A DNA stretch of 61,310 nt, from positions 1-61,310 of the IMG/VR virus record IMGVR_UViG_3300009506_001467. The stretch is one strand, 5' to 3'. A program made the position numbers and the translations under genes. Below, piece after piece: positions 1 through 61,310 of the stretch (positions are counted from its first letter, which is position 1; the number at the start of each line of letters is the position of its first letter). The DNA comes from a virus. Its lineage: Duplodnaviria; Caudoviricetes. A model generated the notes under the pieces. That model worked only from the letters and a program-made list of their open reading frames with translations. It did not search any database and was not told where the DNA came from.

Positions 1-144
1 GTCGTGGTCCGAGATGTGCAGAATAACCAGCGGGTCTTTCCAGAAGGGGTCATAGTCGGGCGACCAGCGGAAGTGCTCGCGGAGCACTTTCTCGATCGCT
101 GCTTTCGAGCTCTTGCCCTTGCCCGAGTAGACCGAGGTTGCGCC
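1..144. repeat. Terminal direct repeat, left copy (circular assembly overlap)
   Basis: Bases 1-144 (gtcgtggtcc...gttgcgcc) are identical to 61167-61310, and a reading frame continues through the junction. Confidence 0.95.
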
Positions 145-705
145 GATCGCTTTCGCTGCCGCCTGAAAGTCCCCAAAGAGACTATCCTTCTCTACTGCGA
201 GCATGATGTTACAGCCCCGGAACAGAGTCTGCCAGTTATAGCTCATCATTCTGCTCTGGTCATCGACCCACAGGTCCTTGTACGTGAGTCCCCGGTTGTC
301 TACAAAGTGCGCATAGGTCTGGCTCAGTCTGCCGACCCACACTAGATCGTTCATTTCCTCGATGCCTTGAGCGTTGATCTTGACATCCCCGAGCTGCTTT
401 GCCAGCGGCTGCGCAAAGTGACCCTTCCAGTATGAATACCAGTGTCTACGGATCGCCTTACATTCACCGTCACCCTCTGGCCCTCCTTGAGCGTCAAACA
501 CTTTCATCTGACACACGGTGGCGACCTTGCTCAAGCTCGAGCGAGAAAACCCATCTATATGCTCGTACTTTTCCACAAAGTCTGGGCTCTTGAGTGCTTG
601 AGTGATCGGATTGTACTCACTCGGCAACCCATAGCTTACATCGATCCCCATGGCCCCTAACAGTCTCCGACCGAACGATCCCAGATACTTCTCCCAGTTT
701 GCCAT
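1..705 (-). CDS. 5' part of a junction-spanning Toprim-domain protein (TopoVI-A/Spo11-like), about 513 aa in total
   Basis: Manual translation from the ATG at 705 (MANWEKYLGSF...) stays open through base 1 and joins ORF 60330..61253 in frame. Motifs MLAVEKDSLF, YSGKGKSS and ILHISDHDYDG fit the Toprim E...DxD pattern. Confidence 0.75.
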   Translation of the reverse strand, partial: MANWEKYLGSFGRRLLGAMGIDVSYGLPSEYNPITQALKSPDFVEKYEHIDGFSRSSLSKVATVCQMKVFDAQGGPEGDGECKAIRRHWYSYWKGHFAQPLAKQLGDVKINAQGIEEMNDLVWVGRLSQTYAHFVDNRGLTYKDLWVDDQSRMMSYNWQTLFRGCNIMLAVEKDSLFGDFQAAAKAIGATSVYSGKGKSSKAAIEKVLREHFRWSPDYDPFWKDPLVILHISDHD

Positions 706-768
706 TGTTTCTCTCTCTTTCTAGCTTGTCTCCTCTGTCTGTTCTCTGTATGCTCACTGTCAACTGCC

Positions 769-798
769 ATTATATCATAACCGCCTATAGCCTGTCAA
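769..798 (-). promoter_or_regulatory. Sigma70-type promoter for the Toprim gene
   Basis: TTGACA-18 nt-TATAAT on the minus strand, followed by the TGACAGTGAG leader motif. Confidence 0.75.
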
Positions 799-829
799 GT
801 ACCAATTCTGACAATTCTCATAATTCTCC

Positions 830-859
830 TTGACAAACTCATGCCGCATATGGTACAAT
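830..859 (+). promoter_or_regulatory. Sigma70-type promoter for the ParB/radical SAM/terminase operon
   Basis: TTGACA-18 nt-TACAAT with an extended -10 TG; divergent from the promoter at 769-798. Confidence 0.7.
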
Positions 860-956
860 GATCTCGATCCCAGATCCCTCTCTTTCTGACCTTTGGGTCA
901 GGCGGGCCGGGGCGACCAGACGGGTCCCCCGGCCCGATCTCACACTCGGGGAGAAC

Positions 957-1619
957 ATGGTCAAACCCTATCACAAGAACCCACGCAAGATCTCGGACGT
1001 GCAGCTCGAGCAGCTCGAGCAGTGGCTCAGCGAGCTGGGCGATCTCTCGGGTATCGTTCATAACATCCGCACAGATGAGATCATCGGCGGCAACCAGCGC
1101 AACCGTATCTTCGATCTCGAGCAGTGCGAGATCGAGATCGAGCAAGAGCTCGAGTCCCCCGACGATCAGGGGACCGTTGCTCTCGGGTACATTGTCTGGA
1201 ACGACCACCGCTATACCTACCGCCGAGTGGACTGGGACGATCGCACAGCAGAACAGGCGAACATCGTTGCCAACAAATCGGGTGGAGACTGGGACTGGGA
1301 GACGCTGATCGAGTCGTTCGATCTGTCCGATCTGCTGGAGTGGGGATTCAGTGAGTTTGAGCTACATGTTGGGGCCTATGGTGATACGTCCACCGATCGT
1401 GATGGACAGGGTGTCCATTCCACCTGGGACCAGGTGAAAGGCGCAGATGCTGGACGTGTTATCATTGGTGAGATCGAAACGAAATTACCGCAAGAGGTGA
1501 TTGATTCGTTGATAGGCTTACTCACAAGCGAGTACGAGACTAATGACCGTCCTATTTTTGAAACATTAGAGACGGTCATGGTAGCAGGGATACGGGCCTT
1601 TGAAGCTAGCGATTGTTGA
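957..1619 (+). CDS. ParB/Srx-like N-terminal domain protein
   Basis: PYHKNPRKIS...LGDLSGIVHN...IIGGNQR...ANIVANK matches the phage ParB-N pattern; ATG 957 follows a GGGGAG RBS. Confidence 0.75.
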   Translation: MVKPYHKNPRKISDVQLEQLEQWLSELGDLSGIVHNIRTDEIIGGNQRNRIFDLEQCEIEIEQELESPDDQGTVALGYIVWNDHRYTYRRVDWDDRTAEQANIVANKSGGDWDWETLIESFDLSDLLEWGFSEFELHVGAYGDTSTDRDGQGVHSTWDQVKGADAGRVIIGEIETKLPQEVIDSLIGLLTSEYETNDRPIFETLETVMVAGIRAFEASDC

Positions 1620-2850
1620 CACTAACTATGCAAAACCCGAATACAAAGGATTAGCTGCATCCTGGCTTCAGTGGGAGTGTGAGCGGGCTGGAGCGAAACT
1701 TGTAGTGCCAGAGCATGCCGAGTTTCTATTGTGTACGATCTCCAGCCAACAGGGAATATCCCGCTTACGTGGTGAGTTGAAACGTATTAACAACAGAACA
1801 GCACGTATAATCTTGGGCGGAGGAGGATGTTATGCACCGGCAGTGTTTGACGATCTGATTGATGTGGCGTGTGTTGGCGAGGGATCACGATTCATTCGGA
1901 CATTGCTGAATGACGGATATGAGGCAGCTTGTGAATTGCCCGAATCGTGGATTCCAGGCGAGACACGTCAGGTAGTGCCGTATGGTGGGTTTCCCTGGGA
2001 ATGTCCCCCGTTGCGGCATCCAGACGGGACGGTGCGCGTGTTTGGTGCTAGGGGATGCAAGTACAAATGCCTGTTTTGCCAGACAGGATGGGAAATCGCC
2101 TATCGCACGAACCCAGAACCAGAGCGGTTACAGGCCCAAATAGATGCCCTGACACAATCAGGGGAGCGCATTGCATTGATCACCAATGATGGCGGCCAAG
2201 AGCCAGTACAGCTGCGCGGGCAACAAGAATTCTTGTCAATGAGGCTGGACAATCTAAAGCAGATGTTACCTATTACACGGCGAGTGACCAAATCTGTTCG
2301 CATCGGAGTAGAGGGTATATCTGAACGATTGAGGAAAGCCGTCAAGAAACCTGTGACCAATGCCGATCTGCTCAATGTGACATTCTCACTATTGGCTAAT
2401 GGTGTGGGCGTTAGATGGTTTTTCATTCCGGGTCTACCGGGTGAGCTAGATGACGATTACGGCGATCTGCGGTTTCTAGTACGTGAGCTGCACAAACTGC
2501 CGAAGGGTTGTGTGATGATGAACTTCCATTCATTCATCCCGCAGCCAGCAACACCTTTGGGCGTACTTCCCCTAGTTGATGCTTACTGGGAGAAATTTGA
2601 TGAGTTCCGTAGGTGGTTTTTTCACGGGCCTGGATTCACCCGCCGTGTGCAGATTGTAGCACCAAACCAATACAAAAGTCGATTACGTCGAGCCACGCAG
2701 AGTATGGCAGCAACAGAAACACAATTGCGGCACGGATGGTTTGATAAGGATAATCCCAATTGGCGCGTGAGGTATTTGCTTACTCCTGACCAGATGAGGC
2801 GTTCAGCAAAAACCTACTTGCGAAAACTGACCAAGGGCAACAATGACTGA
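1600..2850 (+). CDS. Radical SAM protein with a B12-binding-like N-terminal domain
   Basis: RGCKYKCLFC (CxxxCxxC), ILGGGG...DVACVGEG, GVEGISERLR, PGLPGE and FIPQPATP motifs. Confidence 0.85.
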   Translation: MKLAIVDTNYAKPEYKGLAASWLQWECERAGAKLVVPEHAEFLLCTISSQQGISRLRGELKRINNRTARIILGGGGCYAPAVFDDLIDVACVGEGSRFIRTLLNDGYEAACELPESWIPGETRQVVPYGGFPWECPPLRHPDGTVRVFGARGCKYKCLFCQTGWEIAYRTNPEPERLQAQIDALTQSGERIALITNDGGQEPVQLRGQQEFLSMRLDNLKQMLPITRRVTKSVRIGVEGISERLRKAVKKPVTNADLLNVTFSLLANGVGVRWFFIPGLPGELDDDYGDLRFLVRELHKLPKGCVMMNFHSFIPQPATPLGVLPLVDAYWEKFDEFRRWFFHGPGFTRRVQIVAPNQYKSRLRRATQSMAATETQLRHGWFDKDNPNWRVRYLLTPDQMRRSAKTYLRKLTKGNND

Positions 2851-2871
2851 AACTGGTACTTGGGATAGACT

Positions 2872-3396
2872 GTGAATACGACACACGACCGTAAACCTAG
2901 GCGTTCAGCAGCGCAGCTTGCGCGTGATAGACGGCGTATTGCTGAACTGTACCTTGAGGGCAAGCTGCAGGTCGAGATTGCAGAGGTTGTCAATCTGTCC
3001 CAGTCCACTGTATCGAATGACATCAAGGCGCTGCAAAAGCAGTGGATCGAGTCGGCGCTGATCGATTTCAACGAAGCCAAGTCACAGGAACTTGCACGGA
3101 TCGACAAGCTAGAGCGGGAATACTATCAAGCGTGGCATCGATCTTGTGAAGATGCTGAGACGATCAAGCAAAAGGGAGAACCCGGCGAAGGCACAAAGGT
3201 CAAGACGGAAAGCGTGGAACGAACCGTCAAGGGACAGGCAGGTGATCCTCGGTTCTTGCAAGGCGTGCAGTGGTGCATCGATCGACGCTGCAAGATCCTG
3301 GGAATAGACGCCGCGATCGAGCTCAAGCACACAGGGGTAGGTAGAGATGGTGCGATCCTTGTCATGTCAGGAAACGTCCAGCCGAAGGATTTTTGA
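2872..3396 (+). CDS. Probable terminase small subunit (HTH)
   Basis: N-terminal HTH (LQVEIAEVVNLSQSTVSNDI), RCKILGID-type C-terminal motif, upstream of terL. Confidence 0.7.
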   Translation: MNTTHDRKPRRSAAQLARDRRRIAELYLEGKLQVEIAEVVNLSQSTVSNDIKALQKQWIESALIDFNEAKSQELARIDKLEREYYQAWHRSCEDAETIKQKGEPGEGTKVKTESVERTVKGQAGDPRFLQGVQWCIDRRCKILGIDAAIELKHTGVGRDGAILVMSGNVQPKDF

Positions 3397-3532
3397 TGTA
3401 GAGATCATACTCTGCCCAGAGCTCGAGCATGGAGAATGGTATCTCATTGGACAGACACCGGATGATGGGATGTGTGTCAACGGTGAGATCTTGGGCAAGA
3501 TCGATGAGTACGATCCCATATCCAGAGGTTAG
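3347..3532 (+). CDS. Hypothetical small acidic protein
   Basis: Fills the gap between terS and the next ORF in a tightly packed operon. Confidence 0.35.
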   Translation: MVRSLSCQETSSRRIFDVEIILCPELEHGEWYLIGQTPDDGMCVNGEILGKIDEYDPISRG

Positions 3533-3914
3533 ACGCACGATCATGCTCGCTGTGACGATCGCGATCGGTCTGTACATCTGGTCGTATATGCTGCTCAGAG
3601 CGAGCAGTCTAAAAGGGGGATTCTCGATGTCAAACAAACCAGAGCTCAAGGACGTCCATCTATTCTGCTCAAAGCTCATCATAGACGGCGAAGAGATCGA
3701 GCAGCCCAAAGAGCACAACCCGCTCATGCTCTCGATCGGCAGCCTGGGACGTGCATATGGGCTCGGGGCAATCCTCTATGCCGGGATTGTGTATATGCAC
3801 CCAGAGCTCACACAGATGCAGCTCTTGATCGCAAAGTGGCCCATGTTTCTCTCGGGCCTGATCTGTACTCTTGGCGGCTATGCTATCCTCATCTCCCAGT
3901 TGGAGCACAAGTGA
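3504..3914 (+). CDS. Hypothetical membrane protein
   Basis: About three hydrophobic segments; stop overlaps the next start (TGATG). Confidence 0.5.
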   Translation: MSTIPYPEVRRTIMLAVTIAIGLYIWSYMLLRASSLKGGFSMSNKPELKDVHLFCSKLIIDGEEIEQPKEHNPLMLSIGSLGRAYGLGAILYAGIVYMHPELTQMQLLIAKWPMFLSGLICTLGGYAILISQLEHK

Positions 3915-4222
3915 TGTTCCAGATCGTTGAGAGTACTGAGCTCACGATCACAGAGAGCGAGATCGTCCCCCGCACTTGGCGAGAGCGTTTGTTCTCGTGG
4001 CCCTGGCGACCGTGGGTCAAGACCAAGCTCATAGTGCGCACTATGCCCGATCCAAACACCTATCTCATGTTGAGTCTCTACGGTGAGCAAGTGGCCATCT
4101 GTCACCCGGCGATCGCCACAGCTCTGCGAGAGCGCATGGGCAGTGTGTGGGAACAGAACAGGATGGGCGAGTGGATCGATCCGAGCATACACTGTCCCCG
4201 AGTAGATCGACCCGGTGCATGA
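3914..4222 (+). CDS. Hypothetical protein
   Basis: Coupled start at 3914; RTWRERLFSWPWRPW motif; ends just before terL. Confidence 0.55.
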   Translation: MFQIVESTELTITESEIVPRTWRERLFSWPWRPWVKTKLIVRTMPDPNTYLMLSLYGEQVAICHPAIATALRERMGSVWEQNRMGEWIDPSIHCPRVDRPGA

Positions 4223-4225
4223 TGG

Positions 4226-5530
4226 ATGAGCGAGCTTGCCTACTCATTCTATGGCAACGTGCTCAACGGGATGCTCTGCCGCGATCCAGAGGTCATGCTC
4301 TCGGGCCCGGCAGACACGGGCAAGACCCTTGCTCTCTTGTACAAGCTCCACGTGTGTGCGAGCAAGTATCCAGACTCGCAGATCTCGATCATCCGCAAGA
4401 TCAAGGCAGACATCCATGGCACCGTGCTGCGCACTTGGGAGAGAGACGTTCTACCGAGCTCACCATACGTGGAGGCCTACGGCGGCAAGATCCCACAGTG
4501 GTACGACTACCCCAACGGATCGCGCATCTGGCTCGGCGGCCTAGACAGCCCCGGCAAAACGCTCTCCGGCGAGCGTGACCTGATCTATGTCGTACAGGCT
4601 GAGGAGCTCACTGTCTCGGACTGGGAATACCTCACCCGTATGGTCACGGGTCGTGGCGCTGTGATGCCCTATACTCAACTGGTCGGGGACTGCAACCCGG
4701 GCCCACCCTCACACTGGATCATGACTCGCAGCAAGAGCGGCACTCTGACCCGCTTTGACACCGTACACAGAGACAACCCGACGATCTATGATCCAGAGAC
4801 GGGCGAGCTTACAGAGAGCGGGAAGCAGAGACTTGCCCGTCTCGCCAGACTGACCGGGCACAGGTACAAGCGTCTATTCCTCGGTCAGTGGGTTGCGCCA
4901 GAAGGGGCGATCTACACGGCCTACGATGAGGACACGCACAAGATCCACGCGATCGAGATCCCCCGCATGTGGCCCCGCTTTGTGGGCATCGACCCATACG
5001 GCGCACAGATCGGGGCGCTCTGGGTCGCGTGGGATGCGGAGGCAAGGCAGCTCCACGTGTATCGTGAGTACGAGCAGCCGTTCGGTGTGACGACTCCGCA
5101 GCACGTTTCCCAGATTCTCGAGATGTCGGGATACAGCACAGATCGCATCCCGACGAACCGCGCGGAGCCGATCTATGCGTGGGTCGGCGGCGGGCCATCA
5201 GAGCGCCAGCAGAGGGTAGACTTTGCGGGAGCTGGAATACCCCTGATCGCCCCGCCGATCACAGACGTGTGGACGCAGATCGATCGCGTCCAGCAGCTCC
5301 TGACAGAGGGGCGCATTGTGATCCACGATTGCTGCGTGGCGCTGCTCAGTGAGATCACAGACTATCACCGCAAGCAGAACAAGAGGACGGGCGAGTTCGA
5401 GAACACGATCGAGAACAAGGACGCCTATCACATGCTGGACGCTCTGCGCTATGTGATCGCGTTCTTGACCTCGCCGCAGGACGATGTACAGGTGGTCAAC
5501 GTGTCGGCTCAGATCGGGCCGAGTCTCTAA
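4226..5530 (+). CDS. terL: Terminase large subunit (PBSX-like)
   Basis: Walker A SGPADTGKT, GDCNP coupling motif, HRDNP, and C-terminal RNase H-like nuclease (FVGID ... HMLDALRY). Confidence 0.92.
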   Translation: MSELAYSFYGNVLNGMLCRDPEVMLSGPADTGKTLALLYKLHVCASKYPDSQISIIRKIKADIHGTVLRTWERDVLPSSPYVEAYGGKIPQWYDYPNGSRIWLGGLDSPGKTLSGERDLIYVVQAEELTVSDWEYLTRMVTGRGAVMPYTQLVGDCNPGPPSHWIMTRSKSGTLTRFDTVHRDNPTIYDPETGELTESGKQRLARLARLTGHRYKRLFLGQWVAPEGAIYTAYDEDTHKIHAIEIPRMWPRFVGIDPYGAQIGALWVAWDAEARQLHVYREYEQPFGVTTPQHVSQILEMSGYSTDRIPTNRAEPIYAWVGGGPSERQQRVDFAGAGIPLIAPPITDVWTQIDRVQQLLTEGRIVIHDCCVALLSEITDYHRKQNKRTGEFENTIENKDAYHMLDALRYVIAFLTSPQDDVQVVNVSAQIGPSL

Positions 5531-5560
5531 GTGCTCGCTGGTCCGATCTGTGGTATAATG

Positions 5561-5569
5561 AGATGGGAG
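5561..5569 (+). promoter_or_regulatory. Extended -10 promoter element upstream of the portal region
   Basis: TGgTATAAT upstream of a GGGAGG RBS; no clear -35. Confidence 0.4.
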
Positions 5570-5575
5570 GGAATA

Positions 5576-5752
5576 ATGGTTACACTGAGCGTACCGATCT
5601 GGCTGATCACTCTAGTGATCGGGCTCGTTGTAGGGGCCGGGGGTGTTCTCGCTCTCTCGTTTGTGCAGTACAGGCGCACCCAGAGAGAGCTGTGTGAGAT
5701 CATCAAGAGAGAGGAGATCACAGATGAGCAAAACGACGGAAGCGATCTATAG
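5576..5752 (+). CDS. Small single-TM protein
   Basis: GGGAGGG RBS; hydrophobic N-terminus. Confidence 0.5.
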   Translation: MVTLSVPIWLITLVIGLVVGAGGVLALSFVQYRRTQRELCEIIKREEITDEQNDGSDL

Positions 5753-7616
5753 GCTGCTCTACCCCCGCAAGGCAGAGCTGCTGGACACGGTAGAGCGGCT
5801 CAACCAATCAGAGACCAAGAGGTATGCTGCTCTGCTCGACCTATCTAGAGAGCAGCAGGAGCAGATCACATACCTCGAGCGAGACAAGCAGTTCCTGCAG
5901 GACGAGTCGGACACGACGATCGCAGCTCTGCGAGACTCGATCAGCGTGCTTGGCCTGTACCTACAGGACTACGGCCTCGAGCAAGCGCCGAGAGATGCGC
6001 TCCGCTCACTACAAGAGAGCGGAGTAGACGAGGCCCTGCTGCTCGACCTGACGACCCAGATCGGCTGGGACCAGATCGCAACGATGGGCGCGAGCCAAGC
6101 GGGCTCACAGCAGAGAGGGCTCGCCATGAGCCAGAGCGAGCGGCTCTGGATGTACAGCCCGATCTACCAGTGGTCCGTCTGGTTGTGGACGGGCTGGGGA
6201 CTTGGCGAGAACGTCACCGCCACGCTGCCGGACGAGAACGCACAGCAGTGGTGGGACGAGTTCTTTTTTGCTCGGCGCAACCGGGCCGTTCTGGGACGTG
6301 AAAAGATCCACAGCCTCTCGGACTGGCTGCTAGTCAAGGGTAACCGCTTTCTCGTCCTGTTCACTGCGACCGCAGGAGAGAACGCCGGGCGCACGACGAT
6401 CAGGACGATCTCGGGCGCAGACCCGGAGCCGATCTACAACCCGGGCGACAAGGCAGAGGTCTGGTTCTGGAAGCGAGCATACACAGAGAACGGCAAGCCG
6501 GAAAAGACCCTGTACTACCCATCCTGGGAGACGTCGCTCAGTCCAGAGCTCGAGGAACGCTGGCGGGTGCTGATCGAGGGCAAGAAAGTGCCGGGCGATG
6601 CAAAGAGAGCGGATCTCAGGCAAGCGGGAACAACGGTCTGCATCCAGCACGTTGCGCACAACAGAAAAGTGGAGGACTCGCCGCTGGGCTGGCCTCTCTC
6701 TACAACCGCCGCCCCGTGGATCCGCGGGCACAAGAGGTTTGCAGAGAGCCGACTGGGCGTGGCGCTTGCGATCGCCCAGTTTGTGCGCAGGACACAGGTC
6801 TCAGGCGGCTCGAGGGCGGTAGAGTCTGTGATCAATACGATCGCCTCTACCCTCTCACAGAGCAGCCTCTCCGATCGCAACCCGCCCGGAGCTGCCGGGT
6901 CGTGGCACGTTGAGAACAAGGCCTCGGACACGACCGAGCTGCCCATGCGCACCGGGGCGAGCGATGCAAAGGCAGACAACGAGACATTCTCATGGATGGC
7001 GCTGCTCGGCGCGGGCCTGTTCCCGACGTCGGCGGGTCTGGATACGTCTCGCTGGGCCACTGCGCTCGAGATGGACAAGGCGCAGAGCATGATCTTTGAG
7101 CGTTACCAGGACCTGTGGATCGAGAGTATGGAAACGCTCTGTTATGCTGTACTCTCGCTTGCCGACAAGTACGGGGACGCCTCGATCGAGGAGAAAAACA
7201 GGGTCGCACAGATCTCGATCGACTCCTTCTCTCTCTCGGACTTCCCATCGGTCGCCAAGGCGATCGGTTCGTTCGCTTCCCAGATGCTCACCCCGATGGT
7301 CCAAAACGGCGTGATCGATCTCGATGCCGCTGCGCAGCTCACTGCCGAGCTCTGGCGCATCTCGCTGCAAGCTCTCGGGGTCAACAATGCCGCCGATCTC
7401 GCAGCGCCCGAACTATTTCGACCAGAGCAGCCAGAGGAACCGCCGCCGCCAGCAGACACCGGGCTGCCCGATGAGGACGAGGAGATCATACCCGCCGAGG
7501 AGATGCTGGGCAAGCTCTATGAGCGAGCTCTCGATCGATACAGGCGGGGCGAGATCACATCCGATCAGCTCGCTCAGTTTGTGCTCTCTAGTGAACTGGA
7601 CAAGGCCAATGGATGA
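5724..7616 (+). CDS. Probable portal protein
   Basis: About 630 aa, directly after terL, with a Pro/Glu-rich C-terminal tail; GAGGAG RBS before ATG 5724. Assigned by synteny. Confidence 0.7.
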   Translation: MSKTTEAIYRLLYPRKAELLDTVERLNQSETKRYAALLDLSREQQEQITYLERDKQFLQDESDTTIAALRDSISVLGLYLQDYGLEQAPRDALRSLQESGVDEALLLDLTTQIGWDQIATMGASQAGSQQRGLAMSQSERLWMYSPIYQWSVWLWTGWGLGENVTATLPDENAQQWWDEFFFARRNRAVLGREKIHSLSDWLLVKGNRFLVLFTATAGENAGRTTIRTISGADPEPIYNPGDKAEVWFWKRAYTENGKPEKTLYYPSWETSLSPELEERWRVLIEGKKVPGDAKRADLRQAGTTVCIQHVAHNRKVEDSPLGWPLSTTAAPWIRGHKRFAESRLGVALAIAQFVRRTQVSGGSRAVESVINTIASTLSQSSLSDRNPPGAAGSWHVENKASDTTELPMRTGASDAKADNETFSWMALLGAGLFPTSAGLDTSRWATALEMDKAQSMIFERYQDLWIESMETLCYAVLSLADKYGDASIEEKNRVAQISIDSFSLSDFPSVAKAIGSFASQMLTPMVQNGVIDLDAAAQLTAELWRISLQALGVNNAADLAAPELFRPEQPEEPPPPADTGLPDEDEEIIPAEEMLGKLYERALDRYRRGEITSDQLAQFVLSSELDKANG

Positions 7617-8343
7617 CAGAGCGATCTACATAGTCCACAGCACACAGATTCCTCTCGAGTACGTCCACTCTGGTGCTGTGATCGTGCTCGAGGATGAGCA
7701 GCTCTCAGAGGTCAAGTTCTACAGTGACGGTCACACCGTCACCAAGGGCGAGCGGGCATACATCAAGCAGATCCGTGCTCTTGTGCGCGGCTATGTGACC
7801 GACGTTCTGGATACCCCTGGCTTTGTAGAGTCCATGTACGAGTCTATCACCTGGGGACTGACAAACGCCTGGCACGAGGGCGCAAAAAAGGCGGGCCTGT
7901 CTCCGCAAGATCTGAGCGCCGCAGAGCTCGCAGCTCTACAGCAGGACATCATGAGCGAGCACATGCATGTGTACGGGTTCACTACGTTTCTTGCGACTCG
8001 GGCGGCGATGTACGCAGCGGGTCAAAAACAGCTTGCTCTGGCCCAGTCCTACAACCGGGCCGTGCAGTGGACCAACCGCTATGATGCTGTGAGGGTCGAG
8101 GCGTACACGATGGCGGCGGGCGATCAGAAACTCATCTGGACGCTGGGCGCAACAAAAGATCACTGCCAGTCTTGTCTCACGTTCAATGGGCGGGTCTACC
8201 GAGCAAGCACGTGGCAGCAGTACAATGCTCTGCCAAAGAGCCCGCGCCTGTGCTGCTTTGGTCGGCACTGCGATTGTAACCTGACCCCGACCGATCAGCG
8301 CATCACACCGGGCCGTTTCCCGGAGGGTGCGCTGTGCAATTGA
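7609..8343 (+). CDS. Head morphogenesis / minor capsid protein (Mu gpF/SPP1 gp7-like)
   Basis: After the portal; C-terminal W...HCQSC...NGRVY...CC...HCDC metal-binding pattern. Confidence 0.7.
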   Translation: MDDRAIYIVHSTQIPLEYVHSGAVIVLEDEQLSEVKFYSDGHTVTKGERAYIKQIRALVRGYVTDVLDTPGFVESMYESITWGLTNAWHEGAKKAGLSPQDLSAAELAALQQDIMSEHMHVYGFTTFLATRAAMYAAGQKQLALAQSYNRAVQWTNRYDAVRVEAYTMAAGDQKLIWTLGATKDHCQSCLTFNGRVYRASTWQQYNALPKSPRLCCFGRHCDCNLTPTDQRITPGRFPEGALCN

Positions 8344-8549
8344 CCAGCCTACCCACACAGCCGTGGGACGCGATCTTGCGCAGACTACGCCAGATCTCAT
8401 CACAGCAGATTCCCACGGGCTGCGCGATCGTCTCGCTGCACATCGTTGTCCAGAGTGGTCGACCAGTGGCGTGGTGGGAACCAACAGTACGCAAGCTCGA
8501 GCCGAAAGACATCATGAGCGAGTTTCTGGAGGTAGCACTCAATGAATGA
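8334..8549 (+). CDS. Hypothetical protein
   Basis: Overlaps both neighbours; GGAGGG RBS. Confidence 0.5.
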   Translation: MQLTSLPTQPWDAILRRLRQISSQQIPTGCAIVSLHIVVQSGRPVAWWEPTVRKLEPKDIMSEFLEVALNE

Positions 8550-8979
8550 GCACTGGGACACGTCAAGCGATCGCGATCCGATCCAACGACCAGAGTGGTA
8601 TGAGGACACCGGCTCTCTGTGGGACGCTGCGTACTGGCCCGGCTTTACTCGTGAGATGATCGATCGGCTCAAGCATGTTGCCGATCTGTGGTCTATCCCA
8701 GCGAACAAAGCGATCTCTGAGCTCCCCACTCTGTTCTCTGCTTTCGCTGGCTCGCTGGACGATCTGATCATCCGTCTCCAAGAGCTCATTGAGCAGTACG
8801 GCGACGTGTTCACTATGCGTCTTGTGCCCGCCAAGCAGCGAGTGCTCATGCTCGGTCCTCGTCTCTGCACTCGGCGCGCCTACACTACAGAGCGAGCAAC
8901 GACCTATCCAGCACAGCCGCACATGTGGGGCAGATACAACCCGGCGACGGTCCCACGCATACGCAGCTCAACGAGGTAG
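8542..8979 (+). CDS. Hypothetical protein
   Basis: GGAGGT RBS; coupled to the previous ORF. Confidence 0.5.
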   Translation: MNEHWDTSSDRDPIQRPEWYEDTGSLWDAAYWPGFTREMIDRLKHVADLWSIPANKAISELPTLFSAFAGSLDDLIIRLQELIEQYGDVFTMRLVPAKQRVLMLGPRLCTRRAYTTERATTYPAQPHMWGRYNPATVPRIRSSTR

Positions 8980-9163
8980 GTCCCCAGCCCTACCTTTTTG
9001 ATAACGCCCCGCGGCATCGGGGCAATCCTCTCACCATAGAGCAGAGCGACCTCACCCACCGCTCTGCTCTACCTCTTTGCCCAGCGAACACAAAACACTC
9101 TCGGGGCAGAGAGTGCTCACTGCTCGAGAGTGCTTTGGCTTGTGCGATCGGCTGCGGTTTATG
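8972..9163 (-). ncRNA. Candidate structured non-coding RNA
   Basis: Intergenic, downstream of the minus-strand promoter at 9169-9198; several nested stems, e.g. tagagcagagcg/cgctctgctcta, gggcaa/ttgccc, aggtagg/cctacct. Confidence 0.45.
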
Positions 9164-9168
9164 CCCAC

Positions 9169-9232
9169 ATTCTACCACAATTCACGTCCTTACGTCAAGA
9201 GTCCTTGACAATGCTCTCAGATCTGGTATAAT
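9169..9232. promoter_or_regulatory. Divergent promoter pair
   Basis: Minus: TTGACG-18-TAGAAT (9198-9169). Plus: TTGACA-16-TATAAT (9205-9232). Confidence 0.65.
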
Positions 9233-9266
9233 GAGAGCATACTCATAACACGATCGCGGGACACAC

Positions 9267-9307
9267 GAGCCGCTTGCCTCTCACTGAGGGGAAGCGGCTC
9301 TTTTGTT
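9267..9307 (+). terminator. Intrinsic terminator/attenuator in the leader of the head genes
   Basis: gagccgctt...aagcggctc stem followed by ttttgtt. Confidence 0.6.
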
Positions 9308-9319
9308 ACAGGAGACGAC

Positions 9320-9796
9320 ATGAGTCAAGTGCAGAGTCCTCTATGGTCACAACCAACAGGCTGGGCGAATCCGCAGACTGTGAGGGCGTCCGCAGCTCTG
9401 CCAGCAGCAGGAGCGTGGGACACACCCACAGAGCTCAAGTGTGCATATGCACACGTTCTACATCTCCACTTCACCTACACCCGCGGTGGTGTGGGCGGTG
9501 CGTTTGACTGGATGATCGAGCTCTCGCCTTTTTCCGTCGCTGCTCTCGCTCCTGCTGGCGCACAAGAGTGGAACCGCCAGCCGATCTATGCTGCTGGCGC
9601 AGTAGTCCCCGGCGCAGACACGCAGAGCGATCTTGCCACCGAGTACTACACCTACCAAGCTCAAGGCGCAACAGCCGAGGACTTTGTTGTTGACGTACCG
9701 CTCTCTGGAAACGTCGAGCGGTACCGGGTCACTGCTCGAGAGTCGGGGGCTGTCGGCACGCCCGGAACCCTCGCAGTAGTAGGAGAGCTCTCATGA
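9320..9796 (+). CDS. Putative virion structural protein
   Basis: AGGAG RBS; beta-rich, Ala/Gly/Thr-rich; in the head module. Confidence 0.55.
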   Translation: MSQVQSPLWSQPTGWANPQTVRASAALPAAGAWDTPTELKCAYAHVLHLHFTYTRGGVGGAFDWMIELSPFSVAALAPAGAQEWNRQPIYAAGAVVPGADTQSDLATEYYTYQAQGATAEDFVVDVPLSGNVERYRVTARESGAVGTPGTLAVVGELS

Positions 9797-10182
9797 AAAA
9801 GACATCCTCGGTAGTCAACCAGTCCCCGGCTGCTGCCGGTGGCGTACTGCTTGGAGATCTCCCCGCTACAGCCGGGACGTTCGAGTATGATGAGACAAGT
9901 GCGCTTGAGCAGACCTTGCTCGACCAGACGATCGCTGCGCCCGTGCGCATCGGCTCGATCTGGCTCGATATGACCAACGTCACCCAGAACACGACGATCA
10001 GCCTATACCACAAGGTCGATGGAACGAACTACCGAAAGTTCCAAGAGAACACCTGGACCTTTGGCGTAGACGACCCCGGCGTGCTGGTCGACCAGTTCAC
10101 GGCGTACAGCGACGTCAAGATCACCCTACAGTGCGGCGGTGGTGGGGCGGGCGACGTCGATGTCCCATATGCGGTGGTGTAG
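9793..10182 (+). CDS. Putative virion structural protein
   Basis: ATGA overlap with the previous gene; beta-rich composition. Confidence 0.55.
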   Translation: MKKTSSVVNQSPAAAGGVLLGDLPATAGTFEYDETSALEQTLLDQTIAAPVRIGSIWLDMTNVTQNTTISLYHKVDGTNYRKFQENTWTFGVDDPGVLVDQFTAYSDVKITLQCGGGGAGDVDVPYAVV

Positions 10183-10184
10183 AC

Positions 10185-10745
10185 ATGCCAAGATTCAACC
10201 AGACTTCCACAGAGCTGCTTGACCGTAAGGCAATCGAGGGTCTGTCCGGCGTCGAGGATAGCCTTGGCTACGAGGTCGAGGAGATCGAGCACCACCTACA
10301 CGGTCGGGGGCGCTTTTGGGGATCGAATGGAGCAGCCACAGAGACAAACGCGATCGAGGCAAACGTGGACACGCCGTTTGTCGCCACGTCCGGCAACGAT
10401 ACGTGGGGAACCGCAATCCCGATCTGTGGGACAGCAGACGACCCGACCGACTCTCTCGGTACAAAGTTTGACCCGCACCGCATCCTGGTCACAGACACGG
10501 ACCACACGACCCCTTACCGCATCCGTCTGATCTACGGTACCGGGACGAGTGGCGAGGCCATCGCCGCAGGGCAGTGGTCTGAGGAGATGTTCATCACGAG
10601 CGGCGGGCCGTTTCTGTCAGGCTCGCCTGTAGACTTTATTATGCGGCGCGTGGATGTGGGCTCAAAGCTCTGGGTTCAAGTGTGGAACGCAACGAACGGC
10701 TCAACCGTCTCCTTTTTCTGGGGCGGTCACCCATACGCAGGATAG
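10185..10745 (+). CDS. Putative virion structural protein
   Basis: ATG 10185 immediately after the previous stop; beta-rich composition. Confidence 0.55.
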   Translation: MPRFNQTSTELLDRKAIEGLSGVEDSLGYEVEEIEHHLHGRGRFWGSNGAATETNAIEANVDTPFVATSGNDTWGTAIPICGTADDPTDSLGTKFDPHRILVTDTDHTTPYRIRLIYGTGTSGEAIAAGQWSEEMFITSGGPFLSGSPVDFIMRRVDVGSKLWVQVWNATNGSTVSFFWGGHPYAG

Positions 10746-10749
10746 ACCT

Positions 10750-12537
10750 ATGCCCTGGAACGCGAGCGATGCTACCAAGTTCACGAAAAAGGCCCGCACT
10801 CGCAAACAAAAGCGAGACTGGGCAGCAGCAGCCAACAGAGTGCTCAAGAGCTGCCTAGCAAGCGGGGGCTCAAGCAAAGAGTGCGAGAGCAAAGCGATCC
10901 GCACTGCCAACTCTACATTGGAGGAAACAATGCCAGCACTGCAAGAGGCAGACACAAAAAAGATCGGCAATCGCACACACGATCGCGGGGACTTTCTCAT
11001 TGTTGAGGACCCAGACTCGATCTCCACCTGGCACTTGCCCGTCAAGGTTAGGGGCAAACCAAACAGAGCTCTCGCTGGTGCAGCGTGGGCCGCTCTGTTC
11101 TCTGCTGGTGGCTTTCGCGGCAAAAAGTACAGTGGTCCAGATCCAGCAGGAGCAAAGCGCAAGCTCAAAGCTCTGTACAAGGCACAGGACTGGGATCTGC
11201 CGACGACCGAGGCAGAGGTCGAGGAGATGCTCGCAGAGCTTGAGCTCGAGCTCTCAGAGTATGAGGGCTATCTCTACCCCGATCGCTACTCGTGGTCGGC
11301 AACGTCCTTTGCCCAACTCGATGCGGAGGAGGAAGCAGCCGAGCGAGTTGAGAACGTACAGGAGCGCATGGCCCAGCTCTGGATGCTGTTCGGCAACGTG
11401 CTGCACAGCCCAGAGATCACAGACAAGAGCACTGCTCTGCGCTCGATCTTTGATGAGTTTCTAGAGGTTGCCGGGTTTGCTCTCTCGGGCAACGAGCAGC
11501 CCAGCGAGCCGATGGAGGAGCATGCCGCACTGCTCTCTCTCTCAGAGCTCGATTCCGCAGAGCTCGCAGAGCTTGACGTGAGCTCTCGATCTCCGCGCCG
11601 TCTGCCTGTGCTCGTGGACTTTTCGATCATCAAGCCGGGCTTCGGCAACAAGAGAGACAAACGCTACTACTCGGAGGCAGTGCTCTCTAGAGATGGGCAA
11701 GTGTTCTCAGGAGTCGATGTCTTTGCGACCAACCATCTCGAGGAGGAAAAGAGCGAGCGCACAAAGGTCGGCAAAGTGCGCTCTGTGCGCGGTCTCACCG
11801 AGAGTGGTCTTGTTGGACAGTTCTTGATCTACGACCCGGACATGGCAGAAAAGACCCGCAACCGCGCCGATGCTGGCGAGCTCTCTACACTAGAGTGCTC
11901 GATCTATGCGACGGGCATGGGGCGTGAGGGCACCATTGAGGGTCGTGAGGCTTTCATAGTGGAACAGATCACCTCGGCGGCGAGCGTTGATCTGGTGTCA
12001 AAAGCAGGAGCGGGAGGGCATGCTCTATCCCTCTCTGAGATGGAAGGAGAAACGAACATGACAGGCAAGACCAAGGAACCCATTGTGGAGGGGGAACAGG
12101 AGGAAGTACAGATCGAGGAACAGGACGCAGAGACACCCGATGCTCAGGCCGACGCACAGGACGAGCCGGAAACACAGGCAGACGACGTGCAGGACGAGCA
12201 GCAGACCGAAGGAGAAGAGGAAGCGGCAGAGAGCGCCGATCTGTTCACAAGTGAGCAGATCAAGGACGTGCTCGATGAGACTGACCTCTCGCCCGAGGCG
12301 CAAACCTGGATCAAGCGTGGGACGTATGCAAGCAAGGAGGAGCTGGACCAAGCGATCGCAGAGATGAAAGCCCTACTCCTGTCTCAAGGCGGTGGTGCTG
12401 GTCGCCCGTTTGGTCTGGGCGAGAGTGAGACGGCTCCGAACGAGCAGCAGAGTCCCGCAGAGATCGAGGAAGGAAAGCGAGTACGGTTCAACGAGATCAT
12501 GGCGAGGGTCGATCCGTCCTACGCACAGCGCATCTAG
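10750..12537 (+). CDS. Prohead protease/scaffold fusion with a ChaB-like N-terminal extension
   Basis: IIKPGFGNK...YYSEAVL...NH...SI...SVDLVSKAGAGG protease-like core; acidic coiled-coil C-terminus; upstream of the capsid genes. Confidence 0.7.
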   Translation: MPWNASDATKFTKKARTRKQKRDWAAAANRVLKSCLASGGSSKECESKAIRTANSTLEETMPALQEADTKKIGNRTHDRGDFLIVEDPDSISTWHLPVKVRGKPNRALAGAAWAALFSAGGFRGKKYSGPDPAGAKRKLKALYKAQDWDLPTTEAEVEEMLAELELELSEYEGYLYPDRYSWSATSFAQLDAEEEAAERVENVQERMAQLWMLFGNVLHSPEITDKSTALRSIFDEFLEVAGFALSGNEQPSEPMEEHAALLSLSELDSAELAELDVSSRSPRRLPVLVDFSIIKPGFGNKRDKRYYSEAVLSRDGQVFSGVDVFATNHLEEEKSERTKVGKVRSVRGLTESGLVGQFLIYDPDMAEKTRNRADAGELSTLECSIYATGMGREGTIEGREAFIVEQITSAASVDLVSKAGAGGHALSLSEMEGETNMTGKTKEPIVEGEQEEVQIEEQDAETPDAQADAQDEPETQADDVQDEQQTEGEEEAAESADLFTSEQIKDVLDETDLSPEAQTWIKRGTYASKEELDQAIAEMKALLLSQGGGAGRPFGLGESETAPNEQQSPAEIEEGKRVRFNEIMARVDPSYAQRI

Positions 12538-12574
12538 GACGATTGTCTCGCTGTAGACACAGGAGGAAATACCA

Positions 12575-13174
12575 ATGCCGGACACATTTCGTACCGGAAC
12601 AGACTGGGAGCAGAGCTCTGGGCCGCTGATCCCTGTGGACGTTCTCGAGAGCGATGTATGGCCCATCTCGGACAACAGCCGATCGGGTACCAAGGACGAG
12701 CTCGACCCCGGTCACCACCCCGTTATCGCCATCGGTGAGCGTACCCACGCCGCACGAGGCCAGCAGCTCACGGGCGTGGTCGTCTCTGTGCTCGAGGACA
12801 GCGTTACCCCGGCCAACGATCGGATCGTGGTCAACATCGCGCCGGGTATGATCATCCGCGACTATGTGGCAAACGTCTTGACGTACAGCGGTGGCGCTGC
12901 CAACACTTTTGAGACGTCCCCGTATATGGGCCAGCCCGTCTACGTTGACGACTCGGACGATCTGGGTGAAGGCGTGACCCTCTCGCTCTCTGAGCTCAAC
13001 GAGAACGACGACGACAACCCGCTGGCGGGCTACTTGTGGTACTGCCAGGATGAGATCGCAGACAGCCTGGCGGGTGGCGCTCGCTCGAGCTCTACCTTTG
13101 ACACCTCGCTGCCCGACGAGTTCACCGAGCAGGTGTTCTGTGTTCTGCTGACCAACGCGACCAGGGACATCTAG
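12575..13174 (+). CDS. Head decoration/cement-type protein (putative)
   Basis: AGGAGG RBS; between scaffold and major capsid gene; GQPVYVD motif. Confidence 0.55.
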   Translation: MPDTFRTGTDWEQSSGPLIPVDVLESDVWPISDNSRSGTKDELDPGHHPVIAIGERTHAARGQQLTGVVVSVLEDSVTPANDRIVVNIAPGMIIRDYVANVLTYSGGAANTFETSPYMGQPVYVDDSDDLGEGVTLSLSELNENDDDNPLAGYLWYCQDEIADSLAGGARSSSTFDTSLPDEFTEQVFCVLLTNATRDI

Positions 13175-13213
13175 GCTCATCACTAGATCAGGAATAACGA
13201 TCAGGAGGAAACA

Positions 13214-14347
13214 ATGATCACACGCAAACTGCTCCGGGCGATGTGCGAGACTTGGAAAGGCGAGCTCTCGGACGCCGGAGCGACACCACAACGGCTCGCA
13301 GAGTGCCAGAGTCTCTTTGAGGACATCGATCGCAACCTGTCGGGCGTCACCCCGACCAGCACGAATAACCTGCTGCTCCAAGAGGTGATGACGAGCGCCG
13401 ACTTCAACAACGCGATCCAGACCTTTGTGAGCAGGCTCTCGATCCCAGGCTACGAGCGCAAGGTATTCGCCTTTGAGCCCCTGGTGTGGATCGATACGCT
13501 CACAAACTTTTTGACCCATGACCGCTTGCAGAACCGCGGCTCGCTCGATGACCTCGAGCTCGTGGGCGAAAAGGGCGCGGCTCGCCCAGGCTCTGTGGAC
13601 GACGCCACCAAGCGATCGTACCGGGTCTACCTCTGGCAAAAGCAGTTCGATTTTTCCTGGGAGGCGATTCGCAACGATGACCTCTCGTACTTTGAGGACA
13701 CCGCCATGCGCATGGGCGAGGCCGCGCGCCGGACCCTGGAAAAGTTCGTCTCCCGCATGTACACCAACGCAACCTCGATCGCTCGTCTCACGGGCCTGGG
13801 CGCTCTCTATGCGCAGAATGGGCGCTTGACCTCTGCTCGAGTGAGCGAGTCCCGCATGGCGTACAACCAGCGCACAGACGCACGGGCAGAGCCGATCAAC
13901 GCCAGCATGCGCTACATCGTCCATCACACCGGGCTGGCAGACACCGTTGCACAGATCTTGGCCTCTGAGCTCGTCCCAGAGCTCGCGACCAACGCGGTCA
14001 ACGTCGCCCGAAACTTTATTCCCATCGAGGACCCGTACATCACGGGCACTGCCCCCAACCTACCGTGGTACGCATTCCCAGACTATCGCGAGAACAACAT
14101 CCGACCGTTTGTTCTGGCGCGTATGTCCGGCTGGGCGGGACCGCGCATCGTGCGCAAGCGATCGGACATCGAGGCCGTGACCTCAATGCTCGGCGCTGGT
14201 GCTCCTGTTGAGCCGATGATGGGAGACTTTGAGACGGGCAACGTGGTGCTCAAGGTCATGGACGTGTTCGGCACCTATGTCGATGGGACAGAGGGTAACT
14301 GGTTTGACTTCCGGGGTGGCTACTACTCTAGTGGCACCGTCGCGTAG
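13214..14347 (+). CDS. Major capsid protein (HK97 fold, Mu gpT-like)
   Basis: 377 aa, AGGAGG RBS; TSADF, LELVGEKG and FSWEAIRNDDL...MGEAARRT motifs. Confidence 0.8.
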   Translation: MITRKLLRAMCETWKGELSDAGATPQRLAECQSLFEDIDRNLSGVTPTSTNNLLLQEVMTSADFNNAIQTFVSRLSIPGYERKVFAFEPLVWIDTLTNFLTHDRLQNRGSLDDLELVGEKGAARPGSVDDATKRSYRVYLWQKQFDFSWEAIRNDDLSYFEDTAMRMGEAARRTLEKFVSRMYTNATSIARLTGLGALYAQNGRLTSARVSESRMAYNQRTDARAEPINASMRYIVHHTGLADTVAQILASELVPELATNAVNVARNFIPIEDPYITGTAPNLPWYAFPDYRENNIRPFVLARMSGWAGPRIVRKRSDIEAVTSMLGAGAPVEPMMGDFETGNVVLKVMDVFGTYVDGTEGNWFDFRGGYYSSGTVA

Positions 14348-14399
14348 CTTGACATAACTCCGAGGCTTGCTCTCGGGGGAATGGGGAGGACTTTCTATC

Positions 14400-14810
14400 A
14401 TGGCAACAAAAGCGCAAGAACTTACAGACCGGGTCGCACAGCTCGAGGCAGCACTCGAGGCACTGGGGGCCATCATACCGAGCGAGCCCGTAGAAGATAC
14501 GGATCGCCCGGACTACATCGCCTTTGGCTCTCCGCGCCACATGGCCTTTCTGGGCATTGAGACGGTAGAGGACGTGAGCGCAGCAAAAGAGAGCGGGTAC
14601 ACCGTTCTCAAAGGACGAGAGTCCGACGTACAGTACAGGCTCGTTGATGAGATGTCCGCGGTACAGCTCATGCGACCGATGGACCCTGACAAGGCAATCC
14701 TGCTTGTACTGCGACAAAAGATCAACGCCTTTGAGTCGGGCAAGCCCCAGCCGCCCGAGAACGCTCCAAAGATCTTTTCGCCACCCGGCATGCAGCTCTA
14801 CAGACCATAA
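14400..14810 (+). CDS. Hypothetical protein
   Basis: GGAGGA RBS; directly downstream of the MCP. Confidence 0.6.
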   Translation: MATKAQELTDRVAQLEAALEALGAIIPSEPVEDTDRPDYIAFGSPRHMAFLGIETVEDVSAAKESGYTVLKGRESDVQYRLVDEMSAVQLMRPMDPDKAILLVLRQKINAFESGKPQPPENAPKIFSPPGMQLYRP

Positions 14811-14838
14811 CCCCGCATGGCGGGGAAAGGAGAAAACC

Positions 14839-15765
14839 ATGCTCGGATTTTTGCCGCTTCGCAAGCTGCCGCCCTGGTTTGGGGGGCAGTTTGGGGTGCC
14901 TGGATCATCGAGCCCGGAGGGTCTGCGTACTGCGCCGCAGGGTGTCGTCTACTACGTCGATGGATCGCACCCGGACGCAGACGATAACGCGGACGGTACC
15001 GATCCAGACTCGCCGCTCGAGACGATCCAAGAGGCCATCGACAAGAGCAACGCAACCATTGACTGGACCGCAACACCACCCTACAAGGGCATGAATTGGA
15101 TCATCGTCTCGCCGGGTGAGTACGCCGAGAACTTGACCCCGCCCTACTACTGCCGGATCGTCGGCCTGGGCCTAGCGACCGGGAACACCACAGATGTCTG
15201 TGTGGACGTGCACCCGGCGTCTGGATCGCCCCTTGCCGGGACCGGGCTCGGCGCTCACTGGTACAACATCCGGTTTACCTGTGACACCGCAGTACCCGTG
15301 ATCGACATGGGGGTCATGAACTCCTGTATCTTTCAGGACTGCGCGATCACAGATGGCAACCCGGGGCTAGCAACCGTGGGCATCGACACCACGGACGCAA
15401 ACTCGAGCTGGATCATCGGTTGTCTGTTCAAGGGCAACACCAACCCGCTCACGATCGGCATCCGCTCAACCGGGAACTTTTACTCTTGCCGGGTGATCGA
15501 TTGCGAGATCTGCGCAGTGACCACAGGTATCGATCTCTCTGGCGCAGCTCTGTGCGGCAATGCTGTGGCGAGGGGAAACTTGATCTGGGGCGGCGGTGGC
15601 GTGCTTCTCGGTACTGGGATCGATGACTCTGTTGTCGGTGACCTGCTGTGCGTACATAACTGGATCACCGCTACGGACGCGATCAACCATGCCGACGCGG
15701 CCATGACGATCGATAACCACGTCCAGAACGCGGGTGTGGGAGCGATCGAAACAGCCGGGACGTAG
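14839..15765 (+). CDS. Right-handed beta-helix (pectin lyase-like) virion protein, paralog 1
   Basis: YYVDG...DGTDPDSPLETIQEAI N-cap, VSPGEYAE, repeated Asn/Cys ladder strands. Confidence 0.7.
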   Translation: MLGFLPLRKLPPWFGGQFGVPGSSSPEGLRTAPQGVVYYVDGSHPDADDNADGTDPDSPLETIQEAIDKSNATIDWTATPPYKGMNWIIVSPGEYAENLTPPYYCRIVGLGLATGNTTDVCVDVHPASGSPLAGTGLGAHWYNIRFTCDTAVPVIDMGVMNSCIFQDCAITDGNPGLATVGIDTTDANSSWIIGCLFKGNTNPLTIGIRSTGNFYSCRVIDCEICAVTTGIDLSGAALCGNAVARGNLIWGGGGVLLGTGIDDSVVGDLLCVHNWITATDAINHADAAMTIDNHVQNAGVGAIETAGT

Positions 15766-15779
15766 ACGAGGAGGAGCCA

Positions 15780-16760
15780 ATGCCATCGAGCAACGTACAA
15801 TGGGCTCTACCCCTGATCAGGCAAAAGATCTTCTACCCCGGTCAGTTCGGTGTGCCGGGGACAGACAACGATCGTGGTCTGCGATCGGACGTCAACGGGA
15901 ATGTTCTCTACGTTGACCCGAACGCGACTGGGGTCACAGATCAGCGAGACGGGACCGATCCAGAGTGCCCCTTGCAGACGGTAGCCAAGGCGCTCACTCT
16001 CTGCCGACCCTACAAAAACGATGTGATCGCGGTCATGCCAAACGGAGCGTGGCAGTACAGCTCCGGGCTCTATCGTGCGACCCCGATCACAGAGCAGGTG
16101 ACCGTTACAGTGCCCGGAGTCAGGATCGTCGGCATCTACCCTCCGGGCTCTGTTGGCATCCCGTGGGTGCCTACTGCGAACGGTGGAGTGATGATCACTG
16201 TTGAGGCTCTCGATGTTCTGATCGAGGGCTTTGCGTTCACCTCGGGCACGTACTCGGGGGACGCGATCTACGCAGAATGGGACGGGCTCACCAAGTTCGC
16301 AGACAACCTCACCGTCCGAAACTGCGTTTTTGACGACTCTGTGGACAAAGCGATCCAGCTCGAGTATGCGTGGCTTTGCGACATCCACCACAACTGGTTC
16401 CTCGAGTGTGATGAGCATGCGATCTACCTGGACCCAGCGGGCAGTGCTGCAAAGTACGTACACATCCACGACAACATCCTCCACGATTGCGCAGTGGCGA
16501 TGGCCCTCACAGGACTAGAGGACTCGTGGATTCAGAGGAACAAGATCTACAACTCGAACGCACAGGGCGGCGCAGCCGCTACGAATGAGGGGATCTTCAC
16601 CACAGGTGGAGCGCGGAACATCGTTGAGGATAACTCATTCTCGTGCTTGCTTCCAGTGCCCGCCAATGGGGACTACAACGACCTCTGTACAGCGGCGGCA
16701 ACGGACGCCTGGATCAACAACCACTGTATCGACGGGCCGACCGTCACCAACCCGACGTAG
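15780..16760 (+). CDS. Right-handed beta-helix virion protein, paralog 2
   Basis: Shares GQFGVPG and YVD...DGTDP..PL.T with the upstream gene; VRNCVF/IHHNWF/IHDNIL/IQRNKI ladder. Confidence 0.7.
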   Translation: MPSSNVQWALPLIRQKIFYPGQFGVPGTDNDRGLRSDVNGNVLYVDPNATGVTDQRDGTDPECPLQTVAKALTLCRPYKNDVIAVMPNGAWQYSSGLYRATPITEQVTVTVPGVRIVGIYPPGSVGIPWVPTANGGVMITVEALDVLIEGFAFTSGTYSGDAIYAEWDGLTKFADNLTVRNCVFDDSVDKAIQLEYAWLCDIHHNWFLECDEHAIYLDPAGSAAKYVHIHDNILHDCAVAMALTGLEDSWIQRNKIYNSNAQGGAAATNEGIFTTGGARNIVEDNSFSCLLPVPANGDYNDLCTAAATDAWINNHCIDGPTVTNPT

Positions 16761-16771
16761 GAGAGATCAGG

Positions 16772-16957
16772 ATGCACACTAGAGAGCAGAAACTTGCAGC
16801 AGTCCTGGGTGATGCCGATCTCGCATCGTCCTTGTCTGCTGCTGGCTTTGACCTTCCGAGCAAGATCAAGGCGGCAACGGACAAAGAGCTCAAAGAGGTT
16901 GCGGGCCTGACGACCGCAGAGGTCAAAAAGGTTCGAGGACGGATCAAGAGAGCATGA
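16772..16957 (+). CDS. Small helix-hairpin-helix-like protein
   Basis: AGFD...IKAATDKELKEVAGLTTAEVKKV pattern; AGGAG RBS. Confidence 0.55.
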   Translation: MHTREQKLAAVLGDADLASSLSAAGFDLPSKIKAATDKELKEVAGLTTAEVKKVRGRIKRA

Positions 16958-16997
16958 CCACGTGCTCAGGAGGACGCTTTGCAGAGGCGTGGGAGTG

Positions 16998-17447
16998 CTA
17001 CATCAGGAGCAGTCGTGCCGCCAATTGTCGACCCTCTGGGCTGGCCTGGCGCAGACAGGTGACACCATAATGACAATATCGACACAGCGTTATCAAGTTC
17101 TCTGGATCGTCGTTGGGATTGTCGCTTGTCTCGCCGTTGATGTTGTTCTTGCGGGTGCGCTCGTCAGCACATGTTTGACAGGTCTCACGTGGCTTGTCTT
17201 GGTAAGTTCCCTCTGCTGGTGGGCGTTCGCCACAGAGCACACACAGTCCTGCGGCCTTCCGTTTTTGGGCGGTCGTGTTATGGCGATTACGGAGATACTG
17301 AGCATGTTGTCTATCGGAGCATTCCTGGCAAACTGGACGCTCTGGCAGAGGGGGACGTTTTCCACACCGCACGCACAGTCCTGCGGCTCGGTTGCGCTCC
17401 CTCCACGCCTTGACCTGGGCAGCACGTTCGGCCTTCGTTTTTGGCAT
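16998..17447 (-). CDS. Zinc-finger repeat protein with a degenerate HNH-like C-terminus, antisense to the structural operon
   Basis: Two AAGLCxxCG..P...CxxC repeats, then NINGETSDN...ENLITLCRYCH; AGGAGGT RBS and its own promoter. Confidence 0.7.
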   Translation of the reverse strand: MPKTKAERAAQVKAWRERNRAAGLCVRCGKRPPLPERPVCQECSDRQHAQYLRNRHNTTAQKRKAAGLCVLCGERPPAEGTYQDKPRETCQTCADERTRKNNINGETSDNPNDDPENLITLCRYCHYGVTCLRQASPEGRQLAARLLLM

Positions 17448-17465
17448 GATACACCTCCTGACCGT

Positions 17466-17495
17466 ATTATATACCAAAAGGTATGGGGGTGTAAA
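17466..17495 (-). promoter_or_regulatory. Promoter of the antisense zinc-finger/HNH gene
   Basis: TTTACA-18-TATAAT on the minus strand. Confidence 0.55.
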
Positions 17496-17497
17496 AT

Positions 17498-18187
17498 ATG
17501 GTAACGGCGACGAGTTGCAGTGGAGGCAGGTTTGCGGAAAGTTGGGAATTTGCTTCCTTCTGGTGCTACGGCCAATTGATCTCTGGCGCTCATGAGGGTG
17601 CGAACGCATCGCCTACACTCACAGACTCTCAAGGTCAGTTCACGACTCGGGGAGTTCGTGCGAACGTGGGCATGATCTTGTATAACCTGACTCAAGGAAC
17701 ATCTGGCGCAGTGAGTGCGGTCACACCTACCGTGCTCACTGCGGTAGGTGTGACTTGGGACACGGGCGATCTCTACCGCATCTGTTTGATCGATGGCATC
17801 GAGATCTCAACGATCGAGCACTACCTCAACGTTGCCGCGGGGGACATCATTATCGCCCTCGCAGCATCGGACCAGTGCAATTGTAATTGGGCGTCCTGGG
17901 CGCTCTCTACGGGCTCAAACGTGGGACTGCTCGCAAAGCTCAACATTATAGACGCCGCGGCCTACTACCAGTGCAAGTGCGGCCAACCTCAGTTCTCTGC
18001 TGGCGAGCGAGATCGCTACCTAAAGTGGATGAGCTCGCAGCTCGAGCAGCTCAGAGACGGGGACCTGGACATCTGCTCCGGCGCGACGGGTACGAACTTC
18101 CCGGCGATGGGCTGGGCGCAGCAAGGGCACAGCGAATTTCAGATGGCGCAGATCATCTGGAACGACATTCTCAGGAACAGCTCGTGA
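17498..18187 (+). CDS. Putative head-tail adaptor protein
   Basis: Between head and tail genes; helical C-terminal half (IEHYLNVAAGDI...YLKWMSSQLEQLRDG). Confidence 0.55.
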   Translation: MVTATSCSGGRFAESWEFASFWCYGQLISGAHEGANASPTLTDSQGQFTTRGVRANVGMILYNLTQGTSGAVSAVTPTVLTAVGVTWDTGDLYRICLIDGIEISTIEHYLNVAAGDIIIALAASDQCNCNWASWALSTGSNVGLLAKLNIIDAAAYYQCKCGQPQFSAGERDRYLKWMSSQLEQLRDGDLDICSGATGTNFPAMGWAQQGHSEFQMAQIIWNDILRNSS

Positions 18188-18525
18188 TCCACTACTTTGA
18201 CGATCTGAGAGCGATCGCGCCACATGCCCGTTTCTGAAACGGCCCACCAGTAGGATCGGGCCGATTCTCACAACAACAGAAACAGGGACCGCCGCCCCCG
18301 TTTCCCGGGGAAAATGGGTTCATACTGCTCGAGTACGTAGGGGCAGCCCCAGGCGTCAAGCACTGGCGGGGGGCACTCACTAGAGTGCTCTACCCATTCG
18401 GCAGAGCTCACACTGTAAACTATGTGGACGCTCGAGATGCGATCAAGTTCTTGACTCAGATCGTCGGCACAGGCGCGCAGCCCATATGGAGAGTCCATGA
18501 GAGTCGCCGTAAAGCGAGTGAGTAA
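18184..18525 (+). CDS. Candidate UGA-readthrough (selenocysteine) protein, 113 aa
   Basis: GTG 18184 overlaps the upstream TGA; single in-frame TGA at 18235-18237 followed by a hairpin; the frame stays open to TAA 18525, overlapping the next gene. Confidence 0.6.
18236..18267 (+). promoter_or_regulatory. SECIS-like stem-loop
   Basis: CGGCCC (18240-45) pairs with GGGCCG (18258-63), extended by GAA/TTC, starting 2 nt after the UGA. Confidence 0.5.
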
Positions 18526-19045
18526 AGGGGACGCTCTCGCTCATCTCGATCCTCAGAACTACCTGAGAGAGATCGCAGCGGAGACTAGAGACGTTGTAGT
18601 GCCAGAGGTCATGAATGAGCTGGACAAGTGGCAAGAGGACTGGGATCACAAGACAGACTTTGGCTCTCGAGTCTCTGCTCGCGGTGATGAGATCGTGACA
18701 TACATCTGGCCCAAGGGACCAAACGCCAAGTACTGGACGTGGACGTCTCGAGGAACGCCGAGACATGACATCCCAGTGGGCTCAAAGGGCTTTCTTGCTT
18801 TTCCCTGGGATGGGGTGCGGGGCAACTATAACCCGAACCCAAAAACGCTGCCGCAGGGCGCGGTAGTGGGCAGCGGCCCAGTGGACTGGGTGTACACACA
18901 GAAAACAGTAGATCACCCTGGTACGACTCCCCGGCTCTTTGAGGAGCGCACCATGAAGGCGTACAAAGGCACATACAAGAAACATGTCCGGCTGGCGATC
19001 GAGACGGTGAGAGATCGAAAGGTGAGACAATGGCAAAGCGCATAG
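18497..19045 (+). CDS. Neck/tail-completion protein (HK97 gp10-like)
   Basis: Basic protein with GTPRHDI...LAF...VDHPGT.PR.F motif. Confidence 0.6.
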   Translation: MRVAVKRVSKGDALAHLDPQNYLREIAAETRDVVVPEVMNELDKWQEDWDHKTDFGSRVSARGDEIVTYIWPKGPNAKYWTWTSRGTPRHDIPVGSKGFLAFPWDGVRGNYNPNPKTLPQGAVVGSGPVDWVYTQKTVDHPGTTPRLFEERTMKAYKGTYKKHVRLAIETVRDRKVRQWQSA

Positions 19046-19368
19046 TGATCAAGGTTCTCAAGATGAGCGGGGACTCTGCTTTGATCGAGTACGAGCAGAA
19101 AGGAAAGATCAAGCGGGCCTATCTGCCCATCTCTGACATACAGGACGATCGGGTCGATCCAGAGGCTCTCGATCTCGCGATCCCTTATGGCGTACCCTGG
19201 GCGGCGCTGCTTGATCTCTCTGACCTCACTCCAGAGAGAGTTGAGCTCGAGCTGCACAAGTATGGCATTTGGACTCTGCAAGATCTAGAGAACAAAGATC
19301 GCATCCTGATCCGAATTGGGACAGATCTCATAACAAAGGCTGTACGGGCAGCCTCAGAGAAAGGATAG
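19030..19368 (+). CDS. Hypothetical tail-region protein
   Basis: Overlapping ORF in the structural operon. Confidence 0.6.
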   Translation: MAKRIVIKVLKMSGDSALIEYEQKGKIKRAYLPISDIQDDRVDPEALDLAIPYGVPWAALLDLSDLTPERVELELHKYGIWTLQDLENKDRILIRIGTDLITKAVRAASEKG

Positions 19369-19374
19369 ACAACC

Positions 19375-20958
19375 ATGAGTGAGTACTTTGATGAGTTTGA
19401 GGGTGTTATCTGGGTGCAGCCCAACGGCCCGAATACCGAACCTGTGCCGTTGCTCTGTGCAACGATCGACGGGCTCGATCAGCCCCTTGGAGACGTTACC
19501 CGGCGTTTCTGCCGTACCGGGTCGGGCGGCATCCGAAGGGCCAAGACGTTGCAGGCAACCCCCGGCTCGATCACCGGGGACATCATGCTCTGGAAGTCCA
19601 GAACGCGCAACGTCCTACAGTATATGGTGGAGAACAGAGCAAACGGCGGGGTCTGTCCCGGCGCTCTCTACATCCACCACGGGCTCTGCGGTCGGGATGA
19701 TGTGTTCTTGAACTTTATTACCACGCAAGTGGTCATGGACCTGATCCTGACCAACAAGTCAAGCGGCAATCTCGCTCGCGGGCAGCGAGAGGAGAACGAT
19801 ACTCCCGAGATGGTCGGGCAGACCTACTCGGCATCTGCCGATCCGTTCTCGCCAGAGATCTATGCGGAGCTGCTCAACACCTACCTCGCATGCGTCGCAG
19901 AGGACGAGCCGTTTCGCGCTCTGGCGATCTGCTCTGAAACAGTCTGCCAGAGCTCTGCTTGCGGCACATACGCATCTCGCTGTGATGAGGTGCACGTCGC
20001 TGCCGATGCTGCGGGCGCAGCGATCGCGGATGGGTACGTCTCTGCCGACGCTCTGAGCTCTTGTGCAGCGTGGGCCGCGCAGCCCTTTGCCGCCGATGAG
20101 CACATCTCTGCTCTCGCCTGTTTCAAGGAGGGACCGACCACAGAGGTCTTGATCGCTGCTCGAGGCACCACAGACGGAGCGAACCCAGCAGAGATCGCTC
20201 GTTCCATCGACGGTGGCGCAACGTGGACCGCTTATGATGTTGGCTCTACCAACGGCGAGTTTGTTGAGCACTCGCAAGCTCTCTTTGCGCTCGATCATCG
20301 CCACATCTGGCTTGCAACCGATCTCGCCAACATATACTTCTCCAAGGACGGTGGGCGCACCTGGACCGATCAGAACGCACCAACCCCCGGTGCATCTGAG
20401 GGACTGTTCGGCATTCACTTTGTTGACGAGAACTATGGAATGGCGGTCGGCGGGTTCCGCACGACTCCCACGGGACTGTTCTTGCAGACCACGGACGGCG
20501 GCGAGCACTGGAACCTCATGGCGACCGAGCCAGAGGTAGAGCGTGGAAACTGGGTGCAAGTGCTTGATGGTTCTCGAGCGTGGGTCGGCATGGACGATGG
20601 CACGATCTGGTATACTCTAAACTGGGGCACGACCTGGACGCAGCGTGTCCTTCCAGAGACTCTGATCAACACCGGGGTCGGCGTATTCTACAATGAGTAT
20701 ATCGGCGCGGTTGCTGGCTACAAGACGGGCTCTGGAAACGGAATCCTTGTTGTCTATGTGACCCCCGATGGTGGCTGGTCGTGGGAGCAGTTCAACCCCA
20801 CAGAGGAGGGCGAGCTCAACGCGGCGGCGGCGTACTTTGGGATCAACGATCTCAAGTTCTGCGATCCTAACCATCTCATCGCCGCGACCGAGGCACTGAC
20901 AACGACCGGGGACTCGCTGATCTGGTCGATCATGCCAGCAGGGTGGACCGCATTCTAG
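19375..20958 (+). CDS. Probable major tail protein with a C-terminal Asp-box (BNR/YCF48-like) beta-propeller
   Basis: Directly upstream of the chaperone and TMP genes; Asp-boxes SIDGGATW, SKDGGRTW, TTDGGEHW, TLNWGTTW, TPDGGWSW. Confidence 0.65.
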   Translation: MSEYFDEFEGVIWVQPNGPNTEPVPLLCATIDGLDQPLGDVTRRFCRTGSGGIRRAKTLQATPGSITGDIMLWKSRTRNVLQYMVENRANGGVCPGALYIHHGLCGRDDVFLNFITTQVVMDLILTNKSSGNLARGQREENDTPEMVGQTYSASADPFSPEIYAELLNTYLACVAEDEPFRALAICSETVCQSSACGTYASRCDEVHVAADAAGAAIADGYVSADALSSCAAWAAQPFAADEHISALACFKEGPTTEVLIAARGTTDGANPAEIARSIDGGATWTAYDVGSTNGEFVEHSQALFALDHRHIWLATDLANIYFSKDGGRTWTDQNAPTPGASEGLFGIHFVDENYGMAVGGFRTTPTGLFLQTTDGGEHWNLMATEPEVERGNWVQVLDGSRAWVGMDDGTIWYTLNWGTTWTQRVLPETLINTGVGVFYNEYIGAVAGYKTGSGNGILVVYVTPDGGWSWEQFNPTEEGELNAAAAYFGINDLKFCDPNHLIAATEALTTTGDSLIWSIMPAGWTAF

Positions 20959-21076
20959 TCCATCGCAACTAGGTGCAACCGATCGGGGGTGTATCTGGTA
21001 TCACCCTCCCCGCCAGAACCCCCCGATCGTTGCCAATAACCTCGCGCTCAGAGCGCGAGGTCAGGGGAGGAATACT

Positions 21077-21700
21077 GTGCCAAAGCTCTACGCGGTCAAG
21101 GACGGGAAAGTTTACGTTACCACGTCCACAGGTACTACAGTACAGTGCTTGCCGTACTGGAACGAGGTTATGCTCGCCGGGTCCTCTCTTTCATTCCCAG
21201 ACAAGCCAGACGTTCCAACGTATGAGGTTGAGGATGCAGACGGTGACAAGTTCACTAGAGAGCATACTCAGGAGTCCATAGATGACTCAAAGACATCCGA
21301 CGCTGATCGTGAGCTCTGGGCGTCATATCTCGCAGAGCTCGAGCAGTACAATGAGCAAGTGAGAGAGCTCAACGCTCAGAAAGAACTCATGCGCACTCGG
21401 ATGATCGCTCTCAAGGCAACCCGTATTGTCCCAGAGCCCGATCTCGACCTGTGGGCCAGAGAGTCTCTCGAGCTCTATGGGCTCGAGATGCCAAGCGATC
21501 CGAGAGAGCGCAAGCTCATGTACTTTGCCTCAGAGGTTATCAAGGTAGAACTCGATGGAGCGGCGATCATGGCGGGCATTGCCAGGGCAAGCGGCATGAC
21601 CGAGGATCAGCTCGATTCCATCGAGGAGTTGTTTCCAGATCCGCTGGGGAGCGGCAGACGGACGGACGCTCAAGCAGATCAGGACGAGGCTGCAACGTAA
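21077..21700 (+). CDS. Tail assembly chaperone (gpG-like)
   Basis: Between tail protein and TMP; GGGGAGG RBS. Confidence 0.65.
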   Translation: MPKLYAVKDGKVYVTTSTGTTVQCLPYWNEVMLAGSSLSFPDKPDVPTYEVEDADGDKFTREHTQESIDDSKTSDADRELWASYLAELEQYNEQVRELNAQKELMRTRMIALKATRIVPEPDLDLWARESLELYGLEMPSDPRERKLMYFASEVIKVELDGAAIMAGIARASGMTEDQLDSIEELFPDPLGSGRRTDAQADQDEAAT

Positions 21701-21893
21701 GAACAGGTACCGCAAGCAGGGCTGGTGGATGTCTCTGTGGTGGAACGAGCTGGACACTATGATCGAGCTCGATCTACTGCAAGAATGGCAAGAGCTCTCT
21801 CCCGATCTGCGCACTGTACTGCTCGCTCGAGCTCGAGCAAAGGATACTATGAGAGCGTGGGAGGACTACATCTTGAATAGGAGAGCGCAATGA
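21633..21893 (+). CDS. Tail assembly chaperone gpT-like part (+1 frame extension)
   Basis: The +1 frame is open from about 21600 to TGA 21891-93, which overlaps the TMP ATG; translates FQIRWGAADG...WQELSPDLRTVLLARARAKDTMRAWE. Confidence 0.55.
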   Translation, partial: FQIRWGAADGRTLKQIRTRLQRKNRYRKQGWWMSLWWNELDTMIELDLLQEWQELSPDLRTVLLARARAKDTMRAWEDYILNRRAQ

Positions 21894-24682
21894 GCCAGCA
21901 ATTGCCACAGGACGGGGTGCGCCTTGTTGTGGAGGGTGTGTCTCAATTCATAGACAACATGAACAAGGCGGGTGTTGCTTGGGACAGGGTATCTGCCTCG
22001 TTCACGGATGCAAGCGGCAAGACCAGAACCTTAAGCGTCAGCACAGACAAGGTTGCCAGTTCTGTTGCAAAAGCGGGATCTGCGGCGAGCCAAGCCCTTA
22101 GCCCGTTTGATCAAATGATCAAGGGGTTCGGCCAGGGGGCGATCGGCGCGACCGGAATGAATGGCGCCTTGTCTGCCCTCTCTGGCGGTGTTGCGGGCGT
22201 CTCTGTCATGCTCGGTCAAGTGCTCGTTGCGGCGCTCAAGAAGGTTGGCGAGGCCCTCAAAACGATCTTTATAGATCTCCCCAAGGAAGCGGCCCCGCTC
22301 GAGGGCATCTCTGCTCAGTTCTCTACACTGACTCAAAACATCGAGGGCGGCTCCCGTAAAATGATGGCTGCGCTACAAGCGGGATCATCGGGTATGATCC
22401 CCATGCGCGATCTCATGACCCAGTTCAACAACGCCTCCGCTCTCGTGTCCGACCAGTTCGCTCAGAACCTACCGCAAGCACTGGGTCTCCTGGGGAAAGT
22501 CTCTGCCGCCACGGGCAAGGATATGAATTACCTCATGGAGTCTCTGGTCAACGGCGTTGGTCGTGTGACTCCTCTGGTCATTGATAACCTGACGGTTCAG
22601 GTCTCGCAAGCAGAGGCCACCGCCCGCGCCACGGAGATGTTCAACAAGCAAAAGGAGGCGCTCTCCAAGCTCGAGCAGCAAACCGCGCTCAACACTCTAG
22701 TGATGGAGAAACTAGAGGCCAAGTACGGCGCACTGCCTGACATCGGTGCGACAACCTCCGCGCAGCTCGCGGTCATGTCGGCGCACTTTCAGAACATCAA
22801 GGACATACTCGGGCAAGCAATGCTGCCCGCTTTCAATACTCTACTGACCACGCTCAATACTCTGGTGGGTACGATCTCGAGCATGCTCTCTGAGGGCGGC
22901 GAGCTCGAGCCCTGGCTGATCCGCATCGGGGCGCTGACGTCTCTATGGGCAGACGGTATAGCTATTCTGGGCGAGGCCCTTGGTCTCATAGCGCCCAAGG
23001 CGGCGGGCATGTACGACAACATTGCCAAGAGCGTATTTGGGATCATCGAGGACGCCCTCACATGGGGCGTTGAGCTGATCGCCCAGTTCGCAGCAGGAAT
23101 GGCAGAGGCAGCGAGCAGCATCCTGATCCAGGCACTTAACTTTATAGGCGGTATACTCGAGCAGTGGCTGCTGGGCGCATCGCCGCCCAAGATCGCGCCC
23201 GGCATCGAGCAATGGGGGATCAAGACCTTTGAGCGATACCTCACGGGCATGACTGAGGCAGACTTTGGCATACTCGAGGGCATCCAGAAGCCACTGCAAA
23301 AGATCCTCGAGGGTCCAGCTCTCGCCAACGTCTCCAAGATCATCTCAGGCGCCCTCGCTGGCGGCGATCGGGCTACGATCTTTGATACCGTCTCAAAGTC
23401 TGCCGGGATCTTTGGCAGTGCGATCAATAAAATGATCGGTCTGCAATTCGAGCTCGCGGACTCTACAAAAGCAGTAGAGGAGGCAGAGCTTGCTCTCGAG
23501 CAAGCACGCAACAAACTGCTCGGCCAGCAGGACGATGTGAACAAGGCCACCGTTGAGTACAACCGCTTGCTCAGAGAGGGCGCAGATCCAGCAGTTCTCA
23601 AGGAGAAACTGGCACAGATCAACGCAGCGGAGGAGGCCATGCGCCTGACTCAAGATCAGGTGCAGACCCAGGATGAGTTTATCTCGAGCGAGAAGCAGAG
23701 GATCGAGGGCATCAAGACAGAGGCAGAGCTGCAAAAGAAACTGGTGGATCAGCTCCTCGGGGTCAATGATGCGCTCCAAGTACAAGAGGAAAAAGGCAAG
23801 AAAGGCGCAGCGGGTGTCCCCACGATAGCCCCTGAGGTATCTGGCCTTACGGGCACGCTCGGCACGAGACTGGGCACAGCGATCGAGGGCATGAAAGAGA
23901 AGCTCAAGGAAAAGTTCAGAGACATCTTTGCTCCTCTGAGCGAGGCGTGGGACAAGATCGTGCTCAAGGTCGGGGACATCGGCACTGCCTGGGAAAAGTT
24001 CAAGGCCAAGGTCGGCTCTGTCTGGGATGATCTCAAGCTCAAGTACCCGGTGCTGCAAGACATCGAGGACCTGATCCAGAACCTCAAGACGTCGATCCCA
24101 GAGCTGGCAACAGAGCTTTCGGACAAGTTTCATAGTGCGTGGTCCAAGATCTGGGGCATTCTCTCAGGTCAAGAGGACGGGGGCATCCTAGGCGCACTGA
24201 CCGCAGTGTGGGATTTTCTCAAAGACTCATGGGGCACGATTATGGAGTCGGACGCAGCGAAAGCGATCAAGACCTTCACTACCGATGTGATCGAGAGACT
24301 CAAGACAGGCGTGGAGGGCATTGTAACCGCTGTGGGCAACATGATTGCAAAGATCGGGGAGCTCGCCCGCCTGCCGCTTGACAAGATCAGAGAGGCGCTC
24401 GGCTGGGGTATCGCAGAGTCGCCCGCGCCGCTTGCGCTTGGTCTGCAACAGATCAACAGAGAGCTTGTCAAGATGAGCGGATCGAGCTTGCCGAGTCTGG
24501 GGGGCTCTATGCGTATGATGCCCGCCATGGCTCCTGTGTCAAGCTCATCTATGACAACGAACAACAACAGTCCGATCCAGATCACTTTCTCTGGCCCGGT
24601 GACGATCGGCAGCACAAACGACATGCGCCAGTTTACGGCACAGCTCGAGCGCACTGTGCGCAATGTGATGGAGAGGCGATAA
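21890..24682 (+). CDS. Tape measure protein
   Basis: 930 aa, Ala/Gly/Leu-rich and helical, with spaced Trp/Phe repeats, a coiled-coil section and the typical NNNSPIQITF C-terminus. Confidence 0.88.
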   Translation: MSQQLPQDGVRLVVEGVSQFIDNMNKAGVAWDRVSASFTDASGKTRTLSVSTDKVASSVAKAGSAASQALSPFDQMIKGFGQGAIGATGMNGALSALSGGVAGVSVMLGQVLVAALKKVGEALKTIFIDLPKEAAPLEGISAQFSTLTQNIEGGSRKMMAALQAGSSGMIPMRDLMTQFNNASALVSDQFAQNLPQALGLLGKVSAATGKDMNYLMESLVNGVGRVTPLVIDNLTVQVSQAEATARATEMFNKQKEALSKLEQQTALNTLVMEKLEAKYGALPDIGATTSAQLAVMSAHFQNIKDILGQAMLPAFNTLLTTLNTLVGTISSMLSEGGELEPWLIRIGALTSLWADGIAILGEALGLIAPKAAGMYDNIAKSVFGIIEDALTWGVELIAQFAAGMAEAASSILIQALNFIGGILEQWLLGASPPKIAPGIEQWGIKTFERYLTGMTEADFGILEGIQKPLQKILEGPALANVSKIISGALAGGDRATIFDTVSKSAGIFGSAINKMIGLQFELADSTKAVEEAELALEQARNKLLGQQDDVNKATVEYNRLLREGADPAVLKEKLAQINAAEEAMRLTQDQVQTQDEFISSEKQRIEGIKTEAELQKKLVDQLLGVNDALQVQEEKGKKGAAGVPTIAPEVSGLTGTLGTRLGTAIEGMKEKLKEKFRDIFAPLSEAWDKIVLKVGDIGTAWEKFKAKVGSVWDDLKLKYPVLQDIEDLIQNLKTSIPELATELSDKFHSAWSKIWGILSGQEDGGILGALTAVWDFLKDSWGTIMESDAAKAIKTFTTDVIERLKTGVEGIVTAVGNMIAKIGELARLPLDKIREALGWGIAESPAPLALGLQQINRELVKMSGSSLPSLGGSMRMMPAMAPVSSSSMTTNNNSPIQITFSGPVTIGSTNDMRQFTAQLERTVRNVMERR

Positions 24683-27600
24683 TGAGCGAGGCAAGAAACT
24701 ATTACACGATGTTCTCCAAGTTTTTGATCACAAACGGAACGATCGAGGTCGATCTGCTCTCGCTCTCATCCACAACAGGCCTTCACCTTGTCACGTGGGA
24801 GCCGAGCATCGCCCAGCCAAAGAGCTCTAGTGTGTGGTCTGATCCCGCGCTCTCAGATGGCGGCGATCCACACACAGAGGCGCTCGCTAACGTCGAGGAG
24901 GCCATGACCTTTGACGTTGCAGCGTGGAACGATCCCGATCTCTACAAGATGGTACAGGATCTACGCTACCTTCTCAGAGAAGCAAAGCGATACTGGATGA
25001 CCGGGTATCAGGTAGACCCCGTGTGGATTGTGCGCCAGGGGATCTGTGAGGACAACCCCGGTTACTCGATGGTCAAGGCGGGGCTCACCCCGACAGATGA
25101 CGATCCGTTCCACGACCCGGTAGCGCCTGAGTTCGGCAGCGTTGCCTACATAGACTGGCCCATGACTCTGATCAGAGAGCCGCTCTGGCGAGACGTTGAG
25201 CCGGGGGATACAGAGTGCCTCCCCGCCTATGGTAGCAAGGAATACTGCTACCCCTGCCACGTGGAGTTCGATGGTGACTCGGGTGATATTACGATACCAG
25301 ACGTTGCTGCGGTTCAAGATCTTGCTGATAACGCGATGACTGTAGAAGCATGGGTCAGAGCAGATGGCTACGGCCTGGACAATGAGGGCTGGATCGCCGC
25401 AAAGTATAGCAGCACTGGCTGGTTGCTTATCCTGCATGGTACTGTGGGCCTTTGGGCACAAATAGAGTGCGCGGTCACTGATAGCTACGCCAGGTCATTC
25501 TCGCTTACTCCGGATGGGGAATGGCACCATGTCGCATTCACCTGGGATGATAGTTCATACAGGCATCCTAGATTGTGGGTGGATGGAAAAGAAGCAGATT
25601 ATGCGGATGTGCAGGAAAGAAGCGGTGCGATTGTCTCCGATGTTGGGAGTGTTCTAACGATTGGAGAGAGACTAACAGGAATCAACACCTGGGAAGGTGG
25701 AATCGGCTGGTCGCGCATCTCAGACATCGTGCGCTATGACCGGGACTTTACGCCTCCCTCACGGTGCCGCTTGCCAGAGGATGATGGTAACACGGTTGGC
25801 GCGTGGATTGGCTATGAATGCTCTGGTTCTACCATCGTGGACCACAACGACCCCACGGCTGGCACATTGGACGGAACCCTGACCAGTGGCACGTTCGATT
25901 GCGATTGCTGGACCCTTGCAGGGCAGATCGGGGATGAGGGAATCGGGTATCTTGAGTACCGCAACCTGGACACCGTCGCACAGGTGACGGACGATGCTGC
26001 ACTCCAAGACCTTGCCGACGCGGCGATGACCATTGACGGTTGGTTCAGGGCGCGCTTTGCAACATCCTCTGGAAACCTGCTCATTGAAAAGGGACAGGCA
26101 GGTGGAGCAGGCTGGCAGGTCTGGATCACTGCTAGCGGCTCACTACTCGTGCGCATTGAGTGCGCCGTTACGGATGCTGTGTCCTATGCGTCCGCGGCGA
26201 TTACCTGGGGTGAGTGGCAACATTGGGCCATCACCTGGGACGATGCATCGTACACGGTAGCACGGGTATGGATCAACGGGGTGGAGGACACAAACACGAG
26301 CACGGCACGCAACGGCGCGATTGTCTCGGATGTCGGACGAGACATGTACATCGGCGTGCGCCTCGGTTCTGCCAACGAGTTTGACGGGGATATCGGTTGG
26401 GTTCGCATCTCGGACGAGGTTCTCTGGACGTCAGACTTTGACGACGATCTACCCGAACGCTGCGAACTGCCCGTGGTCGATGCGAACACGATCTGGCTCG
26501 GCATACAGGAGGGTGAGGGTGTCGTGGCCTACGATCACAGCGGCAACGACAACCACGCCGCTCTCTCTGCGCTCAATTGGGGCAAGGACTGTTGCGGTGA
26601 CATCGCAAGTGTGGACGTCACAGAGATCAAGAACGCCTATGTGATCTGTGATGGCGCGGATACGATCATCACCTACACCGACGCCGCGCAGATCCAGGAC
26701 TTGCATGATGCGGCGATGACCGTGGAGGCTTGGATACGGGCCGACTCGGCGGGAGAGTCAAACCAGGGGCACATCATTGGCAAGGATGCAAATGAGACAC
26801 TGGGCTGGTTCGTTCGCATGACGGCAACGGGATTCTACGCCGAGATCGTGTGTGCTGTGGCTAGTGGGACGGTTGCAACAACCTTTGTGGCTGCTGGCGT
26901 CTCTTTCGGGGAGTGGCTGCATATCGCCGTCACCTGGGATGATGCTACATATAACTACCCGCGCCTGTGGATCAATGGAACAGAGTACTCAACGACAACG
27001 AACAACAGGAACGGTGCGGTGGCTACAGATGTTGGATCAGATCTCGTTGTCGCAAACCAGCAAGACCTTGCAGCGACCTTTGACGGGGACATCGGGTGGG
27101 TGCGTGTCTCTCCCTCTATCCTCTACACGGGTACGTTCACCCCTCCCGACCGATGCACGGCTTGGTGGGATCTAGTTCTGGGTGGTGTCGCACTGCTCAC
27201 GATCTTTGATGAGCATGGCGAGGTTGCCCTGGATTACACTCCCTACTACAACCACGGCATCATCGCGGATGGGGACTGGGGATCATCCTGTGCGGTCGAG
27301 CAGGACATCTCATGTGCCTACTCACTCGGGGCGAGCTTGCCAGCGGAAGTGTCGGCAACATGTCTAGAGATCAACTATGTGATCAACTCACACGTCCGAA
27401 GGCAGTTTACTCACATGTTCATTGCGGACTGGGCGGGTGGAGCAGTTTGGAACTATAGCGGAAACCTGATCGGAACAGAGGGAGAGATCATACTGCTCCC
27501 GGCTGCGCCAGCGGTCAACGATCGGATCTTTATAGGGATCGCGAGCGGCCACCCAGCAGCTCAGAGAATGGGAAACATTGTCTGGGATATTGCCACGCCA

Positions 27601-28842
27601 GCAGAGGACATAGACTTTGCTGTGAGAGTGCTGCAAACAGGTGGTGCCTCACAATCCGTGTACGCAACGTATCACAGGGACAACACATCGACCGATCCGA
27701 CCACGATCGTATCGCCCAAGGATGCGCTTTCGGTAGAGGGAATCAATGCTCTTGTGTGGACCGCTGGCGCTTGGGCAACCCCAGAGACGATCAACGGCAT
27801 TCTCGGTTACTGGCTGCGCTATGAGGTTGGGGCGCTGGGCGGCAGTCCCGTGGTCCCGATCGCTGCAAGTGCGCCCTATACGGTGACGTGGCCTTATGTG
27901 ACCGTACACACGGACGATCTCGGCGGTGATGAGCTCTTGCTGATCAAGGCGACTCTGCACAACCAGTCCGATCTTGACTATCAAGGGTATGGCTCAACGA
28001 CCAAGCTCCTTGTAGGCTCAAGAGAGCTTGATCGAGGAGAGGACTTTACAGCCTATCTGCTCTGTGGCTCAGAGGAGCTGCCCCCTGGACAGACCAACAC
28101 AGCGGGAACCAATGCTGCACTGAACACAAACGGCACAGGCGATCCAAACTCGCCCAAGTCCGAATGTCGCTATACTCCCGTGGCAACGCCCGAGGCGCTG
28201 GCAACTCGTCTCACGATCTCTCTAGACTCTACACTTGGTCCACAGTTTCATGGCAACTACCACTGTTATGCTCGTTTTGGTTCATTCAACGGCGGCACAT
28301 GGCAAAGCAGAATAGCAGTTCGGAATGGGAGCAGCGGCCAAGTACTCTACGGAGAAACTGTAACACACGGAAATGGCCTTCGGTTCGCAACCTTCGATCT
28401 AGGAAGCATTACCCTGGGAGAAGCAAACCCGGACACTGAGTTTGATCAGATCAACATATACTGGCAAGCGGGACGGGTGACAGGCGGCACATATCTCGAG
28501 CTCGTTGATCTGTTCATTCTGCCCGTGGACGAGTGCTCTGGGATCTTTGACATGCTGGGCACAAGTAGTTTCCTCACGCCCGACTATGCAGAGCTGGATA
28601 GTGCAACGTTTCCACGAGAGCAGATCATCGCAGTGGTGAGGGATGAGAACGATCTGCAAGTCGGCAGAATGCTCGCGAATGCCACGATCCTGGGCTTGCA
28701 GCCCAAGAGAACGCAGCGACTATGGTTTTTCTCATATGGCCTGGACGCGTCGAGCAACGAGCTCGCCTATCCCTACATCATGTACACGGTCGGGCTCGAG
28801 CGGGTGCAACGCTATTGGTCTATGCGGGGAGATGAGACATGA
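24682..28842 (+). CDS. Large tail protein with three LamG/concanavalin A-like domains
   Basis: Three repeats of QDL.D.AMT(V/I)(E/D).W.RA...W.H.A.TWDD...W(V/I)(D/N)G...G.IGW.R(I/V)S; follows the TMP. Confidence 0.8.
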   Translation: MSEARNYYTMFSKFLITNGTIEVDLLSLSSTTGLHLVTWEPSIAQPKSSSVWSDPALSDGGDPHTEALANVEEAMTFDVAAWNDPDLYKMVQDLRYLLREAKRYWMTGYQVDPVWIVRQGICEDNPGYSMVKAGLTPTDDDPFHDPVAPEFGSVAYIDWPMTLIREPLWRDVEPGDTECLPAYGSKEYCYPCHVEFDGDSGDITIPDVAAVQDLADNAMTVEAWVRADGYGLDNEGWIAAKYSSTGWLLILHGTVGLWAQIECAVTDSYARSFSLTPDGEWHHVAFTWDDSSYRHPRLWVDGKEADYADVQERSGAIVSDVGSVLTIGERLTGINTWEGGIGWSRISDIVRYDRDFTPPSRCRLPEDDGNTVGAWIGYECSGSTIVDHNDPTAGTLDGTLTSGTFDCDCWTLAGQIGDEGIGYLEYRNLDTVAQVTDDAALQDLADAAMTIDGWFRARFATSSGNLLIEKGQAGGAGWQVWITASGSLLVRIECAVTDAVSYASAAITWGEWQHWAITWDDASYTVARVWINGVEDTNTSTARNGAIVSDVGRDMYIGVRLGSANEFDGDIGWVRISDEVLWTSDFDDDLPERCELPVVDANTIWLGIQEGEGVVAYDHSGNDNHAALSALNWGKDCCGDIASVDVTEIKNAYVICDGADTIITYTDAAQIQDLHDAAMTVEAWIRADSAGESNQGHIIGKDANETLGWFVRMTATGFYAEIVCAVASGTVATTFVAAGVSFGEWLHIAVTWDDATYNYPRLWINGTEYSTTTNNRNGAVATDVGSDLVVANQQDLAATFDGDIGWVRVSPSILYTGTFTPPDRCTAWWDLVLGGVALLTIFDEHGEVALDYTPYYNHGIIADGDWGSSCAVEQDISCAYSLGASLPAEVSATCLEINYVINSHVRRQFTHMFIADWAGGAVWNYSGNLIGTEGEIILLPAAPAVNDRIFIGIASGHPAAQRMGNIVWDIATPAEDIDFAVRVLQTGGASQSVYATYHRDNTSTDPTTIVSPKDALSVEGINALVWTAGAWATPETINGILGYWLRYEVGALGGSPVVPIAASAPYTVTWPYVTVHTDDLGGDELLLIKATLHNQSDLDYQGYGSTTKLLVGSRELDRGEDFTAYLLCGSEELPPGQTNTAGTNAALNTNGTGDPNSPKSECRYTPVATPEALATRLTISLDSTLGPQFHGNYHCYARFGSFNGGTWQSRIAVRNGSSGQVLYGETVTHGNGLRFATFDLGSITLGEANPDTEFDQINIYWQAGRVTGGTYLELVDLFILPVDECSGIFDMLGTSSFLTPDYAELDSATFPREQIIAVVRDENDLQVGRMLANATILGLQPKRTQRLWFFSYGLDASSNELAYPYIMYTVGLERVQRYWSMRGDET

Positions 28843-30020
28843 TCCCGGCACACAACATCTGTATCCACGTCTGGAAGCCCCTGATCGTCGCCGGGACATC
28901 ATACGTTCCCCGCGGCTCTCTGATCACCGACTCGCTGATCGAGCGCATCGGGCCGGGAGACTATTCTCACACGACTCAAGCAGACGGCTGGTGGTGGAGC
29001 GCATCGCTGCGACTCTCGGGATCTATCTCCTACATAGACTGGTGGACGCTCAACGGTCTGGGTCTGCACATCGAGACGTACTCTCCCGATCGCACCTTGA
29101 TCTTTGCGGGCTTTGTCAATTCTCTAGATGCAAGCGGCGGCACGTTCTCAGGTCGTCAGGGAGCTCTGCTTGACATCGGCAACCGCATCGAAGTACAGTA
29201 CTCCCCCATTCTCGATGCAACGCTTGCCCAGCCCCTAGTCGGACCGCAACGGGTAACAACGATCGCAGAGGACACGGACTCACAAGATCGTTATGGGATT
29301 TTTGATCAGACCGTGAGCGGCGGCGAGCTGCTGGACGATGGCGTAACAGACCACGCCACACAGTACAGAGATCTCTATCTCTATGAGAACACATGGCCTC
29401 AACACTCTGAGCAGTTCTCCCTAGAGGGCTCTGCGCCCGCCTCGATCACACTAGAGATTCTAGGCTACGGACACATGTTCGATGCGATCAACTATTCCGA
29501 TCTGAACACAAACACGGTCACGATCACGACCAAGCTCGGTTACGTACTCGCAGCGGATCCCAATGGTCTGTTCAACACCTCAACCAGTTACATTGCCACC
29601 AACGCAGTGCTCGCGCCTCGGTATGATGACAAGGGACGCTCTGGGCTCACTGTGATCGAGAACTTGATCAAGCTCGGGGATGTCTCAAGCAACCGCTACC
29701 TGTGGGGGGTCAAAGCAGATCAGACCCTACACTACTGGCAAGCGCCCACGGATCCATACTATGAGCACAGAATCAGAGATCGTGTTCCTCGAGTGCTGCG
29801 CTACGGCACGTCTCAAGAGATCTACCCGTGGGACATCGAGCCGGGACGAATCGTGTTCCTGTCTGACTACCTGCTGGGTCAGAGCATACCAAGTGATCGC
29901 CGTCGCGATCCCAGATCTGTGTTCATCGAGCAGGTGCAGTATACCTATCCCTGGGACGTCTCGATCAGCGGAGCGCAGCAGTTCAAGCTCCCACAATTCC
30001 TAGCCAACGTGAGGGGATGA
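28839..30020 (+). CDS. Tail/baseplate hub-type protein
   Basis: ATGA overlap; EDTDSQDRYG motif; tail-tip position. Confidence 0.6.
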   Translation: MIPAHNICIHVWKPLIVAGTSYVPRGSLITDSLIERIGPGDYSHTTQADGWWWSASLRLSGSISYIDWWTLNGLGLHIETYSPDRTLIFAGFVNSLDASGGTFSGRQGALLDIGNRIEVQYSPILDATLAQPLVGPQRVTTIAEDTDSQDRYGIFDQTVSGGELLDDGVTDHATQYRDLYLYENTWPQHSEQFSLEGSAPASITLEILGYGHMFDAINYSDLNTNTVTITTKLGYVLAADPNGLFNTSTSYIATNAVLAPRYDDKGRSGLTVIENLIKLGDVSSNRYLWGVKADQTLHYWQAPTDPYYEHRIRDRVPRVLRYGTSQEIYPWDIEPGRIVFLSDYLLGQSIPSDRRRDPRSVFIEQVQYTYPWDVSISGAQQFKLPQFLANVRG

Positions 30021-30021
30021 G

Positions 30022-30804
30022 ATGAAACGAGCGCAGCTCAACGATCCACGAATAGACGATCTCACCACCTCGTTTTTCAACAAGCAAGACGATGTGTGGC
30101 TGCAGGATGGAAACGATGTTCACCCGGATGATGACGATTATGGTCTGTTCGATCGCCTGATCAACTATGGTTACGATCCGATCGAGCACTGGCGCTATGG
30201 CACGGATGATGACGCGGGCTGGACGGGTTGGGCTGCCTATGCGGGCTTTGTGACTCCAACGTCACGAGTGCGAAACTACTCAACCTTGAGTATAGCCCAC
30301 GGTTCGGCAACCAGAATGTTCTACTATCGTACTCTTGCTGGAGCACCAACGACCCTAAAAACTCGTTGCCGAGCGTACTGCTGGCGTACTCTTGACATGG
30401 GCATGATGTGGGATGATGGCGTAGACGCGGGCGATAACCTAGGGGCCAATAACTTTTTTCGCTATATGGTCCACGTGAGCGCAACGAACACAAACGCCCG
30501 CTTGCGTACGGAATACAGACTTGCCGCTGGCGCAATCACGACAACCGACTACCTTGTATCGACCGTAGCCAAACAAGACGGCACAGGAATCACTATGCAA
30601 GCGACCGGGACATTATGGACCGCTTGGAGCGTGTTCATCTTTCTGGAAGGCGAAAAAACGCTTCCAACAACACCTCTCTTGATCGGTACAGTAGGCGGCG
30701 CTGGACTGAACTTCACACCCACTAGGATAGGTGTGTATGCACAGTCGCCCGGCGGCCTGGCGATCGTCGGCGGTTGGGATTGGTATGATGAGGAGATCAC
30801 ATGA
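30022..30804 (+). CDS. Putative tail fibre / receptor-binding protein
   Basis: Last tail gene before lysis; beta-rich, Thr/Gly/Trp-rich C-terminal domain. Confidence 0.5.
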   Translation: MKRAQLNDPRIDDLTTSFFNKQDDVWLQDGNDVHPDDDDYGLFDRLINYGYDPIEHWRYGTDDDAGWTGWAAYAGFVTPTSRVRNYSTLSIAHGSATRMFYYRTLAGAPTTLKTRCRAYCWRTLDMGMMWDDGVDAGDNLGANNFFRYMVHVSATNTNARLRTEYRLAAGAITTTDYLVSTVAKQDGTGITMQATGTLWTAWSVFIFLEGEKTLPTTPLLIGTVGGAGLNFTPTRIGVYAQSPGGLAIVGGWDWYDEEIT

Positions 30805-32486
30805 GCGATAACCCCTACATCTGCGCTATACACGAGCCCCCGCCTGATCCGTGGCTCGAGCAGTACATGACAGTGAGCGGCAGAGCCGCAGGTTGGATCG
30901 TGCACACTCACGGACTCGGGCACAATCCAGCAGACTTGAGCGGGTACGACTACTCGAGCTGGTCGACCAGAGGATACGGCAACATAGCACGACTCAACAA
31001 CGGCTATGGACCGACGCAAGGAACGATCCCGATCGATCCTGCTCAGTATGCGAACTTTGCCATGCGAGTGCAGAACTGGGTCAAGAGCTCGAGCGGTTGT
31101 CGGCACTGGGTCATCGGCAACGAGCCGAATGCCGGAGTGGAGGGCAAGCACTCAAAAGAGCATTATGCGCAGTGTTTCAAGCTCTGCTATGCGATGATCA
31201 AAGAGGTACAGCCAGACTCGGTTGTGATGGCTGCACCCGTCGCCATGTGGAACGTTGAGACAGAGGACTGGCTCGTGTACTACTCACAGGGGCTCGAGCT
31301 CTGCGCTCCTGTGGATGCGCTCTGCTGGCACACGTACACACATGGATCAGACTCGAGCCTGATCACAGACATGACGACCATGAACGTACCCTATCAAGAT
31401 CGCCTGTACCACTTTCGAGCGTACCAGGATCTCTGGGCGTGGACGCCTGACAGATACAAGAGCTATGATGTCTACCTCACAGAGATGGATCAAGGTGACG
31501 TCGGCGGTGTGCGCAACCCCTGGCGCAACGAGCAAGGGGTGAACTGGCTGCAAGCCGCCTATGCAGAGCTCAACGAGTGGAATGAGCAGCACAGCGGGCA
31601 GATCAAGTGTGGTGCTGCGTACAGGTGGCCCAAGATAGATGAGTGGTACATTGAGAGCAAGGAACACGTCTACACAGACATGCGCCTTGCTGTGGACAGA
31701 GCATACAGAACAGAGGAGGAAACAGACATGATCTTGATCGGCAGTGAATCATTCAATGGTCCCTATGTCCCGAGAGACGATCCGAACCCGCCATACGATC
31801 AGAACGTGGGCGAGCTCAAGATCCAGCAGGGATGGGAAGGGTTCTGGGTATGGCAGGGTGTGAACCCACCCGATCCAACGCAGATGAGGCGCCCTGAGTT
31901 CTTTGTCTCTCACGGGGACGATCCGGACGATCAGCTCGATCTCTGTCAGGCGGTACAAACCACGTTCTCCACATCGGATAACTGTGTGTGGAAAAAGTTC
32001 ACGACCGCCCCCGGCGCAGAGCTGCTGGTCAACGTGCGAGCAATGATCGACAGTGATCCGCTTGCGCAGCATGCTCTAGTGATGGGCATAGACCCCCTGG
32101 GCGGCGAGGATATGTTCTCGAGCTCTGTGCAGTGGAGCGAGTGGCTCAACCAGTCTGTGCCCATGAAAAAGTGGCACGATCTGACCATAGACGGAGTGAT
32201 CGCACAGGCAAACAGGTGTACTGTGTTCTTGCGCAGCAAGACGGACTATGCCAAGAACTCGGCGGGGCACTGGGACGATCTCGAACTGTACGCAGATCTA
32301 GAGAGCCCGCCCGACCCGCCCGACCCAGGAGAGGGACATACGATCACAACCGTCTCGATCACCTATCTGGACGGAAAAGAGATCGCCCGCTCAGAGTCTA
32401 CGGCACAGATCACATGCGGTGACGTGGACCCTCAGGCATGCGCTCTGGCACAGCAGCTCGCCGCGATGCTCTGCTTGAGTGCATAA
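30801..32486 (+). CDS. Putative endolysin: GH-A clan glycoside hydrolase TIM barrel plus a CBM-like domain
   Basis: WVIGNEPN acid/base motif, HTY, VYLTE nucleophile motif; C-terminal jelly-roll-like domain ending HWDDLEL, then a Pro-rich linker. Confidence 0.7.
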   Translation: MSDNPYICAIHEPPPDPWLEQYMTVSGRAAGWIVHTHGLGHNPADLSGYDYSSWSTRGYGNIARLNNGYGPTQGTIPIDPAQYANFAMRVQNWVKSSSGCRHWVIGNEPNAGVEGKHSKEHYAQCFKLCYAMIKEVQPDSVVMAAPVAMWNVETEDWLVYYSQGLELCAPVDALCWHTYTHGSDSSLITDMTTMNVPYQDRLYHFRAYQDLWAWTPDRYKSYDVYLTEMDQGDVGGVRNPWRNEQGVNWLQAAYAELNEWNEQHSGQIKCGAAYRWPKIDEWYIESKEHVYTDMRLAVDRAYRTEEETDMILIGSESFNGPYVPRDDPNPPYDQNVGELKIQQGWEGFWVWQGVNPPDPTQMRRPEFFVSHGDDPDDQLDLCQAVQTTFSTSDNCVWKKFTTAPGAELLVNVRAMIDSDPLAQHALVMGIDPLGGEDMFSSSVQWSEWLNQSVPMKKWHDLTIDGVIAQANRCTVFLRSKTDYAKNSAGHWDDLELYADLESPPDPPDPGEGHTITTVSITYLDGKEIARSESTAQITCGDVDPQACALAQQLAAMLCLSA

Positions 32487-32503
32487 AAAAAGAAGGTGGA
32501 CAC

Positions 32504-33031
32504 GTGTTCTCTGATATAAAAGTTCTGGTCGTGGATGATGACTATGACATAAGACAGGTCACCCGCAAGGTGCTTGCCTCCATGTCGTTCACTGTGGATG
32601 TGTCGGACACACTGAGCGGGGGACTGGACAAGATCGAGGAAGCGGACATCTTGCTGCTTGATCTGCGACTCAAGAACGGCATGGGGGACACATTGCTGCA
32701 ACGATGGCGGGACGAGAAGCGGGGGCCAGTGATCGTCATGTCGGGGTACGTCGATCAAGCTCTCGAGAATGAGCTGCTTGAGAGCTATGTGGATAACGTA
32801 CTGCACAAGCCAGTACCGCCCTCAGTGCTGCGCTCCGTGTTCTTTCGGATCGGCTGTCTTGTGCGAGACGCAAAGAAACTGTCCGAGCTCACTTGTGAGA
32901 TCTCAGAGCTCAGTGAGAAGATCTCGCGGCTGCAAAGGCGGGTCTGGATCTTGACGGGGGCAGCGGTCGGGTTCGGAATCGCCGCGGGGGTCAGTGTGTC
33001 CCCGCTTCTCTCTCTGATCGGGGTCGGTTGA
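32504..33031 (+). CDS. Response-regulator receiver domain + coiled coil + C-terminal TM helix
   Basis: VLVVDDD, DILLLDLRL (phospho-acceptor Asp), VIVMSG and LHKP are all present; GTG 32504 follows AAGAAGGTGG. Confidence 0.85.
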   Translation: MFSDIKVLVVDDDYDIRQVTRKVLASMSFTVDVSDTLSGGLDKIEEADILLLDLRLKNGMGDTLLQRWRDEKRGPVIVMSGYVDQALENELLESYVDNVLHKPVPPSVLRSVFFRIGCLVRDAKKLSELTCEISELSEKISRLQRRVWILTGAAVGFGIAAGVSVSPLLSLIGVG

Positions 33032-33059
33032 TCATGATCATCATGATCATGTACATGAT
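33029..33059. repeat. ATCATG/ATGATC hexamer cluster
   Basis: tgatcatgatcatcatgatcatgtacatgat in the intergenic gap. Confidence 0.6.
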
Positions 33060-33080
33060 ACACTAGAAAAGGAGATCAAC

Positions 33081-33467
33081 ATGTTGTCAACAGTAGTACC
33101 GCTGGTAGGCTGGGTCTCTCTCGTACTGCTCATGGCGCAGCCTGTGGACTGGACATCTCCCGCCGAGGTGCTGATCTGGATCGTCTCTGGGGCGGGTGCT
33201 GGCGCGATCGCGTTTGGGCTCTGGGAGCTCTTTGAGCGATGGTGGCCCAAGCTCGCAGAGCTCTCCGCTTTCGTTGAGCGAGTGATCACACTTGCGCTCA
33301 CCGTGCTCGTGGCGCTCATTGCTTACGGGTTGCAGCTCGCGGCGAGCTATAGAACGGTCCCAGAGACGTGGATGGGAGCAATAGAGGAGATCTTTGCGAT
33401 CGCAGCGATGGCGATCATGACCGCTCTCACCATACACGGGGTCAAGCACGAGATCCAGCACTCTTGA
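33081..33467 (+). CDS. Putative holin (multi-TM membrane protein)
   Basis: 128 aa with about four hydrophobic helices; AAGGAG RBS; end of the lysis cassette. Confidence 0.6.
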   Translation: MLSTVVPLVGWVSLVLLMAQPVDWTSPAEVLIWIVSGAGAGAIAFGLWELFERWWPKLAELSAFVERVITLALTVLVALIAYGLQLAASYRTVPETWMGAIEEIFAIAAMAIMTALTIHGVKHEIQHS

Positions 33468-33570
33468 CAGAGCCCCCCGGCTCGTGCTACAATGGTAGCA
33501 CTATAGGGGAGGGCACACAGCCCAACAAGAAAAGAGACCCGCTCCCGAGAGGGCGTGAGTCTCTTTTTCT
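33464..33570 (+). ncRNA. Candidate sRNA unit (promoter plus a transcript of about 70 nt)
   Basis: TTGACA-18-TACAAT at 33464-33493, no ORF, terminator at 33527-33570. Confidence 0.45.
33527..33570. terminator. Bidirectional intrinsic terminator between the convergent late and early arms
   Basis: aagaaaagagac...gtctctttttct hairpin flanked by A and T tracts. Confidence 0.75.
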
Positions 33571-33684
33571 GTGTGAGCTGATCTGTGTGCTACAGATCGC
33601 CCCACGTTCTGTACCAGTGTGCAGAGCTGCCTTCTCCTTCCGCATCATCCCACAGCTCTGCATCCAGAGCGGACCCGGCCTCAA

Positions 33685-33963
33685 CTATGAGCTCTGGGCA
33701 ATCGTACTTTGCGAGAGCTCGCCCCCGCATTCTGGACATGTCGCTGCGCAGCTCTCGCTCTCCCAGTCCTCTCTAGTCTCTACCGTCTCAAATTGAGCGC
33801 CGCACTCGCTGGGCTCATAGCCGTTGTTGGTCCACTCCCAACCGCGCCCGAGTCCACAGTACCAGCCTACTTTTACAGTCTCGCACTCTCTGGGCAGACC
33901 GTGCACAGGATCAGCTCGCGGCTCGATCGTCCCTTCCCATGAGATGTTCTCGAGATCGCTCAT
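33685..33963 (-). CDS. Small zinc-ribbon protein
   Basis: WYCG...ECG and CPECGG motifs. Confidence 0.55.
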   Translation of the reverse strand: MSDLENISWEGTIEPRADPVHGLPRECETVKVGWYCGLGRGWEWTNNGYEPSECGAQFETVETREDWESESCAATCPECGGELSQSTIAQSS

Positions 33964-34454
33964 TGCTTGAGATCCAGTATAGACTTGCCCCGGTAGATGT
34001 GAAAGTGCTCTGAGATCTGCGCCTCGGGCAAGATGACATCACAGCGATCAACCTCTACAGGCAGACGACTATAGCCGACCGTGCCGTTCTCAGTGTAGAC
34101 GACATAGAACCGATGTGCCGCTGCTCTGCGCTCAATGAGCACGTCCCCGACCTCGGGCAGTGCGGGCTCTTTGAGTCTGCGCATGTGCTGGATCGCGGTC
34201 TGGTTGGTGAGCAGTTTCCAGTACCCAGCATAGGCGAGCTCAACCTCAACGAGATCGCCCTCAGTGAGCTCGAGCGGGACCTGTGTCGCCCACTTGCCCA
34301 TCTCCCAGCAGAACGTCCTCGTCCTCGCGTTGTGCAGGATCTGTGGCTCATCCGTCTCGATGTCCACATCATAGATCGAGTGCTCGACCTCGAGCATACA
34401 GATCTTGCGATTATGGGCTTCCCACGTTGCTGTGATCGTTGCAAGTGATCTCAT
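33960..34454 (-). CDS. Hypothetical protein
   Basis: AGGAGG RBS; ATGA overlap. Confidence 0.6.
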   Translation of the reverse strand: MRSLATITATWEAHNRKICMLEVEHSIYDVDIETDEPQILHNARTRTFCWEMGKWATQVPLELTEGDLVEVELAYAGYWKLLTNQTAIQHMRRLKEPALPEVGDVLIERRAAAHRFYVVYTENGTVGYSRLPVEVDRCDVILPEAQISEHFHIYRGKSILDLKQ

Positions 34455-34738
34455 GAGAGCTCCTCCTGTGCGTTGAGTGCTGCGTTGATCAGTCTCTGCG
34501 CCATCCATCGGATCTGACCTTGCAGAGCTTGATCGACGGACTCGGGATCTCTGCCGATCTCGAGCTGCGAGCGCATGATCTTGATCTGCTCAACGATCTC
34601 GCTCGCAAACTGAGCGCAGATCTGCTCATTGTACTGCTCTCGAGCCTCTCGGGCAGCTCGCTGCGCTTGCTTGAGCTGATCCTTGATCTGGTACGTCTCT
34701 GTGTGTACGCTGTACAAGCTATAGTCCCCGTTCCCCAT
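34451..34738 (-). CDS. Hypothetical coiled-coil protein
   Basis: GAGGAG RBS before ATG 34738. Confidence 0.6.
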   Translation of the reverse strand: MGNGDYSLYSVHTETYQIKDQLKQAQRAAREAREQYNEQICAQFASEIVEQIKIMRSQLEIGRDPESVDQALQGQIRWMAQRLINAALNAQEELS

Positions 34739-34771
34739 TGTAGATCTCCTCTCTGTCCTGCTTGTGTGTGT

Positions 34772-34913
34772 ACTGCTCCCCTGATCTTTGACTCTCGGAT
34801 GCTGCGCTTGAGTACTTGCTCCGTAGAGCTTGCAGGTTTTCCCCAACCCTCTAGGTCGGATGCCTCTGTACTCGAGCGAGTTCTCCCCGAGAGTCAAAGA
34901 TCAGGGGAGCAGT
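34772..34913. repeat. Perfect 27-bp inverted repeat enclosing further stems (rod-like structured RNA/DNA)
   Basis: actgctcccctgatctttgactctcgg (34772-98) is the reverse complement of 34887-34913; inner stems cgcttgagtac/gtactcgagcg, tagag/ctcta, ggtt/aacc. Confidence 0.85.
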
Positions 34914-34916
34914 GTA

Positions 34917-35186
34917 CTAGTCCAGTCCCGTTGCCTCAACAAACGTGAGCATGTGCTTTGTCAGTGCGATCAACGTGTGCGGTGTGTGTGAGAGCTGCTC
35001 TCCCGTGAACCCGCTGGTCTGCTTGTCGTATCCCTCAGTGCCATCGCTGCTCTGTGACGTGCTCTCTACAGATACGAGCTCAAAGCTCTCGAAAGTCTGC
35101 GTCCAGGTGTACGTGTGCCAACTATGCAGTGTGTACTCGTTGACTCTGTGTACCGTCTCGTATGTGACCGTGACTTGCTTGCTCAT
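34917..35186 (-). CDS. Hypothetical protein
   Basis: GAGGAG RBS; first gene after the promoter at 35232-35260. Confidence 0.55.
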   Translation of the reverse strand: MSKQVTVTYETVHRVNEYTLHSWHTYTWTQTFESFELVSVESTSQSSDGTEGYDKQTSGFTGEQLSHTPHTLIALTKHMLTFVEATGLD

Positions 35187-35231
35187 CTGTGCTCTCTCCT
35201 CTGTCGTATTGTTTACTCACTGTCAAGAGCC

Positions 35232-35260
35232 ATTGTATCATAACACAGAGAACTTGTCAA
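35232..35260 (-). promoter_or_regulatory. Early promoter
   Basis: TTGACA-17-TACAAT plus the TGACAGTGAG leader motif. Confidence 0.7.
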
Positions 35261-35265
35261 GGCCC

Positions 35266-35371
35266 AAAAAAGAAAGCGAGCGCATGGGGGGATAATATGC
35301 GCTCGCTTCTCGGCCCAGTAGAGCCACTCGGTTGTATGCTCATTGTACCACGTCTCACTGCTCACTGTCAA
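35266..35371 (-). ncRNA. Candidate sRNA unit A
   Basis: TTGACA-18-TACAAT (35371-35342), then about 70 nt ending in an aagcgagcgcat/atgcgctcgctt stem and U tract. Confidence 0.5.
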
Positions 35372-35384
35372 GACCCCCGGCACA

Positions 35385-35493
35385 GCAAAAGGACCGAGCG
35401 GTCCCGGTGCGGGGTTCTCGATCCTTTTTCTGCGGGTAGAGCTATAGGAGTCTGTGTACGCTCATTCTACCACGTTCTGTGTGCTCTTGTCAA
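35385..35493 (-). ncRNA. Candidate sRNA unit B
   Basis: TTGACA-18-TAGAAT (35493-35464), then about 75 nt ending in an aaaggatcgag/ctcggtccttt stem and U tract. Confidence 0.5.
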
Positions 35494-35497
35494 CAGA

Positions 35498-35722
35498 TCA
35501 GGTCAGTGCGTCCAGCTCCTCAGGTGTGAGCTCTAGACCAAGCGATCTCGCATGCTTCTCTGCAAGATACCGACTCACTTGCCTGTCTGTGGGCTCTAGA
35601 GCTTTCTGTATGAGTCGCCGCAGCTCTTGCAGCTCGTCCACTGTTAGACCTACAACGATCCGAGATCCAATGGTCAGCCTGTGCAGTCCCTCACTCTTGC
35701 GCTCGAGCTTGATCACTCTCAC
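35498..35722 (-). CDS. Hypothetical protein
   Basis: GTGA overlap with the upstream gene. Confidence 0.5.
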   Translation of the reverse strand: MRVIKLERKSEGLHRLTIGSRIVVGLTVDELQELRRLIQKALEPTDRQVSRYLAEKHARSLGLELTPEELDALT

Positions 35723-36135
35723 TTGATCGTCTCACTCTCAGGAGAGCTCATCTCGATGCCCCAGATCCGATGCACCGCTCTGCTCACTCGCTCAACGTCT
35801 CCGAGCGTATGGCGGGTCAAGCTCTCGGCGCAAGGGAACACGTACTCAAAGAACTGTGCCAGCAAGATCGCCCTGTTCTCGTGCTCGATGTGCTGCTCGA
35901 GCTGCTCGATGCTCATATTGTGGCCCATGATGTGCGCGTCCCCATGCGCAAGACCGATCCTGATCTCTACTGGTTTGATCTTGAGCTCGCCGTGCGCAAG
36001 TGCATCCGGATCGATCTCTTTGATCACAAAGATCTCAGCCCAGCCCTTCTCTAGTACAATCGTTGCCTTGACAAAGGTCTGCGAGCTCTCAACTCTGATC
36101 TCTGGGTATGTTCTCTCGCTCACATTGCCCTCCAT
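35719..36135 (-). CDS. Hypothetical protein
   Basis: Packed operon ORF. Confidence 0.55.
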   Translation of the reverse strand: MEGNVSERTYPEIRVESSQTFVKATIVLEKGWAEIFVIKEIDPDALAHGELKIKPVEIRIGLAHGDAHIMGHNMSIEQLEQHIEHENRAILLAQFFEYVFPCAESLTRHTLGDVERVSRAVHRIWGIEMSSPESETIK

Positions 36136-36443
36136 AACGCATCACTGACCATCTGCAACGATCTGGCGTCGGCTTTCGCAAAGTCTCCCGGTTCCGAGAT
36201 CTCTGCGTTGAGTACAGAGCCGATCAGTGCGCACGTCTCGAGCTCTGCCGCCCGTTCTCGAGCTGCGGACACGCTCATGGGAAGGCTTGCTATGTTGACA
36301 TCGATCACAGCATCCAGCACCTTGCGCGATCCGCTCACCACCGCCAGACTCTTTCGGATGATGATATCCGCGCCGCCTCTGTACTGTACTCTGATCTCCG
36401 CATCTGTTGAGCTCGTTTTCACTGAGATCTCCACGTCGTTCAT
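36120..36443 (-). CDS. Hypothetical protein
   Basis: AGAGAGGG RBS; packed operon ORF. Confidence 0.55.
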   Translation of the reverse strand: MNDVEISVKTSSTDAEIRVQYRGGADIIIRKSLAVVSGSRKVLDAVIDVNIASLPMSVSAARERAAELETCALIGSVLNAEISEPGDFAKADARSLQMVSDALWRAM

Positions 36444-36514
36444 GATCCCTCTCTTTCAGTGTGTGTGAGAGAGCTCTGCCCAGTGCAGAGCTCTCTAGTC
36501 TCGATGCTAGTACA

Positions 36515-38536
36515 CTAGCCTCTCTTTACAAAGTACAGCTCACTCTTGCTCCGTGTTAGTGCTACATAGAGGATGTTCCGCTCTTGCTGCACATCCTCGG
36601 GGCGGGTCGCTTTCGGGTGCGGCATCAGCCCGGGCTCGAGAATCCAAACTCGCTCGCTCTCTGCGCCTTTCGCTTTATGCACACTCGAGAACGTGACACC
36701 CTCCTGCTCATCTGAGAATACGCTCTGGATCTTGCGCTCGAGCTCTCGTACCGTCTCGCAGCCATCGCTCAGAGCGTAGATCGTCTCCGCATTGTCCTCT
36801 AGGTTCTGCGCTCGCAGCTCTGCGCCTCTCTTGATGAGCTTGGCAACCTCGTGCCTCGTGTAGACAACCATCTGCTCGAGCGTATCCTCTAGAGTGTGGA
36901 CTCTGTACTTTTTCTGCACCCTGTAAACCATCTGCAGGAGCCCCTTGCCGATGTCTCGCCCGAGTATAACTGCTTTCTTGCCTTGTCGGATCAGGTCGAA
37001 CGCTGGCTTAACTAGTGGAGCATTGCAGCGGCAGAGCACCATGTCCCCTTGCTTGACGTCTCTCTGGAACTTGAACTCTCCGACCGTCTCAACCGTGCCT
37101 TCCGCTGCGCCCTCTCTCGCCTCGATGTGCGGGACCAGCTCTTGTGCGAGCTTGACGTGTGAGCTCGGGCAGCGGTAGGTGATGCTCAGTGGCAGTACTT
37201 TTGCGCCTGTTGCCTTGATCAGCCCTGGGATAGCGTTGATATCCGCGCCCCTGAACCCGTATATGCTTTGCCAGCGATCCCCGACCCCGATGATCCTTCC
37301 CGACTCTTTCACACTGCGCAGCGCCATCTTGATCTGGGCTGCGTTCCAGTCCTGTACCTCATCCCCGAACAAGATGTCAAACTGCTCGCAAGGAACTCTC
37401 CCGGTCGCGCAAAAGTCTATCATGTCGTCAAAGTCTACGATCTTTGTCTCTGCTCTACTGAGTGCAAGCACCTTGCGAGCGATGTCAAAGATTGTATCCT
37501 GAGAGTCGTTGATCTCGATGTTATAGCTTGAGCAGAGCTGCCAGAGCGTGCTATCATCTGACCCGCTCATGGTCGCCTTGATCAGGCTTACCAGTTTCTG
37601 GATGCTTGTCTTGTTGAGCATAACGATCTCGTACCCATCGGTGGGGAGTTTCTCTGCGAGGTTCGCGATCAGGTCTTGCACCTTGTTGGGCTCGACCTTG
37701 ACTCTGCCCAGAGCTGCTCTGATATTCGAGAGCCCGAGGCTGTGCAGCGTGCTGACCGAGACGTGCTCTGGCGCCCTGCGGCTCAGCTCTTTTGCGATGT
37801 GCGTATTGAACGCAACGAAAGCGACCTTGGCATCCTTTGGGGTGTACTCGAGCCCGTGGACGATCGTTGTCGTCTTGCCGCTGCCCGCTACCGCCTCGAT
37901 GACCAGGTTTCCTGTACCGTGCTCGATCTCTGTAAAGATCGCTCTCTGGTACTCGCTCCACTTGATCTCTTTTTTCTCTGCTCTCTCTGTGCTCTCTGCT
38001 TGCTCAACGTTGCGGGTTCCTCTGCACTTTGGAAAGTCGGAGCAGCCCCAGAACTGGGAGCCCGCGTTCTGACCCTTGCGAGCTGTGCGCAGAACCATCT
38101 CAGCCCCGCACTTTGGGCAGCTCGGTGACTCGCTCTCGAGCTCTGTGCTCTCTCCGCTCTCGATCTTTGGTGCGGGGGTCAACCCAGCGGTCGCAACGAG
38201 CGCCCCGAACTTTTCAACAAAGCGATCGTCCCATCCTTCTGTTCGCTGTGTGTACGACTCTTTGCCCATCGGGACCCATTCTCTGCGATCGTTGAGGTAC
38301 GAGATCCAGAGTCGGATCGAGTCCTTGCCGGCCTCTGCGCTCACCCCGCTCGCCTTGACACTCGAGCGCACCCAGATGGCTTTTCCTGACTCCCCGATCA
38401 GCACTGCGTATGTGTGCTCATTGAACTGTAGGCCCTGGTACGAGATGCGAGAGCCCTCTCGCTCAGAGAGATGCTCTCGAGCTGCTCTCACTAGTACTTG
38501 CTCGAACTCTTGCTTGCTGAACGTCTGTACTGTCAT
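36515..38536 (-). CDS. UvrD/Rep-like SF1 helicase with an N-terminal topoisomerase-type C4 zinc ribbon
   Basis: AVAGSGKTT, DEVQD, VGDRWQSIYGFRGAD, TYRC, HKAKGAE, YVALTR; CPKCG...FWGCSDFPKC zinc ribbon. Confidence 0.92.
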   Translation of the reverse strand: MTVQTFSKQEFEQVLVRAAREHLSEREGSRISYQGLQFNEHTYAVLIGESGKAIWVRSSVKASGVSAEAGKDSIRLWISYLNDRREWVPMGKESYTQRTEGWDDRFVEKFGALVATAGLTPAPKIESGESTELESESPSCPKCGAEMVLRTARKGQNAGSQFWGCSDFPKCRGTRNVEQAESTERAEKKEIKWSEYQRAIFTEIEHGTGNLVIEAVAGSGKTTTIVHGLEYTPKDAKVAFVAFNTHIAKELSRRAPEHVSVSTLHSLGLSNIRAALGRVKVEPNKVQDLIANLAEKLPTDGYEIVMLNKTSIQKLVSLIKATMSGSDDSTLWQLCSSYNIEINDSQDTIFDIARKVLALSRAETKIVDFDDMIDFCATGRVPCEQFDILFGDEVQDWNAAQIKMALRSVKESGRIIGVGDRWQSIYGFRGADINAIPGLIKATGAKVLPLSITYRCPSSHVKLAQELVPHIEAREGAAEGTVETVGEFKFQRDVKQGDMVLCRCNAPLVKPAFDLIRQGKKAVILGRDIGKGLLQMVYRVQKKYRVHTLEDTLEQMVVYTRHEVAKLIKRGAELRAQNLEDNAETIYALSDGCETVRELERKIQSVFSDEQEGVTFSSVHKAKGAESERVWILEPGLMPHPKATRPEDVQQERNILYVALTRSKSELYFVKRG

Positions 38537-38578
38537 CTTGTGATCTCCTTTATGTTCGTATGCTCACTGTCAAGAGCC

Positions 38579-38607
38579 ATTATATCACAAGACAGAACCA
38601 TTGTCAA
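38579..38607 (-). promoter_or_regulatory. Early promoter for the helicase operon
   Basis: TTGACA-17-TATAAT plus the TGACAGTGAG leader motif. Confidence 0.75.
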
Positions 38608-38622
38608 GGCCCAAACTATACA

Positions 38623-38654
38623 AAAAAAGAGCACGATCTCTTGTGCTCTTTTTT
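38623..38654. terminator. Intrinsic terminator
   Basis: aaaaaagagcac-loop-gtgctctttttt. Confidence 0.7.
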
Positions 38655-38665
38655 CTGGCTCGAGC

Positions 38666-38845
38666 TCAACCAGCGATCTCGTGCTCTTTTATCCACTTTC
38701 TCACTGTGGCCCACGCTGGCGGTTTGCTCAACCCCATGCGCTCTGCGTACATCTTGCGGCACTGGTCGACGTATCCCGTACTCTCCCAGCACTCTCTCAG
38801 CACCTGTACCTCTTGCTCACTGAGCTTGATCGGCGGTCTGCTCAT
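38666..38845 (-). CDS. Small HTH-like protein, 59 aa (not in the ORF track)
   Basis: Manual translation MSRPPIKLSEQEVQVLRECWESTG...PAWATVRKWIKEHEIAG; GGAGGG RBS. Confidence 0.55.
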   Translation of the reverse strand: MSRPPIKLSEQEVQVLRECWESTGYVDQCRKMYAERMGLSKPPAWATVRKWIKEHEIAG

Positions 38846-38846
38846 C

Positions 38847-39974
38847 TTACCCTCCCAGGCTCATGAACGCGGCGACCACAGCGGGAAGCGGGTACGTCTT
38901 GATGAGCTCCGCTCTGATCTCCTCATCATCCCGATCTGTTCTCATACTTACGATCGTCTTGACGATCTCGGGGTCTGCCACTGGCCCGCTCTGCTCTGTG
39001 CTTGGCATCTCGCTGCCGCCCATGATGCTCGTTGTCTCTGCAAGCTCCTTTTTGGCATCGAGCAGCATGAGCTCCATCTGCTTGTCACTGAGCAGCGGAG
39101 AGATCATCTCGAGCTCTGATTCCGAGGGCAGCTCGCCCGGCGCGGGGTTCGCAAGATCGCAGCCCTCTCTCAAGTACCTGTTGATCTCTGTCCACGTACA
39201 CACAGGCAGACGTCTCGGGAGCATCCGTCTCGGCTCCCAGAGATCGCCATCGATCGTGAGCGTCCCCATGCGCTCTTTGAGCACTAACCCCGCTGGCGCG
39301 CCATTCGAGTTGCTTGGCTCGTTGACCAGCCAGATCATGAGCTGCGCAAGGGGCTTGAGGATCTTTTTTCCACTCATCACGACCTTGTTCACGACCGGGT
39401 GACCGTTCTCCCACGGCGTCTTGAGATGGAACGTCAGGATGATCGTGTCCACGCCGCGATCCCAGATCGCTGCAAACAGGTTTTCATAGAGCGGGTACAC
39501 ACCCTGGGACCAGAACTTGCCAAAACCCGCTTTCTCAGAGACCCCGATCTTGCTTGGGTTCGCTGCACACCACGCAGCCATACCCGCCTCGAGTTTCTCG
39601 CCGGGATCCATCACATACGTGCTATACTTGCCCGGGGTCAAGTTCTCTGTGATGTCTTGCATAATGAACTCATAGAACTCGATCAGAGCTGCGCCCTTGC
39701 GAGCATCATGCCACGGGAGATCGCCCCGCTCGATGCTCTCGAGCAAGTCTGTGCCCTTGGGCAGCCTATCTCCAAACCTCATTCTACAGTCCACGTACCG
39801 CCCGATCTCGAGACCGTTCTGCTCGAGCTGATCGATCAGGTTGTTCATAGACCCTTCTGGATCTTGCCAGTACACCCGCTTGACCTCGCTGGGTGGCGTA
39901 GCAGTGAGTGCCCATGTCGTCTTGCCGATGCCGAACGGCCCGGTTGCAATGTACAGCCTTCTCTTGCTTTTCAT
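38847..39974 (-). CDS. P-loop AAA ATPase (AAA_24/Sak4-like)
   Basis: GPFGIGKTT Walker A, DPEGS, YVMD Walker B, ILTFH. Confidence 0.7.
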   Translation of the reverse strand: MKSKRRLYIATGPFGIGKTTWALTATPPSEVKRVYWQDPEGSMNNLIDQLEQNGLEIGRYVDCRMRFGDRLPKGTDLLESIERGDLPWHDARKGAALIEFYEFIMQDITENLTPGKYSTYVMDPGEKLEAGMAAWCAANPSKIGVSEKAGFGKFWSQGVYPLYENLFAAIWDRGVDTIILTFHLKTPWENGHPVVNKVVMSGKKILKPLAQLMIWLVNEPSNSNGAPAGLVLKERMGTLTIDGDLWEPRRMLPRRLPVCTWTEINRYLREGCDLANPAPGELPSESELEMISPLLSDKQMELMLLDAKKELAETTSIMGGSEMPSTEQSGPVADPEIVKTIVSMRTDRDDEEIRAELIKTYPLPAVVAAFMSLGG

Positions 39975-40975
39975 GTGTCCCTCTCTTTCCCCGGCTCGCC
40001 GGGGGACTTGTTCATAGCGGACAAGACCAGCGCCACGCTCTCGAGTGCGCTATACTCTGAGAATGTGTACTGAGCTCGCCCATCCGGTAGCACGGTGAGC
40101 TTGATCCCCTCCCCGCTCACCTGTATGGGTAGATCTTTGGGAAACGCGATCGAGATCTCGGAGAATCCTAGCACATCTCTGATCACTTGTCTACCCCTGA
40201 TCCCGCAGTACTCTCTCATTCTGTCCAGCAGTGTGCGCCCCCAGCCTTGCGCTTGCTTGAGTCGCCCCGAGGTCGTGTAGAGCAGCACTTGACCGAGTGA
40301 GGGCGGGCTCTCGATCGCATCGCACTCTGGATCGATCTGCCTTGCGAGCGCCTCTCTCTTTTTGCGTCCTACTCCTCTAGGAAACAGACTCCCCGTGGTC
40401 ACCCAGTTATCCGGTTCGCTGCTCAGTTTCTGCAAGGGGTGCTCTGGCGCAGTGGTTACACTTGGGTTCTCTGCGCACTTGCTCAAGATCTCGCTCATAG
40501 CTGTGAGCCAGCCCCCGATCTGATCGTCGTCCGTCAGTATGTCATACCACCCGCCGCGCACACACCACCACCTGAGCTTGCCCCGTATGCTCTCGAGCGT
40601 CCACCCTGTTGATCTGCCGCCCGCTATGGCGTACCCATTGCGATCGAACTCGAGATCAGTGATCAGGAGCACGCATCTCTCTGGACTTGCCCATTCTCTC
40701 ATGCGCCTGTGGATGTCTGCCAGATCTGGGATCGAGTTTACAAAGTCCCCGCCGCTCTTTCGCTGTATGAGCAACCCGCTCTCAAGGTACTTGCGCAGAG
40801 TCGCACGGACAAGGGCGTTGTCCTGCCGCATGTCTTGCAGTAGGATGCGCTCACTAGTGAGCAGCATGTCCGCTCCTGTGCGCTCCTCGAACCCGGCGAT
40901 CTCTACTGCACAGCTCTGCACAGCCTCTGGCAGCCTCGAGCCCTCTCTGCTCTCTGTTGGGTCTATACCGATCAT
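39971..40975 (-). CDS. ERCC4/XPF-like nuclease
   Basis: IDPTE N-terminus, GAD, LLIQRKSGGDFVNSI (ERKxxxD-like), C-terminal HhH-like GVG and GWG segments. Confidence 0.65.
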   Translation of the reverse strand: MIGIDPTESREGSRLPEAVQSCAVEIAGFEERTGADMLLTSERILLQDMRQDNALVRATLRKYLESGLLIQRKSGGDFVNSIPDLADIHRRMREWASPERCVLLITDLEFDRNGYAIAGGRSTGWTLESIRGKLRWWCVRGGWYDILTDDDQIGGWLTAMSEILSKCAENPSVTTAPEHPLQKLSSEPDNWVTTGSLFPRGVGRKKREALARQIDPECDAIESPPSLGQVLLYTTSGRLKQAQGWGRTLLDRMREYCGIRGRQVIRDVLGFSEISIAFPKDLPIQVSGEGIKLTVLPDGRAQYTFSEYSALESVALVLSAMNKSPGEPGKERDT

Positions 40976-41044
40976 GATAACCCTCTCTCAGAGAAAAGAG
41001 GAGAGAGCACTGTGCTCTCTCCTCCTCTACTCAGTGCGCTTGCT

Positions 41045-42343
41045 CTACTTGCTCCGAGATGCGATCCAGCTCCTGAAAGCCTCCACATCGTCCACGGTAC
41101 ATTGCAGCTCTGCCGCAGCGTCTGCCGCTGGCTTGCCGTTATGCTGTGAGACTTGAGCGGCAAACGTCTCGGGGGTAAATCCTGCCGCCTTCCACGCCAC
41201 GGGCACTGTGGGCACCGCGATCTTTGGCGCTGCGCTCACTGCGTCCTCGCTGCTCTCGCTCTCGATCGCTGCTCGAGCTGCGCTCTCATCGGCAAAGATC
41301 TCGGCGAGCGCCACGATGTTACGCCGACGATCGCCAGAGTCCGTCTCAAAGACCTCATCCACCTTTGGGTTGTTCAAGTACATGGCGCGGCACCACACGG
41401 GGGTTTCCCACGCACTCGTTGCGAACTTGATGCAAAAGTCCAGCAAGGGGCTTGTGGTCGCGCCCTTGGGCTGCTCGCTCTCGGGCAGCACCTGACCGTT
41501 CTCTCCGCGGGCGATGGGCAAGCTCTTTTCTGGATCGTTCTCGCCCAGTGCAGCCCACAGAGCTGTGCGCCGCTCGTAGGCGATCGAGTACACATATGGT
41601 ACCTTGGCGAGTCCTTTCTCTCGCACAGAGACGATCGCAGCTCTCTGCTCCAACCCCTCACGGTCCATGAGCTCTTTGACAAACTCATCAAACTCATCCC
41701 GCTCTGCTTTCTTTGCGTCGGGGTGACCGTACATGAGCTCAAAGAACCGATCGTCATAGACCGTATTCTGGTCGAGCAGCTCATCATATGAGAACACAGG
41801 GCGATCGATCATCCCCAGGTACAGAGCTGCCGCCTGTACGGCGATCGGGAGGGTAATGAGCTGGTACTCGTGCCTGTACTTTCTGCTCGCCATCGTTTTG
41901 ACCCGGACATCGTTGCTCATTATCTCGGGCCACTTGAGACGGTTCTCGTCCGACGACCAGTTCAAGATCCTGTCCCGCTTGATCTCGAGATGCCATCTCA
42001 TCTCTGGCGCGATCTTTTTGCCTTGCTCGTTCTCGCTGCCGATCAGCTCGGTTGCCTTGAGGGCATCCGCTTTGCTCTTGTAGTAGTAGCGGTATCCCCA
42101 TTGCCCCATAGGCTGCAAATACTGAGGGGTCGGTACCTGATCGTCATCGCCAACGCTCTCGTTGTACTTTTTATAGTTGTCCTCAGAGCTCAACGTCCAG
42201 AACATTGCCGCCATCACTGGCGCAATGAATCCAGACGGCTGGAAGTCTCCCCCAGCCGGGACCTCTGCTTGCTCGCCGCTCACCTTGACGCCGAGAGCTT
42301 CCATCTTGCGTTGATATGCTGTAAGATCTGCTTGCTGTGTCAT
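41045..42343 (-). CDS. Hypothetical protein (first large gene of the recombination operon)
   Basis: 432-aa ORF with GAGGGA RBS; no recognised motif. Confidence 0.7.
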   Translation of the reverse strand: MTQQADLTAYQRKMEALGVKVSGEQAEVPAGGDFQPSGFIAPVMAAMFWTLSSEDNYKKYNESVGDDDQVPTPQYLQPMGQWGYRYYYKSKADALKATELIGSENEQGKKIAPEMRWHLEIKRDRILNWSSDENRLKWPEIMSNDVRVKTMASRKYRHEYQLITLPIAVQAAALYLGMIDRPVFSYDELLDQNTVYDDRFFELMYGHPDAKKAERDEFDEFVKELMDREGLEQRAAIVSVREKGLAKVPYVYSIAYERRTALWAALGENDPEKSLPIARGENGQVLPESEQPKGATTSPLLDFCIKFATSAWETPVWCRAMYLNNPKVDEVFETDSGDRRRNIVALAEIFADESAARAAIESESSEDAVSAAPKIAVPTVPVAWKAAGFTPETFAAQVSQHNGKPAADAAAELQCTVDDVEAFRSWIASRSK

Positions 42344-42476
42344 TGTTTGTCCCTCTCAGAAAGTTTGTTGGTAGGCTTTGATACCGGGCTCGACCACGCT
42401 CGAGCTGCGACAAGGTAGCGACCCTTGACCGATGCGCTTGACCCTCCATCTCATATACTCTCATAATCTCGCACTT

Positions 42477-42506
42477 ATTCTATCACACTTGCCACGGGTA
42501 CGTCAA
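42477..42506 (-). promoter_or_regulatory. Promoter for the recombination operon
   Basis: TTGACG-18-TAGAAT; ATGATC cluster immediately upstream. Confidence 0.6.
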
Positions 42507-42509
42507 GGA

Positions 42510-42532
42510 GATCATGATCAGGATCATGATCA
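42510..42532. repeat. GATCATGATCA tandem cluster
   Basis: gatcatgatca-g-gatcatgatca. Confidence 0.6.
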
Positions 42533-43294
42533 AAACGGGAGCTGCCCTCTCAGTCTATAGTCCTTGACACACACATACACATCCCCGATCTCGTTGTATG
42601 CTCTGTCAAAGTCTCCCACGTCGATTCCCAGCCCAAAGATCGCACTCGGGAACGTCGCCGGGCCGATCTCTGTGCTGCCATCTGTTGTAGGTTTTAGAAA
42701 CTTGAGACGACCCCAGACGTTACACCGGGGGAACTCTCTGAGCTCTCTATACCACGCCGTGTCTGTCCGCGATGCGATCAAGATCACAGCTTGCCTGACT
42801 CGCTTGGCCTCGTACTCTGCGAGCAGCTTGTCCACAAACTTTGCCTGGACGTTGCTCTTGTTATACGGCGGGTTCATGAACACCCGAGACGGGATCGCGC
42901 CCATGTTCCCCGGCAGCTCGATGTGCCACTCTCTAGTGAGCGAGTCGTCCTCTACAGTCCAGTGAACGAGAGCAGGAATGTTGTAGCTCCTACCCTCTGG
43001 CGTCGTCTCTGAGCACGGGTCGAGATCGATCCCGCTCATGAGCTGCTCTGCTGGACCCCACACAGCCTGGGGTGAGAGCCAGATCACAGAGCCAGAGCTC
43101 TGCGTGATGTTCTCCTTTTTGACGAACCCGGCGATCTCTACCTCTGCTGTGTTCCGCTCGTGCTCTGCGCCACAGTCTGGGCATATCGCCTCTACCTCGT
43201 TGTCGCCCATCCACTGCTTGTGCGTCGTCTCTGTATCCCAGATCGCTGCGCACTTGCGGCAAACCCATGTGAGCCGTATGTTGTACTCAGCCAT
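42530..43294 (-). CDS. Phage DNA N6-adenine methyltransferase with an N-terminal zinc ribbon
   Basis: IDLDPC, VFMNPPY, ASRTDTAWY, GRLKF, FPSA motifs; CRKC...CPDC N-terminus. Confidence 0.88.
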   Translation of the reverse strand: MAEYNIRLTWVCRKCAAIWDTETTHKQWMGDNEVEAICPDCGAEHERNTAEVEIAGFVKKENITQSSGSVIWLSPQAVWGPAEQLMSGIDLDPCSETTPEGRSYNIPALVHWTVEDDSLTREWHIELPGNMGAIPSRVFMNPPYNKSNVQAKFVDKLLAEYEAKRVRQAVILIASRTDTAWYRELREFPRCNVWGRLKFLKPTTDGSTEIGPATFPSAIFGLGIDVGDFDRAYNEIGDVYVCVKDYRLRGQLPF

Positions 43295-43478
43295 GTTCCC
43301 CCTCCACTCTCTTTTTGATCTCTGCCCATCGCTCGAGCGCAACGAGCGAGAGAGCGTACACCTGCCCATATCCCCCATGTCTCAGCCCCCTGGTGATGTC
43401 TCGCAGCACCTTGAGGGTGAGCTCTACTACTTGATCGTCGCTCATCTCTGCGATCTGCTCAGAACTTGGTAATGGCAT
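43287..43478 (-). CDS. Hypothetical protein
   Basis: Packed between the HNH and MTase genes. Confidence 0.5.
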   Translation of the reverse strand: MPLPSSEQIAEMSDDQVVELTLKVLRDITRGLRHGGYGQVYALSLVALERWAEIKKRVEGEHG

Positions 43479-43479
43479 C

Positions 43480-44004
43480 TCATTCCGTCCAGATCTTGTT
43501 TTTCAGAATACGGCACACTGTAGACAAGCAAACAGGATAGATCTCTGAGAGCTTACTCGGAGCGATCCCGCTCTTGTGCTGCGCTCTCATCTCTCGCACG
43601 AGATCCCAGGTCATCTTGGATTGTGGGTGTCTCTCTCCTGCTGGCAACCCCCGAGATCTGCCCTTCTCTGTCTTGTCTCTGTTGTTGTCTTGTATGGTTC
43701 CCAGAAACAAGTGATCTGGGTTCACACAGGACGGGTTATCGCAGTGGTGGCAGATACACATCCCGGTTGGAATACTTCCCTTGAACAGAGCCCAGGCAAG
43801 TCTATGCGCTCTCCAACGAACATAGTCAACAGTGATCCTGCCGTATCCGTCATGCTCTGTGTATCCTGTCCACAGCCAGCAGTCCCCCGATCGGTCAACG
43901 TTCTCGAGGAACCGCCCAAGCTCTCGCCCTGCACTGCTAAAACTTGACAAGACTTTCTTGCAGTGCTTGGGACAAGTACTTTCTGACCCGTGTATAATTC
44001 CCAT
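43480..44004 (-). CDS. HNH homing endonuclease (start uncertain)
   Basis: CWLWTG...GYG...RAHRLAW...CHHCDNPSCVNPDHLFLGT; C-terminal HTH. Confidence 0.85.
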   Translation of the reverse strand: MGIIHGSESTCPKHCKKVLSSFSSAGRELGRFLENVDRSGDCWLWTGYTEHDGYGRITVDYVRWRAHRLAWALFKGSIPTGMCICHHCDNPSCVNPDHLFLGTIQDNNRDKTEKGRSRGLPAGERHPQSKMTWDLVREMRAQHKSGIAPSKLSEIYPVCLSTVCRILKNKIWTE

Positions 44005-45682
44005 CAGCAATAGCGACAAGTCCCCGCCTTTCTGTTGGTGTATCATAGTCAAAGTCCCTTCCTCTACGTGTTCTACCGAGTGACTGTTCAAGTGTCCAGG
44101 CCGCACGTTGCAGATAGAATTTCCCACTATACCTTTGGCGTGCTCTCTCGTACGGATCCCCGAGATATGGGAACGGCACTTTTGCAGATATACAGATCTT
44201 TTCGTCAAGCTCCGGGTAATAGACACCGTTGATCATTCCCGATCCGTCCATCCCCTCTGCGAACTGCCAGCAGATCATGATCGCGCCCGGTGACATCTTG
44301 CGCCGCAGCAGCCAGAGCTCTGCTTGCTCATCTGTTCCCAAATATCCCCTTGTACAGTTTGGGCCATACAGGCAGAGCTTGCAGTCCAGATCGCAGTGCT
44401 GCGCACTGGTCGGCGGGATCCACACTCTACCCTTGAGACCGAGCTCGATCAAGCGTCCGGCAAGCAACGGGGCCTCACTCTTTCTTGTGACGTGGATCAT
44501 ACCGCACCAACTCGAGGGCGCAGACTCGATCGCCGCAGCGATCACCTCCGCTTGCTTTTCATACTCTGCACTGCCTGACTTGTGTCCCATCCTCGGCGCA
44601 TCGAGCACAAAAACGGGACGCGCCTCTGGCGGGTACGGGTTCTGCATCCTGCGGTGGTCAAACGTACTCAGCCCGAGTTCCTCTCCAAACGTCTCAAAGT
44701 CCCCGATCGTTGCGGACATGATCACTGTACTCTTTGAGCTCGTGAACAACCTGGGAAAGTGATGTCTTGCTGTGAGCGGTCGGATCACCAAGCCCGGCGT
44801 CGGCTCGTACACTCCCGATCTCCTGTTGAGTCTCTGTAGAGCTCGAGGGCCAGACTCAATGTACCACGCATCCTCACACAGATCGATCGCTGTGCGGGTC
44901 GTCTCTAGTTTGTGCTGCAAGTGAGACGCTTTTCGAGCTTGCTCTCTAGAGTCCGCACTCTGTAGAGCGGCAACGTGCTTGCCCATGACCCTGATCGCTC
45001 TCTCGAGCCACTCTCTCACGAGATCGATCGGGTCGTCTTGCTCTACAACGTCCATTACCGTGAGGTTCCCGAACGCGGAGATCATTCTCGGCAGATCGTC
45101 CGATCTGCTCGCTGCAATGCGTGGAAACTCGGGTAGCCACCATCTCTGTTGTGTGCTTGCGTCTATTGTACAGCCCGACCACTCGAGCACGAGATCCGAG
45201 AGCTGGTGGCCCTCATCGAGGAACATCACATCATGCGGGCACTCTCGGAAGAACTTTGATCGCAGATAATACGCATAATTGAGGCTCGCCTTTCTGCTTG
45301 CTCTCACGATGTCTCTCTGTACGATGTACGGGCAATCACTGTAGACCTCGCATCTTGACATGCGATCTGAGTACAGGCACTCCCCCGCGGTCGCGCCGTA
45401 CTCTGCGTCCTCGTGTATGCACTCATAGTTATCCTTGCCAAAGAGCGGATCGAACCCGTACTCCTCGGAATAGTTCTTGACTTGCAGCACTTTGGTCCTG
45501 CACACTGCAAGCACGCTTTTCTCACTCGCAGAGCCCGCGGCGATCGCGGTCTTGCCACTGCCTGTCGGTGCCTCGAGCACACCGACGCCCTCTACACGCA
45601 TTGCCCAGAGCAGAGACTCCTCTTGCCCATCTCTGAACTCATCATGATTGCTCGGCAACCCATAGTCCTGCGGGCTAGACAT
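43937..45682 (-). CDS. DinG/XPD-family SF2 helicase
   Basis: APTGSGKT, GKDNYEC and Fe-S-type Cys cluster, DEGH, MSAT, KVPFP, QSLGRTRR. Confidence 0.9.
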   Translation of the reverse strand: MSSPQDYGLPSNHDEFRDGQEESLLWAMRVEGVGVLEAPTGSGKTAIAAGSASEKSVLAVCRTKVLQVKNYSEEYGFDPLFGKDNYECIHEDAEYGATAGECLYSDRMSRCEVYSDCPYIVQRDIVRASRKASLNYAYYLRSKFFRECPHDVMFLDEGHQLSDLVLEWSGCTIDASTQQRWWLPEFPRIAASRSDDLPRMISAFGNLTVMDVVEQDDPIDLVREWLERAIRVMGKHVAALQSADSREQARKASHLQHKLETTRTAIDLCEDAWYIESGPRALQRLNRRSGVYEPTPGLVIRPLTARHHFPRLFTSSKSTVIMSATIGDFETFGEELGLSTFDHRRMQNPYPPEARPVFVLDAPRMGHKSGSAEYEKQAEVIAAAIESAPSSWCGMIHVTRKSEAPLLAGRLIELGLKGRVWIPPTSAQHCDLDCKLCLYGPNCTRGYLGTDEQAELWLLRRKMSPGAIMICWQFAEGMDGSGMINGVYYPELDEKICISAKVPFPYLGDPYERARQRYSGKFYLQRAAWTLEQSLGRTRRGRDFDYDTPTERRGLVAIADGNYTRVRKYLSQALQESLVKF

Positions 45683-46343
45683 GGACGTGCTCCTCTCTCT
45701 TGATCGGCTCCTGTGTCGCCTTGTCTATCATCACCCATGCCCAGTGCGCGCCTCTTTTCTCGGACAAGATCTCTACCGTGCTCTCCCGATCGTCTCGGAT
45801 GTACGCCTTTGCTTTGTTGACCATCGCCCAGGCGAACCCCTCCACCATTGCGAGTTGCTGTAGGTCTCTCACAGCGATCTCTGGTCCGATCTGTCGGAAC
45901 GTGCTCGCCAGCCAGCCCATGCACTGCGAGAACTTTGTGCCCTCTCTGCTCTGAGCGATGATACTAGAGAGCGGGTCGCGCGCCACGTCCTGGTGCATTG
46001 CCTGTAGGTCAGACGGGCTGATCCCGGCGATCTCGCACTGCTGTTCTATCAAGTCTGCAAGCTCCTCAGATTCATCGAGCTGCTGGTACAAGCTCACCAT
46101 CTGGTAGATCATGTCCCTCAGTCTCTTTTTGCGCCGCATCTCTACCCAGTTCCAGAACAGGGCGCGTGCCGACCTCTTTTTCTGTGGGGGTTCCCATACT
46201 AGAGACCATTCGTCTGCAAGCAGACCCAAGAACTCATTGACCTTGATCCCTTGCTGGTTCGCGAGCTCAACCAGGATCGAGTGCGTCTCCTCCTCAACAG
46301 GTACAAAGTTCAGTACTCGCTTGTCGTCCTGTGCTTGAGGCAT
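45675..46343 (-). CDS. Putative DNA-binding protein
   Basis: N-terminus resembles a ribbon-helix-helix (NFVPVEEETHSILVELA); GAGAGGG RBS before ATG 46343. Confidence 0.55.
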   Translation of the reverse strand: MPQAQDDKRVLNFVPVEEETHSILVELANQQGIKVNEFLGLLADEWSLVWEPPQKKRSARALFWNWVEMRRKKRLRDMIYQMVSLYQQLDESEELADLIEQQCEIAGISPSDLQAMHQDVARDPLSSIIAQSREGTKFSQCMGWLASTFRQIGPEIAVRDLQQLAMVEGFAWAMVNKAKAYIRDDRESTVEILSEKRGAHWAWVMIDKATQEPIKREEHVHV

Positions 46344-46680
46344 GTTCCCTCTCTCTCTTTTGCACAAACTGATCCCAAACGCGAGCCGCCCCATGACTGT
46401 TACACATGGGGCAGAGCTGTGGTGTGTTCTTGTATGTCGTCTTGAGGTACTGCTCAAAGTCCCGGCCCGCGTCCTCCCAGACAAACGCGAGCTTGATCTT
46501 GATGCCTTGCTGCTTTGCGACTCTGCACAAGTGACCGCCGCTTCCCGATCTGTGCTGCTTGAGTCGCCTCTCGATGTTTTCTGTATAGCCAACATAGTGC
46601 CGGGCGTGGGCTGTGTAGCCGTTGCCCTTGTGTCTCGATACACCGATCGGCTCTGAAAAGTGCAGAATATAGACCGCCAA
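46294..46680 (-). CDS. GIY-YIG nuclease
   Basis: VYILHF...HYVGYTENIERRLKQHRSG...E..LK. Confidence 0.8.
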   Translation of the reverse strand: MAVYILHFSEPIGVSRHKGNGYTAHARHYVGYTENIERRLKQHRSGSGGHLCRVAKQQGIKIKLAFVWEDAGRDFEQYLKTTYKNTPQLCPMCNSHGAARVWDQFVQKREREHASSTGRQASTELCTC

Positions 46681-46720
46681 GATCCCTCTCTCTCAGTATG
46701 CTCACTGTCATGGGGACTCC

Positions 46721-46750
46721 ATCGTATCATGGTCCCCGTTGGTCTGTCAA
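46721..46750 (-). promoter_or_regulatory. Early promoter
   Basis: TTGACA-18-TACGAT with the TGACAGTGAG leader; the -10 lies inside a ggggac/gtcccc inverted repeat. Confidence 0.55.
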
Positions 46751-46797
46751 GAACTAGAGAGCACGATCCCAGTGCTCTCTAGAACTAGATCTAGTAG

Positions 46798-47091
46798 TTA
46801 GTGTGAGCTGTACGCTTGCTCCTCGTGAGTATGTGAGAACTCCCAGCCGCAAGCAGTGCAGCGGCAGCTATACTTGACGTGAAACACACCATCCTGAAAC
46901 GTCCTGATCTCATAGTCCTCTCTGAGCGTGGGCTCTGAGTGTACCTTCTCTTGTGCTTTCTTGACAAGGCGCATATACTCCTCTGCGCTCACCTTGCCGT
47001 ATGCATCTCGAGCCGCCTGCTCTCGTTCTGCTTTGAGCTGCTCACTGTTCTTGCCGCACTGTGGACAGATCGTCCAGTTATCCGCGCTCAT
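46798..47091 (-). CDS. Zinc-binding hypothetical protein
   Basis: MSADNWTICPQC...TLREDYE...CTACG. Confidence 0.65.
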   Translation of the reverse strand: MSADNWTICPQCGKNSEQLKAEREQAARDAYGKVSAEEYMRLVKKAQEKVHSEPTLREDYEIRTFQDGVFHVKYSCRCTACGWEFSHTHEEQAYSSH

Positions 47092-47411
47092 TGCTCGCTC
47101 CTATACTGGCAGTACTTGCAGACCTGATCGCCCTCACCTGAACCGTACAGCTCGCAGCGATCATGTGAGCACACAGGCCTGATCTGCTTGTCTCTGGTCC
47201 TGACGCCCAGTACAAAGCAATCATCATTGAGATCGATTCCATACCAGTAGTACTCTATCACCTCTTGCCCATCCTCGAGCTCCTCGAGCACTGCGCCGTC
47301 ATCGATCGCATCCCATGCGGTGACGGAAAACCCGTACTTGTTGGAGAGAGCTCTGAGCTCTTGCGCAAACATCTCGAGCCGCTGCTCTCTAGACATCTGA
47401 TCTCTGATCAC
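47088..47411 (-). CDS. Hypothetical protein
   Basis: Overlapping start and stop with neighbours. Confidence 0.55.
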   Translation of the reverse strand: MIRDQMSREQRLEMFAQELRALSNKYGFSVTAWDAIDDGAVLEELEDGQEVIEYYWYGIDLNDDCFVLGVRTRDKQIRPVCSHDRCELYGSGEGDQVCKYCQYRSEQ

Positions 47412-47626
47412 TGTTCCTCCAGTGCTTTCTGGTGTGCATTGACCAGACCTAGAATCCCACCGCGAATAGAGGCGGCCTCTGGCATCGCCAGAACGTTGAT
47501 CGTATGGTTCTTTGCCAACCGAAAACTCTCGACCAAGATCTTGCCGTTCTCATCCCTAAGTCTCTCAACGGTTCTATACACGATCTCACAACTCGTGATC
47601 TCTGTTGTCCACGTTGTTTTACTCAT
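47408..47626 (-). CDS. Hypothetical protein
   Basis: AGAGAGGG RBS before ATG 47626. Confidence 0.5.
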   Translation of the reverse strand: MSKTTWTTEITSCEIVYRTVERLRDENGKILVESFRLAKNHTINVLAMPEAASIRGGILGLVNAHQKALEEQ

Positions 47627-47678
47627 ATATTTCCCTCTCTTTCTACCCCGAGATCTCGGGGTTACTTGTCTGGTCCGA

Positions 47679-47864
47679 TTATGCGTACTCTGTGCAGCCT
47701 GATCCCTTTCCGTTTGAGCTTGAATTGGGTCCACTCGTTCCACGCTGCGCAGACTCCTCCCGGTGTGCAGAGGATTGCATGAGACAAACGATAACCACCC
47801 CGAGGTTCGTTCCGAGAAACATCCCGACCACTACTCCGATGAACAGAGCAACCCAGACCCTCAT
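47679..47864 (-). CDS. Small membrane protein
   Basis: AGGAGG RBS; N-terminal TM (FIGVVVGMFLGTNLGVVIVCL). Confidence 0.55.
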   Translation of the reverse strand: MRVWVALFIGVVVGMFLGTNLGVVIVCLMQSSAHREESAQRGTSGPNSSSNGKGSGCTEYA

Positions 47865-47872
47865 CGTTCCTC

Positions 47873-48352
47873 CTAGTCATGAAACTCTCTCCACCTCTCG
47901 TTTCTCCATATAGCGAGAATGAGACGGTGCCCAGAACTGTATCTACGCCCAACCTCTCGGGCAGAGAGACCGGACTCCCTGAGATCCCAGATCTCTTGTA
48001 CTTGATCAGTCTCTAGATACATAGGCTGTGAAAACCACTTTCTATGGTGCTCTTTTCTGTCTTGCGCGTTCTCTTGAGGAGATCCCCATGCTAGGTTCTC
48101 GAGAGAGTTATTGGATGGATCGCCATCAAGATGACGGCACACCTGACCGTCACCCCTTGCACGCACAAACGTGCTCAGAACTAGTACATGAACTTTACAA
48201 GGACACTTTTTGAGTGTGCTATCGTAGAGAATGAGTCTATGATACCCTTTTGGATCGACCTGCGGTTTTAGGACCCTCTTTGTTTTCCTGTTTCTAATCA
48301 TGCCATTCTGTGAGGCTTCATACTTGCTGAACTCTGGAATCTGCTTCCACAT
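47873..48352 (-). CDS. NUMOD4-HNH homing endonuclease
   Basis: WKQIPEFSKYEASQNGMIRN (NUMOD4); CRHLDGDPSNNSLENLAWG. Confidence 0.88.
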   Translation of the reverse strand: MWKQIPEFSKYEASQNGMIRNRKTKRVLKPQVDPKGYHRLILYDSTLKKCPCKVHVLVLSTFVRARGDGQVCRHLDGDPSNNSLENLAWGSPQENAQDRKEHHRKWFSQPMYLETDQVQEIWDLRESGLSAREVGRRYSSGHRLILAIWRNERWREFHD

Positions 48353-48370
48353 TGATCTGCTCCTCTTTTT

Positions 48371-48568
48371 TTAATCGCGATCATGGAATGGGCATGAACC
48401 AAAGATCACCCACCCGTAGGGCTCGCAGTGATGACAGAAACAACCGTACCGCGAGCGCAGCCACTCGGGGACAAGTCTCGGCGCGATCTTGATCGTCATG
48501 CGTATGAGCACGTCAAGCGCAAGGATCAAGATGAGCAGTAGAACCAAGAACGGTATACCGTAGGTCAT
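48371..48568 (-). CDS. Small membrane protein
   Basis: N-terminal TM; Cys/His-rich tail. Confidence 0.5.
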   Translation of the reverse strand: MTYGIPFLVLLLILILALDVLIRMTIKIAPRLVPEWLRSRYGCFCHHCEPYGWVIFGSCPFHDRD

Positions 48569-48939
48569 TGAGCTTGCCTTTCTAGTCTCTCGAGAACCCA
48601 GATCAGATCGTTTCTATGACACATCCCATGCCGTGTATCTGCAAGCGCCCACATGAGATCGCTCAAGTTCTCATCTGCTTGCACCTCGGGCCAGTCTCTC
48701 ATCATATACGCAAGCAGATCGGGCTCTCTATACCCTTGATCGCTCTCTAGTCTCTTTCTCATGTCCGCTATGCGCTCGCCCAGTGTGCTCATTGCTCTCT
48801 CCAAAAGAACTGTCCCTGGAAAGGGAGCTCGAGTGACAGTGAGCTCAGAGGAGATCGGGCGTTGCCGTTTGAGGACGGTTAGCCAGAGGTCGTCTTGCTC
48901 TCTCGAGCGCCCATTCCAGGGACAGTTATAGTCTACCAC
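48565..48939 (-). CDS. Hypothetical protein (start may be ATG 48792)
   Basis: Packed ORF. Confidence 0.45.
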   Translation of the reverse strand: MVDYNCPWNGRSREQDDLWLTVLKRQRPISSELTVTRAPFPGTVLLERAMSTLGERIADMRKRLESDQGYREPDLLAYMMRDWPEVQADENLSDLMWALADTRHGMCHRNDLIWVLERLERQAQ

Positions 48940-49121
48940 ATCGGTACTGGACTCGGGGTCGGGGTCGGTGCGCTCTCATACCGCTCAACGTTCGGCGGGT
49001 TGCCCTTGCTACCGTCCCAGCCCCAACCACTACGATCAATGTCAAGTGTACAGGAAATGGACAAAAAGGTCAATAGGACAATGCAGCTCAATAGGATGAT
49101 CTTTCGTGTTCTCTCGCTCAT
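48933..49121 (-). CDS. Small putative lipoprotein
   Basis: Hydrophobic signal ending LSISC; PTPTPSP tail. Confidence 0.5.
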   Translation of the reverse strand: MSERTRKIILLSCIVLLTFLSISCTLDIDRSGWGWDGSKGNPPNVERYESAPTPTPSPVPMW

Positions 49122-49351
49122 CTCCTGTACCTCAGATGCCCACAGTACGGTGCAACCGCTCGCCCCGCATCCTCGAGCATCTTGTCCCCTTCCGCGGCAA
49201 CCCGCTCATCTGACCAATCGCTAGGACCAGAATACACTGCAAAGTCCCCGTTCCAGCCGATGACGGTAACGCACTTGACCGCTACCATGTCGTCAGGGTT
49301 CAAGATGTGCCCGCCCTCCATGTACACTCGAGCTCTACTCACGTTTGCCAT
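49118..49351 (-). CDS. Hypothetical protein
   Basis: GAGGGAG RBS; DFAVYSGPSDWSDERVAAEGDK. Confidence 0.6.
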   Translation of the reverse strand: MANVSRARVYMEGGHILNPDDMVAVKCVTVIGWNGDFAVYSGPSDWSDERVAAEGDKMLEDAGRAVAPYCGHLRYRR

Positions 49352-49422
49352 GTCTAGTTCTCCCTCTCTTTCTCAGTGTGATGAGCAGAGAGAGCACAGT
49401 GCTCTCTCTGCTCTCTATTCAA

Positions 49423-49962
49423 CTAGGCAACCTTGTTGTGCGCTGCCTGTACTGCCTCGCTCTTGCTGCGACCGTGATCCCTGTACCATCTGTAGAGCAG
49501 TGACCACTCTGCGAGCTTGCGCTCGTTCCAGCCCAGCTCAACGCCCTTGCTCAAGTTCAAGATCGCGGTTGCGTGGCGGGGACTCTTGGCGATGCGCTTT
49601 TGCAGCATCCACGAGATGAGCTCTGCCTTGTACCCATAGCTCTTGTGCTTGACCTCAACGACCTCGCCCCTCAGAGTCGCATCGATCAGATCGATGAGCT
49701 CGATCAGCGTGTCGGCGTTCTCGAGTCGTTTCTCTGCCTCGTACTCTCGGGGCTCGCGAGCTGCCCATTTTGCTTGGTGTTCTGCCTCGCGCAAGAGCTC
49801 GTGACGTTTCTGTGCGAGCTGTGCGTCCGATTCCTCAACAGATGCGATCCACGCCTCTGCTCGCTCGCCTCGAGCAGCAAAACGATCAACGTTCTGCTGT
49901 GCCCACTGTCGGTTGCTGACCAGTGCCTTGATCTCGCTCTCTACACTCATGATACTCTGCAT
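49423..49962 (-). CDS. Hypothetical protein
   Basis: GAGGAGG RBS; first gene after the promoter at 50010-50038. Confidence 0.65.
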   Translation of the reverse strand: MQSIMSVESEIKALVSNRQWAQQNVDRFAARGERAEAWIASVEESDAQLAQKRHELLREAEHQAKWAAREPREYEAEKRLENADTLIELIDLIDATLRGEVVEVKHKSYGYKAELISWMLQKRIAKSPRHATAILNLSKGVELGWNERKLAEWSLLYRWYRDHGRSKSEAVQAAHNKVA

Positions 49963-50009
49963 TGTAGCCTCCTCTGTGTGTCGTTTCTGTTTGCTCACTG
50001 TCAAGAGCC

Positions 50010-50099
50010 ATTATATCATATCTGAGATCCTTTGTCAAGACCCAAATTGAGACAATTCGGACAATTCCCTTGACAAGAGGATCAGTGATGTGGTACAAT
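50010..50099. promoter_or_regulatory. Divergent promoter pair (early arm vs partition operon)
   Basis: Minus: TTGACA-17-TATAAT (50038-50010). Plus: TTGACA-18-TACAAT (50070-50099). ACAATTC repeats lie between them. Confidence 0.75.
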
Positions 50100-50131
50100 G
50101 AGCTCACTCATATACAGATAGGAGCTCAAAG

Positions 50132-50347
50132 ATGGATCAAGTACATGTCGGAGAGATCACGGTAACACGGATTCTAGGTATCACCGAGCCGCTGGCCTTG
50201 ATCTATCACCGCACAAAAAAGATCGTAGGCTACATTCTACCCGCCACCCAGGAGACTAGAGAGCTCTTGGGCATCGACCCCGAGACGGGGCAAGAGCAAG
50301 GGGAGGGACCATGCTCGCAGCACTTGACATCGGATACGGAGCAGTAA
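50132..50347 (+). CDS. Hypothetical protein
   Basis: AGGAG RBS; first gene of the par operon. Confidence 0.5.
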   Translation: MDQVHVGEITVTRILGITEPLALIYHRTKKIVGYILPATQETRELLGIDPETGQEQGEGPCSQHLTSDTEQ

Positions 50348-51303
50348 AGATCGCATGCGGGGGCGAGCGCAGGACGTTCCCAAGTGTGACGGGATCGCCG
50401 GACTTGCATCGTTTTGGACTGAGCGCAGCGGACGAGATCATTATCTCGAACCACATCGGTCGCACGCTGATCGGGAGTGCAGCCGTGGAGCAGTCCCGGT
50501 TTGTGAGACGTGAGGAGGATCGGCGCTGGATACGTTCTGAGCAGTACACTGCTCTCTACTACGCCGCCCTCACAGAGATCAGCAGGGAACCGGCAGAGAT
50601 CACCCTGATCTCGGGTCTGCCCCTCGCGTACTTTGACGACAAGGACGAGCTGAAAGAGATCTTGTCCGGTGCGCACAGGGTCACTAGAGAGTACGCGGAC
50701 GGAGTGCGCTCGAGCTCATACGACGTACAGGCGCACATCATTCCCCAGCCGTTCGGGACGCTCTGCTCGATGGCGTTTGACAAGAGCGGATCGCCCAAAG
50801 ATACATCGTGGCTCTCGGGGACCGTGGGAATTCTTGACGTCGGCTCTCACACAACCAACATCCTCACGACCTCGAGGGGGCGAGAAGTCCCGCACGGCAC
50901 GACCTCTGTGCCTACGGGCTGCTGGGACATCGTGAGGGCGATCTCCGCTCGAGTCTCTGAGCTCTTTCCACAGCTCGAGCGCAGAGATCATGATCTGGTC
51001 AACGACATCATTGCCAAGCGAGTTACCTACCTCGGTCGAGAGTACAGCATCGAGAAGGCGATCGCAGAGGTCTGCACACCGATGGCGGCAGAGATCATCG
51101 CCACCGCCTCACAGTACTGGAACGGCGGCGCAGCTCTGGACAAGATCGTGATAACAGGAGGCGGCGCACACCTGATCGGTGAGCACGTCTCGCTACACTT
51201 TGCGCAGCACGAGCAGGTGTACATCGCTCCCGATCCTGTGTTCGCAAACGTGGACGGGTACTTGCGCTATGGGTTCTACTTGCAGAGTCAAGGAGAGGTC
51301 TAG
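50311..51303 (+). CDS. parM: ParM/StbA-family actin-like ATPase
   Basis: LDIGYGAVK (phosphate 1), FPS, SGLP, IPQP, LDVGSHTTN (phosphate 2), TGGGA, FANVDG. Confidence 0.9.
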   Translation: MLAALDIGYGAVKIACGGERRTFPSVTGSPDLHRFGLSAADEIIISNHIGRTLIGSAAVEQSRFVRREEDRRWIRSEQYTALYYAALTEISREPAEITLISGLPLAYFDDKDELKEILSGAHRVTREYADGVRSSSYDVQAHIIPQPFGTLCSMAFDKSGSPKDTSWLSGTVGILDVGSHTTNILTTSRGREVPHGTTSVPTGCWDIVRAISARVSELFPQLERRDHDLVNDIIAKRVTYLGREYSIEKAIAEVCTPMAAEIIATASQYWNGGAALDKIVITGGGAHLIGEHVSLHFAQHEQVYIAPDPVFANVDGYLRYGFYLQSQGEV

Positions 51304-51849
51304 GTGCTGGAGCTCGTCTTGCAGTGGCTTTATATGTTCGAGAAAGACCACATCAAGGTCATGAACTTTATACGGACGCTCTCAGCCTCAGATCTAGAGG
51401 AGTATGAGAGTGCTCTGCACAGAGTCTCATACCTCACAGATCTGCTCAAGACCTACCAGCAGAGGGAACTAGATCTCGAGTGGGTGAGAAAGGCGAGCTC
51501 CGAACTGAGGAATGGTTTTGTCTATCTGCTAGATCTCGGAGGGGGTCTGTACAAGATCGGGAGAAGTGATGTTCCCTATGCCCGCCTGAAAACCATGCGA
51601 AAAGAGGGAATAATCCCAGCAATAGGCACACCCGGCAAGATGGATCTGGTTCACCTCTTGTCTACCGGGGATATGGTTCAAGCAGAGACAGAGCTGCATG
51701 TCAAGTATGGAGATCAAAGGGTTGACGGAGTACCCTCTCGGGAGATCTTTGCTCTCTCTCTAGAACATGTGCGATCGTTCTGCGAAAAGGACAATTACCA
51801 GACACACAGAGAGCAAAAGATCCTACAGATCGCTATGGAGAGAGAATGA
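51304..51849 (+). CDS. T5orf172/MUG113-type GIY-YIG domain protein
   Basis: GFVYLL...LYKIGRS...RL...ETELH...REIF. Confidence 0.75.
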   Translation: MLELVLQWLYMFEKDHIKVMNFIRTLSASDLEEYESALHRVSYLTDLLKTYQQRELDLEWVRKASSELRNGFVYLLDLGGGLYKIGRSDVPYARLKTMRKEGIIPAIGTPGKMDLVHLLSTGDMVQAETELHVKYGDQRVDGVPSREIFALSLEHVRSFCEKDNYQTHREQKILQIAMERE

Positions 51850-52133
51850 ACACGACCAAGACTCTCTACCTCAACACAGACACAGACTCCGACATTCTCG
51901 AGTGGCTCGAGTCCCAGGAGGGCAGCGTATCGAACTCGATCCGGCGCGCAATCCGCTACCTGCTCAACGCGGAGCAGCGCCAGCTCAGAATGCTCGAGCG
52001 CATCCTCAGAGAGATCAAAGAGATCAAAGAGCAAGGAATACAGATCGCTGCTCAAGAGGTAGAGCGTCCCATGGCTATAGAGATCGATCTCCCAGACGAC
52101 ATCGCCCAGGGGCTCAAGGGGCTGATCAAGTGA
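51846..52133 (+). CDS. ParR-like ribbon-helix-helix adaptor
   Basis: TLYLNTDTDSDILEWLESQ..SVSNSIRRAIR, then a coiled coil; downstream of parM. Confidence 0.65.
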   Translation: MNTTKTLYLNTDTDSDILEWLESQEGSVSNSIRRAIRYLLNAEQRQLRMLERILREIKEIKEQGIQIAAQEVERPMAIEIDLPDDIAQGLKGLIK

Positions 52134-52339
52134 GCGAGATGCAGAGCTTGACCATCAAGCAGATCGAGAGCTTGCTCGCAGAGCTGCGCGGTGGTAAACT
52201 TGAGGCAAGAGCGTACATGTCCAGGTATCTCACGACTCGCAGGAAACCAAACGGACAGATCGAGGTTACGATCTTGCTGTACAGCGAGGCAAGAGATCAA
52301 ACGAGATTCGAGCAGCGAGAGCTGCCACTGAGGGACTAG
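52130..52339 (+). CDS. Hypothetical protein
   Basis: GTGA overlap with the parR-like gene. Confidence 0.5.
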   Translation: MSEMQSLTIKQIESLLAELRGGKLEARAYMSRYLTTRRKPNGQIEVTILLYSEARDQTRFEQRELPLRD

Positions 52340-52341
52340 AG

Positions 52342-53097
52342 ATGAGAGCACAGCAGACTAGACCACCAGCAGTATATGGACCCACAACGGGCGACGTCTC
52401 GCTCCAACAAGACAAGTTTGACCAGGTCAAGACGGTGTGGCGTCTCACCATACGCTACGCATCCGGCCGAACGATCGCCTACATCTGTGTGCTGGGCATC
52501 GTCGCCTTGCTGCTCTCTCTGTGGCGGGGCTGGGCCTTTGTGTGGTGGCTCGTACAGTGGACATACGAGGTTCTGATCTGCGTTCTGCTCGCCATCTGGG
52601 CGCACTCGTTCCGAAAGGTCTCTAGAGAGTACTACGCTGTGGCGATACGCAACCCGGCGTGGCCTCTGCCTTACAGCCAGGTGGACCCGCACCTTGCGGG
52701 TGTCACGGGGGCAAGAGACTTTCCAACGCTCGATGGGCCGATGGAGCAGCAAGAGGTCGTACACAGGTTCAAGGGCACCGTTGTGCTGCCAAACGGGGGC
52801 AGCAGGCTTGCAGAGATCGAGACGACAACGCCCGATCTCTGGCTGCGCTATGCGCAAGCACTGACGAGGCGGCTGTTTCCCGTCAAGTTCTCGGGCAACG
52901 TGGCAGAGCATGTGTTCCACATCTATCGTCCCGAGTGGCAGAGGATAGCAGACTCGATGTGCTCAAACCAGATGGCCTACAAGACGTCCTATGCAGAGAA
53001 TGCTCACGTGCACTTGAGAGAGAGCGGCAAAGAGTGGTTCCGCTCTATGTTGCGGGGAGAGATCGGGTTCAAGATACCGGAGGGTGAGAATGAGTAA
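52342..53097 (+). CDS. Membrane protein (two TM segments plus a soluble C-terminal domain)
   Basis: Hydrophobic stretch at aa 45-90; packed operon. Confidence 0.6.
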   Translation: MRAQQTRPPAVYGPTTGDVSLQQDKFDQVKTVWRLTIRYASGRTIAYICVLGIVALLLSLWRGWAFVWWLVQWTYEVLICVLLAIWAHSFRKVSREYYAVAIRNPAWPLPYSQVDPHLAGVTGARDFPTLDGPMEQQEVVHRFKGTVVLPNGGSRLAEIETTTPDLWLRYAQALTRRLFPVKFSGNVAEHVFHIYRPEWQRIADSMCSNQMAYKTSYAENAHVHLRESGKEWFRSMLRGEIGFKIPEGENE

Positions 53098-53560
53098 AGC
53101 CATCGCTCTTGCGATCGTGCTCACACTGGGCAGCTCTCGAGCAGCTCAACAGGTACAGCTTGACGATCGCTACTACATGGCGAAAGCAGTACAAGGGGAG
53201 GTAGGTGTCATGGGCGATCTGCGCTTGCAGACCGGGACGTGGATCGTCCATGTCATCCTGAACAGACAAGCGAGCAGGTGGTTCCCATCACAGATCAAAG
53301 ACGTTGTAGATCAGGGGTTCTATGGCGCAGCGACGATCGCAGAGCCCGACCCGTGGGCCTACGAGGTCGTGGACTTTGCGCTCTTGGAGCGATCCTGGGG
53401 GCTCGATCCCACACGTGGGGCACTCTTTGTCTTTGGGGGCATCGACCTGCTCGAGTGTATGGACTACTCTCTACGAGTCGGGTACGCAGAGCGAGAGGGT
53501 ACAGACTTTTCGGTCCACGTGTTCTCTACGTGGCCTTACCCAGCGGGGTGTGCGAGATGA
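53090..53560 (+). CDS. Secreted SleB-like cell wall hydrolase
   Basis: Signal peptide; YMAKAVQGE...VHVILNR...FPSQIKDVV.QGF...DPTRGALF. Confidence 0.7.
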   Translation: MSKAIALAIVLTLGSSRAAQQVQLDDRYYMAKAVQGEVGVMGDLRLQTGTWIVHVILNRQASRWFPSQIKDVVDQGFYGAATIAEPDPWAYEVVDFALLERSWGLDPTRGALFVFGGIDLLECMDYSLRVGYAEREGTDFSVHVFSTWPYPAGCAR

Positions 53561-53724
53561 ACGATCTAATACTGCTCAGAAACACCAGCGCCTTTATGAT
53601 CCGGGTAGCAAACAAGGGCCTGATCGCACTCGGCTGCCACGATGTCATTGCCTCGAGGCGCTGGGGCCGGATCTTTGATCTCGCTGCAAAGAGGTACTAC
53701 AGAATAGCACGGCGGGTAGTGTAG
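53557..53724 (+). CDS. Hypothetical small protein
   Basis: ATGA overlap with the previous gene. Confidence 0.4.
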   Translation: MNDLILLRNTSAFMIRVANKGLIALGCHDVIASRRWGRIFDLAAKRYYRIARRVV

Positions 53725-53743
53725 TATCTATCCCCCGCCCCGT

Positions 53744-54079
53744 GTGGGACACTTTTTTCTCTCCAGGCGGGGTGGGGGAGTACCAGAAACGCTCACACAG
53801 AAAGTGGTACACGTGTCCGACGACTACGCAGCAGGAACGCCCGATCTGTGGCAGTACTACAACCAAGATCTCGATCTGGGAGATCTGCACGGCACCACAC
53901 AGTTCTGGAATGCCCCCGAGCCGGAGGAGACGGGGTACAACTACACGGACGGAAACGCATGCAAGATCTGCGGTTGTCGCATATCGAACGGATCGACCAC
54001 TTGCCCGGAACACGTGCGAGAGTGGCGACAAATACAGGACAGGATACACGAGCTCATCCGCAGGGCTCGATCGGGATGA
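53744..54079 (+). CDS. Hypothetical zinc-finger protein (start uncertain)
   Basis: CKICG...CPEH motif. Confidence 0.45.
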   Translation: MGHFFLSRRGGGVPETLTQKVVHVSDDYAAGTPDLWQYYNQDLDLGDLHGTTQFWNAPEPEETGYNYTDGNACKICGCRISNGSTTCPEHVREWRQIQDRIHELIRRARSG

Positions 54080-54143
54080 TGTTGTCAGTGCTACACTAAC
54101 AGCATGTTGGCAGCTCTCGGGGGTCGATTTTACGCCTGGGGAA

Positions 54144-54215
54144 CATGATCATGATCATGATCATACCCCATAGTAGAGAACCCCCTTATGGGGTATGATC
54201 ATGATCATGATCATG
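54144..54215. repeat. Perfect 29-bp inverted repeat built from tandem ATGATC hexamers
   Basis: catgatcatgatcatgatcataccccata (54144-72), 14-nt spacer, reverse complement at 54187-54215. Confidence 0.9.
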
Positions 54216-54263
54216 ATCTTTTGAGCTCAGAGTCCCCGCTCTCGGGGAGAAAAGGCGCACAGA

Positions 54264-54737
54264 ATGAAAAGGGGAGACAGTACAATGCTACTACTCAAAG
54301 GCACAGCGATCGCGGTTCTGCTCGCTCTCGTGGGCTCTGGTCTGCTTGCGGGTGCGGGTCTGGTCATGGGCAGCAAGGGCGAGCTGCTACAGCAGCCCGA
54401 CTCAAGCACAGAGCTGATCCAGGCGCTCGTGGACGCACAGCGAGATCAAGAGATCGCTGCCGCACAGATCGCAGCGATTCAAGCCAACGCAGAGGTCCAA
54501 AAGATCGTGGAGTCGGGCCGCGCCGATGTGAACATCACAAACGCACAGACCGACGCCTACATACGAAAGCTCTACGCAGAGGGGCGGGTGGACATTGCTC
54601 TCGAGGGCCTCGAGGCGCGCCGCTCTTGGCGCACATACTTCCAGCTCTTGTTCATGCTGATCTGTATTGCAGGTGCTTTCGGACTCTGCCTGGGATTCGG
54701 CTATGCGCATGTACAGAGAGGGAAGAATCATGTGTAG
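54264..54737 (+). CDS. Membrane protein with a coiled coil between two TM helices
   Basis: Hydrophobic N- and C-terminal segments around an Ala/Gln-rich helix. Confidence 0.6.
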   Translation: MKRGDSTMLLLKGTAIAVLLALVGSGLLAGAGLVMGSKGELLQQPDSSTELIQALVDAQRDQEIAAAQIAAIQANAEVQKIVESGRADVNITNAQTDAYIRKLYAEGRVDIALEGLEARRSWRTYFQLLFMLICIAGAFGLCLGFGYAHVQRGKNHV

Positions 54738-54862
54738 ACTAGAGATCTTGAATGCGGAGGACAAAAGGCGCTTGATCATACGGATGCGATCTTATGCGAT
54801 CGCACTCTCCGATCTACAGAATGCACACATGGCAGTACAGCGTGGAAACATATGGAGGCTGA

Positions 54863-55177
54863 ATGATGGATGCTGAGACACTGGAGCGAATTGAACGAAT
54901 CACAGCTAAGGCTGACGAGCTGCGCATACAGATCCGAGATCTAGAGGCTGATCTAGAAAACGTGTACGAAGAGGATGAAGAGTACGCTGGCTATTTGCAG
55001 GCGTATCGGTCCTATTACACAGACGAACCGCTGACCATCCGTCGCTACTATGAACTGAGCGAGGAACTGGAAGTGCTCAACGGGCAATTCAAGCATTGTC
55101 CCCCGGCTCAATTCGAGGATTTGTATCAAAGATACGAACGTCGGATTCAGTACCTCGAGCGGGTACTAGCTGCGTAG
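54863..55177 (+). CDS. Acidic coiled-coil hypothetical protein
   Basis: GGAGG RBS. Confidence 0.55.
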   Translation: MMDAETLERIERITAKADELRIQIRDLEADLENVYEEDEEYAGYLQAYRSYYTDEPLTIRRYYELSEELEVLNGQFKHCPPAQFEDLYQRYERRIQYLERVLAA

Positions 55178-55183
55178 CCCGGG

Positions 55184-55229
55184 TAAGACACATTATGCAC
55201 GCTGGCGCAGTGACGGTTTCTGCGGTGGG
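55184..55229 (+). repeat. Imperfect direct repeat, copy 1
   Basis: taagacacattatgcacgctg...ggtttctgcggtggg; second copy at 56246-56285. Confidence 0.7.
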
Positions 55230-55386
55230 CTGGTGGGGGCTGGTTTTGAGGTGCCCTATGGTGCCAGGTAGGGCGACGCATAGGGTGCCCTATGGGGTGG
55301 CCGGACCGGGCGTGTGGGCATACCAGAGGCCGGGGAAGTGGTTTTTCAGCTCAGAGAGCTTTCTGGAGGCTTGCGAGACATAGAAA

Positions 55387-55416
55387 CACCCCATCCGGCG
55401 TAGGTGGGGTGCTCTT
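55387..55416. terminator. Intrinsic terminator between convergent genes
   Basis: cacccca...tggggtg hairpin. Confidence 0.5.
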
Positions 55417-55438
55417 TAACAACACAGACAGGAGGGGG

Positions 55439-55807
55439 TTACTCTAGATTCTCAGCGACCCACTCGATCAGTTTCCCTCGGTCGTGGTCGTCAAACCACG
55501 ACGGGAGCTCGATGTCCCAGGATTCGCGGCCCTCGTCGGAGAGAGCATATTCTACCAGCTCCTCTGCGGTGCCCTCGCCTAGATTCTGGCTAATGTTGTA
55601 CGCCAGTTCGCGGAGCCAGTTGACCTGCTGTACGCGGTCGTCTGTGTCCAGTCGCCAGTCTCGATCTATTACAGTGCCCTCCTCTCGATACATCCGGTCT
55701 ACTGCCAGACGTACAATGTCGGTGCGGTTTCCGAAACCGAGTGACGAGAGCGCGTGGATTTGTCTCTCTGTGGCCTCGGTGAGCTGCATACTGACCTGTT
55801 TCGGCAT
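55439..55807 (-). CDS. Ribbon-helix-helix (CopG-like) protein
   Basis: KQVSMQLTEATERQIHAL...GNRTDIVRLAVDRM; AGGAG RBS. Confidence 0.65.
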   Translation of the reverse strand: MPKQVSMQLTEATERQIHALSSLGFGNRTDIVRLAVDRMYREEGTVIDRDWRLDTDDRVQQVNWLRELAYNISQNLGEGTAEELVEYALSDEGRESWDIELPSWFDDHDRGKLIEWVAENLE

Positions 55808-55855
55808 TGTGTTCTCCTGGCCGGGATTGCGGCTCCCGGCGGGCCGTTGGGTGAG

Positions 55856-56077
55856 TTAGTTGTCTCGAAATGCGATGAGCAGCTCCTCGTTGGTGACTCC
55901 GTGGAGGACATCTGTGTTCTCGATGATGGCAATCTGTCCGTCCACAATTTTGCCTACCGGGAATGAGTGGTTTTTGGTGCGGCTGCTCTGACCCCCGACG
56001 AATACCCAGCCCGTCTGTCCGTTCTGGAACATTTTGTAGCTCGTGTACCGGATTTTGATCGTTTTGTTCGTGTTCAT
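55856..56077 (-). CDS. Hypothetical protein
   Basis: AGGAG RBS; own promoter. Confidence 0.6.
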   Translation of the reverse strand: MNTNKTIKIRYTSYKMFQNGQTGWVFVGGQSSRTKNHSFPVGKIVDGQIAIIENTDVLHGVTNEELLIAFRDN

Positions 56078-56118
56078 TGTTTTCTCCTGTCTGTGTAGTG
56101 GTTGTTTATCCTGACTGT

Positions 56119-56147
56119 ATTATATACGATTTTCGTACATTTGACAA
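56119..56147 (-). promoter_or_regulatory. Promoter of the two-gene cassette
   Basis: TTGTCA-17-TATAAT on the minus strand. Confidence 0.55.
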
Positions 56148-56245
56148 TATACAATTCTGCACGTTTCCATGAGTTTTCTTTGAGTTTACGCATAGAGGAT
56201 TGAACAATTCTACAACGTTTGGATTGACCTGCGTTTTAGGCAGGA

Positions 56246-56285
56246 TAAGACACACATTATGCACGCTGATGGTTTCTGCGGTGGG
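56246..56285 (+). repeat. Imperfect direct repeat, copy 2
   Basis: taagacacacattatgcacgctgatggtttctgcggtggg. Confidence 0.7.
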
Positions 56286-56579
56286 GCTCTGCGGGTTTTT
56301 CTGCACTTGTGCGCAGAGACGATCGAGTTCAACGATCGCCCCGATCACTGGGAGAGCTCGATCATCCCTCATGCGGCTCGCTACAACATTCAAGAGATGC
56401 GCCACGCTCTCGCACACGTTCAGCTCTCTCTACTCTGTATGGCGCAGCTCATGGGCGAGATGGCGGGCAAGCCCTATAACATAGTAGAATGGGCGCTCAC
56501 TCTCTCCTCAGGAGAGGACGTCTCTCGAGGTGTGCGAGTGCGCAGAGAGATCGAGGACACATGCCAAGAAAGCTCTTGA
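56259..56579 (+). CDS. Hypothetical protein
   Basis: ORF with genome-typical codons; its ATG lies inside the direct repeat. Confidence 0.45.
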   Translation: MHADGFCGGALRVFLHLCAETIEFNDRPDHWESSIIPHAARYNIQEMRHALAHVQLSLLCMAQLMGEMAGKPYNIVEWALTLSSGEDVSRGVRVRREIEDTCQESS

Positions 56580-56779
56580 TCGTTGAGGAGGTCACGGACG
56601 ACGATCTCATGCAGCCTTACAAGCTCCAGCAGAGATGGTGGATGGAGCAAGCTCTCAATGCAGTGCTCGATCAGAACAGTCCCAAAGCTCGAGAGCTGCT
56701 CAAGCGTCTCGACCACATGCACCTACAGGATCTCTCTCAAGCTCTGCGAGTACTAGAGAGCATTATCCAGCTCATCTGA
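56561..56779 (+). CDS. Hypothetical protein
   Basis: GAGGA RBS before ATG 56561. Confidence 0.5.
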   Translation: MPRKLLIVEEVTDDDLMQPYKLQQRWWMEQALNAVLDQNSPKARELLKRLDHMHLQDLSQALRVLESIIQLI

Positions 56780-56814
56780 GCTCACAGCTCGCTCTCACAG
56801 CTCAGCCCCACAGA

Positions 56815-56918
56815 CACAAAAAGCCCCGGAGGGCTCTGTGCTACACTTGCTCCCGGGACTCTTTGATCCTGCTTGCTATAGTACCACCATTATACTGCTA
56901 CACCCCTACCCCTGTCAA
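56815..56918 (-). ncRNA. Candidate sRNA unit
   Basis: TTGACA-18-TATAAT (56918-56889), then about 70 nt ending in an agtcccgggag/ctccggggct stem and U tract; no ORF. Confidence 0.45.
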
Positions 56919-56949
56919 CCGCATGACCTAGTATGCCAACCCTCACCCC

Positions 56950-57405
56950 CTACCTGCACCACTGGGGCGCATTGTAGAAGCACATGCAGCTTGGTGAGCC
57001 GTTCTCGTACACTTGATCGCACGGCAACCCGTACACGGGCACCCACACACCGTTGACCTTGCCCGACGTCGGCGCGATCGTCGTCTCTCTCACCTCAACC
57101 GCCTCGCTCGCCTTGACGACGGTCAGCGGCGACTTGAGGGGCAGCGGAGAGTCAAACGTCGGCATGGGGTCGCTTTCGTTCCACCTGCACATCCACCACT
57201 GAGCACCAGACCAGTGCTCGATGAACGAGCACTCAGCCGCCTCGGGCATGCCGCACGTCGGGTACTGCGCACCATCGTGCTTGTAGTATACCGTCCCGTC
57301 GTCTCTGTACTGTAACGGGCTGCACGGTCCTACGGGTCCATCCGCACTGCTCTGTACTGCGAGCAGAAGCAGAGCTATGAGTAGAACTACCGACAACCTT
57401 TTCAC
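56950..57405 (-). CDS. Secreted Cys-rich protein
   Basis: Signal peptide KRLSVVLLIALLLLAVQSSA; eight Cys in two clusters. Confidence 0.6.
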   Translation of the reverse strand: MKRLSVVLLIALLLLAVQSSADGPVGPCSPLQYRDDGTVYYKHDGAQYPTCGMPEAAECSFIEHWSGAQWWMCRWNESDPMPTFDSPLPLKSPLTVVKASEAVEVRETTIAPTSGKVNGVWVPVYGLPCDQVYENGSPSCMCFYNAPQWCR

Positions 57406-57415
57406 TTTGCATCTC

Positions 57416-57658
57416 CTAGCGTGTCTCGATGTACACAAGATTGCTCGCGCCCGGCTCGAGCAGTAGGGAGCCGTCTGTCGCAGAGATCCCGAGCCTGATC
57501 CCGCTGCCATCTCTGGTTCTGTACTCTTTGATCCTGTACTCTATGCCGCCGATCTCTATTCTGACAAAGTGAGCATTATGGATCTCTACCTTCTCGTCCT
57601 TCTCGCTCACGTTCACAGAGACCCAGGGCTTTGAGAGGTGCTCTACCTTGATTCTCAC
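57416..57658 (-). CDS. Hypothetical protein
   Basis: GGAGGG RBS; packed ORF. Confidence 0.55.
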   Translation of the reverse strand: MRIKVEHLSKPWVSVNVSEKDEKVEIHNAHFVRIEIGGIEYRIKEYRTRDGSGIRLGISATDGSLLLEPGASNLVYIETR

Positions 57659-57659
57659 T

Positions 57660-59369
57660 CTACCCCTCCTTCTCGATCACTACGATCGATGTCTCGATCT
57701 GCGTACCCTCAAACACACTGCCCAGATCGATCTGCTCTGCATCCAGCAGATCCAGGTAGTGCTCGATCTGGTACAGTGCGCCCGTGGGCAGCAGGGCAAC
57801 GAGACGACCGCCGACCGCGAGAACGTGCATAGCCTTTTTGAGATGGGCGATCCACGCTCGCTTTGAGTATGGCGGGTTCATGACGATCCCACTATACAGC
57901 TCTCTGGGCTCGTACTCTAGAAAGTCTGCACACACGAGCTTGCCGCCCGCCTTCTCGCTCAACCTCTGACCCGTCGCGTTGAGCTCGCAAAAGTCTACCT
58001 TGAGACCGGGCCACTGCTCTTGCAGCCAGCGGATGAGACGCCCGTCTCCGCTGCTCGGCTCGAGAAACTGGGAGAACAGACCAAAGCGAGCGAGCAGATC
58101 GGGAACGTTGAGCAAGTCTACCATCCTGCCCGCAACGTCCCCGGGCGTGGGATGGTAGTCGTTGTCATACGTGACGACCGTCTCGACCTGCTCCACTTTG
58201 TCGACCAGCTCTTTGGCCTCCTCTTTCTCCTCGTCCACTGCTTTCTGAGCTCTCGGCCCGCAATTCTCTCGCCCGAGTTTCTCCGTCTCTGTGAGCTGCT
58301 GGTACTGCTTTTCACTGAGCACCTGGGCGATGTTCTCATAGTCCCACTTGCGGATACAGAACCGCTGTGTGTACGTGTTCATGTCTACGCTCACAGTAGA
58401 GATCAGGCCCGTCTCTCTAGACTTGTTGACCCTGACCACTCTCGCCCAGCCGCCCCACCGTCTGTTTCTGATCCAGTCTCCTTTCCTGATCTCTCTCTGC
58501 TCGTTCGTGCTGCCCTCGAGCCCATCGGTGCGCACGACCTCATAGATGGATTCCCAGTAAAAGATCTGGCCCTCGAGGTGATCGATCCACCTGTCGTACC
58601 AGGGACGTCTCTCGAGCACGTTCTCGATGTACTCGGTTCTGAGCTCGAGCTGGTCCTCTCTGCTCAGATCTGCAAAACGCATGTGCCGATGGTTCTCGAG
58701 CACAAATTGACCGTCCTCGTCCTCTCTGCGCTCTGCGACCCACCACCAGACGAAACTCCGAAAGCTCTCGGGCGTTCTCTTTCTATCCCTTTTCATCTTG
58801 CGCAGCTCTGTGCGCAGACTCTTGATCCGTCTGTACGTGGTACCGGGTGCGAACTTGTGCGCCGCGTTCCTGATCACCCCTTGCGCTCGCCACTTCCAGT
58901 AGTCCCGGCGATCGAACTCCTCAACGGTCTTGCTTGCAGCTCGCTGCGCTTTCTCGATCGCCTTTCTGTGCTTGCGCTCAGAGTGATGACCTACCAGAAT
59001 CGGTTGCCCAAACGGTATGCCCTCGATCGCTTGCCGACTCCTCTCTGCTTGCTCGTGAGCTCTGCTCGCTGCGTTGTCTCTGTACCCGGCGAACCTGATA
59101 TACCGATCCTCTGCTCGCTCTGCGAGAGTCGTGCCCTCCGTCTCGATCTCATCGCACAGAGCAAGAGCAACGTCCTCCCGCTCTGGCGTCCAGACCTGAA
59201 AGAAACAACCCTGGACTGGCGCTCGACCGAACCCGGCATCTCTCAGAGCAAGATACATCGATCGCGGCACATACCCAGTATAGATCCTGATCTCGTCATC
59301 GCTTGGATCATACGTTGCGCTCTCTGCCTCATCCCTATACTGATCCCAGAATCCGCTCTCTACTTTCAC
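57660..59369 (-). CDS. DUF3560 domain + class I SAM-dependent (N6-adenine-type) methyltransferase
   Basis: GIPFGQPILVGHHSERKHR (DUF3560 hallmark); YHPTP...LEPSSGDG...DFL...IVMNPPY; GTG 59369 overlaps the upstream stop. Confidence 0.85.
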   Translation of the reverse strand: MKVESGFWDQYRDEAESATYDPSDDEIRIYTGYVPRSMYLALRDAGFGRAPVQGCFFQVWTPEREDVALALCDEIETEGTTLAERAEDRYIRFAGYRDNAASRAHEQAERSRQAIEGIPFGQPILVGHHSERKHRKAIEKAQRAASKTVEEFDRRDYWKWRAQGVIRNAAHKFAPGTTYRRIKSLRTELRKMKRDRKRTPESFRSFVWWWVAERREDEDGQFVLENHRHMRFADLSREDQLELRTEYIENVLERRPWYDRWIDHLEGQIFYWESIYEVVRTDGLEGSTNEQREIRKGDWIRNRRWGGWARVVRVNKSRETGLISTVSVDMNTYTQRFCIRKWDYENIAQVLSEKQYQQLTETEKLGRENCGPRAQKAVDEEKEEAKELVDKVEQVETVVTYDNDYHPTPGDVAGRMVDLLNVPDLLARFGLFSQFLEPSSGDGRLIRWLQEQWPGLKVDFCELNATGQRLSEKAGGKLVCADFLEYEPRELYSGIVMNPPYSKRAWIAHLKKAMHVLAVGGRLVALLPTGALYQIEHYLDLLDAEQIDLGSVFEGTQIETSIVVIEKEG

Positions 59370-59836
59370 AGACCATGCTCCTCTCTTTGTATTCTCTCGA
59401 GTGCTTGCTCGACCCTGACCTTTGGCACAGTGTTCTTGACCACGAGCAGCTCTCTCGCTGTTCTCTCGCTGCAAGTGGTTGTCCGCAGCTCTGGGCGATC
59501 TCTATGCCAGTATCTGACCCAAACAATATTTCCTTGCTGTGATGTCACGAACCCACGCTCGCAGTCTGGGTGGCTGGTGTCGCCCAGTGCATGACTCGGC
59601 ACATAGATCACCTGTGTTCCTCTCTTGAGCAGTCTGTGCCTCCTGCCATGTTCGTATTCTACCGCCCGGGCGATCTTGTCGATAGGTACAGCATACCCGT
59701 AACCTTCTACCATGATCACCGGGCTGCTTGATGTGTTCTCTATGTAGATCATCGTCCCGCTCTTGAGCTCGCCCACATAGCTCTTTTCTGAGCACTCGCC
59801 CGTCACATCCTGCAGCTCGATCTCGATCTTGATCAT
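59366..59836 (-). CDS. Hypothetical protein
   Basis: ATGA overlap; GTQVIYVPSHA...HPDCERGFVTS motif. Confidence 0.6.
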   Translation of the reverse strand: MIKIEIELQDVTGECSEKSYVGELKSGTMIYIENTSSSPVIMVEGYGYAVPIDKIARAVEYEHGRRHRLLKRGTQVIYVPSHALGDTSHPDCERGFVTSQQGNIVWVRYWHRDRPELRTTTCSERTARELLVVKNTVPKVRVEQALERIQREEHGL

Positions 59837-60270
59837 GACTCTTGCTCCCTGTATAGCAAGAACCCGCCGCCGACAAAGCGATCGTACACTGGCCCACGAT
59901 ATGACCACTGTATCGCGTTTGGCCCCATGAGCTCATATGCTCGCTCTGCCGCTCTCACGTCTCGCTCTGGCACGAGAAAGCGCACAAGATGGTGCCGCCC
60001 AGCGAGCAGTCCCATGCTCTCTGCTTGCTCGAGATCGTCTGGATCGCTCAAGTCCAGCGAGTGCGGAAACACCTTCCAGCTCTTGCGCATCCACTGCTGG
60101 ACCTTGCGCACTGAGCAGCCTAGTCGCTCTGCGATCTCAGGCTGGGTGAGCCAGCGATCGCTTTCGAGTCCCTCAGAGCTCAGATCCTCAGCCATACCGA
60201 ACTCGCACTCAATGCACTGCTCTCGAGTCTCATACGTCTTGCCGCACCAACACTTCCATACCTGTTGCAT
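59833..60270 (-). CDS. HTH DNA-binding protein with an N-terminal zinc knuckle
   Basis: CWCG...CIEC; WLTQPEIAERLGCSVRKVQQW (excisionase-type HTH); AGGAGG RBS. Confidence 0.65.
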   Translation of the reverse strand: MQQVWKCWCGKTYETREQCIECEFGMAEDLSSEGLESDRWLTQPEIAERLGCSVRKVQQWMRKSWKVFPHSLDLSDPDDLEQAESMGLLAGRHHLVRFLVPERDVRAAERAYELMGPNAIQWSYRGPVYDRFVGGGFLLYREQES

Positions 60271-60329
60271 TGCTTGCCTCCTAGTCTAAAATGGGGGAGA
60301 GAGCTTGAGCTCTCTCCCCTTGCTCACTG

Positions 60330-61310
60330 CTACCATTCTACTCTCTTTGTAGCAAACGCTGCGATCTCGTTGTAGCGCCACTCGAGCAGCTCAACGAGCT
60401 CTTGGGTGCGCTCCTCCTCAGAGAATGAGCGCCAGGGACTCGCATAGTTTCCCGCTCGCTCAACGTGCTCCACAAAGTCTACATACTCGGGCTCCTCTCC
60501 GACGTCTACAAAGTGATCGCGCAGTGGATCGCCCACCTTGACCAGCCACTGCTTGACCTCATCCTCGAACTCTCGCTTGATGTCCTCGAGACGGTCAAAC
60601 TCGCTCAACAGAGCCTGGTAGTCCCGGTTGCGCTCTAGAATCTTTCTAGTGATCTCCTCCGCTGCGCTCTCTGCGCTTGCTCTGCACTCTTTGCGCAGTC
60701 TCTCAACGATGTACTCAAAGGGGTATGCCTTGCAGAGCGCATCCACGATCAGACTGTAATAGTCTCGAGTGCGCATTGCCTCGACCTCGAACCCGTGCGG
60801 TGTATCCTCGTTTGGATCAATGTTGTAGGCATCTGCCCCGCACTTTGGGCAGCGGTGAGAGTGCATATAGTACTCCGGGTCCTCGTCCTCGTTCAGAAAC
60901 TCTAGATCCTCTGGGTTCTCCCAGATCGAGAGCACGGGCCAGATGTGGTTGCAGCTCGAGCACTGAGCGAGAAAAAGAGCCTGCTTTTCTGCCCAGCTCT
61001 GATACCCTTTATTGCTCACCTTGACGTTGTACCAGCTCTCGTCCCAGGTGTACCCCTTCTCGAGCACGCTCTCTGGCTTGATTCCCACCCGCACCTCGAT
61101 GATATTATCTGTGTACCGTCTCGCCTGTTCTGCAAAGGTCGGGCCGATCACTGCCTCACCATCATAGTCGTGGTCCGAGATGTGCAGAATAACCAGCGGG
61201 TCTTTCCAGAAGGGGTCATAGTCGGGCGACCAGCGGAAGTGCTCGCGGAGCACTTTCTCGATCGCTGCTTTCGAGCTCTTGCCCTTGCCCGAGTAGACCG
61301 AGGTTGCGCC
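60330..61310 (-). CDS. 3' part of the junction-spanning Toprim-domain protein, with a zinc ribbon
   Basis: SDHDYDG Toprim motif; CSSC...CPKC zinc ribbon; FEVEAM motif; continues from bases 705..1. Confidence 0.75.
   Translation of the reverse strand, partial: GATSVYSGKGKSSKAAIEKVLREHFRWSPDYDPFWKDPLVILHISDHDYDGEAVIGPTFAEQARRYTDNIIEVRVGIKPESVLEKGYTWDESWYNVKVSNKGYQSWAEKQALFLAQCSSCNHIWPVLSIWENPEDLEFLNEDEDPEYYMHSHRCPKCGADAYNIDPNEDTPHGFEVEAMRTRDYYSLIVDALCKAYPFEYIVERLRKECRASAESAAEEITRKILERNRDYQALLSEFDRLEDIKREFEDEVKQWLVKVGDPLRDHFVDVGEEPEYVDFVEHVERAGNYASPWRSFSEEERTQELVELLEWRYNEIAAFATKRVEW
61167..61310. repeat. Terminal direct repeat, right copy
   Basis: Identical to 1-144. Confidence 0.95.

Follow-up and report, generated by a model that had tools for sequence, protein, structure and literature searches.

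The 61,310-nucleotide stretch of DNA analysed here (referred to as the window), from an uncultured marine-sediment phage, contains a 309-bp gap in its tightly packed structural gene block that is filled by a reading frame interrupted by a TGA codon. One can ask whether this frame is a single gene and, if it is, how the UGA in its transcript is read. We find that the gene is probably a phage-encoded selenoprotein gene, i.e., that the UGA is probably decoded as selenocysteine (Sec), a kind of gene that we could not find described; the function of the putative protein remains a matter of inference.

A TGA-Interrupted Gene Fills the Gap

The initial annotation noted that the gap is filled by one frame that starts at a GTG coupled to the upstream stop, passes through TGA and ends in a TAA overlapping the next gene, with no likely site of re-initiation after the TGA. 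This observation was confirmed. The candidate gene occupies positions 18184–18525 of the plus strand and has 113 codons, including the UGA at codon 18, plus the stop codon. The GTG start codon (18184–18186) overlaps the TGA stop of the upstream gene (18185–18187, GTGA), and an AGGAA sequence lies 6 nt upstream of it. Sixteen further sense codons follow (VIHYFDDLRAIAPHARF), then the TGA at 18235–18237, then 95 sense codons up to the TAA at 18523–18525. The gene overlaps the next gene (ATG at 18497) by 29 nt. The other two forward frames are full of stops. The first in-frame ATG, GTG or TTG after the TGA is the GTG at 18385, which is 49 codons downstream and inside the conserved domain described below.

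The TGA is not an assembly slip, since an independent assembly, a Logan contig of 21,272 nt, possibly from the same sample, covers positions 17400–19400 with 0 differences at a depth of 13.6, and the TGA recurs in 11 other loci. Elsewhere in the window, TGA behaves as an ordinary stop: it ends 32 of 74 crude ORFs, including large genes with ATGA overlaps.

The TGA Is Conserved, and Both Sides Evolve as Coding Sequence

A metagenome scan returned 15 related loci, of which 10 carry an in-frame stop at this site and 5 carry Cys. Together with the window and one viral locus, L001, this makes 12 loci with an in-frame stop. The stop is TGA in 12 of 12 cases, never TAA or TAG, whereas the stops of the neighbouring upstream genes are TAG, TAA or TGA. 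The loci fall into four clades that share only 34–62% identity, and their frames are open to a common end. Cys codons (TGC or TGT) are found at the equivalent site in the related loci L009–L012 and L016. Orthologous genes with the same layout as that of the window are seen in L001 and in the metagenomic locus L002, where ATG start codons lie at the same distance from the TGA (17 codons) as the GTG at 18184. In these two loci the frame is closed two codons further upstream of the ATG. We therefore rejected the possibility that the frame is entered by a frameshift from the upstream gene.

The 17 codons preceding the UGA (18184–18234; a helix is predicted for residues 4–11) appear to be translated together with the downstream part. 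L001 and L002 differ in this segment at codon positions [1,1,7], with 5 synonymous and 2 non-synonymous codon changes. Loci L006, L007 and L008 differ after the TGA only at third positions, with 4 of 4 changes being synonymous. Single BLASTP HSPs between the window and Cys-form proteins in which the domain is fused to GT2 glycosyltransferase (database proteins P0023 and P0053) run from the N-terminal segment across the TGA into the domain.

The Gene Belongs to a Large, Mostly Viral Family with a Near-Invariant Cysteine

A profile search with the family alignment retrieved 604 cluster representatives, mostly viral, at E ≤ 1e-3. Typical members begin with MGCCGG or carry this motif after GT2 glycosyltransferase domains; we refer to the family as the MGCCGG-type family for convenience. 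Among the best 150 hits, 51 stand-alone proteins begin with Cys within the first 5 residues, and a further 47 fusion proteins carry a CC motif. Members share the core G-E-x-G-[FLM]-x-x-L-E-Y-x-G ... Y-x-F-G ... V-G-Y-V-D-x-R-D, preceded by a Cys motif and a linker. The window protein belongs to this family: an HMM built from Cys forms only matches it at 66.9 bits (E 5.9e-22). In the window, the conserved core domain is encoded at 18304–18495 (residues 41–104; PGENGFILLEY...VNYVDARDA...PIWR) and is predicted to be beta-rich, with an AlphaFold2 pLDDT of 91–98 over these blocks.

In order to determine whether the TGA corresponds to the family cysteine, alignments were made with X at the TGA position, so that it was scored neutrally. 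In the three sister clades (represented by L005, L006–L008 and L013–L015), the TGA coincided with the first, near-invariant Cys in most alignments. BLASTP placed X opposite Cys in 4 of 6 HSPs for L005, 5 of 6 for L006 and 3 of 4 for L013. The Cys-only HMM placed the X of L005 on the first C of "mgCC". MAFFT placed X in the Cys column (Cys in 93–94 of 99 rows, i.e., selected family members) in 3 of 3 modes for L005, L006 and L008 and in 2 of 3 modes for L013 and L015. For the window's own clade, neutral alignments did not put the TGA on the Cys column, and the register is uncertain by about two residues. BLASTP gave 0 of 6 HSPs for the window and 0 of 6 for L001, while MAFFT gave 0 of 3 modes, two of which placed X on the Met two residues before the Cys and the third in a mostly gapped column further upstream. 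In this clade, the link to the Cys rests on orthology with the sister clades and on the shared U-[N/G]-G-G motif.

No informative match for the domain was found in PHROGs, Pfam, NCBIfam, a PDB sequence profile search, the ESM Atlas, or by Foldseek against PDB and BFVD (0 hits at E ≤ 0.001 in both libraries); weak PsaD-like rows in the PDB search (TM about 0.3, E > 1) were rejected as noise. A homology search with the 95-residue part alone returned nothing, a DNA search of the phage GenBank collection gave no match, and cluster annotations gave no useful names. Further scans of viral contigs added only contigs already known plus one Cys form, L022. Scans of 185,579 species genomes with the family alignment and with the alignment of the upstream gene revealed no prophage.

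The upstream neighbour (17498–18187, plus strand; 229 aa) is conserved and syntenic in the related loci and contains the Cys motifs CNC, CKCG and DICSG. Its alignment is shallow, and its predicted structure had a mean pLDDT of only 45.7. The downstream neighbour (18497–19045, plus strand; 182 aa) overlaps the end of the candidate gene, and a similar reading frame is visible in L001. Neither neighbour matched a Pfam, PHROG or NCBIfam family.

Hairpins Downstream of the UGA

The initial annotation pointed to a GC-rich hairpin immediately after the UGA as a SECIS-like element. This hairpin (18236–18267; CGGCCC at 18240–18245 pairing with GGGCCG at 18258–18263, extended by GAA/UUC) is real and thermodynamically dominant: its energy is −15.9 kcal/mol in 55 nt (z = −3.2), 0 of 200 dinucleotide shuffles were as stable, and pair probabilities are about 1.0. 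However, it is absent from the closest relatives, L001 and L002, and its apical loop lies only 8–11 nt after the UGA, whereas the published bacterial SECIS model requires 16–37 nt (PMC13188914).

A different hairpin, at 18252–18268, is shared within the clade and is the better SECIS candidate. It has the sequence AGGAUCG-GGC-CGAUUCU (7 bp; loop at 18259–18261, 21 nt after the UGA) and overlaps the codons for GSGRF. L001 and L002 have GGGAUCG-GGU-CGGUUCC, where A-U becomes G-U and the loop becomes GGU. In the window this hairpin is weak on its own (−4.9 kcal/mol), and in free RNA it loses to the larger hairpin (probability 0.001).

Similar elements are present in all four TGA clades, with a G-containing loop 18–24 nt after the UGA. 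A hairpin with at least 6 perfect base pairs, a 3–5 nt loop starting at nt 20–31 and G in the first two loop bases was found in 8 of 8 TGA sequences (4 of 4 clades) and in 1 of 4 Cys loci, the exception being L016. The same feature occurs in 4–16% of synonymous-codon randomisations and at 112 of 2071 TGA trinucleotides in the window. These statistics are modest, and the feature was defined after the folds had been seen. In L013 versus L015 the loop changes, with amino acid changes, while the 7-bp stem is kept. The published model asks for a stem-loop with a 3–9 nt loop, G in the first two loop bases, 16–37 nt after the UGA and an MFE ≤ −7.5 kcal/mol (PMC13188914). The geometry fits in 8 of 8 TGA sequences, while the energy of the perfect hairpin alone is ≤ −7.5 kcal/mol in 5 of 8, with the window clade reaching −4.9 to −6.0 kcal/mol; our scan is a simplification that does not allow bulges, and E. 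coli fdhF itself fails it for this reason. Overall folding energy after the TGA was mostly unremarkable against dinucleotide or synonymous-codon controls; it was not better than that of synonymous-codon controls in 6 of 8 sequences (p = 0.17–0.93), the exceptions being L013 (p = 0.009) and L015 (p = 0.018). Gly, Arg and Ala codons make GC hairpins easily. No SECIS match was found in Rfam. SelB–SECIS pairs are lineage-specific.

Selenocysteine as the Probable Reading of the UGA

We consider it probable that 18184–18525 is one gene for a 113-residue protein whose 18th codon is decoded as Sec by the SelB and tRNA-Sec of the host. In this view, ribosomes would start at GTG 18184, coupled to the stop of the upstream gene. 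When UGA 18235 reaches the A site, the 5′ arm of the large hairpin would lie inside the ribosome, freeing nt 18252–18268 to form a small stem-loop with a GGC loop that recruits SelB. Termination at the UGA would give only a 17-residue peptide, while Sec insertion would give the full protein, so that its yield would depend on host Sec capacity and selenium supply. The protein would have a flexible N-terminal arm carrying the Sec, a Gly/Pro-rich and basic linker and a compact beta-rich domain. The Sec/Cys residue is inferred to be the working group, in a redox, metal-binding or covalent-linking role, possibly together with the Cys-rich protein encoded just upstream.

What the analysis establishes is the gene layout, the conserved TGA, the Cys in relatives, the coding constraint on both sides and the use of TGA as a normal stop elsewhere; that the inserted residue is Sec rather than another, which hairpin is used, the dependence on the host, and everything about the function of the protein are inferred, from sequence alone. 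The conserved TGA, the Cys homologues and the SECIS-like hairpin are the criteria that were used to name new prokaryotic selenoprotein families in metagenomes (PMC1088965). On the other hand, no selB was found in the window's genome, and no tRNA-Sec, selD or selA was found in the window's genome or in four related viral records, so the Sec machinery would have to come from the host. No RNA holder was listed for this stretch. In addition, Sec at codon 3, as would be the case in three clades, is not known to have been documented.

The interpretation offered in the initial annotation, a phage selenoprotein made with host SelB and tRNA-Sec, is partly supported. Its core idea, one gene read through a conserved UGA with selenocysteine as the best explanation, survived every test that was run, but the hairpin that it named is not the conserved one, and the FdhF-like peptide context is specific to this one genome. 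Placement in the neck region, use of host SelB/tRNA-Sec and a link between virion assembly and selenium or redox state remain inference.

A more far-reaching reading, which we consider only slightly more likely than not, is that this is the first family of bacteriophage-encoded selenoproteins, a small protein from the structural gene block whose only route to full length is host SelB-dependent decoding of a single UGA, codon 3 in some lineages. Production of the protein, and possibly of infectious particles, would then be gated by the host's Sec trait and by selenium supply. The Sec/Cys residue would be the reactive group of a new N-terminal (seleno)cysteine arm domain, widespread in viruses and sometimes fused to glycosyltransferases or to helix-hairpin-helix DNA-binding tails.

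A phage gene requiring the host Sec system would add a new layer to host range, because only Sec-decoding hosts could make the protein, and would tie phage production in anoxic sediments to a trace element. It would show that gene callers systematically hide such genes; this one is missed or truncated in the databases, and N-terminally truncated gene calls in the family include, for example, P0030, P0033, P0046, P0072, P0077, P0127 and P0139. It would also provide a small, non-enzymatic-looking family in which the choice between Sec and Cys can be compared across orthologues, and Sec at codon 3 would test how close to the start codon a bacterial SECIS can work. Independently of selenium, the MGCCGG domain defines a large, mostly viral family with no description.

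Alternative Explanations

The best surviving alternative, though an unlikely one, is programmed leaky termination without selenium, in which the UGA is read at low frequency by a near-cognate ordinary tRNA (Trp in most bacteria), keeping the full-length protein scarce, and the resemblance to a Sec site is incidental. UGA is the leakiest bacterial stop, a conserved TGA with coding sequence on both sides fits any readthrough mechanism, the statistical support for the hairpin is modest, and no Sec machinery was found in the phage records searched. However, in the sister clades the stop sits on a residue that is Cys in 93–94 of 99 selected family members, and Trp there would replace what looks like the key residue. 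Moreover, only TGA is used in the 12 loci, and it lies at the Cys position in three clades, whereas a leaky stop could sit anywhere in the gene.

It is also unlikely that the UGA ends a short upstream ORF, of 17 codons here and 2 codons in other clades, with the domain protein made separately by re-initiation at a downstream, possibly non-canonical, start. In L006–L008, ATG-NNN-TGA followed by GGNGGNGGAGG looks like a minimal ORF plus a Shine-Dalgarno-like run; L006 and L013 have in-frame GTG/ATG codons before the domain, and gene callers started some database proteins there, for example P0019. However, in the window, L001 and L002, no ATG, GTG or TTG occurs between the TGA and the middle of the conserved domain. 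The codons just after the TGA change only synonymously in L006–L008, and that segment is homologous to the Cys-Gly-rich and basic segment of the Cys forms. In the window, the segment before the TGA is homologous to the pre-Cys segment of fusion proteins within one HSP.

SelB/SECIS-type recoding that delivers cysteine, through a Sec-like tRNA charged with Cys, is a remoter possibility. Such a mechanism has been described for some anaerobic bacteria, and the sediment origin may fit such hosts. The evidence for site-specific recoding fits it and Sec insertion equally, but it is the rarer mechanism.

A decaying gene or sequence artefact is very unlikely: although TGA is one mutation away from TGC/TGT and gene callers miss or truncate the gene, the same TGA occurs in 12 loci of four clades with intact downstream frames, substitution patterns are of the coding type, and the Logan assembly is identical. 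Genome-wide reading of TGA as sense (NCBI tables 4 or 25), under which U-G-G-G-G would read as a Gly run in table 25, is contradicted by the stop usage described above, by the absence of a suppressor tRNA (0 tRNAs in the window), by a G+C content of 56%, and by a scan of the 19 uncovered gaps of at least 150 nt, in which this was the only gap judged to be filled by a coherent TGA-interrupted frame, although a few others held frames with 1–2 TGA.

Comparison with Known Recoding Systems

As far as our searches show, Sec decoding is described only for cellular genes and for two poxvirus genes captured from hosts. No mention of a phage-encoded selenoprotein was found in the literature searched, and a 2026 review of prokaryotic selenoproteomes (PMC13188914) does not mention phages or viruses, though the lists of predicted families supplementing PMC12013277, PMC13188914 and PMC1088965 could in principle contain this one. 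The poxvirus glutathione peroxidases (molluscum contagiosum, fowlpox), the only viral selenoproteins named in a review of recoding (PMC8310308), likewise depend on the host Sec machinery. They are, however, captured cellular GPx genes with eukaryotic SECIS elements, whereas the arrangement here is of the bacterial in-ORF type, in a tailed phage and in a family without cellular enzyme relatives.

The families predicted by Sec/Cys pairing in the Sargasso Sea study (PMC1088965) rest on the same kind of evidence, a conserved in-frame TGA in at least two sequences, Cys homologues and a SECIS-like hairpin, but are cellular and mostly thiol oxidoreductase-like. Genome-wide stop codon reassignment in phages, e.g., TAG to Gln in crAss-like phages (PMC9523058), also yields genes that are unreadable under the standard code, but it affects many late genes and often comes with suppressor tRNAs, while here a single TGA would be recoded and no tRNA is encoded.

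Among bacterial selenoprotein genes with an in-ORF SECIS, the archetype is E. coli fdhF (Sec140). It also has an in-frame UGA with Cys in homologues and a stem-loop with a small G-containing apical loop about 20 nt downstream; the fdhF loop GGUC is at nt 22–25, and here the loops of the candidate hairpins are at nt 22–30. In contrast to fdhF, the present gene is encoded by a phage within its structural gene block, its protein family is new and has no oxidoreductase fold that we could recognise, and in three clades the UGA is codon 3. The initial annotation had likened the ARF-U-NGPPV context of the window to that of FdhF. FdhF does read CCARV-U-HGPSVAGL, so the resemblance is correct, but it is not shared by the window's relatives (ARY-U-NGGGK, ARF-U-GGGGK). 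In the window, even the eight bases ACGGCCCA at nt 5–12 after the U are identical to those of fdhF, although these bases are not conserved in relatives.

Genomic context of the candidate gene

The window is a complete 61,310-bp IMG/VR virus record with direct terminal repeats and 56% G+C that comes from, or is at least present in, a marine sediment metagenome. The gene under study is located downstream of a terminase-like gene (4226-5530, a weak match to the Terminase_3C domain with an E value of 8e-4, below the curated cut-off), between a capsid gene (13214-14347, Pfam Phage_capsid_4) and genes with beta-helix, BNR and laminin-G domains that look like tail or fibre genes. Among the latter are a 1386-aa protein with three laminin-G/concanavalin-like stretches (24682-28842) and a 527-aa protein with BNR/sortilin-like repeats (19375-20958), which are likely receptor-binding or fibre proteins of a phage with almost no PHROG matches. 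The phage also encodes a radical SAM protein of 416 aa (1600-2850, Pfam PF04055, E value 1.3e-10) upstream of the terminase-like gene.

The initial annotation described a reading frame interrupted by an in-frame TGA at this place, and its description of the sequence proved to be exact. The GTG codon at 18184 overlaps the TGA stop codon of the upstream gene and is followed by sixteen further sense codons, a TGA at 18235 and 95 sense codons that lead to a TAA at 18523. The other two forward frames are closed. The next canonical start codon in frame is GTG 18385, located 49 codons downstream of the TGA.

Related loci retain the in-frame TGA

We next searched for relatives of the gene. A scan of viral contigs and one metagenome scan gave 16 related loci (designated L001-L016, L001 being the viral one). 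Of the 15 metagenome loci, ten have an in-frame stop at the equivalent place and five have none. With the window and L001, all 12 stop-containing loci have TGA at this site, never TAA or TAG. These loci form four clades. In the first clade (window, L001, which is identical to L003 and L004, and L002), a start codon and 16 codons are followed by TGA and then by N/G-G-G. The second clade is represented by L005, which reads M-G-TGA-G-G-S-G-R, the third by L006, L007 and L008, which read M-S-TGA-G-G-G-G-R, and the fourth by L013 (identical to L014) and L015, which read M-A-TGA-G-C-W. Identity to the window protein is 58-62% within its own clade and 34-44% to the others.

The gene just upstream (229 aa, 17498-18187 in the window; L001 2265-2951, L007 289-942, L013 2305-2958 and L016 2514-2954) is conserved in these loci, as judged from an alignment of its product, so they are orthologous positions. 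It carries conserved Cys motifs (C-x-C, C-x-C-G and D-x-C-x-G), has no Pfam, PHROG or NCBIfam family, and its AlphaFold2 model was poor (mean pLDDT 45.7).

The five loci without a stop have Cys codons at this place. L016 begins with M-G-C-G-G, while L009 to L012 have ..RPMGCCG.., ..VSCCGG.. or ..MPCCGK.. inside large proteins. The three of these that were scanned against Pfam (L010, L011 and L012) have GT2 glycosyltransferase domains (PF00535) in their N-terminal parts.

The gene product belongs to a large protein family

A profile built from 12 sequences retrieved 604 cluster representatives at E<=1e-3 among 1.84 billion proteins. Of these, 129 scored <=1e-10 and none <=1e-30. Among the best 150, 51 stand-alone proteins of at most 220 aa start with Cys within the first five residues, typically as MGCCGG, and 47 longer proteins carry [M..]CC[G/Q] before the domain. 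The rest either start inside or after the linker or were not classified by the patterns used (41, 38, 28 and 43 of 150 under a stricter rule). Some of the N-terminally short gene calls are truncated versions of TGA forms: the database protein P0056 matches L001, and P0019 matches the L013 type. Others may hide further TGA forms. Searches of Pfam, PHROG, NCBIfam and PDB sequences revealed no counterpart of the domain, and the nearest ESM Atlas clusters are unnamed and 63-95% viral.

Alignment of the TGA with the conserved cysteine

Since writing the TGA-encoded residue as Cys forces the answer, the alignments were repeated with X at the TGA. An HMM built from Cys forms only aligns L005 end to end, with X on the first C of “mgCC”, and L006 and L008 are in register. 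BLASTP puts X opposite Cys in 4 of 6 HSPs for L005, 5 of 6 for L006 and 3 of 4 for L013, but in 0 of 6 for the window and 0 of 6 for L001. MAFFT was run in three modes on 8 TGA forms and 99 Cys forms; the Cys forms were chosen because they carry the motif, and the column count is therefore partly by construction. For L005, L006 and L008, X falls in the column where 93-94 of 99 rows have Cys in 3 of 3 modes, and for L013 and L015 in 2 of 3 modes. For the window, L001 and L002, this holds in 0 of 3 modes: in two modes X lands on the Met two residues before the Cys, and in the third mode it lands in a mostly gapped column further upstream. Thus, the Sec/Cys pairing is clean in three clades, while in the clade of the window it is uncertain by a couple of residues in a flexible Gly-rich stretch and rests on orthology and on the shared motif (U-GGGGK in L002 and U-GGGGR in L006).

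Coding constraint on both sides of the TGA

In the segment before the TGA, L001 and L002 differ at codon positions [1,1,7], with 5 synonymous and 2 non-synonymous codon changes. In the segment after the TGA, L006, L007 and L008 differ only at third positions, and 4 of 4 changes are synonymous. The N-terminal 17 residues of the window protein (YFDDLRAIAPHA..) are homologous to the segment before the CC motif of fusion proteins (P0023, a Cys-form GT2 fusion protein, has FVDKLRAMVPDI..) and lie within HSPs that continue through the TGA into the domain. We infer from these sequence data that both sides of the TGA are translated in one frame.

One could expect, alternatively, that the domain is produced by separate initiation downstream of the TGA. 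However, in the window, L001 and L002 there is no canonical start between the TGA and the middle of the domain, and a separately initiated product would therefore lack conserved strands. In L006-L008, the Gly codons about 8-19 nt after the U of the TGA spell GGTGGAGGA/GGCGGAGGA, which is Shine-Dalgarno-like, and are followed by in-frame GTG codons, so some downstream initiation could be possible in that clade.

The possibility that the phage uses a different genetic code is contradicted by stop usage, since TGA ends 32 of 74 crude ORFs of the window, including large genes with ATGA overlaps, and the window has no tRNA gene. Among 19 uncovered gaps, this was the only one that we judged to be filled by a coherent TGA-interrupted frame, though a few other gaps also held frames with 1-2 TGA. 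A sequence error is likewise contradicted, as a Logan contig covers positions 17400-19400 with no difference; this contig may come from the same sample and is thus an independent assembly rather than an independent sample.

Hairpins downstream of the TGA

The initial annotation proposed a GC-rich hairpin (CGGCCC/GGGCCG) starting 2 nt after the UGA as a SECIS-like element. This hairpin is the dominant fold of the free RNA, with an energy of -15.9 kcal/mol (z = -3.2) and pair probabilities of about 1.0. However, it is absent from L001 and L002, and its loop lies 8-11 nt after the UGA, whereas the published bacterial model asks for 16-37 nt, a 3-9 nt loop and G in the first two loop bases (PMC13188914, Fig. 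2 legend).

Every TGA sequence has a different, small hairpin that fits this geometry. In the window it is AGGAUCG-GGC-CGAUUCU, nt 18-34 counted from the U, at -4.9 kcal/mol. L001 and L002 have the same hairpin with a GGU loop and one A-U to G-U change, at -6.0. L005 has a GGC loop at nt 28, at -8.7 (-9.5 when a 20-nt segment was folded), L006 to L008 have a CGUG loop at nt 25, at -11.8, and L013 and L015 have a GGGC or AGGG loop at nt 22, at about -14. A rule written after these hairpins had been seen, and hence post hoc, requires at least 6 perfect bp, a 3-5 nt loop starting at nt 20-31 and G in the first two loop bases. It is satisfied by 8 of 8 TGA sequences (4 of 4 clades), by 1 of 4 Cys loci (L016), by 4-16% of synonymous-codon randomisations, and at 112 of 2071 TGA trinucleotides in the window, or 12 of 191 of those with a GC-rich downstream stretch. 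Total folding energy beats synonymous controls only in L013 and L015 (p = 0.009 and 0.018; the others range from 0.17 to 0.93), the hairpin of the window clade on its own misses the -7.5 kcal/mol threshold, and our simplified scan does not pass even E. coli fdhF, because it allows no bulges. The Cys-form orthologue L016 (2980-3034, M-G-C-G-G) still has a 7-bp hairpin with a GGC loop at nt 27-29 after the Cys codon, like the TGA forms, which may reflect a recent switch between Sec and Cys or may be a sign that such hairpins arise from the Arg/Ala/Gly codons alone.

We infer from the dimensions of the ribosome that, when the UGA is in the A site, the first dozen or so bases after it are inside the ribosome, so that the large hairpin would then be melted and nt 18-34 would be free to fold.

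The resemblance to fdhF pointed out in the initial annotation is real for this genome (ARF-U-NGPPV against ARV-U-HGPSV). In addition, the eight bases ACGGCCCA at nt 5-12 counted from the U of the UGA (18239-18246) are identical in the window and in E. coli fdhF, where they form the 5′ arm of the SECIS lower stem. Since neither resemblance is shared by relatives (the eight bases are not conserved in L001 or L002), we treat it as coincidence or local convergence.

Search for selenocysteine machinery and a host

No selB was found in the genome of the window, and no tRNA-Sec, selD or selA was found in the genome of the window or in four related viral records. No prophage relatives were found in GTDB species genomes, and the host could not be assigned by this route. 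Sediment anaerobes often have large selenoproteomes (see, for example, the title of PMC1976440), but this is general background and not evidence about the host of this phage.

A predicted phage-encoded selenoprotein family

The recoding review PMC8310308 names only two poxvirus GPx genes as viral selenoproteins. We found no paper that speaks of a phage or bacteriophage selenoprotein in the literature searched, supplementary material not being covered, and papers that use the term “viral selenoprotein” deal, by their titles, with viruses of humans or animals or with selenium and human health. Phages and viruses are not mentioned in a 2026 review of prokaryotic selenoproteomes (PMC13188914) or in the deep-Sep paper (PMC12013277), and other literature searches likewise turned up nothing on the point.

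By the criteria that the field uses for metagenomic selenoprotein discovery (PMC1088965), this is a new predicted selenoprotein family, and it is phage-encoded. We consider Sec recoding probable rather than established, given the lack of an assigned host, the modest SECIS statistics and the two-residue uncertainty of the Cys alignment in the clade of the window. The layout of the gene, the conservation of the TGA, the Cys codons in related loci, the coding-type changes on both sides and the ordinary use of TGA as a stop elsewhere follow directly from the analysis, while the insertion of selenocysteine, the use of a particular hairpin and any function of the protein are inferred. The interpretation offered in the initial annotation, a phage selenoprotein of the neck region with a SECIS-like hairpin, is thus partly supported: selenocysteine remains probable, the hairpin named there is not conserved, and the assignment as a neck protein is unproven.

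Predicted structure and domain fusions

AlphaFold2 with a 61-row alignment gives a model of the window protein with a mean pLDDT of 86. The core, residues 41-104, is confidently predicted and has five short strands and one helix, while residues 1-40 have low confidence and contain a short helix at residues 4-11. No fold match reached significance. A near-invariant Cys or Sec on a flexible arm, followed by a basic linker, suggests a reactive or metal-binding group, and the conserved Cys-rich product of the upstream gene is a candidate partner; both ideas are inferred.

In the metagenome contigs L010 (1645-3495), L011 (23-1840) and L012 (1-1323), the same domain forms the C-terminal part of the proteins with GT2 glycosyltransferase domains, and the motif there is ..Y-x-G-E-R-P-M-G-C-C-G-G... 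The Met before the CC is kept even inside the fusions, which might mean an internal start or a structural role. Their tails resemble short DNA-binding modules (DUF6887-like in L012), and some longer Cys-form members end in a helix-hairpin-helix domain, as in the stand-alone protein P0013 (Pfam HHH_5, E value 3.9e-9).

Follow-up and report, generated by a model that had tools for sequence, protein, structure and literature searches.

A receiver domain of CheY type, extended by a coiled coil and a hydrophobic C-terminal segment, is encoded in an uncultured phage (Duplodnaviria; Caudoviricetes; IMG/VR record IMGVR_UViG_3300009506_001467), between the gene of a candidate cell-wall glycosidase and that of a small protein with several hydrophobic segments. 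The best reading of this receiver protein, to which we assign a probability of about 45%, is that of a regulator of the lysis module gated by phosphorylation, and the placement of the gene suggests that host signaling may help to decide the time of burst. The three genes form a tightly packed trio on the + strand of the window, by which we mean the whole stretch of 61,310 nt analyzed. Their main features are the following:

30801..32486, + strand: candidate cell-wall glycosidase, 561 aa (predicted fold, fusions of homologues, residue conservation)
32492..32499, + strand: Shine-Dalgarno-like GAAGGTGG, 4 nt 5' of the GTG of the receiver gene (from sequence)
32504..33031, + strand, stop codon within: tail-anchored receiver gene, 175 aa (REC, coiled coil, hydrophobic anchor)
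32522..32836, + strand: CheY-like receiver domain (Pfam PF00072, Foldseek PDB), D53 codon at 32660-32662
32879..32941, + strand: heptad coiled coil, residues 126-146, running on from alpha5 (a/d pattern, AlphaFold2)
32942..33028, + strand: C-terminal Gly-rich hydrophobic predicted membrane anchor, residues 147-175 (Kyte-Doolittle 1.9)
33081..33467, + strand: small membrane protein, 128 aa, four hydrophobic segments, holin candidate "type A" (RBS AAAGGAG upstream)

The ATG at 32438 is disfavored as the start of the receiver gene: the GTG at 32504, with GAAGGTGG in front of it, is likelier, and is supported by the database gene call, by most of the family members fetched and by the orthologue at locus L002, where GGAGG precedes the GTG start. 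Twenty-eight of the 54 family members described below open with MF, and others with a similar short lead-in ahead of the receiver strand.

The receiver protein and its family

The 175-aa protein matches the Pfam Response_reg profile (PF00072) with an E-value of 3.4e-15 and a score of 56.6 bits, above the curated cut-off of 30.2, and a six-frame search of the genome with the same profile gave a single match, at 32522-32836 (57.8 bits). The active-site quintet is complete: the acidic pair after beta1 belongs to the pocket D11-D12-D13, the acceptor Asp after beta3 is D53 in ADILLLDL, the Ser/Thr after beta4 is S80 in VIVMSG, and the Lys after beta5 is K102, followed by P103 (numbering of the 175-aa protein). 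A (beta-alpha)5 fold was modelled by AlphaFold2 (pLDDT 94.4; strands 6-10, 30-34, 49-52, 76-80, and 98-101), and Foldseek comparisons with the PDB gave rmsd values of 1.5-2.4 A and TM-scores of 0.8-0.89 to the receivers of RstA, KdpE, PhoB, CpxR, and Spo0F. The receiver is a canonical and complete one of CheY type, as had been claimed in the original prediction on the basis of these landmarks, and its residues suggest that it can be phosphorylated at D53. Domain searches revealed no DNA-binding or enzymatic output domain in the protein, and the absence of a DNA-binding output, also claimed previously, is therefore confirmed. The same holds true for the lack of a histidine kinase: HATPase_c was found in none of the four phage records searched, HisKA in none of them above threshold, and no kinase occurred among the Pfam matches of the 78 ORFs scanned. 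Purifying selection on the receiver is strong, the dN/dS ratio with respect to the L002 orthologue being about 0.05 (dN 0.17, with dS saturated).

A set of 1.84 billion representatives was searched with a profile. Among the best 150 matches, 54 besides P0002 are 133-215 aa long, and 52 of these 54 have the same architecture of a receiver, a helix and a hydrophobic C-terminus, so that the architecture is known from about 50 clusters. Among the matches listed, the carriers of this family are short or phage-sized metagenomic contigs only. The phospho-site is conserved, with position 11 acidic in 54/54 members, D12 in 46/54, D53 in 52/54, S/T80 in 49/54, and K102 in 51/54, while the identity per column in the family is otherwise only about 24%. 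Outside the family, the nearest relatives in this search were long multi-domain proteins, through their receiver domains. The family was absent from the 401 Chloroflexota genomes searched and from the GenBank phages, where only six weak receiver-only matches were obtained (32% identity or less).

In the AlphaFold2 model, residues 106-160 form one unbroken helix, in which alpha5 continues into the heptad coiled coil (LSELTCEISELSEKISRL, residues 126-143), and hydrophobic residues with a/d spacing are found in the sequence at L126, L129, I133, L136, I140, L143, V147, and L150. The coiled coil, the length of which differs among the family members, is predicted to be short and of the parallel type. 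The hydrophobic C-terminus comprises the last 29 residues (147-175) and was modelled as a helix, a kink and a short helix; in 49 of the 54 members, a C-terminal 18-residue window scores 1.6 or more on the Kyte-Doolittle scale. In the family pattern of the anchor, a basic residue precedes a stretch of 12-19 hydrophobic residues with G or GG at its end; a short amphipathic helix comes next, often after an intervening E/D/K-x-x-P. Since the first hydrophobic stretch is so short in most members, with a charged residue after it, the anchor may be monotopic rather than membrane-spanning. The coiled coil and hydrophobic C-terminus noted originally are both present, and the TM helix that was said to end the protein stays a prediction in view of the helix-kink-short helix shape.

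Neighboring genes and their conservation across loci

The 561-aa protein was modelled with an overall pLDDT of 85.9 as a GH-A TIM barrel (residues 1-300, pLDDT above 90), a CBM-like beta-sandwich (about 310-500), a Pro-rich linker and a C-terminal helix, and its best Foldseek matches in the PDB are GH-A enzymes with CBMs, of GH5, GH30, GH39, GH51, and GH79 type. The sequence carries the motifs NEP at 107-109 and TE at 227-228, and residues N107, E108, H177, Y179, T227, and E228 are invariant across 33 sequences. By analogy with clan GH-A, we take N107-E108 to lie after strand 4 and E228, the presumed nucleophile, after strand 7; the (beta/alpha)8 barrel, the Asn-Glu pair and the nucleophile Glu that define this clan are all found in the protein. 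Searches of Pfam, PHROG, NCBIfam and PDB sequences gave no match above threshold, DUF5722 staying below it (14.7 bits vs 30.5), and the protein showed no recognized peptidoglycan-hydrolase or endolysin family domain and no hydrophobic segment, signal peptide or TM. Fusions of the GH-A domain to GH108, M23, SLT, Muramidase, Amidase_2, LysM or SH3_3 occur in 43 of 72 homologues. What was called a putative endolysin is a GH-A glycosidase with homologues fused to peptidoglycan modules, outside the recognized endolysin families, and no classical endolysin family was detected among the 78 ORFs of the phage (E<=1e-3). With its repeated fusions to peptidoglycan hydrolases, this unnamed GH-A domain family is a candidate for a new domain of wall glycosidases or endolysins in Chloroflexota-type hosts.

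The 128-aa protein is 50-54% identical to a 132-aa protein at L002 and 36% identical to a 115-aa protein at L085, and a word-based search gave no further homologue. It has no significant match in Pfam or PHROG, the best being phrog_1299 "holin" with an E-value of 0.37. The multi-TM partners found at this position belong to two unrelated sequence types, which is usual for holins. The small size of the 128-aa protein, its four hydrophobic segments and its counterparts in 6/7 loci are those of a small TM protein of a lysis module, and we regard it as a holin candidate; the earlier proposal to this effect stands as regards the hydrophobic segments and the recurring position, and finds no match in a described holin family. 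Neither this protein nor the receiver protein matched any holin, antiholin or XhlA family. The likeness to XhlA suggested for the receiver protein was not supported by the sequence: the XhlA profile (PF10779), which gave matches in control genomes, had none in the four phage records even at E<=10, and none at E<=0.1 in hmmscan.

The gene order was compared in eight loci in all (the window, L002, L004, L123, L114, L098, L085, and L141), of which L098 and L114 are near-identical. In the window, L002, L004, and L123, the GH-A/CBM gene is followed by the receiver gene and the multi-TM gene. At L114, a CBM-only protein is encoded before the receiver and the multi-TM protein; at L098, a CBM-only protein gene and the receiver gene are followed by the contig end; and at L085, the order is receiver gene, multi-TM gene and gene of a TM-anchored CBM protein. 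A small multi-TM gene (3-4 TM) lies directly 3' of the receiver gene in six of the seven informative loci, none being present after the receiver gene of L141. A GH-A/CBM-like gene adjoins the receiver gene in 6/7 loci and is two genes off in the seventh, which makes 7/7 within two genes among the loci with upstream sequence. The recurrence of the architecture beside such genes, proposed originally as a check, was therefore observed in both related and distant phage contigs. In the complete phage G001, which carries L085, only the CBM part is present, the GH-A catalytic domain being found nowhere in the genome, and no classical endolysin was seen among 25 of its 41 Pfam families.

The position of the receiver gene, closing the late tail-fiber gene block on its 3' side, is conserved. 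In the window, the trio is directly preceded by tail-fiber-like genes, one of which codes for a 1386-aa product with three Laminin_G_3 stretches and a match to the PHROG "virion structural protein", and the genes are closely packed across 24682 to 33467. Between 24 and 35 kb, the frequency of promoter-like sites does not exceed that in shuffled sequence, and only weak ones occur between the fiber genes and the receiver gene.

Proposed role in lysis and alternative explanations

In the mechanism proposed here, the receiver would lie at the membrane on its cytoplasmic side, and D53 would take up a phosphoryl group from a histidine kinase of the host or from acetyl phosphate. Once phosphorylated, the receiver would pair differently at the alpha4-beta5-alpha5 face, and the coiled coil and the anchors would in turn change in packing or register; these changes would time the permeabilization of the membrane by the multi-TM holin-like protein, or by the anchor together with that protein, and the hydrolase would then get to the wall. 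In one version, a dead-man switch, the phosphorylated receiver of an energized host would restrain lysis, and the loss of the phosphoryl flux would free it. That a lineage of uncultured phages, the hosts of which are probably sediment Chloroflexota, has host phosphotransfer wired into lysis, with the tail-anchored receiver as a phosphorylation-switched subunit of the holin machinery, is put forward tentatively, at clearly less than even odds. Since the family is compact (about 170 aa) and well modelled, with a single-residue phospho-site, the idea is directly testable.

The receiver might instead be a membrane-tethered phosphate sink or decoy: it would drain or block some two-component pathway of the host, such as one for a stress, envelope or abortive-infection response, and have no direct tie to hole formation. 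Bacteria are known to have single-domain receivers that serve as phosphate sinks, and this role would suit an orphan receiver that keeps its conserved phospho-site intact, lacks an output domain, is carried by a phage without a kinase and is related most closely, outside its family, to the receiver domains of long multi-domain proteins; the anchor would also presumably bring it near membrane kinases. We consider this unlikely, however, as a gene for host takeover would be oddly placed and timed at the end of the late structural block, beside hydrolase/CBM and multi-TM genes, and the conserved, rigid continuity between alpha5, the coiled coil and the anchor suggests that the membrane end, rather than being a mere tether, forms the output.

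Since the 561-aa gene comes right after the tail-fiber genes and its product carries a CBM, a virion depolymerase is an alternative worth weighing. The trio would then form a non-lysis envelope or virion module, in which the 561-aa protein, associated with the tail, would depolymerize a surface polysaccharide of the host, and the receiver and multi-TM proteins would serve in superinfection exclusion, as a receptor-masking switch, or in the assembly or secretion of the CBM protein. GH-A plus CBM is the usual build of a polysaccharide depolymerase, the CBM protein of G001 lacks a catalytic domain and carries a TM at its N-terminus, and the M23+SLT fusions present among the 561-aa homologues are also found in tail lysins. 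The fusions to LysM, SH3_3, Amidase_2, GH108, and Muramidase nevertheless indicate peptidoglycan-directed enzymes, no other endolysin candidate was found among the ORFs scanned in the phage, and a hydrolase gene with a small multi-TM gene closing the late operon is the classical position and composition of a lysis cassette, all of which makes this explanation improbable.

It is very unlikely that the receiver fold serves as a phosphorylation-independent dimerization or docking module on a membrane protein, lysis-related or not: such receiver-plus-coiled-coil proteins exist, FrzS for example, and a Val stands in 40/54 members three residues before K102, at what we take to be the place of the aromatic switch residue of CheY, but pseudo-receivers usually lose the phospho-site residues, and here the whole site is kept in spite of the low overall identity.

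Comparison with known systems

The fold, the pocket, the acceptor Asp, the Ser/Thr and the Lys-Pro are common to the phage receiver and to the receivers of CheY, Spo0F and DivK type and of OmpR/PhoB type, from which it differs in being an orphan, with no kinase, no output domain and an alpha5 that runs into a coiled coil and an anchor. A full-text literature search gave no paper on a membrane-anchored, tail-anchored, transmembrane or membrane-bound response regulator. If the phosphorylation-gated role is correct, receiver domains would gain a new class of output, that of a membrane anchor or pore regulator.

XhlA is a small protein with a coiled coil plus a C-terminal TM; it has no receiver domain and no sequence kinship to the phage receiver protein. 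According to PMC5589764, XhlA is a membrane protein encoded beside the holin and the endolysin, and all three genes of the xhlA-xhlB-xlyA set of the Bacillus subtilis PBSX are required for lysis or vesicle release, so that XhlA with XhlB and XlyA provides a precedent for a coiled-coil/TM helper needed with a holin. The PBSX gene order is unlike that of the phage module, where the hydrolase gene is first. A precedent for paired holin-like proteins is provided by the actinobacteriophage LysF1a (2 TM) and LysF1b (1 TM, with a cytoplasmic part), which are encoded with the lysins and, according to PMC13056207, are both required for efficient, timed lysis; LysF1b is likened to the phage protein by layout only, its TM being N-terminal (N-out, C-in), and has no receiver, unlike the phage protein.

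T4 RI, N4 gp62/gp63, P1 LydB and lambda S107 are timing proteins of lysis modules, as proposed for the phage receiver protein; unlike the latter, none of them has a CheY-type receiver, and the inputs of known antiholins are superinfection or membrane potential, not phosphotransfer. Known inputs to lysis timing in general are holin concentration, membrane potential, and superinfection. If the reading preferred here is correct, two-component or acetyl-phosphate signaling would be a direct post-translational input to lysis timing and a new class of input to the lysis clock. Antiholins and lysis regulators setting the time of holin triggering on a signal are described in PMC11413866 and PMC12642591; in the latter, the "Receiver domain" of N4 is the label of a mutation cluster only. 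With a phosphorylation-gated regulator, the timing of the burst would read the signaling or energy state of the host post-translationally. LytSR, by comparison, is a cellular system exerting transcriptional control through a DNA-binding regulator; the phage receiver is itself a membrane protein of the module, so its control, unlike that by LytSR, would be post-translational. In PMC5675857, LytSR two-component signaling is tied to the holin-like/antiholin-like LrgAB/CidAB in Firmicutes. A receiver fold is also shared by the phage "response regulator" ORFs, by phrog_731 and phrog_5982, and by the hybrid kinases of giant viruses, and the BFVD matches bear the names of response regulators or kinase-linked proteins.

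The receiver gene in its genomic setting

The virus record is complete, with direct terminal repeats (144 bp identical at both ends), and no tRNA genes were found in the window. A plus-strand block running from about 850 to 33467 encodes terminase, a capsid protein, and beta-helix, BNR and Laminin-G proteins, and is followed by a long minus-strand block with genes for a helicase, Dam, an actin-like protein and HNH. Three close-packed genes form a module at the 3' end of the plus-strand, late structural block:

30801-32486, + strand: 561-aa protein, GH-A/CBM-like, the putative endolysin of the original prediction
32504-33031, + strand: 175-aa receiver protein
33081-33467, + strand: 128-aa protein, the holin candidate

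The module is preceded by genes encoding a 1386-aa protein that carries three Laminin_G_3 stretches and has a match to the PHROG "virion structural protein", and two products of 393 and 260 aa without assignment. Radical SAM, Sortilin-Vps10/BNR and beta-helix (NosD-like) domain proteins also occur among the structural-side genes (1-33 kb, + strand). No DNA match to positions 30000-34000 was detected among GenBank phages. Of the sequencing runs listed as containing the sequence, none is RNA, and the single DNA run may come from the source sample.

The receiver reading frame can be read from an ATG at 32438, and a GTG at 32504 sits 4 nt after GAAGGTGG; judging from the sequence, the latter is the likely start. 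The public gene call is the 175-aa form (P0001), the orthologue in locus L002 has an equivalent GTG start with GGAGG ahead of it, and 28 of the 54 retrieved members of the family start with MF, some others showing a comparable short stretch ahead of the receiver strand.

The original prediction described a CheY-like receiver with all its catalytic landmarks and no DNA-binding output, followed by a coiled coil and a C-terminal membrane helix, and this description was borne out, the membrane helix as a prediction. The protein matches Pfam Response_reg with 56.6 bits (E 3.4e-15, cut-off 30.2), while the NCBIfam matches, to many regulators, cover the receiver in part only and lie far under cut-off. 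The landmarks are D11-D13, D53 in ADILLLDL, S80 in VIVMSG, and K102-P103, and no DNA-binding domain was found in the protein. The AlphaFold2 model based on the 54-sequence alignment (pLDDT 94.4) contains the five strand-helix units expected of a receiver, and Foldseek superposes it on the phosphorylatable receivers RstA, KdpE, PhoB, CpxR and Spo0F with an rmsd of 1.5-2.4 A. In this model alpha5 runs on as one unbroken helix (106-160); after a brief interruption comes a final helix (166-171). The helical link from alpha5 to the membrane end is predicted to be rigid. Between residues 126 and 150 the hydrophobic residues keep a strict 3-4 spacing (L126, L129, I133, L136, I140, L143, V147, L150), and residues 147-175 are Gly-rich, devoid of charge and hydrophobic (Kyte-Doolittle 1.9). 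Inside the anchor-coding end of the gene there is a terminator-like hairpin (32984-33005; 8 base pairs, of which 6 are GC, followed by a T/C-rich stretch), which is possibly due to chance, since the region contains 10 such sites vs 5.5 +/- 2.7 in shuffles.

A family of receivers with a hydrophobic tail

A word-based search with the receiver protein returned one close relative only (P0002, 71% identity, on a 64-kb contig), and an exhaustive profile search over 1.84 billion representatives (E<=1e-3) gave 14,421 matches, mostly generic receivers. Among the best 150 of these 14,421, P0002 and 54 further proteins measure 133-215 aa, and most of them align with nearly all of the query, tail included. 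The family alignment comprises 52 of the 54 retrieved sequences together with P0001 and P0002, P0180 and P0188 having been left out as they have no hydrophobic end. Mean column identity over these 54 sequences is just 24%, yet the active site is retained, with position 11 acidic in 54/54 sequences, D12 in 46/54, D53 in 52/54, S/T80 in 49/54 and K102 in 51/54, and W68 and P75 are invariant. Hydropathy reaches at least 1.6 over a C-terminal 18-residue window in 49 of the 54 members. The tail follows a common plan: basic residues, 12-19 hydrophobic residues often ending in G or GG, often an E/D/K-x-x-P motif, and an amphipathic end of 8-18 residues. The helix joining receiver to anchor covers about 32 to 75 residues; the distance from K102 to the anchor clusters at 33, 37, 44 and 50 residues (remainder 2 modulo 7 in 17/54), a pattern which is suggestive only, because the sequences are related and the definition of the anchor start is crude. 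Comparison of the window protein with its L002 orthologue gave dN 0.17 for the receiver part, with dS saturated and a ratio of about 0.05; the coiled coil is free to vary (38% identity) and the anchor is intermediate. A sub-group (P0118, P0123, P0128, P0137, P0157, P0182, P0189, P0208 and P0225) has an additional N-terminal extension of 15-30 residues, amphipathic in appearance, which may be a second membrane-binding element.

The 30 family clusters checked are all metagenomic, their longest contigs measuring 0.8-60 kb (64 kb in the case of P0002), and none has a meaningful protein name; the single automatic label, "OmpR family", is unjustified because the protein has 174 residues. GenBank phages yielded no family member, only six weak receiver-only matches (<=32% identity). 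In 401 sampled Chloroflexota genomes, the family profile (E<=1e-22) matched two longer proteins in their receiver part only; with eight candidates scored per genome, absence here means that the family was not found in those searched. A scan of genome contigs with the member P0089 gave only generic receivers (<=37% identity), aligned mainly over the receiver part, and so carries little weight as to whether cellular genomes lack the family. The viral-contig search with a further alignment matched 20 stretches, none of them a relative; single-protein viral scans with P0123, P0128 and P0114 gave no matches, and the ESM Atlas no usable match to the coiled-coil and anchor tail. Receiver folds do exist in phages and giant viruses in BFVD, where they are named, for instance, as response regulators or hybrid kinases.

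Neighbouring genes and the 561-aa protein

Eight loci carrying family genes, the window included, were compared.

Gene order around the receiver gene in eight loci (5' to 3')
Window, complete phage: GH-A/CBM 561 aa, receiver 175 aa, 4-TM 128 aa
L002, complete 64-kb phage: GH-A/CBM 558 aa, receiver 175 aa, 4-TM 132 aa
L004, 11.6-kb fragment: GH-A/CBM 538 aa, receiver 171 aa (35% identical), multi-TM cut by contig end
L123, metagenome contig: GH-A/CBM (cut), receiver 179 aa, multi-TM 135 aa
L114, metagenome contig: CBM-only protein (cut), receiver 166 aa, multi-TM 103 aa
L098, metagenome contig near-identical to L114: CBM-only 229 aa, receiver 166 aa, contig end
L085, complete 60-kb phage G001: 94-aa protein, receiver 215 aa, 3-TM 115 aa, 292-aa protein (N-terminal TM and CBM-like domain)
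L141, 1.4 kb: no upstream sequence, receiver 174 aa, non-membrane ORF and portal-like ORF

The recurrence of such genes in a similar neighbourhood, proposed as a check on the original prediction, was found: a small multi-TM gene lies directly 3' of the receiver gene in 6/7 loci with downstream sequence, and a protein with a CBM-like domain lies within two genes in 7/7 loci with upstream sequence, a full GH-A enzyme adjoining the receiver gene in four of the eight. The observation made on one genome is confirmed and widened to a family with conserved synteny. The family member P0081 and the 562-aa hydrolase homologue P0007 each lie on a 3,548-bp contig, probably one and the same. The multi-TM partners are of two types with no detectable mutual similarity, type A in the window, L002 and L085, and type B in L004, L114 and, weakly, L123. 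Unrelated small membrane proteins occupying one fixed position are typical of holins. None of the partners matched a holin family, and a word-based homologue search with the 128-aa protein returned itself alone. Stand-alone versions of the CBM-like beta-sandwich found in the C-terminal half of the 561-aa protein adjoin the receiver gene in L085 (9005-9883; phage G001) and L098 (604-1293); one stand-alone protein has an N-terminal TM anchor, and a Pro-rich linker and short C-terminal helix close every version.

The 561-aa protein showed no significant sequence-family match, no match in the PDB sequence search and none by tblastn against GenBank phages. Its AlphaFold2 model (pLDDT 85.9) consists of a TIM barrel (1-300) and a beta-sandwich (about 310-500), which Foldseek relates to clan GH-A enzymes with carbohydrate-binding modules; N107-E108, H177, Y179 and T227-E228 are invariant among 33 homologues. 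Of the 72 non-self homologues, 43 have peptidoglycan-hydrolase or wall-binding domains in their precomputed Pfam annotation, and in six fusions checked these domains (Glyco_hydro_108, Peptidase_M23+SLT, Muramidase, Amidase_2, LysM, SH3_3) are all C-terminal to the GH-A part. The GH-A domain (window 30801-31700; homologues P0017-P0078) represents a family without a name whose one match, to DUF5722, is weak, and it may prove to be a new wall-glycosidase domain. Some of its homologues lie on contigs of 136-4,091 kb, presumably bacterial, and the sole hint as to the host comes from two homologues of the 561-aa protein named in NCBI as Chloroflexi/Anaerolineae MAGs. Since the 561-aa protein contains no hydrophobic segment, it would need help in crossing the membrane; Pfam detected no classical endolysin family in the 78 ORFs of this phage.

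Possible roles of the receiver protein

The phospho-site is complete and conserved, and so is the association of the receiver, at the end of the late operon, with a small multi-TM protein and a wall-directed one. As originally stated, the genome has no recognizable histidine kinase: kinase families are absent from the Pfam matches of the 78 ORFs, and HATPase_c and HisKA were above threshold in 0/4 records each (the window phage and three related records), controls being positive. We consider that the receiver protein may be a phosphorylation-gated regulator of hole formation in a lysis module, with a probability of roughly 0.45. It would be anchored in the membrane with the receiver facing the cytoplasm, and D53 would be phosphorylated by a host kinase or acetyl phosphate; the usual receiver pairing through the alpha4-beta5-alpha5 face might then be transmitted via the coiled coil to the anchors, whose change would either promote or block the opening of holes by the multi-TM protein. 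The interpretation originally advanced, that of a holin or antiholin gated in this way, is plausible but unproven.

The protein might instead be a membrane-parked phosphate sink for host signalling, which we regard as unlikely. It is similarly improbable that the genes serve in the envelope or virion and have no part in lysis. The 561-aa gene comes after the tail-fibre genes and its product could be a virion depolymerase, and the GH-A catalytic domain was found nowhere in the complete relative G001; against a role outside lysis stand the wall-hydrolase fusions and the holin-like position of the multi-TM genes. A phosphorylation-independent pseudo-receiver, which overlaps in part with the other alternatives, is the most doubtful, D53 and K102 being kept by nearly all members.

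As to known systems, the XhlA-type helpers and antiholins are closest in the proposed way of working, and the receiver protein belongs to neither; homology to XhlA was rejected, the XhlA profile giving no match. No lysis regulator is known to contain a CheY-type receiver. LytSR-LrgAB ties two-component signalling to holin-like proteins, but does so via transcription. No description of membrane- or tail-anchored response regulators was found in the open-access literature searched, nor any of phage-encoded response regulators; among the lysis-cassette papers listed, none reports a cassette with a receiver. The "Receiver domain" of N4 gp63 is no more than a name (PMC12642591). If the regulatory reading holds, the receiver domain would have a new output and the lysis module a new regulator.

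Some further features of the region and genome were observed. The spacer between the receiver and 128-aa genes (33029-33075) consists of ATGATCA-like repeats, as it does in L002; this cluster was dropped as a special feature because clusters of this kind are frequent in the genome and GATC is about 4-fold over-represented genome-wide (919 sites, where base composition predicts about 231). A Dam-type methyltransferase (PF05869) is among the phage's gene products. At 33464-33600 there is a near-perfect sigma-70-type promoter (TTGACA, 18 nt, TACAAT, with TG; 11/12 matches), which begins within the stop codon of the 128-aa gene and faces the gap before the convergent minus-strand genes; two TTGACA...TACAAT pairs, then a stem-loop with a T-run, occupy the equivalent place in L002 (about 10984-11180). 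Rfam gave only a sub-threshold Thr_leader on 32900-34100 (21.8 bits, E 0.21). The promoter-like site may give rise to a small RNA or antisense transcript. Both complete phages, the window and G001, encode an actin-like protein (ALP_N + MreB-like_C; E 1e-21 and 1e-18), located in the window in the minus-strand block at about 34-50 kb, a possible sign of plasmid-like segregation or of a phage cytoskeleton.

Follow-up and report, generated by a model that had tools for sequence, protein, structure and literature searches.

Two tandem promoter-terminator units without open reading frames, tentatively read as small RNA genes, in a siphovirus-type phage genome

The window, by which we mean the whole stretch of DNA that we analysed, is a siphovirus-type genome of 61,310 bp (61.3 kb); the virus record is complete and has direct terminal repeats. 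A rightward structural block at ~0.8-33.5 kb has matches to terminase, portal, capsid/protease, tape-measure, and virion proteins. A leftward block at ~50-33.6 kb encodes a UvrD-type helicase with a zinc ribbon, an AAA_24 ATPase, a Dam-like methylase, and two HNH endonucleases. We scanned 28 of the window's proteins against Pfam and 20 against PHROGs. Most of the early proteins were orphans, and there was no integrase, repressor, antiterminator, or RNA chaperone family among the 28 proteins (Pfam) and the 20 (PHROGs). The two endonuclease genes in the replication block belong to the HNH_3 family (43480-44226 and 47873-48352, - strand), one of them has a NUMOD4 motif, and they are probably homing endonucleases. 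The phage also encodes a ParM/ALP actin-like segregation protein (50311-51303, + strand; ALP_N, 1e-21; MreB-like_C, 1e-15). Together with the lack of any integrase among the proteins scanned, this hints at a plasmid-like prophage state or at the positioning of phage DNA inside the cell. The sole sequencing run that contains the phage is a DNA run from a marine-sediment metagenome, which is possibly its source. When we used the helicase to search prokaryote genomes for a host or a prophage, the best relative was 35% identical, so no host was assigned.

Downstream of the helicase operon, three promoters are stacked on the - strand. The first two are each followed by a terminator and no gene, and the third leads to a gene. 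We refer to the first two arrangements as units A and B. The features are as follows.

35464-35493, - strand: promoter PA, TTGACA, 18-nt spacer, TGgTAGAAT
35384-35457, - strand: unit A, a predicted RNA of ~70-74 nt (both ends are predicted)
35387-35425, - strand: terminator tA, a 6-bp GGGACC/GGTCC hairpin or a 9-bp stem with a 22-nt interior, then TTTTGCTG
35342-35371, - strand: promoter PB, TTGACA, 18-nt spacer, TGgTACAAT
35266-35335, - strand: unit B, a predicted RNA of ~66-70 nt
35265-35309, - strand: terminator tB, a perfect 13-bp stem with an 11-nt loop, then CTTTTTTGGG / CUUUUUUGGG (CUUUUUU in the RNA)
35260-35232, - strand: promoter P3, TTGACA-17-TACAAT
35187-35260, - strand: P3 and its leader, which begins GGCTCTTGACAGTGAG and ends in the ribosome-binding site GAGGAGAG, with an ATG at 35186

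The sequence-only reading of this DNA had proposed three near-consensus leftward promoters at 35493-35464, 35371-35342, and 35260-35232, and all three are there: each is of the sigma70 type, with 11 of 12 consensus matches and a TG before the -10 box (an extended -10). When we scanned 33500-37500 for consensus promoters, we found 6 promoter-like sites, versus 1.6 +/- 1.4 in 50 shuffles, and the top three were PA, PB, and P3. Across the window, the pattern TTGACA-N15-19-TGNTANAAT has 6 matches, versus 0 in each of 100 shuffles. (P3 lies just beyond the gap range of this pattern and was detected by a wider promoter scan, which gives 13-16 strong promoters genome-wide.) Phage T7 has three tandem early promoters, A1, A2, and A3, with no terminators between them; here, too, strong host-type promoters are stacked within a few hundred bp, but with terminators between them.

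P3 is the mRNA promoter of the operon that begins with an 89-aa ORF, which it reaches via a conserved leader. It is one of four leader-type promoters in the window (at 798, 35260, 38607, and 50038) that are 82-87% identical, share the repeated leader GGCTCTTGACAGTGAGCAxAC, and all lead to genes. PA and PB instead have in common a 21-nt repeat around the -10 box (ACGTGGTAsAATGAGCrTACA), which is identical at 19 of 21 positions; the GAGC(A/G)TACA that had been noticed after both -10 boxes is real and is part of this longer repeat. Also, the -35 region of PB (35361-35376) is a 15/16 copy of an element of the P3 leader. Because its -35 region copies the P3 leader and its -10 and start copy PA, PB looks like a chimera that would have arisen by recombination between the repeated promoter parts of the phage. 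Such an origin fits with the rapid turnover of the surrounding small ORFs.

Units A and B had been described as running for about 70 nt from promoter to terminator without an ORF. This holds for both, with the qualification that their terminators are unequal: tB is very strong, while tA is weak because its U tract is short and its hairpin is branched or has a long loop. Because of this, a discrete A RNA is uncertain. The - strand frames that cross the units encode 56, 33, and 29 aa, all from GTG starts, and none has a Shine-Dalgarno sequence. In the predicted fold of unit A, the 5' part has ~30 single-stranded nt, which carry CUCCUAUAG and ACCCGCAG, and the 3' part is a 9-bp stem around a 22-nt C-rich interior, followed by UUUUGCU (minimum free energy, -23.9 kcal/mol; z, -2.9; 1 of 200 shuffles as good). 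Unit B has a small 5' hairpin (GGCUC/GGGCC) and then the strong terminator (-31.5 kcal/mol; z, -4.3; 0 of 200 shuffles as good). The T-run of tB, along with GGGCC, also serves as the TTTGGGCC element that is seen upstream of leader-type promoters. Two short motifs did not hold up as well. GCTCTAC is indeed in both units, which means little for a common 7-mer with 26 sites in the window. The anti-Shine-Dalgarno-like CUCCU that had been assigned to unit B is actually in the upstream unit (promoter 35493), and it is not kept in the nearest relative.

Both units occupy the stretch that separates the last stop codon of the helicase operon (35498) from the only terminators in that operon's path; PA begins 5 nt past that stop codon, which is that of a 74-aa ORF (35498-35722). 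tA is the first terminator that the operon reaches. Thus, tA and tB also terminate the helicase operon, and the A and B RNAs would be identical to its 3' UTR.

The same design, with a consensus promoter, 65-85 ORF-less nt, and a terminator, occurs four more times in the window. This makes six units, with promoters at 9198(-), 9205(+), 33464(+), 35493(-), 35371(-), and 56918(-). The four besides A and B are as follows.

33464-33578, + strand: W_3, an ORF-less RNA of ~75 nt at a convergent junction, ending at a bidirectional terminator (33531-33574)
56812-56918, - strand: W_4, TTGACA-18-TATAAT with no TG, an ORF-less RNA of ~70 nt that starts with ACUAUAGCA, terminator at 56837-56812
9086-9198, - strand: W_9198, TTGACG-18-TGgTAGAAT, an ORF-less RNA of ~80 nt, terminator at 9117-9086
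9205-9319, + strand: P9205, a terminated leader with a 12/12 promoter match and TG, a 13-bp terminator at 9267-9308, a ribosome-binding site, and an ATG at 9320

Our automatic filter found that 4 of 13 strict promoters were units, and we added 56918 and one more by reading. Neither promoters nor units turned up in a control, the reversed sequence of the window (0 of each). Of random 130-nt stretches, ~6% pass the terminator test, versus 4-5 of the 13 strict promoters (P = 0.006-0.0006), so the excess is not random. By the same filter, 243 other loci (2.6 Mb) contain 3 units, which is a rough guide, as the hosts and promoter types probably differ. (An initial hairpin filter, with loops of at most 12 nt, gave 7 units in 3 of 161 sources; it missed the branched terminators of the nearest relative, and a fold-based filter was used instead.)

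The units do not all face genes. A, B, P9205, and W_4 are co-directional with their downstream genes. In contrast, W_3, with a promoter that overlaps the last late gene at its stop codon, and W_9198, which is divergent from P9205 and antisense to rightward late transcription, have no gene to lead into: what they face is convergent or antisense genes, and their terminators are shared. These two therefore cannot serve to feed genes.

P9205 is a different case. Its transcript starts with GAGAGCATAC, like those of A and B, and it is directly upstream of structural genes. The only strong rightward promoters ahead of ~24 kb of structural genes are P9205 and P830, and there are none further on, up to 33463. 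Since the structural genes from 9320 sit behind a strong terminator (9267-9308) with no other strong rightward promoter, read-through of that terminator or antitermination must occur. As judged from this layout, P9205 would be a terminator-gated entry to the structural genes. A gated layout of this kind recurs in the nearest relative (11047-); in the window, the observation spans 9205-9319 (+) and 8974-9003 (+).

Comparing 1 kb around the units to a phage DNA database with blastn gave no match, and neither the helicase nor the 89-aa ORF, each scanned singly against a viral collection, gave any relatives. A search with a helicase alignment recovered 80 viral loci. The nearest is in G001 (locus L005), a complete phage of 64,290 bp whose helicase is 68% identical, and a metagenome scan with a tight helicase alignment found nothing closer than this (best, 56% identity). 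When we compared four unit regions to the collected loci with blastn, there were three chance-level matches, none of them in L005 or L006. G001 and the window are collinear: of the 15 window proteins that we tested, 10 have tblastn matches in G001, and their order is the same. The 5 without a match are small ORFs that adjoin the units (92, 148, 89, 74, and 107 aa). G001 has 13 perfect extended -10 promoters, versus 0 in a reversed-pattern control. One of its ORF-less units, G_a, follows the helicase operon and precedes a leader-type promoter, and it is syntenic with the A site. The others are a divergent pair in the structural block, one unit that matches 56918, and two in tandem at a convergent junction. 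So each of these two genomes has one tandem pair, at different sites; B has no partner in G001, and unit b of G001 has no partner in the window.

A third collinear phage, L086, is more distant (29-45% identity over five replication genes). It has a clear ORF-less unit at 13601, in the equivalent spot, just upstream of a leader-type promoter. By reading, we also noticed a probable second tandem unit in L086 (13724-13812, + strand) with a TGgTATACT extended -10 and a weak -35. Its terminator, a hairpin around an interior of ~21 nt with a short T-run, has the same odd shape as those of unit A and G_a. Our comparison covers three genomes (the window, G001, and L086), and in these diverged phages the promoters at the unit sites remain near consensus (11-12 of 12, plus TG). 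In G001, a unit has been retained at the end of the helicase operon, though the flanking small ORFs have been replaced.

The transcribed parts behave differently. In global alignments, with shuffles as controls, the sole clearly homologous pair was W_3 and the unit at the G001 junction, G_c (z = 10.8). These share a predicted fold with a free 5' end, a GGGC/GCCC hairpin, an A-rich linker, and the terminator; a scan of the viral collection with their core pattern found only G001. For unit A and the syntenic G_a, z was 3.6, which is not above the values for A and non-syntenic units (4.2 and 3.6). By eye, these two had seemed to be homologous (TAxTAG...TACC(C)GCAGA), and we rejected this because the alignment was no better than for non-syntenic pairs. 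As far as these alignments tell, conservation of A and B is limited to their position and design. Some short motifs are specific in position, at the very start of transcripts. Of the 4 AACTTA sites in G001, 3 closely follow the -10 of a unit. CTATAG, which is palindromic, is within 3 units out of 11 sites in the window. GAGCRTAC, with which A and B start, has 20 sites in the genome, and at 6 of them, including P9205 and three leader-type promoters, a -10 precedes it by 0-17 nt. ACCGCAG has 15 sites in the window, of which only 1 is inside a unit; both ACCGCAG and GGAUC presumably resemble the 3' end of 16S rRNA, a reading that we dropped.

What would such RNAs do? The sequence-only reading had taken the units for an array of phage small RNAs: antisense regulators, RNA antitoxins, anti-CRISPR RNAs, or protein sponges. 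Their stand-alone, ORF-less anatomy is borne out, and it recurs in four further units of the window and in two relatives at syntenic sites, but none of the functions that it named is borne out. There is no credible antisense partner opposite A or B: the sole + strand frame is an unsupported 115-aa ORF with a GTG start (35189-35536), and no + strand promoter reads into it. The 5' parts of A and B pair with 65 translation-start regions of the phage no better than chance (shuffles were as good in 35% of cases for A and 86% for B). Two candidate pairings were dropped. Pairing of CUCCUAUAG in unit A with CUAUAGGGGAG in W_3 (9 bp) is not kept in G001. An arm of the B terminator is complementary to the 148-aa ORF at 14 of 16 nt, which is within chance, and this pairing would compete with the B hairpin. 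As for an antitoxin, we found no toxin family among 8 neighboring proteins and no tandem repeat array; within A and B, direct repeats are limited to the promoter core (21 nt) and the leader copy (16 nt). The proposed check against Rfam was also negative: with Rfam 15, the window has 0 matches at the gathering threshold, and 34800-35800 has 3 sub-threshold matches at E <= 10, with 17-18 bits versus thresholds of 37-62, to the terminator hairpin only. ARAGORN found 0 tRNA or tmRNA genes in the window. Finally, the CI RNA of P4 and the CA RNA of N15, which are also short and promoter-proximal, regulate transcription further downstream. They arise by processing of leaders and pair at known sites within their own operon; we found no such sites for A or B.

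Our preferred reading, which we hold tentatively and at a little under even chances, is that A and B are genes for small non-coding RNAs, located where the helicase operon has its terminators. Each unit would have its own sigma70 extended -10 promoter that is fired by the host's RNA polymerase from the start of infection, without any phage factors. Each transcript is predicted to stop after ~70 nt at the intrinsic terminator. These would be 3'-UTR-type small RNAs with their own promoters, located between the last stop codon of the helicase operon and the operon's terminators. The RNA product, with ~30 accessible nt at its 5' end and a terminator hairpin, would be the functional part, and it might act in trans on RNAs or proteins of the host or the phage. 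The sequences themselves show the promoters and terminators, the missing ORF, the excess over chance, and the kept positions in relatives; we infer the transcription, termination, stability, and trans action of the A and B RNAs. We favor this reading because near-consensus promoters have been kept in three diverged phages, because a unit has been kept at the site while its neighboring genes were replaced, and because two of the units face no gene and one of these is conserved in sequence. W_3 and W_9198 cannot feed genes, so what matters about them must be the RNA or, at a minimum, the act of making it. Against this reading, the transcribed parts of A and B have no demonstrable conservation, and B has no partner in G001. 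Also, as the gated leader of P9205 illustrates, a promoter followed by a terminator need not mean an RNA gene in this phage, and the chimeric PB is what would be expected of a recombination by-product.

The size of the predicted RNAs is in line with known phage small RNAs: in the portion of PMC12197685 available to us, Sar is 68/69 nt, OOP is 77 nt, and StxS is 74 nt. Like lambda OOP and P22 Sar as described there, A and B are phage-encoded and have their own promoters, a terminator hairpin, and no ORF. However, OOP and Sar are cis-antisense to cII and ant, respectively, according to the same portion of PMC12197685, whereas opposite A and B there is no credible gene, we found no target for either, and they have no relation to OOP or Sar by sequence or by Rfam.

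The main alternative, which we consider somewhat unlikely, is that PA and PB are always on and that their transcripts stop at tA and tB until an antitermination system of the phage acts. Read-through would then add late transcription of the operon from the 89-aa ORF to the 92-aa ORF on top of that from P3, and the ~70-nt RNAs would be by-products. They could double as small RNAs, so this is not mutually exclusive with the small-RNA reading. The model for such a stack is PR'-tR' of lambdoid phages, where, from the available sections of PMC7547250, the short transcript StxS is a small RNA. A and B resemble StxS and the lambda 6S-type PR'-tR' (PMC7547250, same sections) in having an always-on sigma70 promoter, a nearly immediate intrinsic terminator, an ORF-less RNA of ~70 nt, and co-directional genes; the terminators of A and B are within the ~200 nt of a strong promoter that characterizes PR'-tR'. 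P9205 has the same design and start (GAGAGCATAC versus GAGCrTACA), is directly before a ribosome-binding site and structural genes, and has no other strong rightward promoter for ~24 kb past it, so read-through must happen at least there. The positions of GAGCRTAC just past the -10 box, the orientation of four of the six units, and the weakness of tA also favor this alternative. But there is one PR'-tR' unit per lambdoid genome, tied to the Q antiterminator gene and the late genes, as far as those sections of PMC7547250 go. Here there are six units, of which two are in tandem before an operon with its own promoter and two (W_3 and W_9198) face no gene. There is no Q-like, N-like, or other antiterminator among the proteins that we scanned (28 with Pfam and 20 with PHROGs), although most of the early proteins are orphans. 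Furthermore, the downstream operon already has a consensus promoter (P3), and tB is very strong. Inspecting the starts by eye for a -10-like pause element, we saw CATACT after P9205, TACACA after A, and TACAAC after B, and the latter two lack the final T; no consistent element was apparent after A and B.

It is less likely still, and improbable in our judgment, that the units are empty expression cassettes: by-products of recombination among promoter, leader, and terminator modules that lost their gene and make an RNA without a selected function. The shuffling would be akin to that of PeSLs or morons, in a fast-changing region of small ORFs. The chimeric structure of PB (15/16 P3-type leader copy joined to a 19/21 copy of the PA -10 region), the fourfold repetition of the leader-type promoter, and the five small ORFs that have no tblastn match in G001 when the larger genes do are all consistent with this, as is the absence of B from G001 and of the G001 unit b from the window. 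In the part of PMC2839356 that we could draw on, the PeSLs of T4-type phages are strong sigma70 promoters with terminator stem-loops that recombine with each other within hyperplastic ORFan regions. Repeated promoters of this type with terminator stem-loops, amid small orphan ORFs without a homolog in G001, are also what we see here. However, PeSLs are linkers that end in a Shine-Dalgarno sequence and the start codon of an ORFan, with the stem-loop in or next to the promoter (PMC2839356, same part). A and B would transcribe ~70 nt, end at a terminator, and have neither a Shine-Dalgarno sequence nor a start codon. The leader-type promoters, such as P3, which leads to a Shine-Dalgarno sequence and an ORF start, are a closer match. 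In addition, promoters that are not under selection should decay, but in three diverged phages PA, PB, and the equivalent promoters still match the consensus at 11-12 of 12 positions and have the TG. A unit has been kept at the same site despite turnover of the flanking ORFs, and W_3 is conserved in sequence.

A narrower form of the small-RNA reading is that the RNAs are decoys against host defenses, either mimics of CRISPR repeats like Racrs or mimics of RNA antitoxins; we think this very unlikely. Like Racrs as presented in the available part of PMC10651486, A and B would be short ORF-less phage RNAs with a strong native promoter, and their promoters are within 250 bp upstream, as for the solitary repeat-like units that are Racr candidates in that part of PMC10651486. 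But Racrs are defined by their likeness to the CRISPR repeats of the host (again in that part of PMC10651486). Past the promoter core, A and B have no repeat-like segment in common. Similarly, a ToxI-like type III antitoxin would be an array of direct repeats beside the gene for a toxin endoribonuclease, and there is neither a tandem array nor a nearby toxin gene. The chance co-occurrence of promoter-like and terminator-like sequences, for which one might cite the weakness of tA and the ~6% of random windows that pass the terminator filter, we regard as most improbable, given the 6 extended -10 consensus matches versus 0 in 100 shuffles, the lack of promoters in the reversed-sequence control, the association with terminators, and the recurrence of the design at syntenic sites in relatives.

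If we return to the small-RNA reading, it can be taken further, to a broader proposal that we offer as speculation and think rather doubtful. In an uncultured marine-sediment lineage of ~60-kb siphoviruses, about one third of the strongest host-type promoters would serve a battery of 5-6 fast-evolving RNAs of ~70 nt at the ends of operons, some in tandem. These would carry a phage-specific 5' motif (ACUAUAG here and AACUUAG in the relative) and would form an arsenal for host takeover or counter-defense that is read by a co-evolving factor of the phage or the host through recognition of this motif.

What is known of phage small RNAs comes mostly from a handful of temperate model coliphages. In this complete genome of an environmental phage, there is a set of strongly promoted mini-units that lack genes, and their positions are kept in diverged relatives while their neighbors are replaced. 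If the RNAs are real and functional, then RNA-level control or counter-defense would be part of the regular gene content of a group of phages, and the six units would be compact, testable candidates. If the units are gated leaders instead, then an unrecognised antitermination system would act at several sites. Either way, near-consensus promoters with clean terminators are ready-made parts for in vitro use.

We noticed several other regulatory features. First, between the 89-aa ORF and the next gene there is a 142-nt hairpin (34772-34913, - strand) with a perfect stem of 27-28 bp and a structured interior of 86-88 nt (-88.6 kcal/mol; z, -11). It is absent from G001. Its presence implies an internal ATG near 34738 as the true start of the 148-aa ORF with a TTG start (34451-34897). 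Candidate readings of the hairpin are a miniature inverted-repeat insertion, a site for RNase III, and a structured RNA. Second, there are divergent pairs of consensus promoters at 798-/830+ (735-860) and 50038-/50070+ (49975-50100). Each pair has GACAATTC/GAATTGTC repeats on its flanks, immediately before the -35 boxes, and these repeats look like putative operator sites for a regulator. Third, the leader-type promoters have TGACA(G/A)TGAG 5-6 nt after the -10 (35216-35231, 38563-38615, 49979-50046, and 747-781). This signature (-35, extended -10, and TGACA(G/A)TGAG) is also present in G001 and in the unrelated contigs L264, L265, L267, and L268; a scan with the leader-promoter pattern found 5 further contigs, namely one near-identical strain of G001 and four unrelated phages without A/B-like units. 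The signature may be a host-linked or widely shared regulatory element. Lastly, the leader of P830 (860-960, + strand) has ~100 nt with two GC-rich hairpins, and it shares GATCCCAGATCC with its counterpart in G001 (~21450-21546, - strand), so it may be a leader RNA that acts in cis on the late operon.
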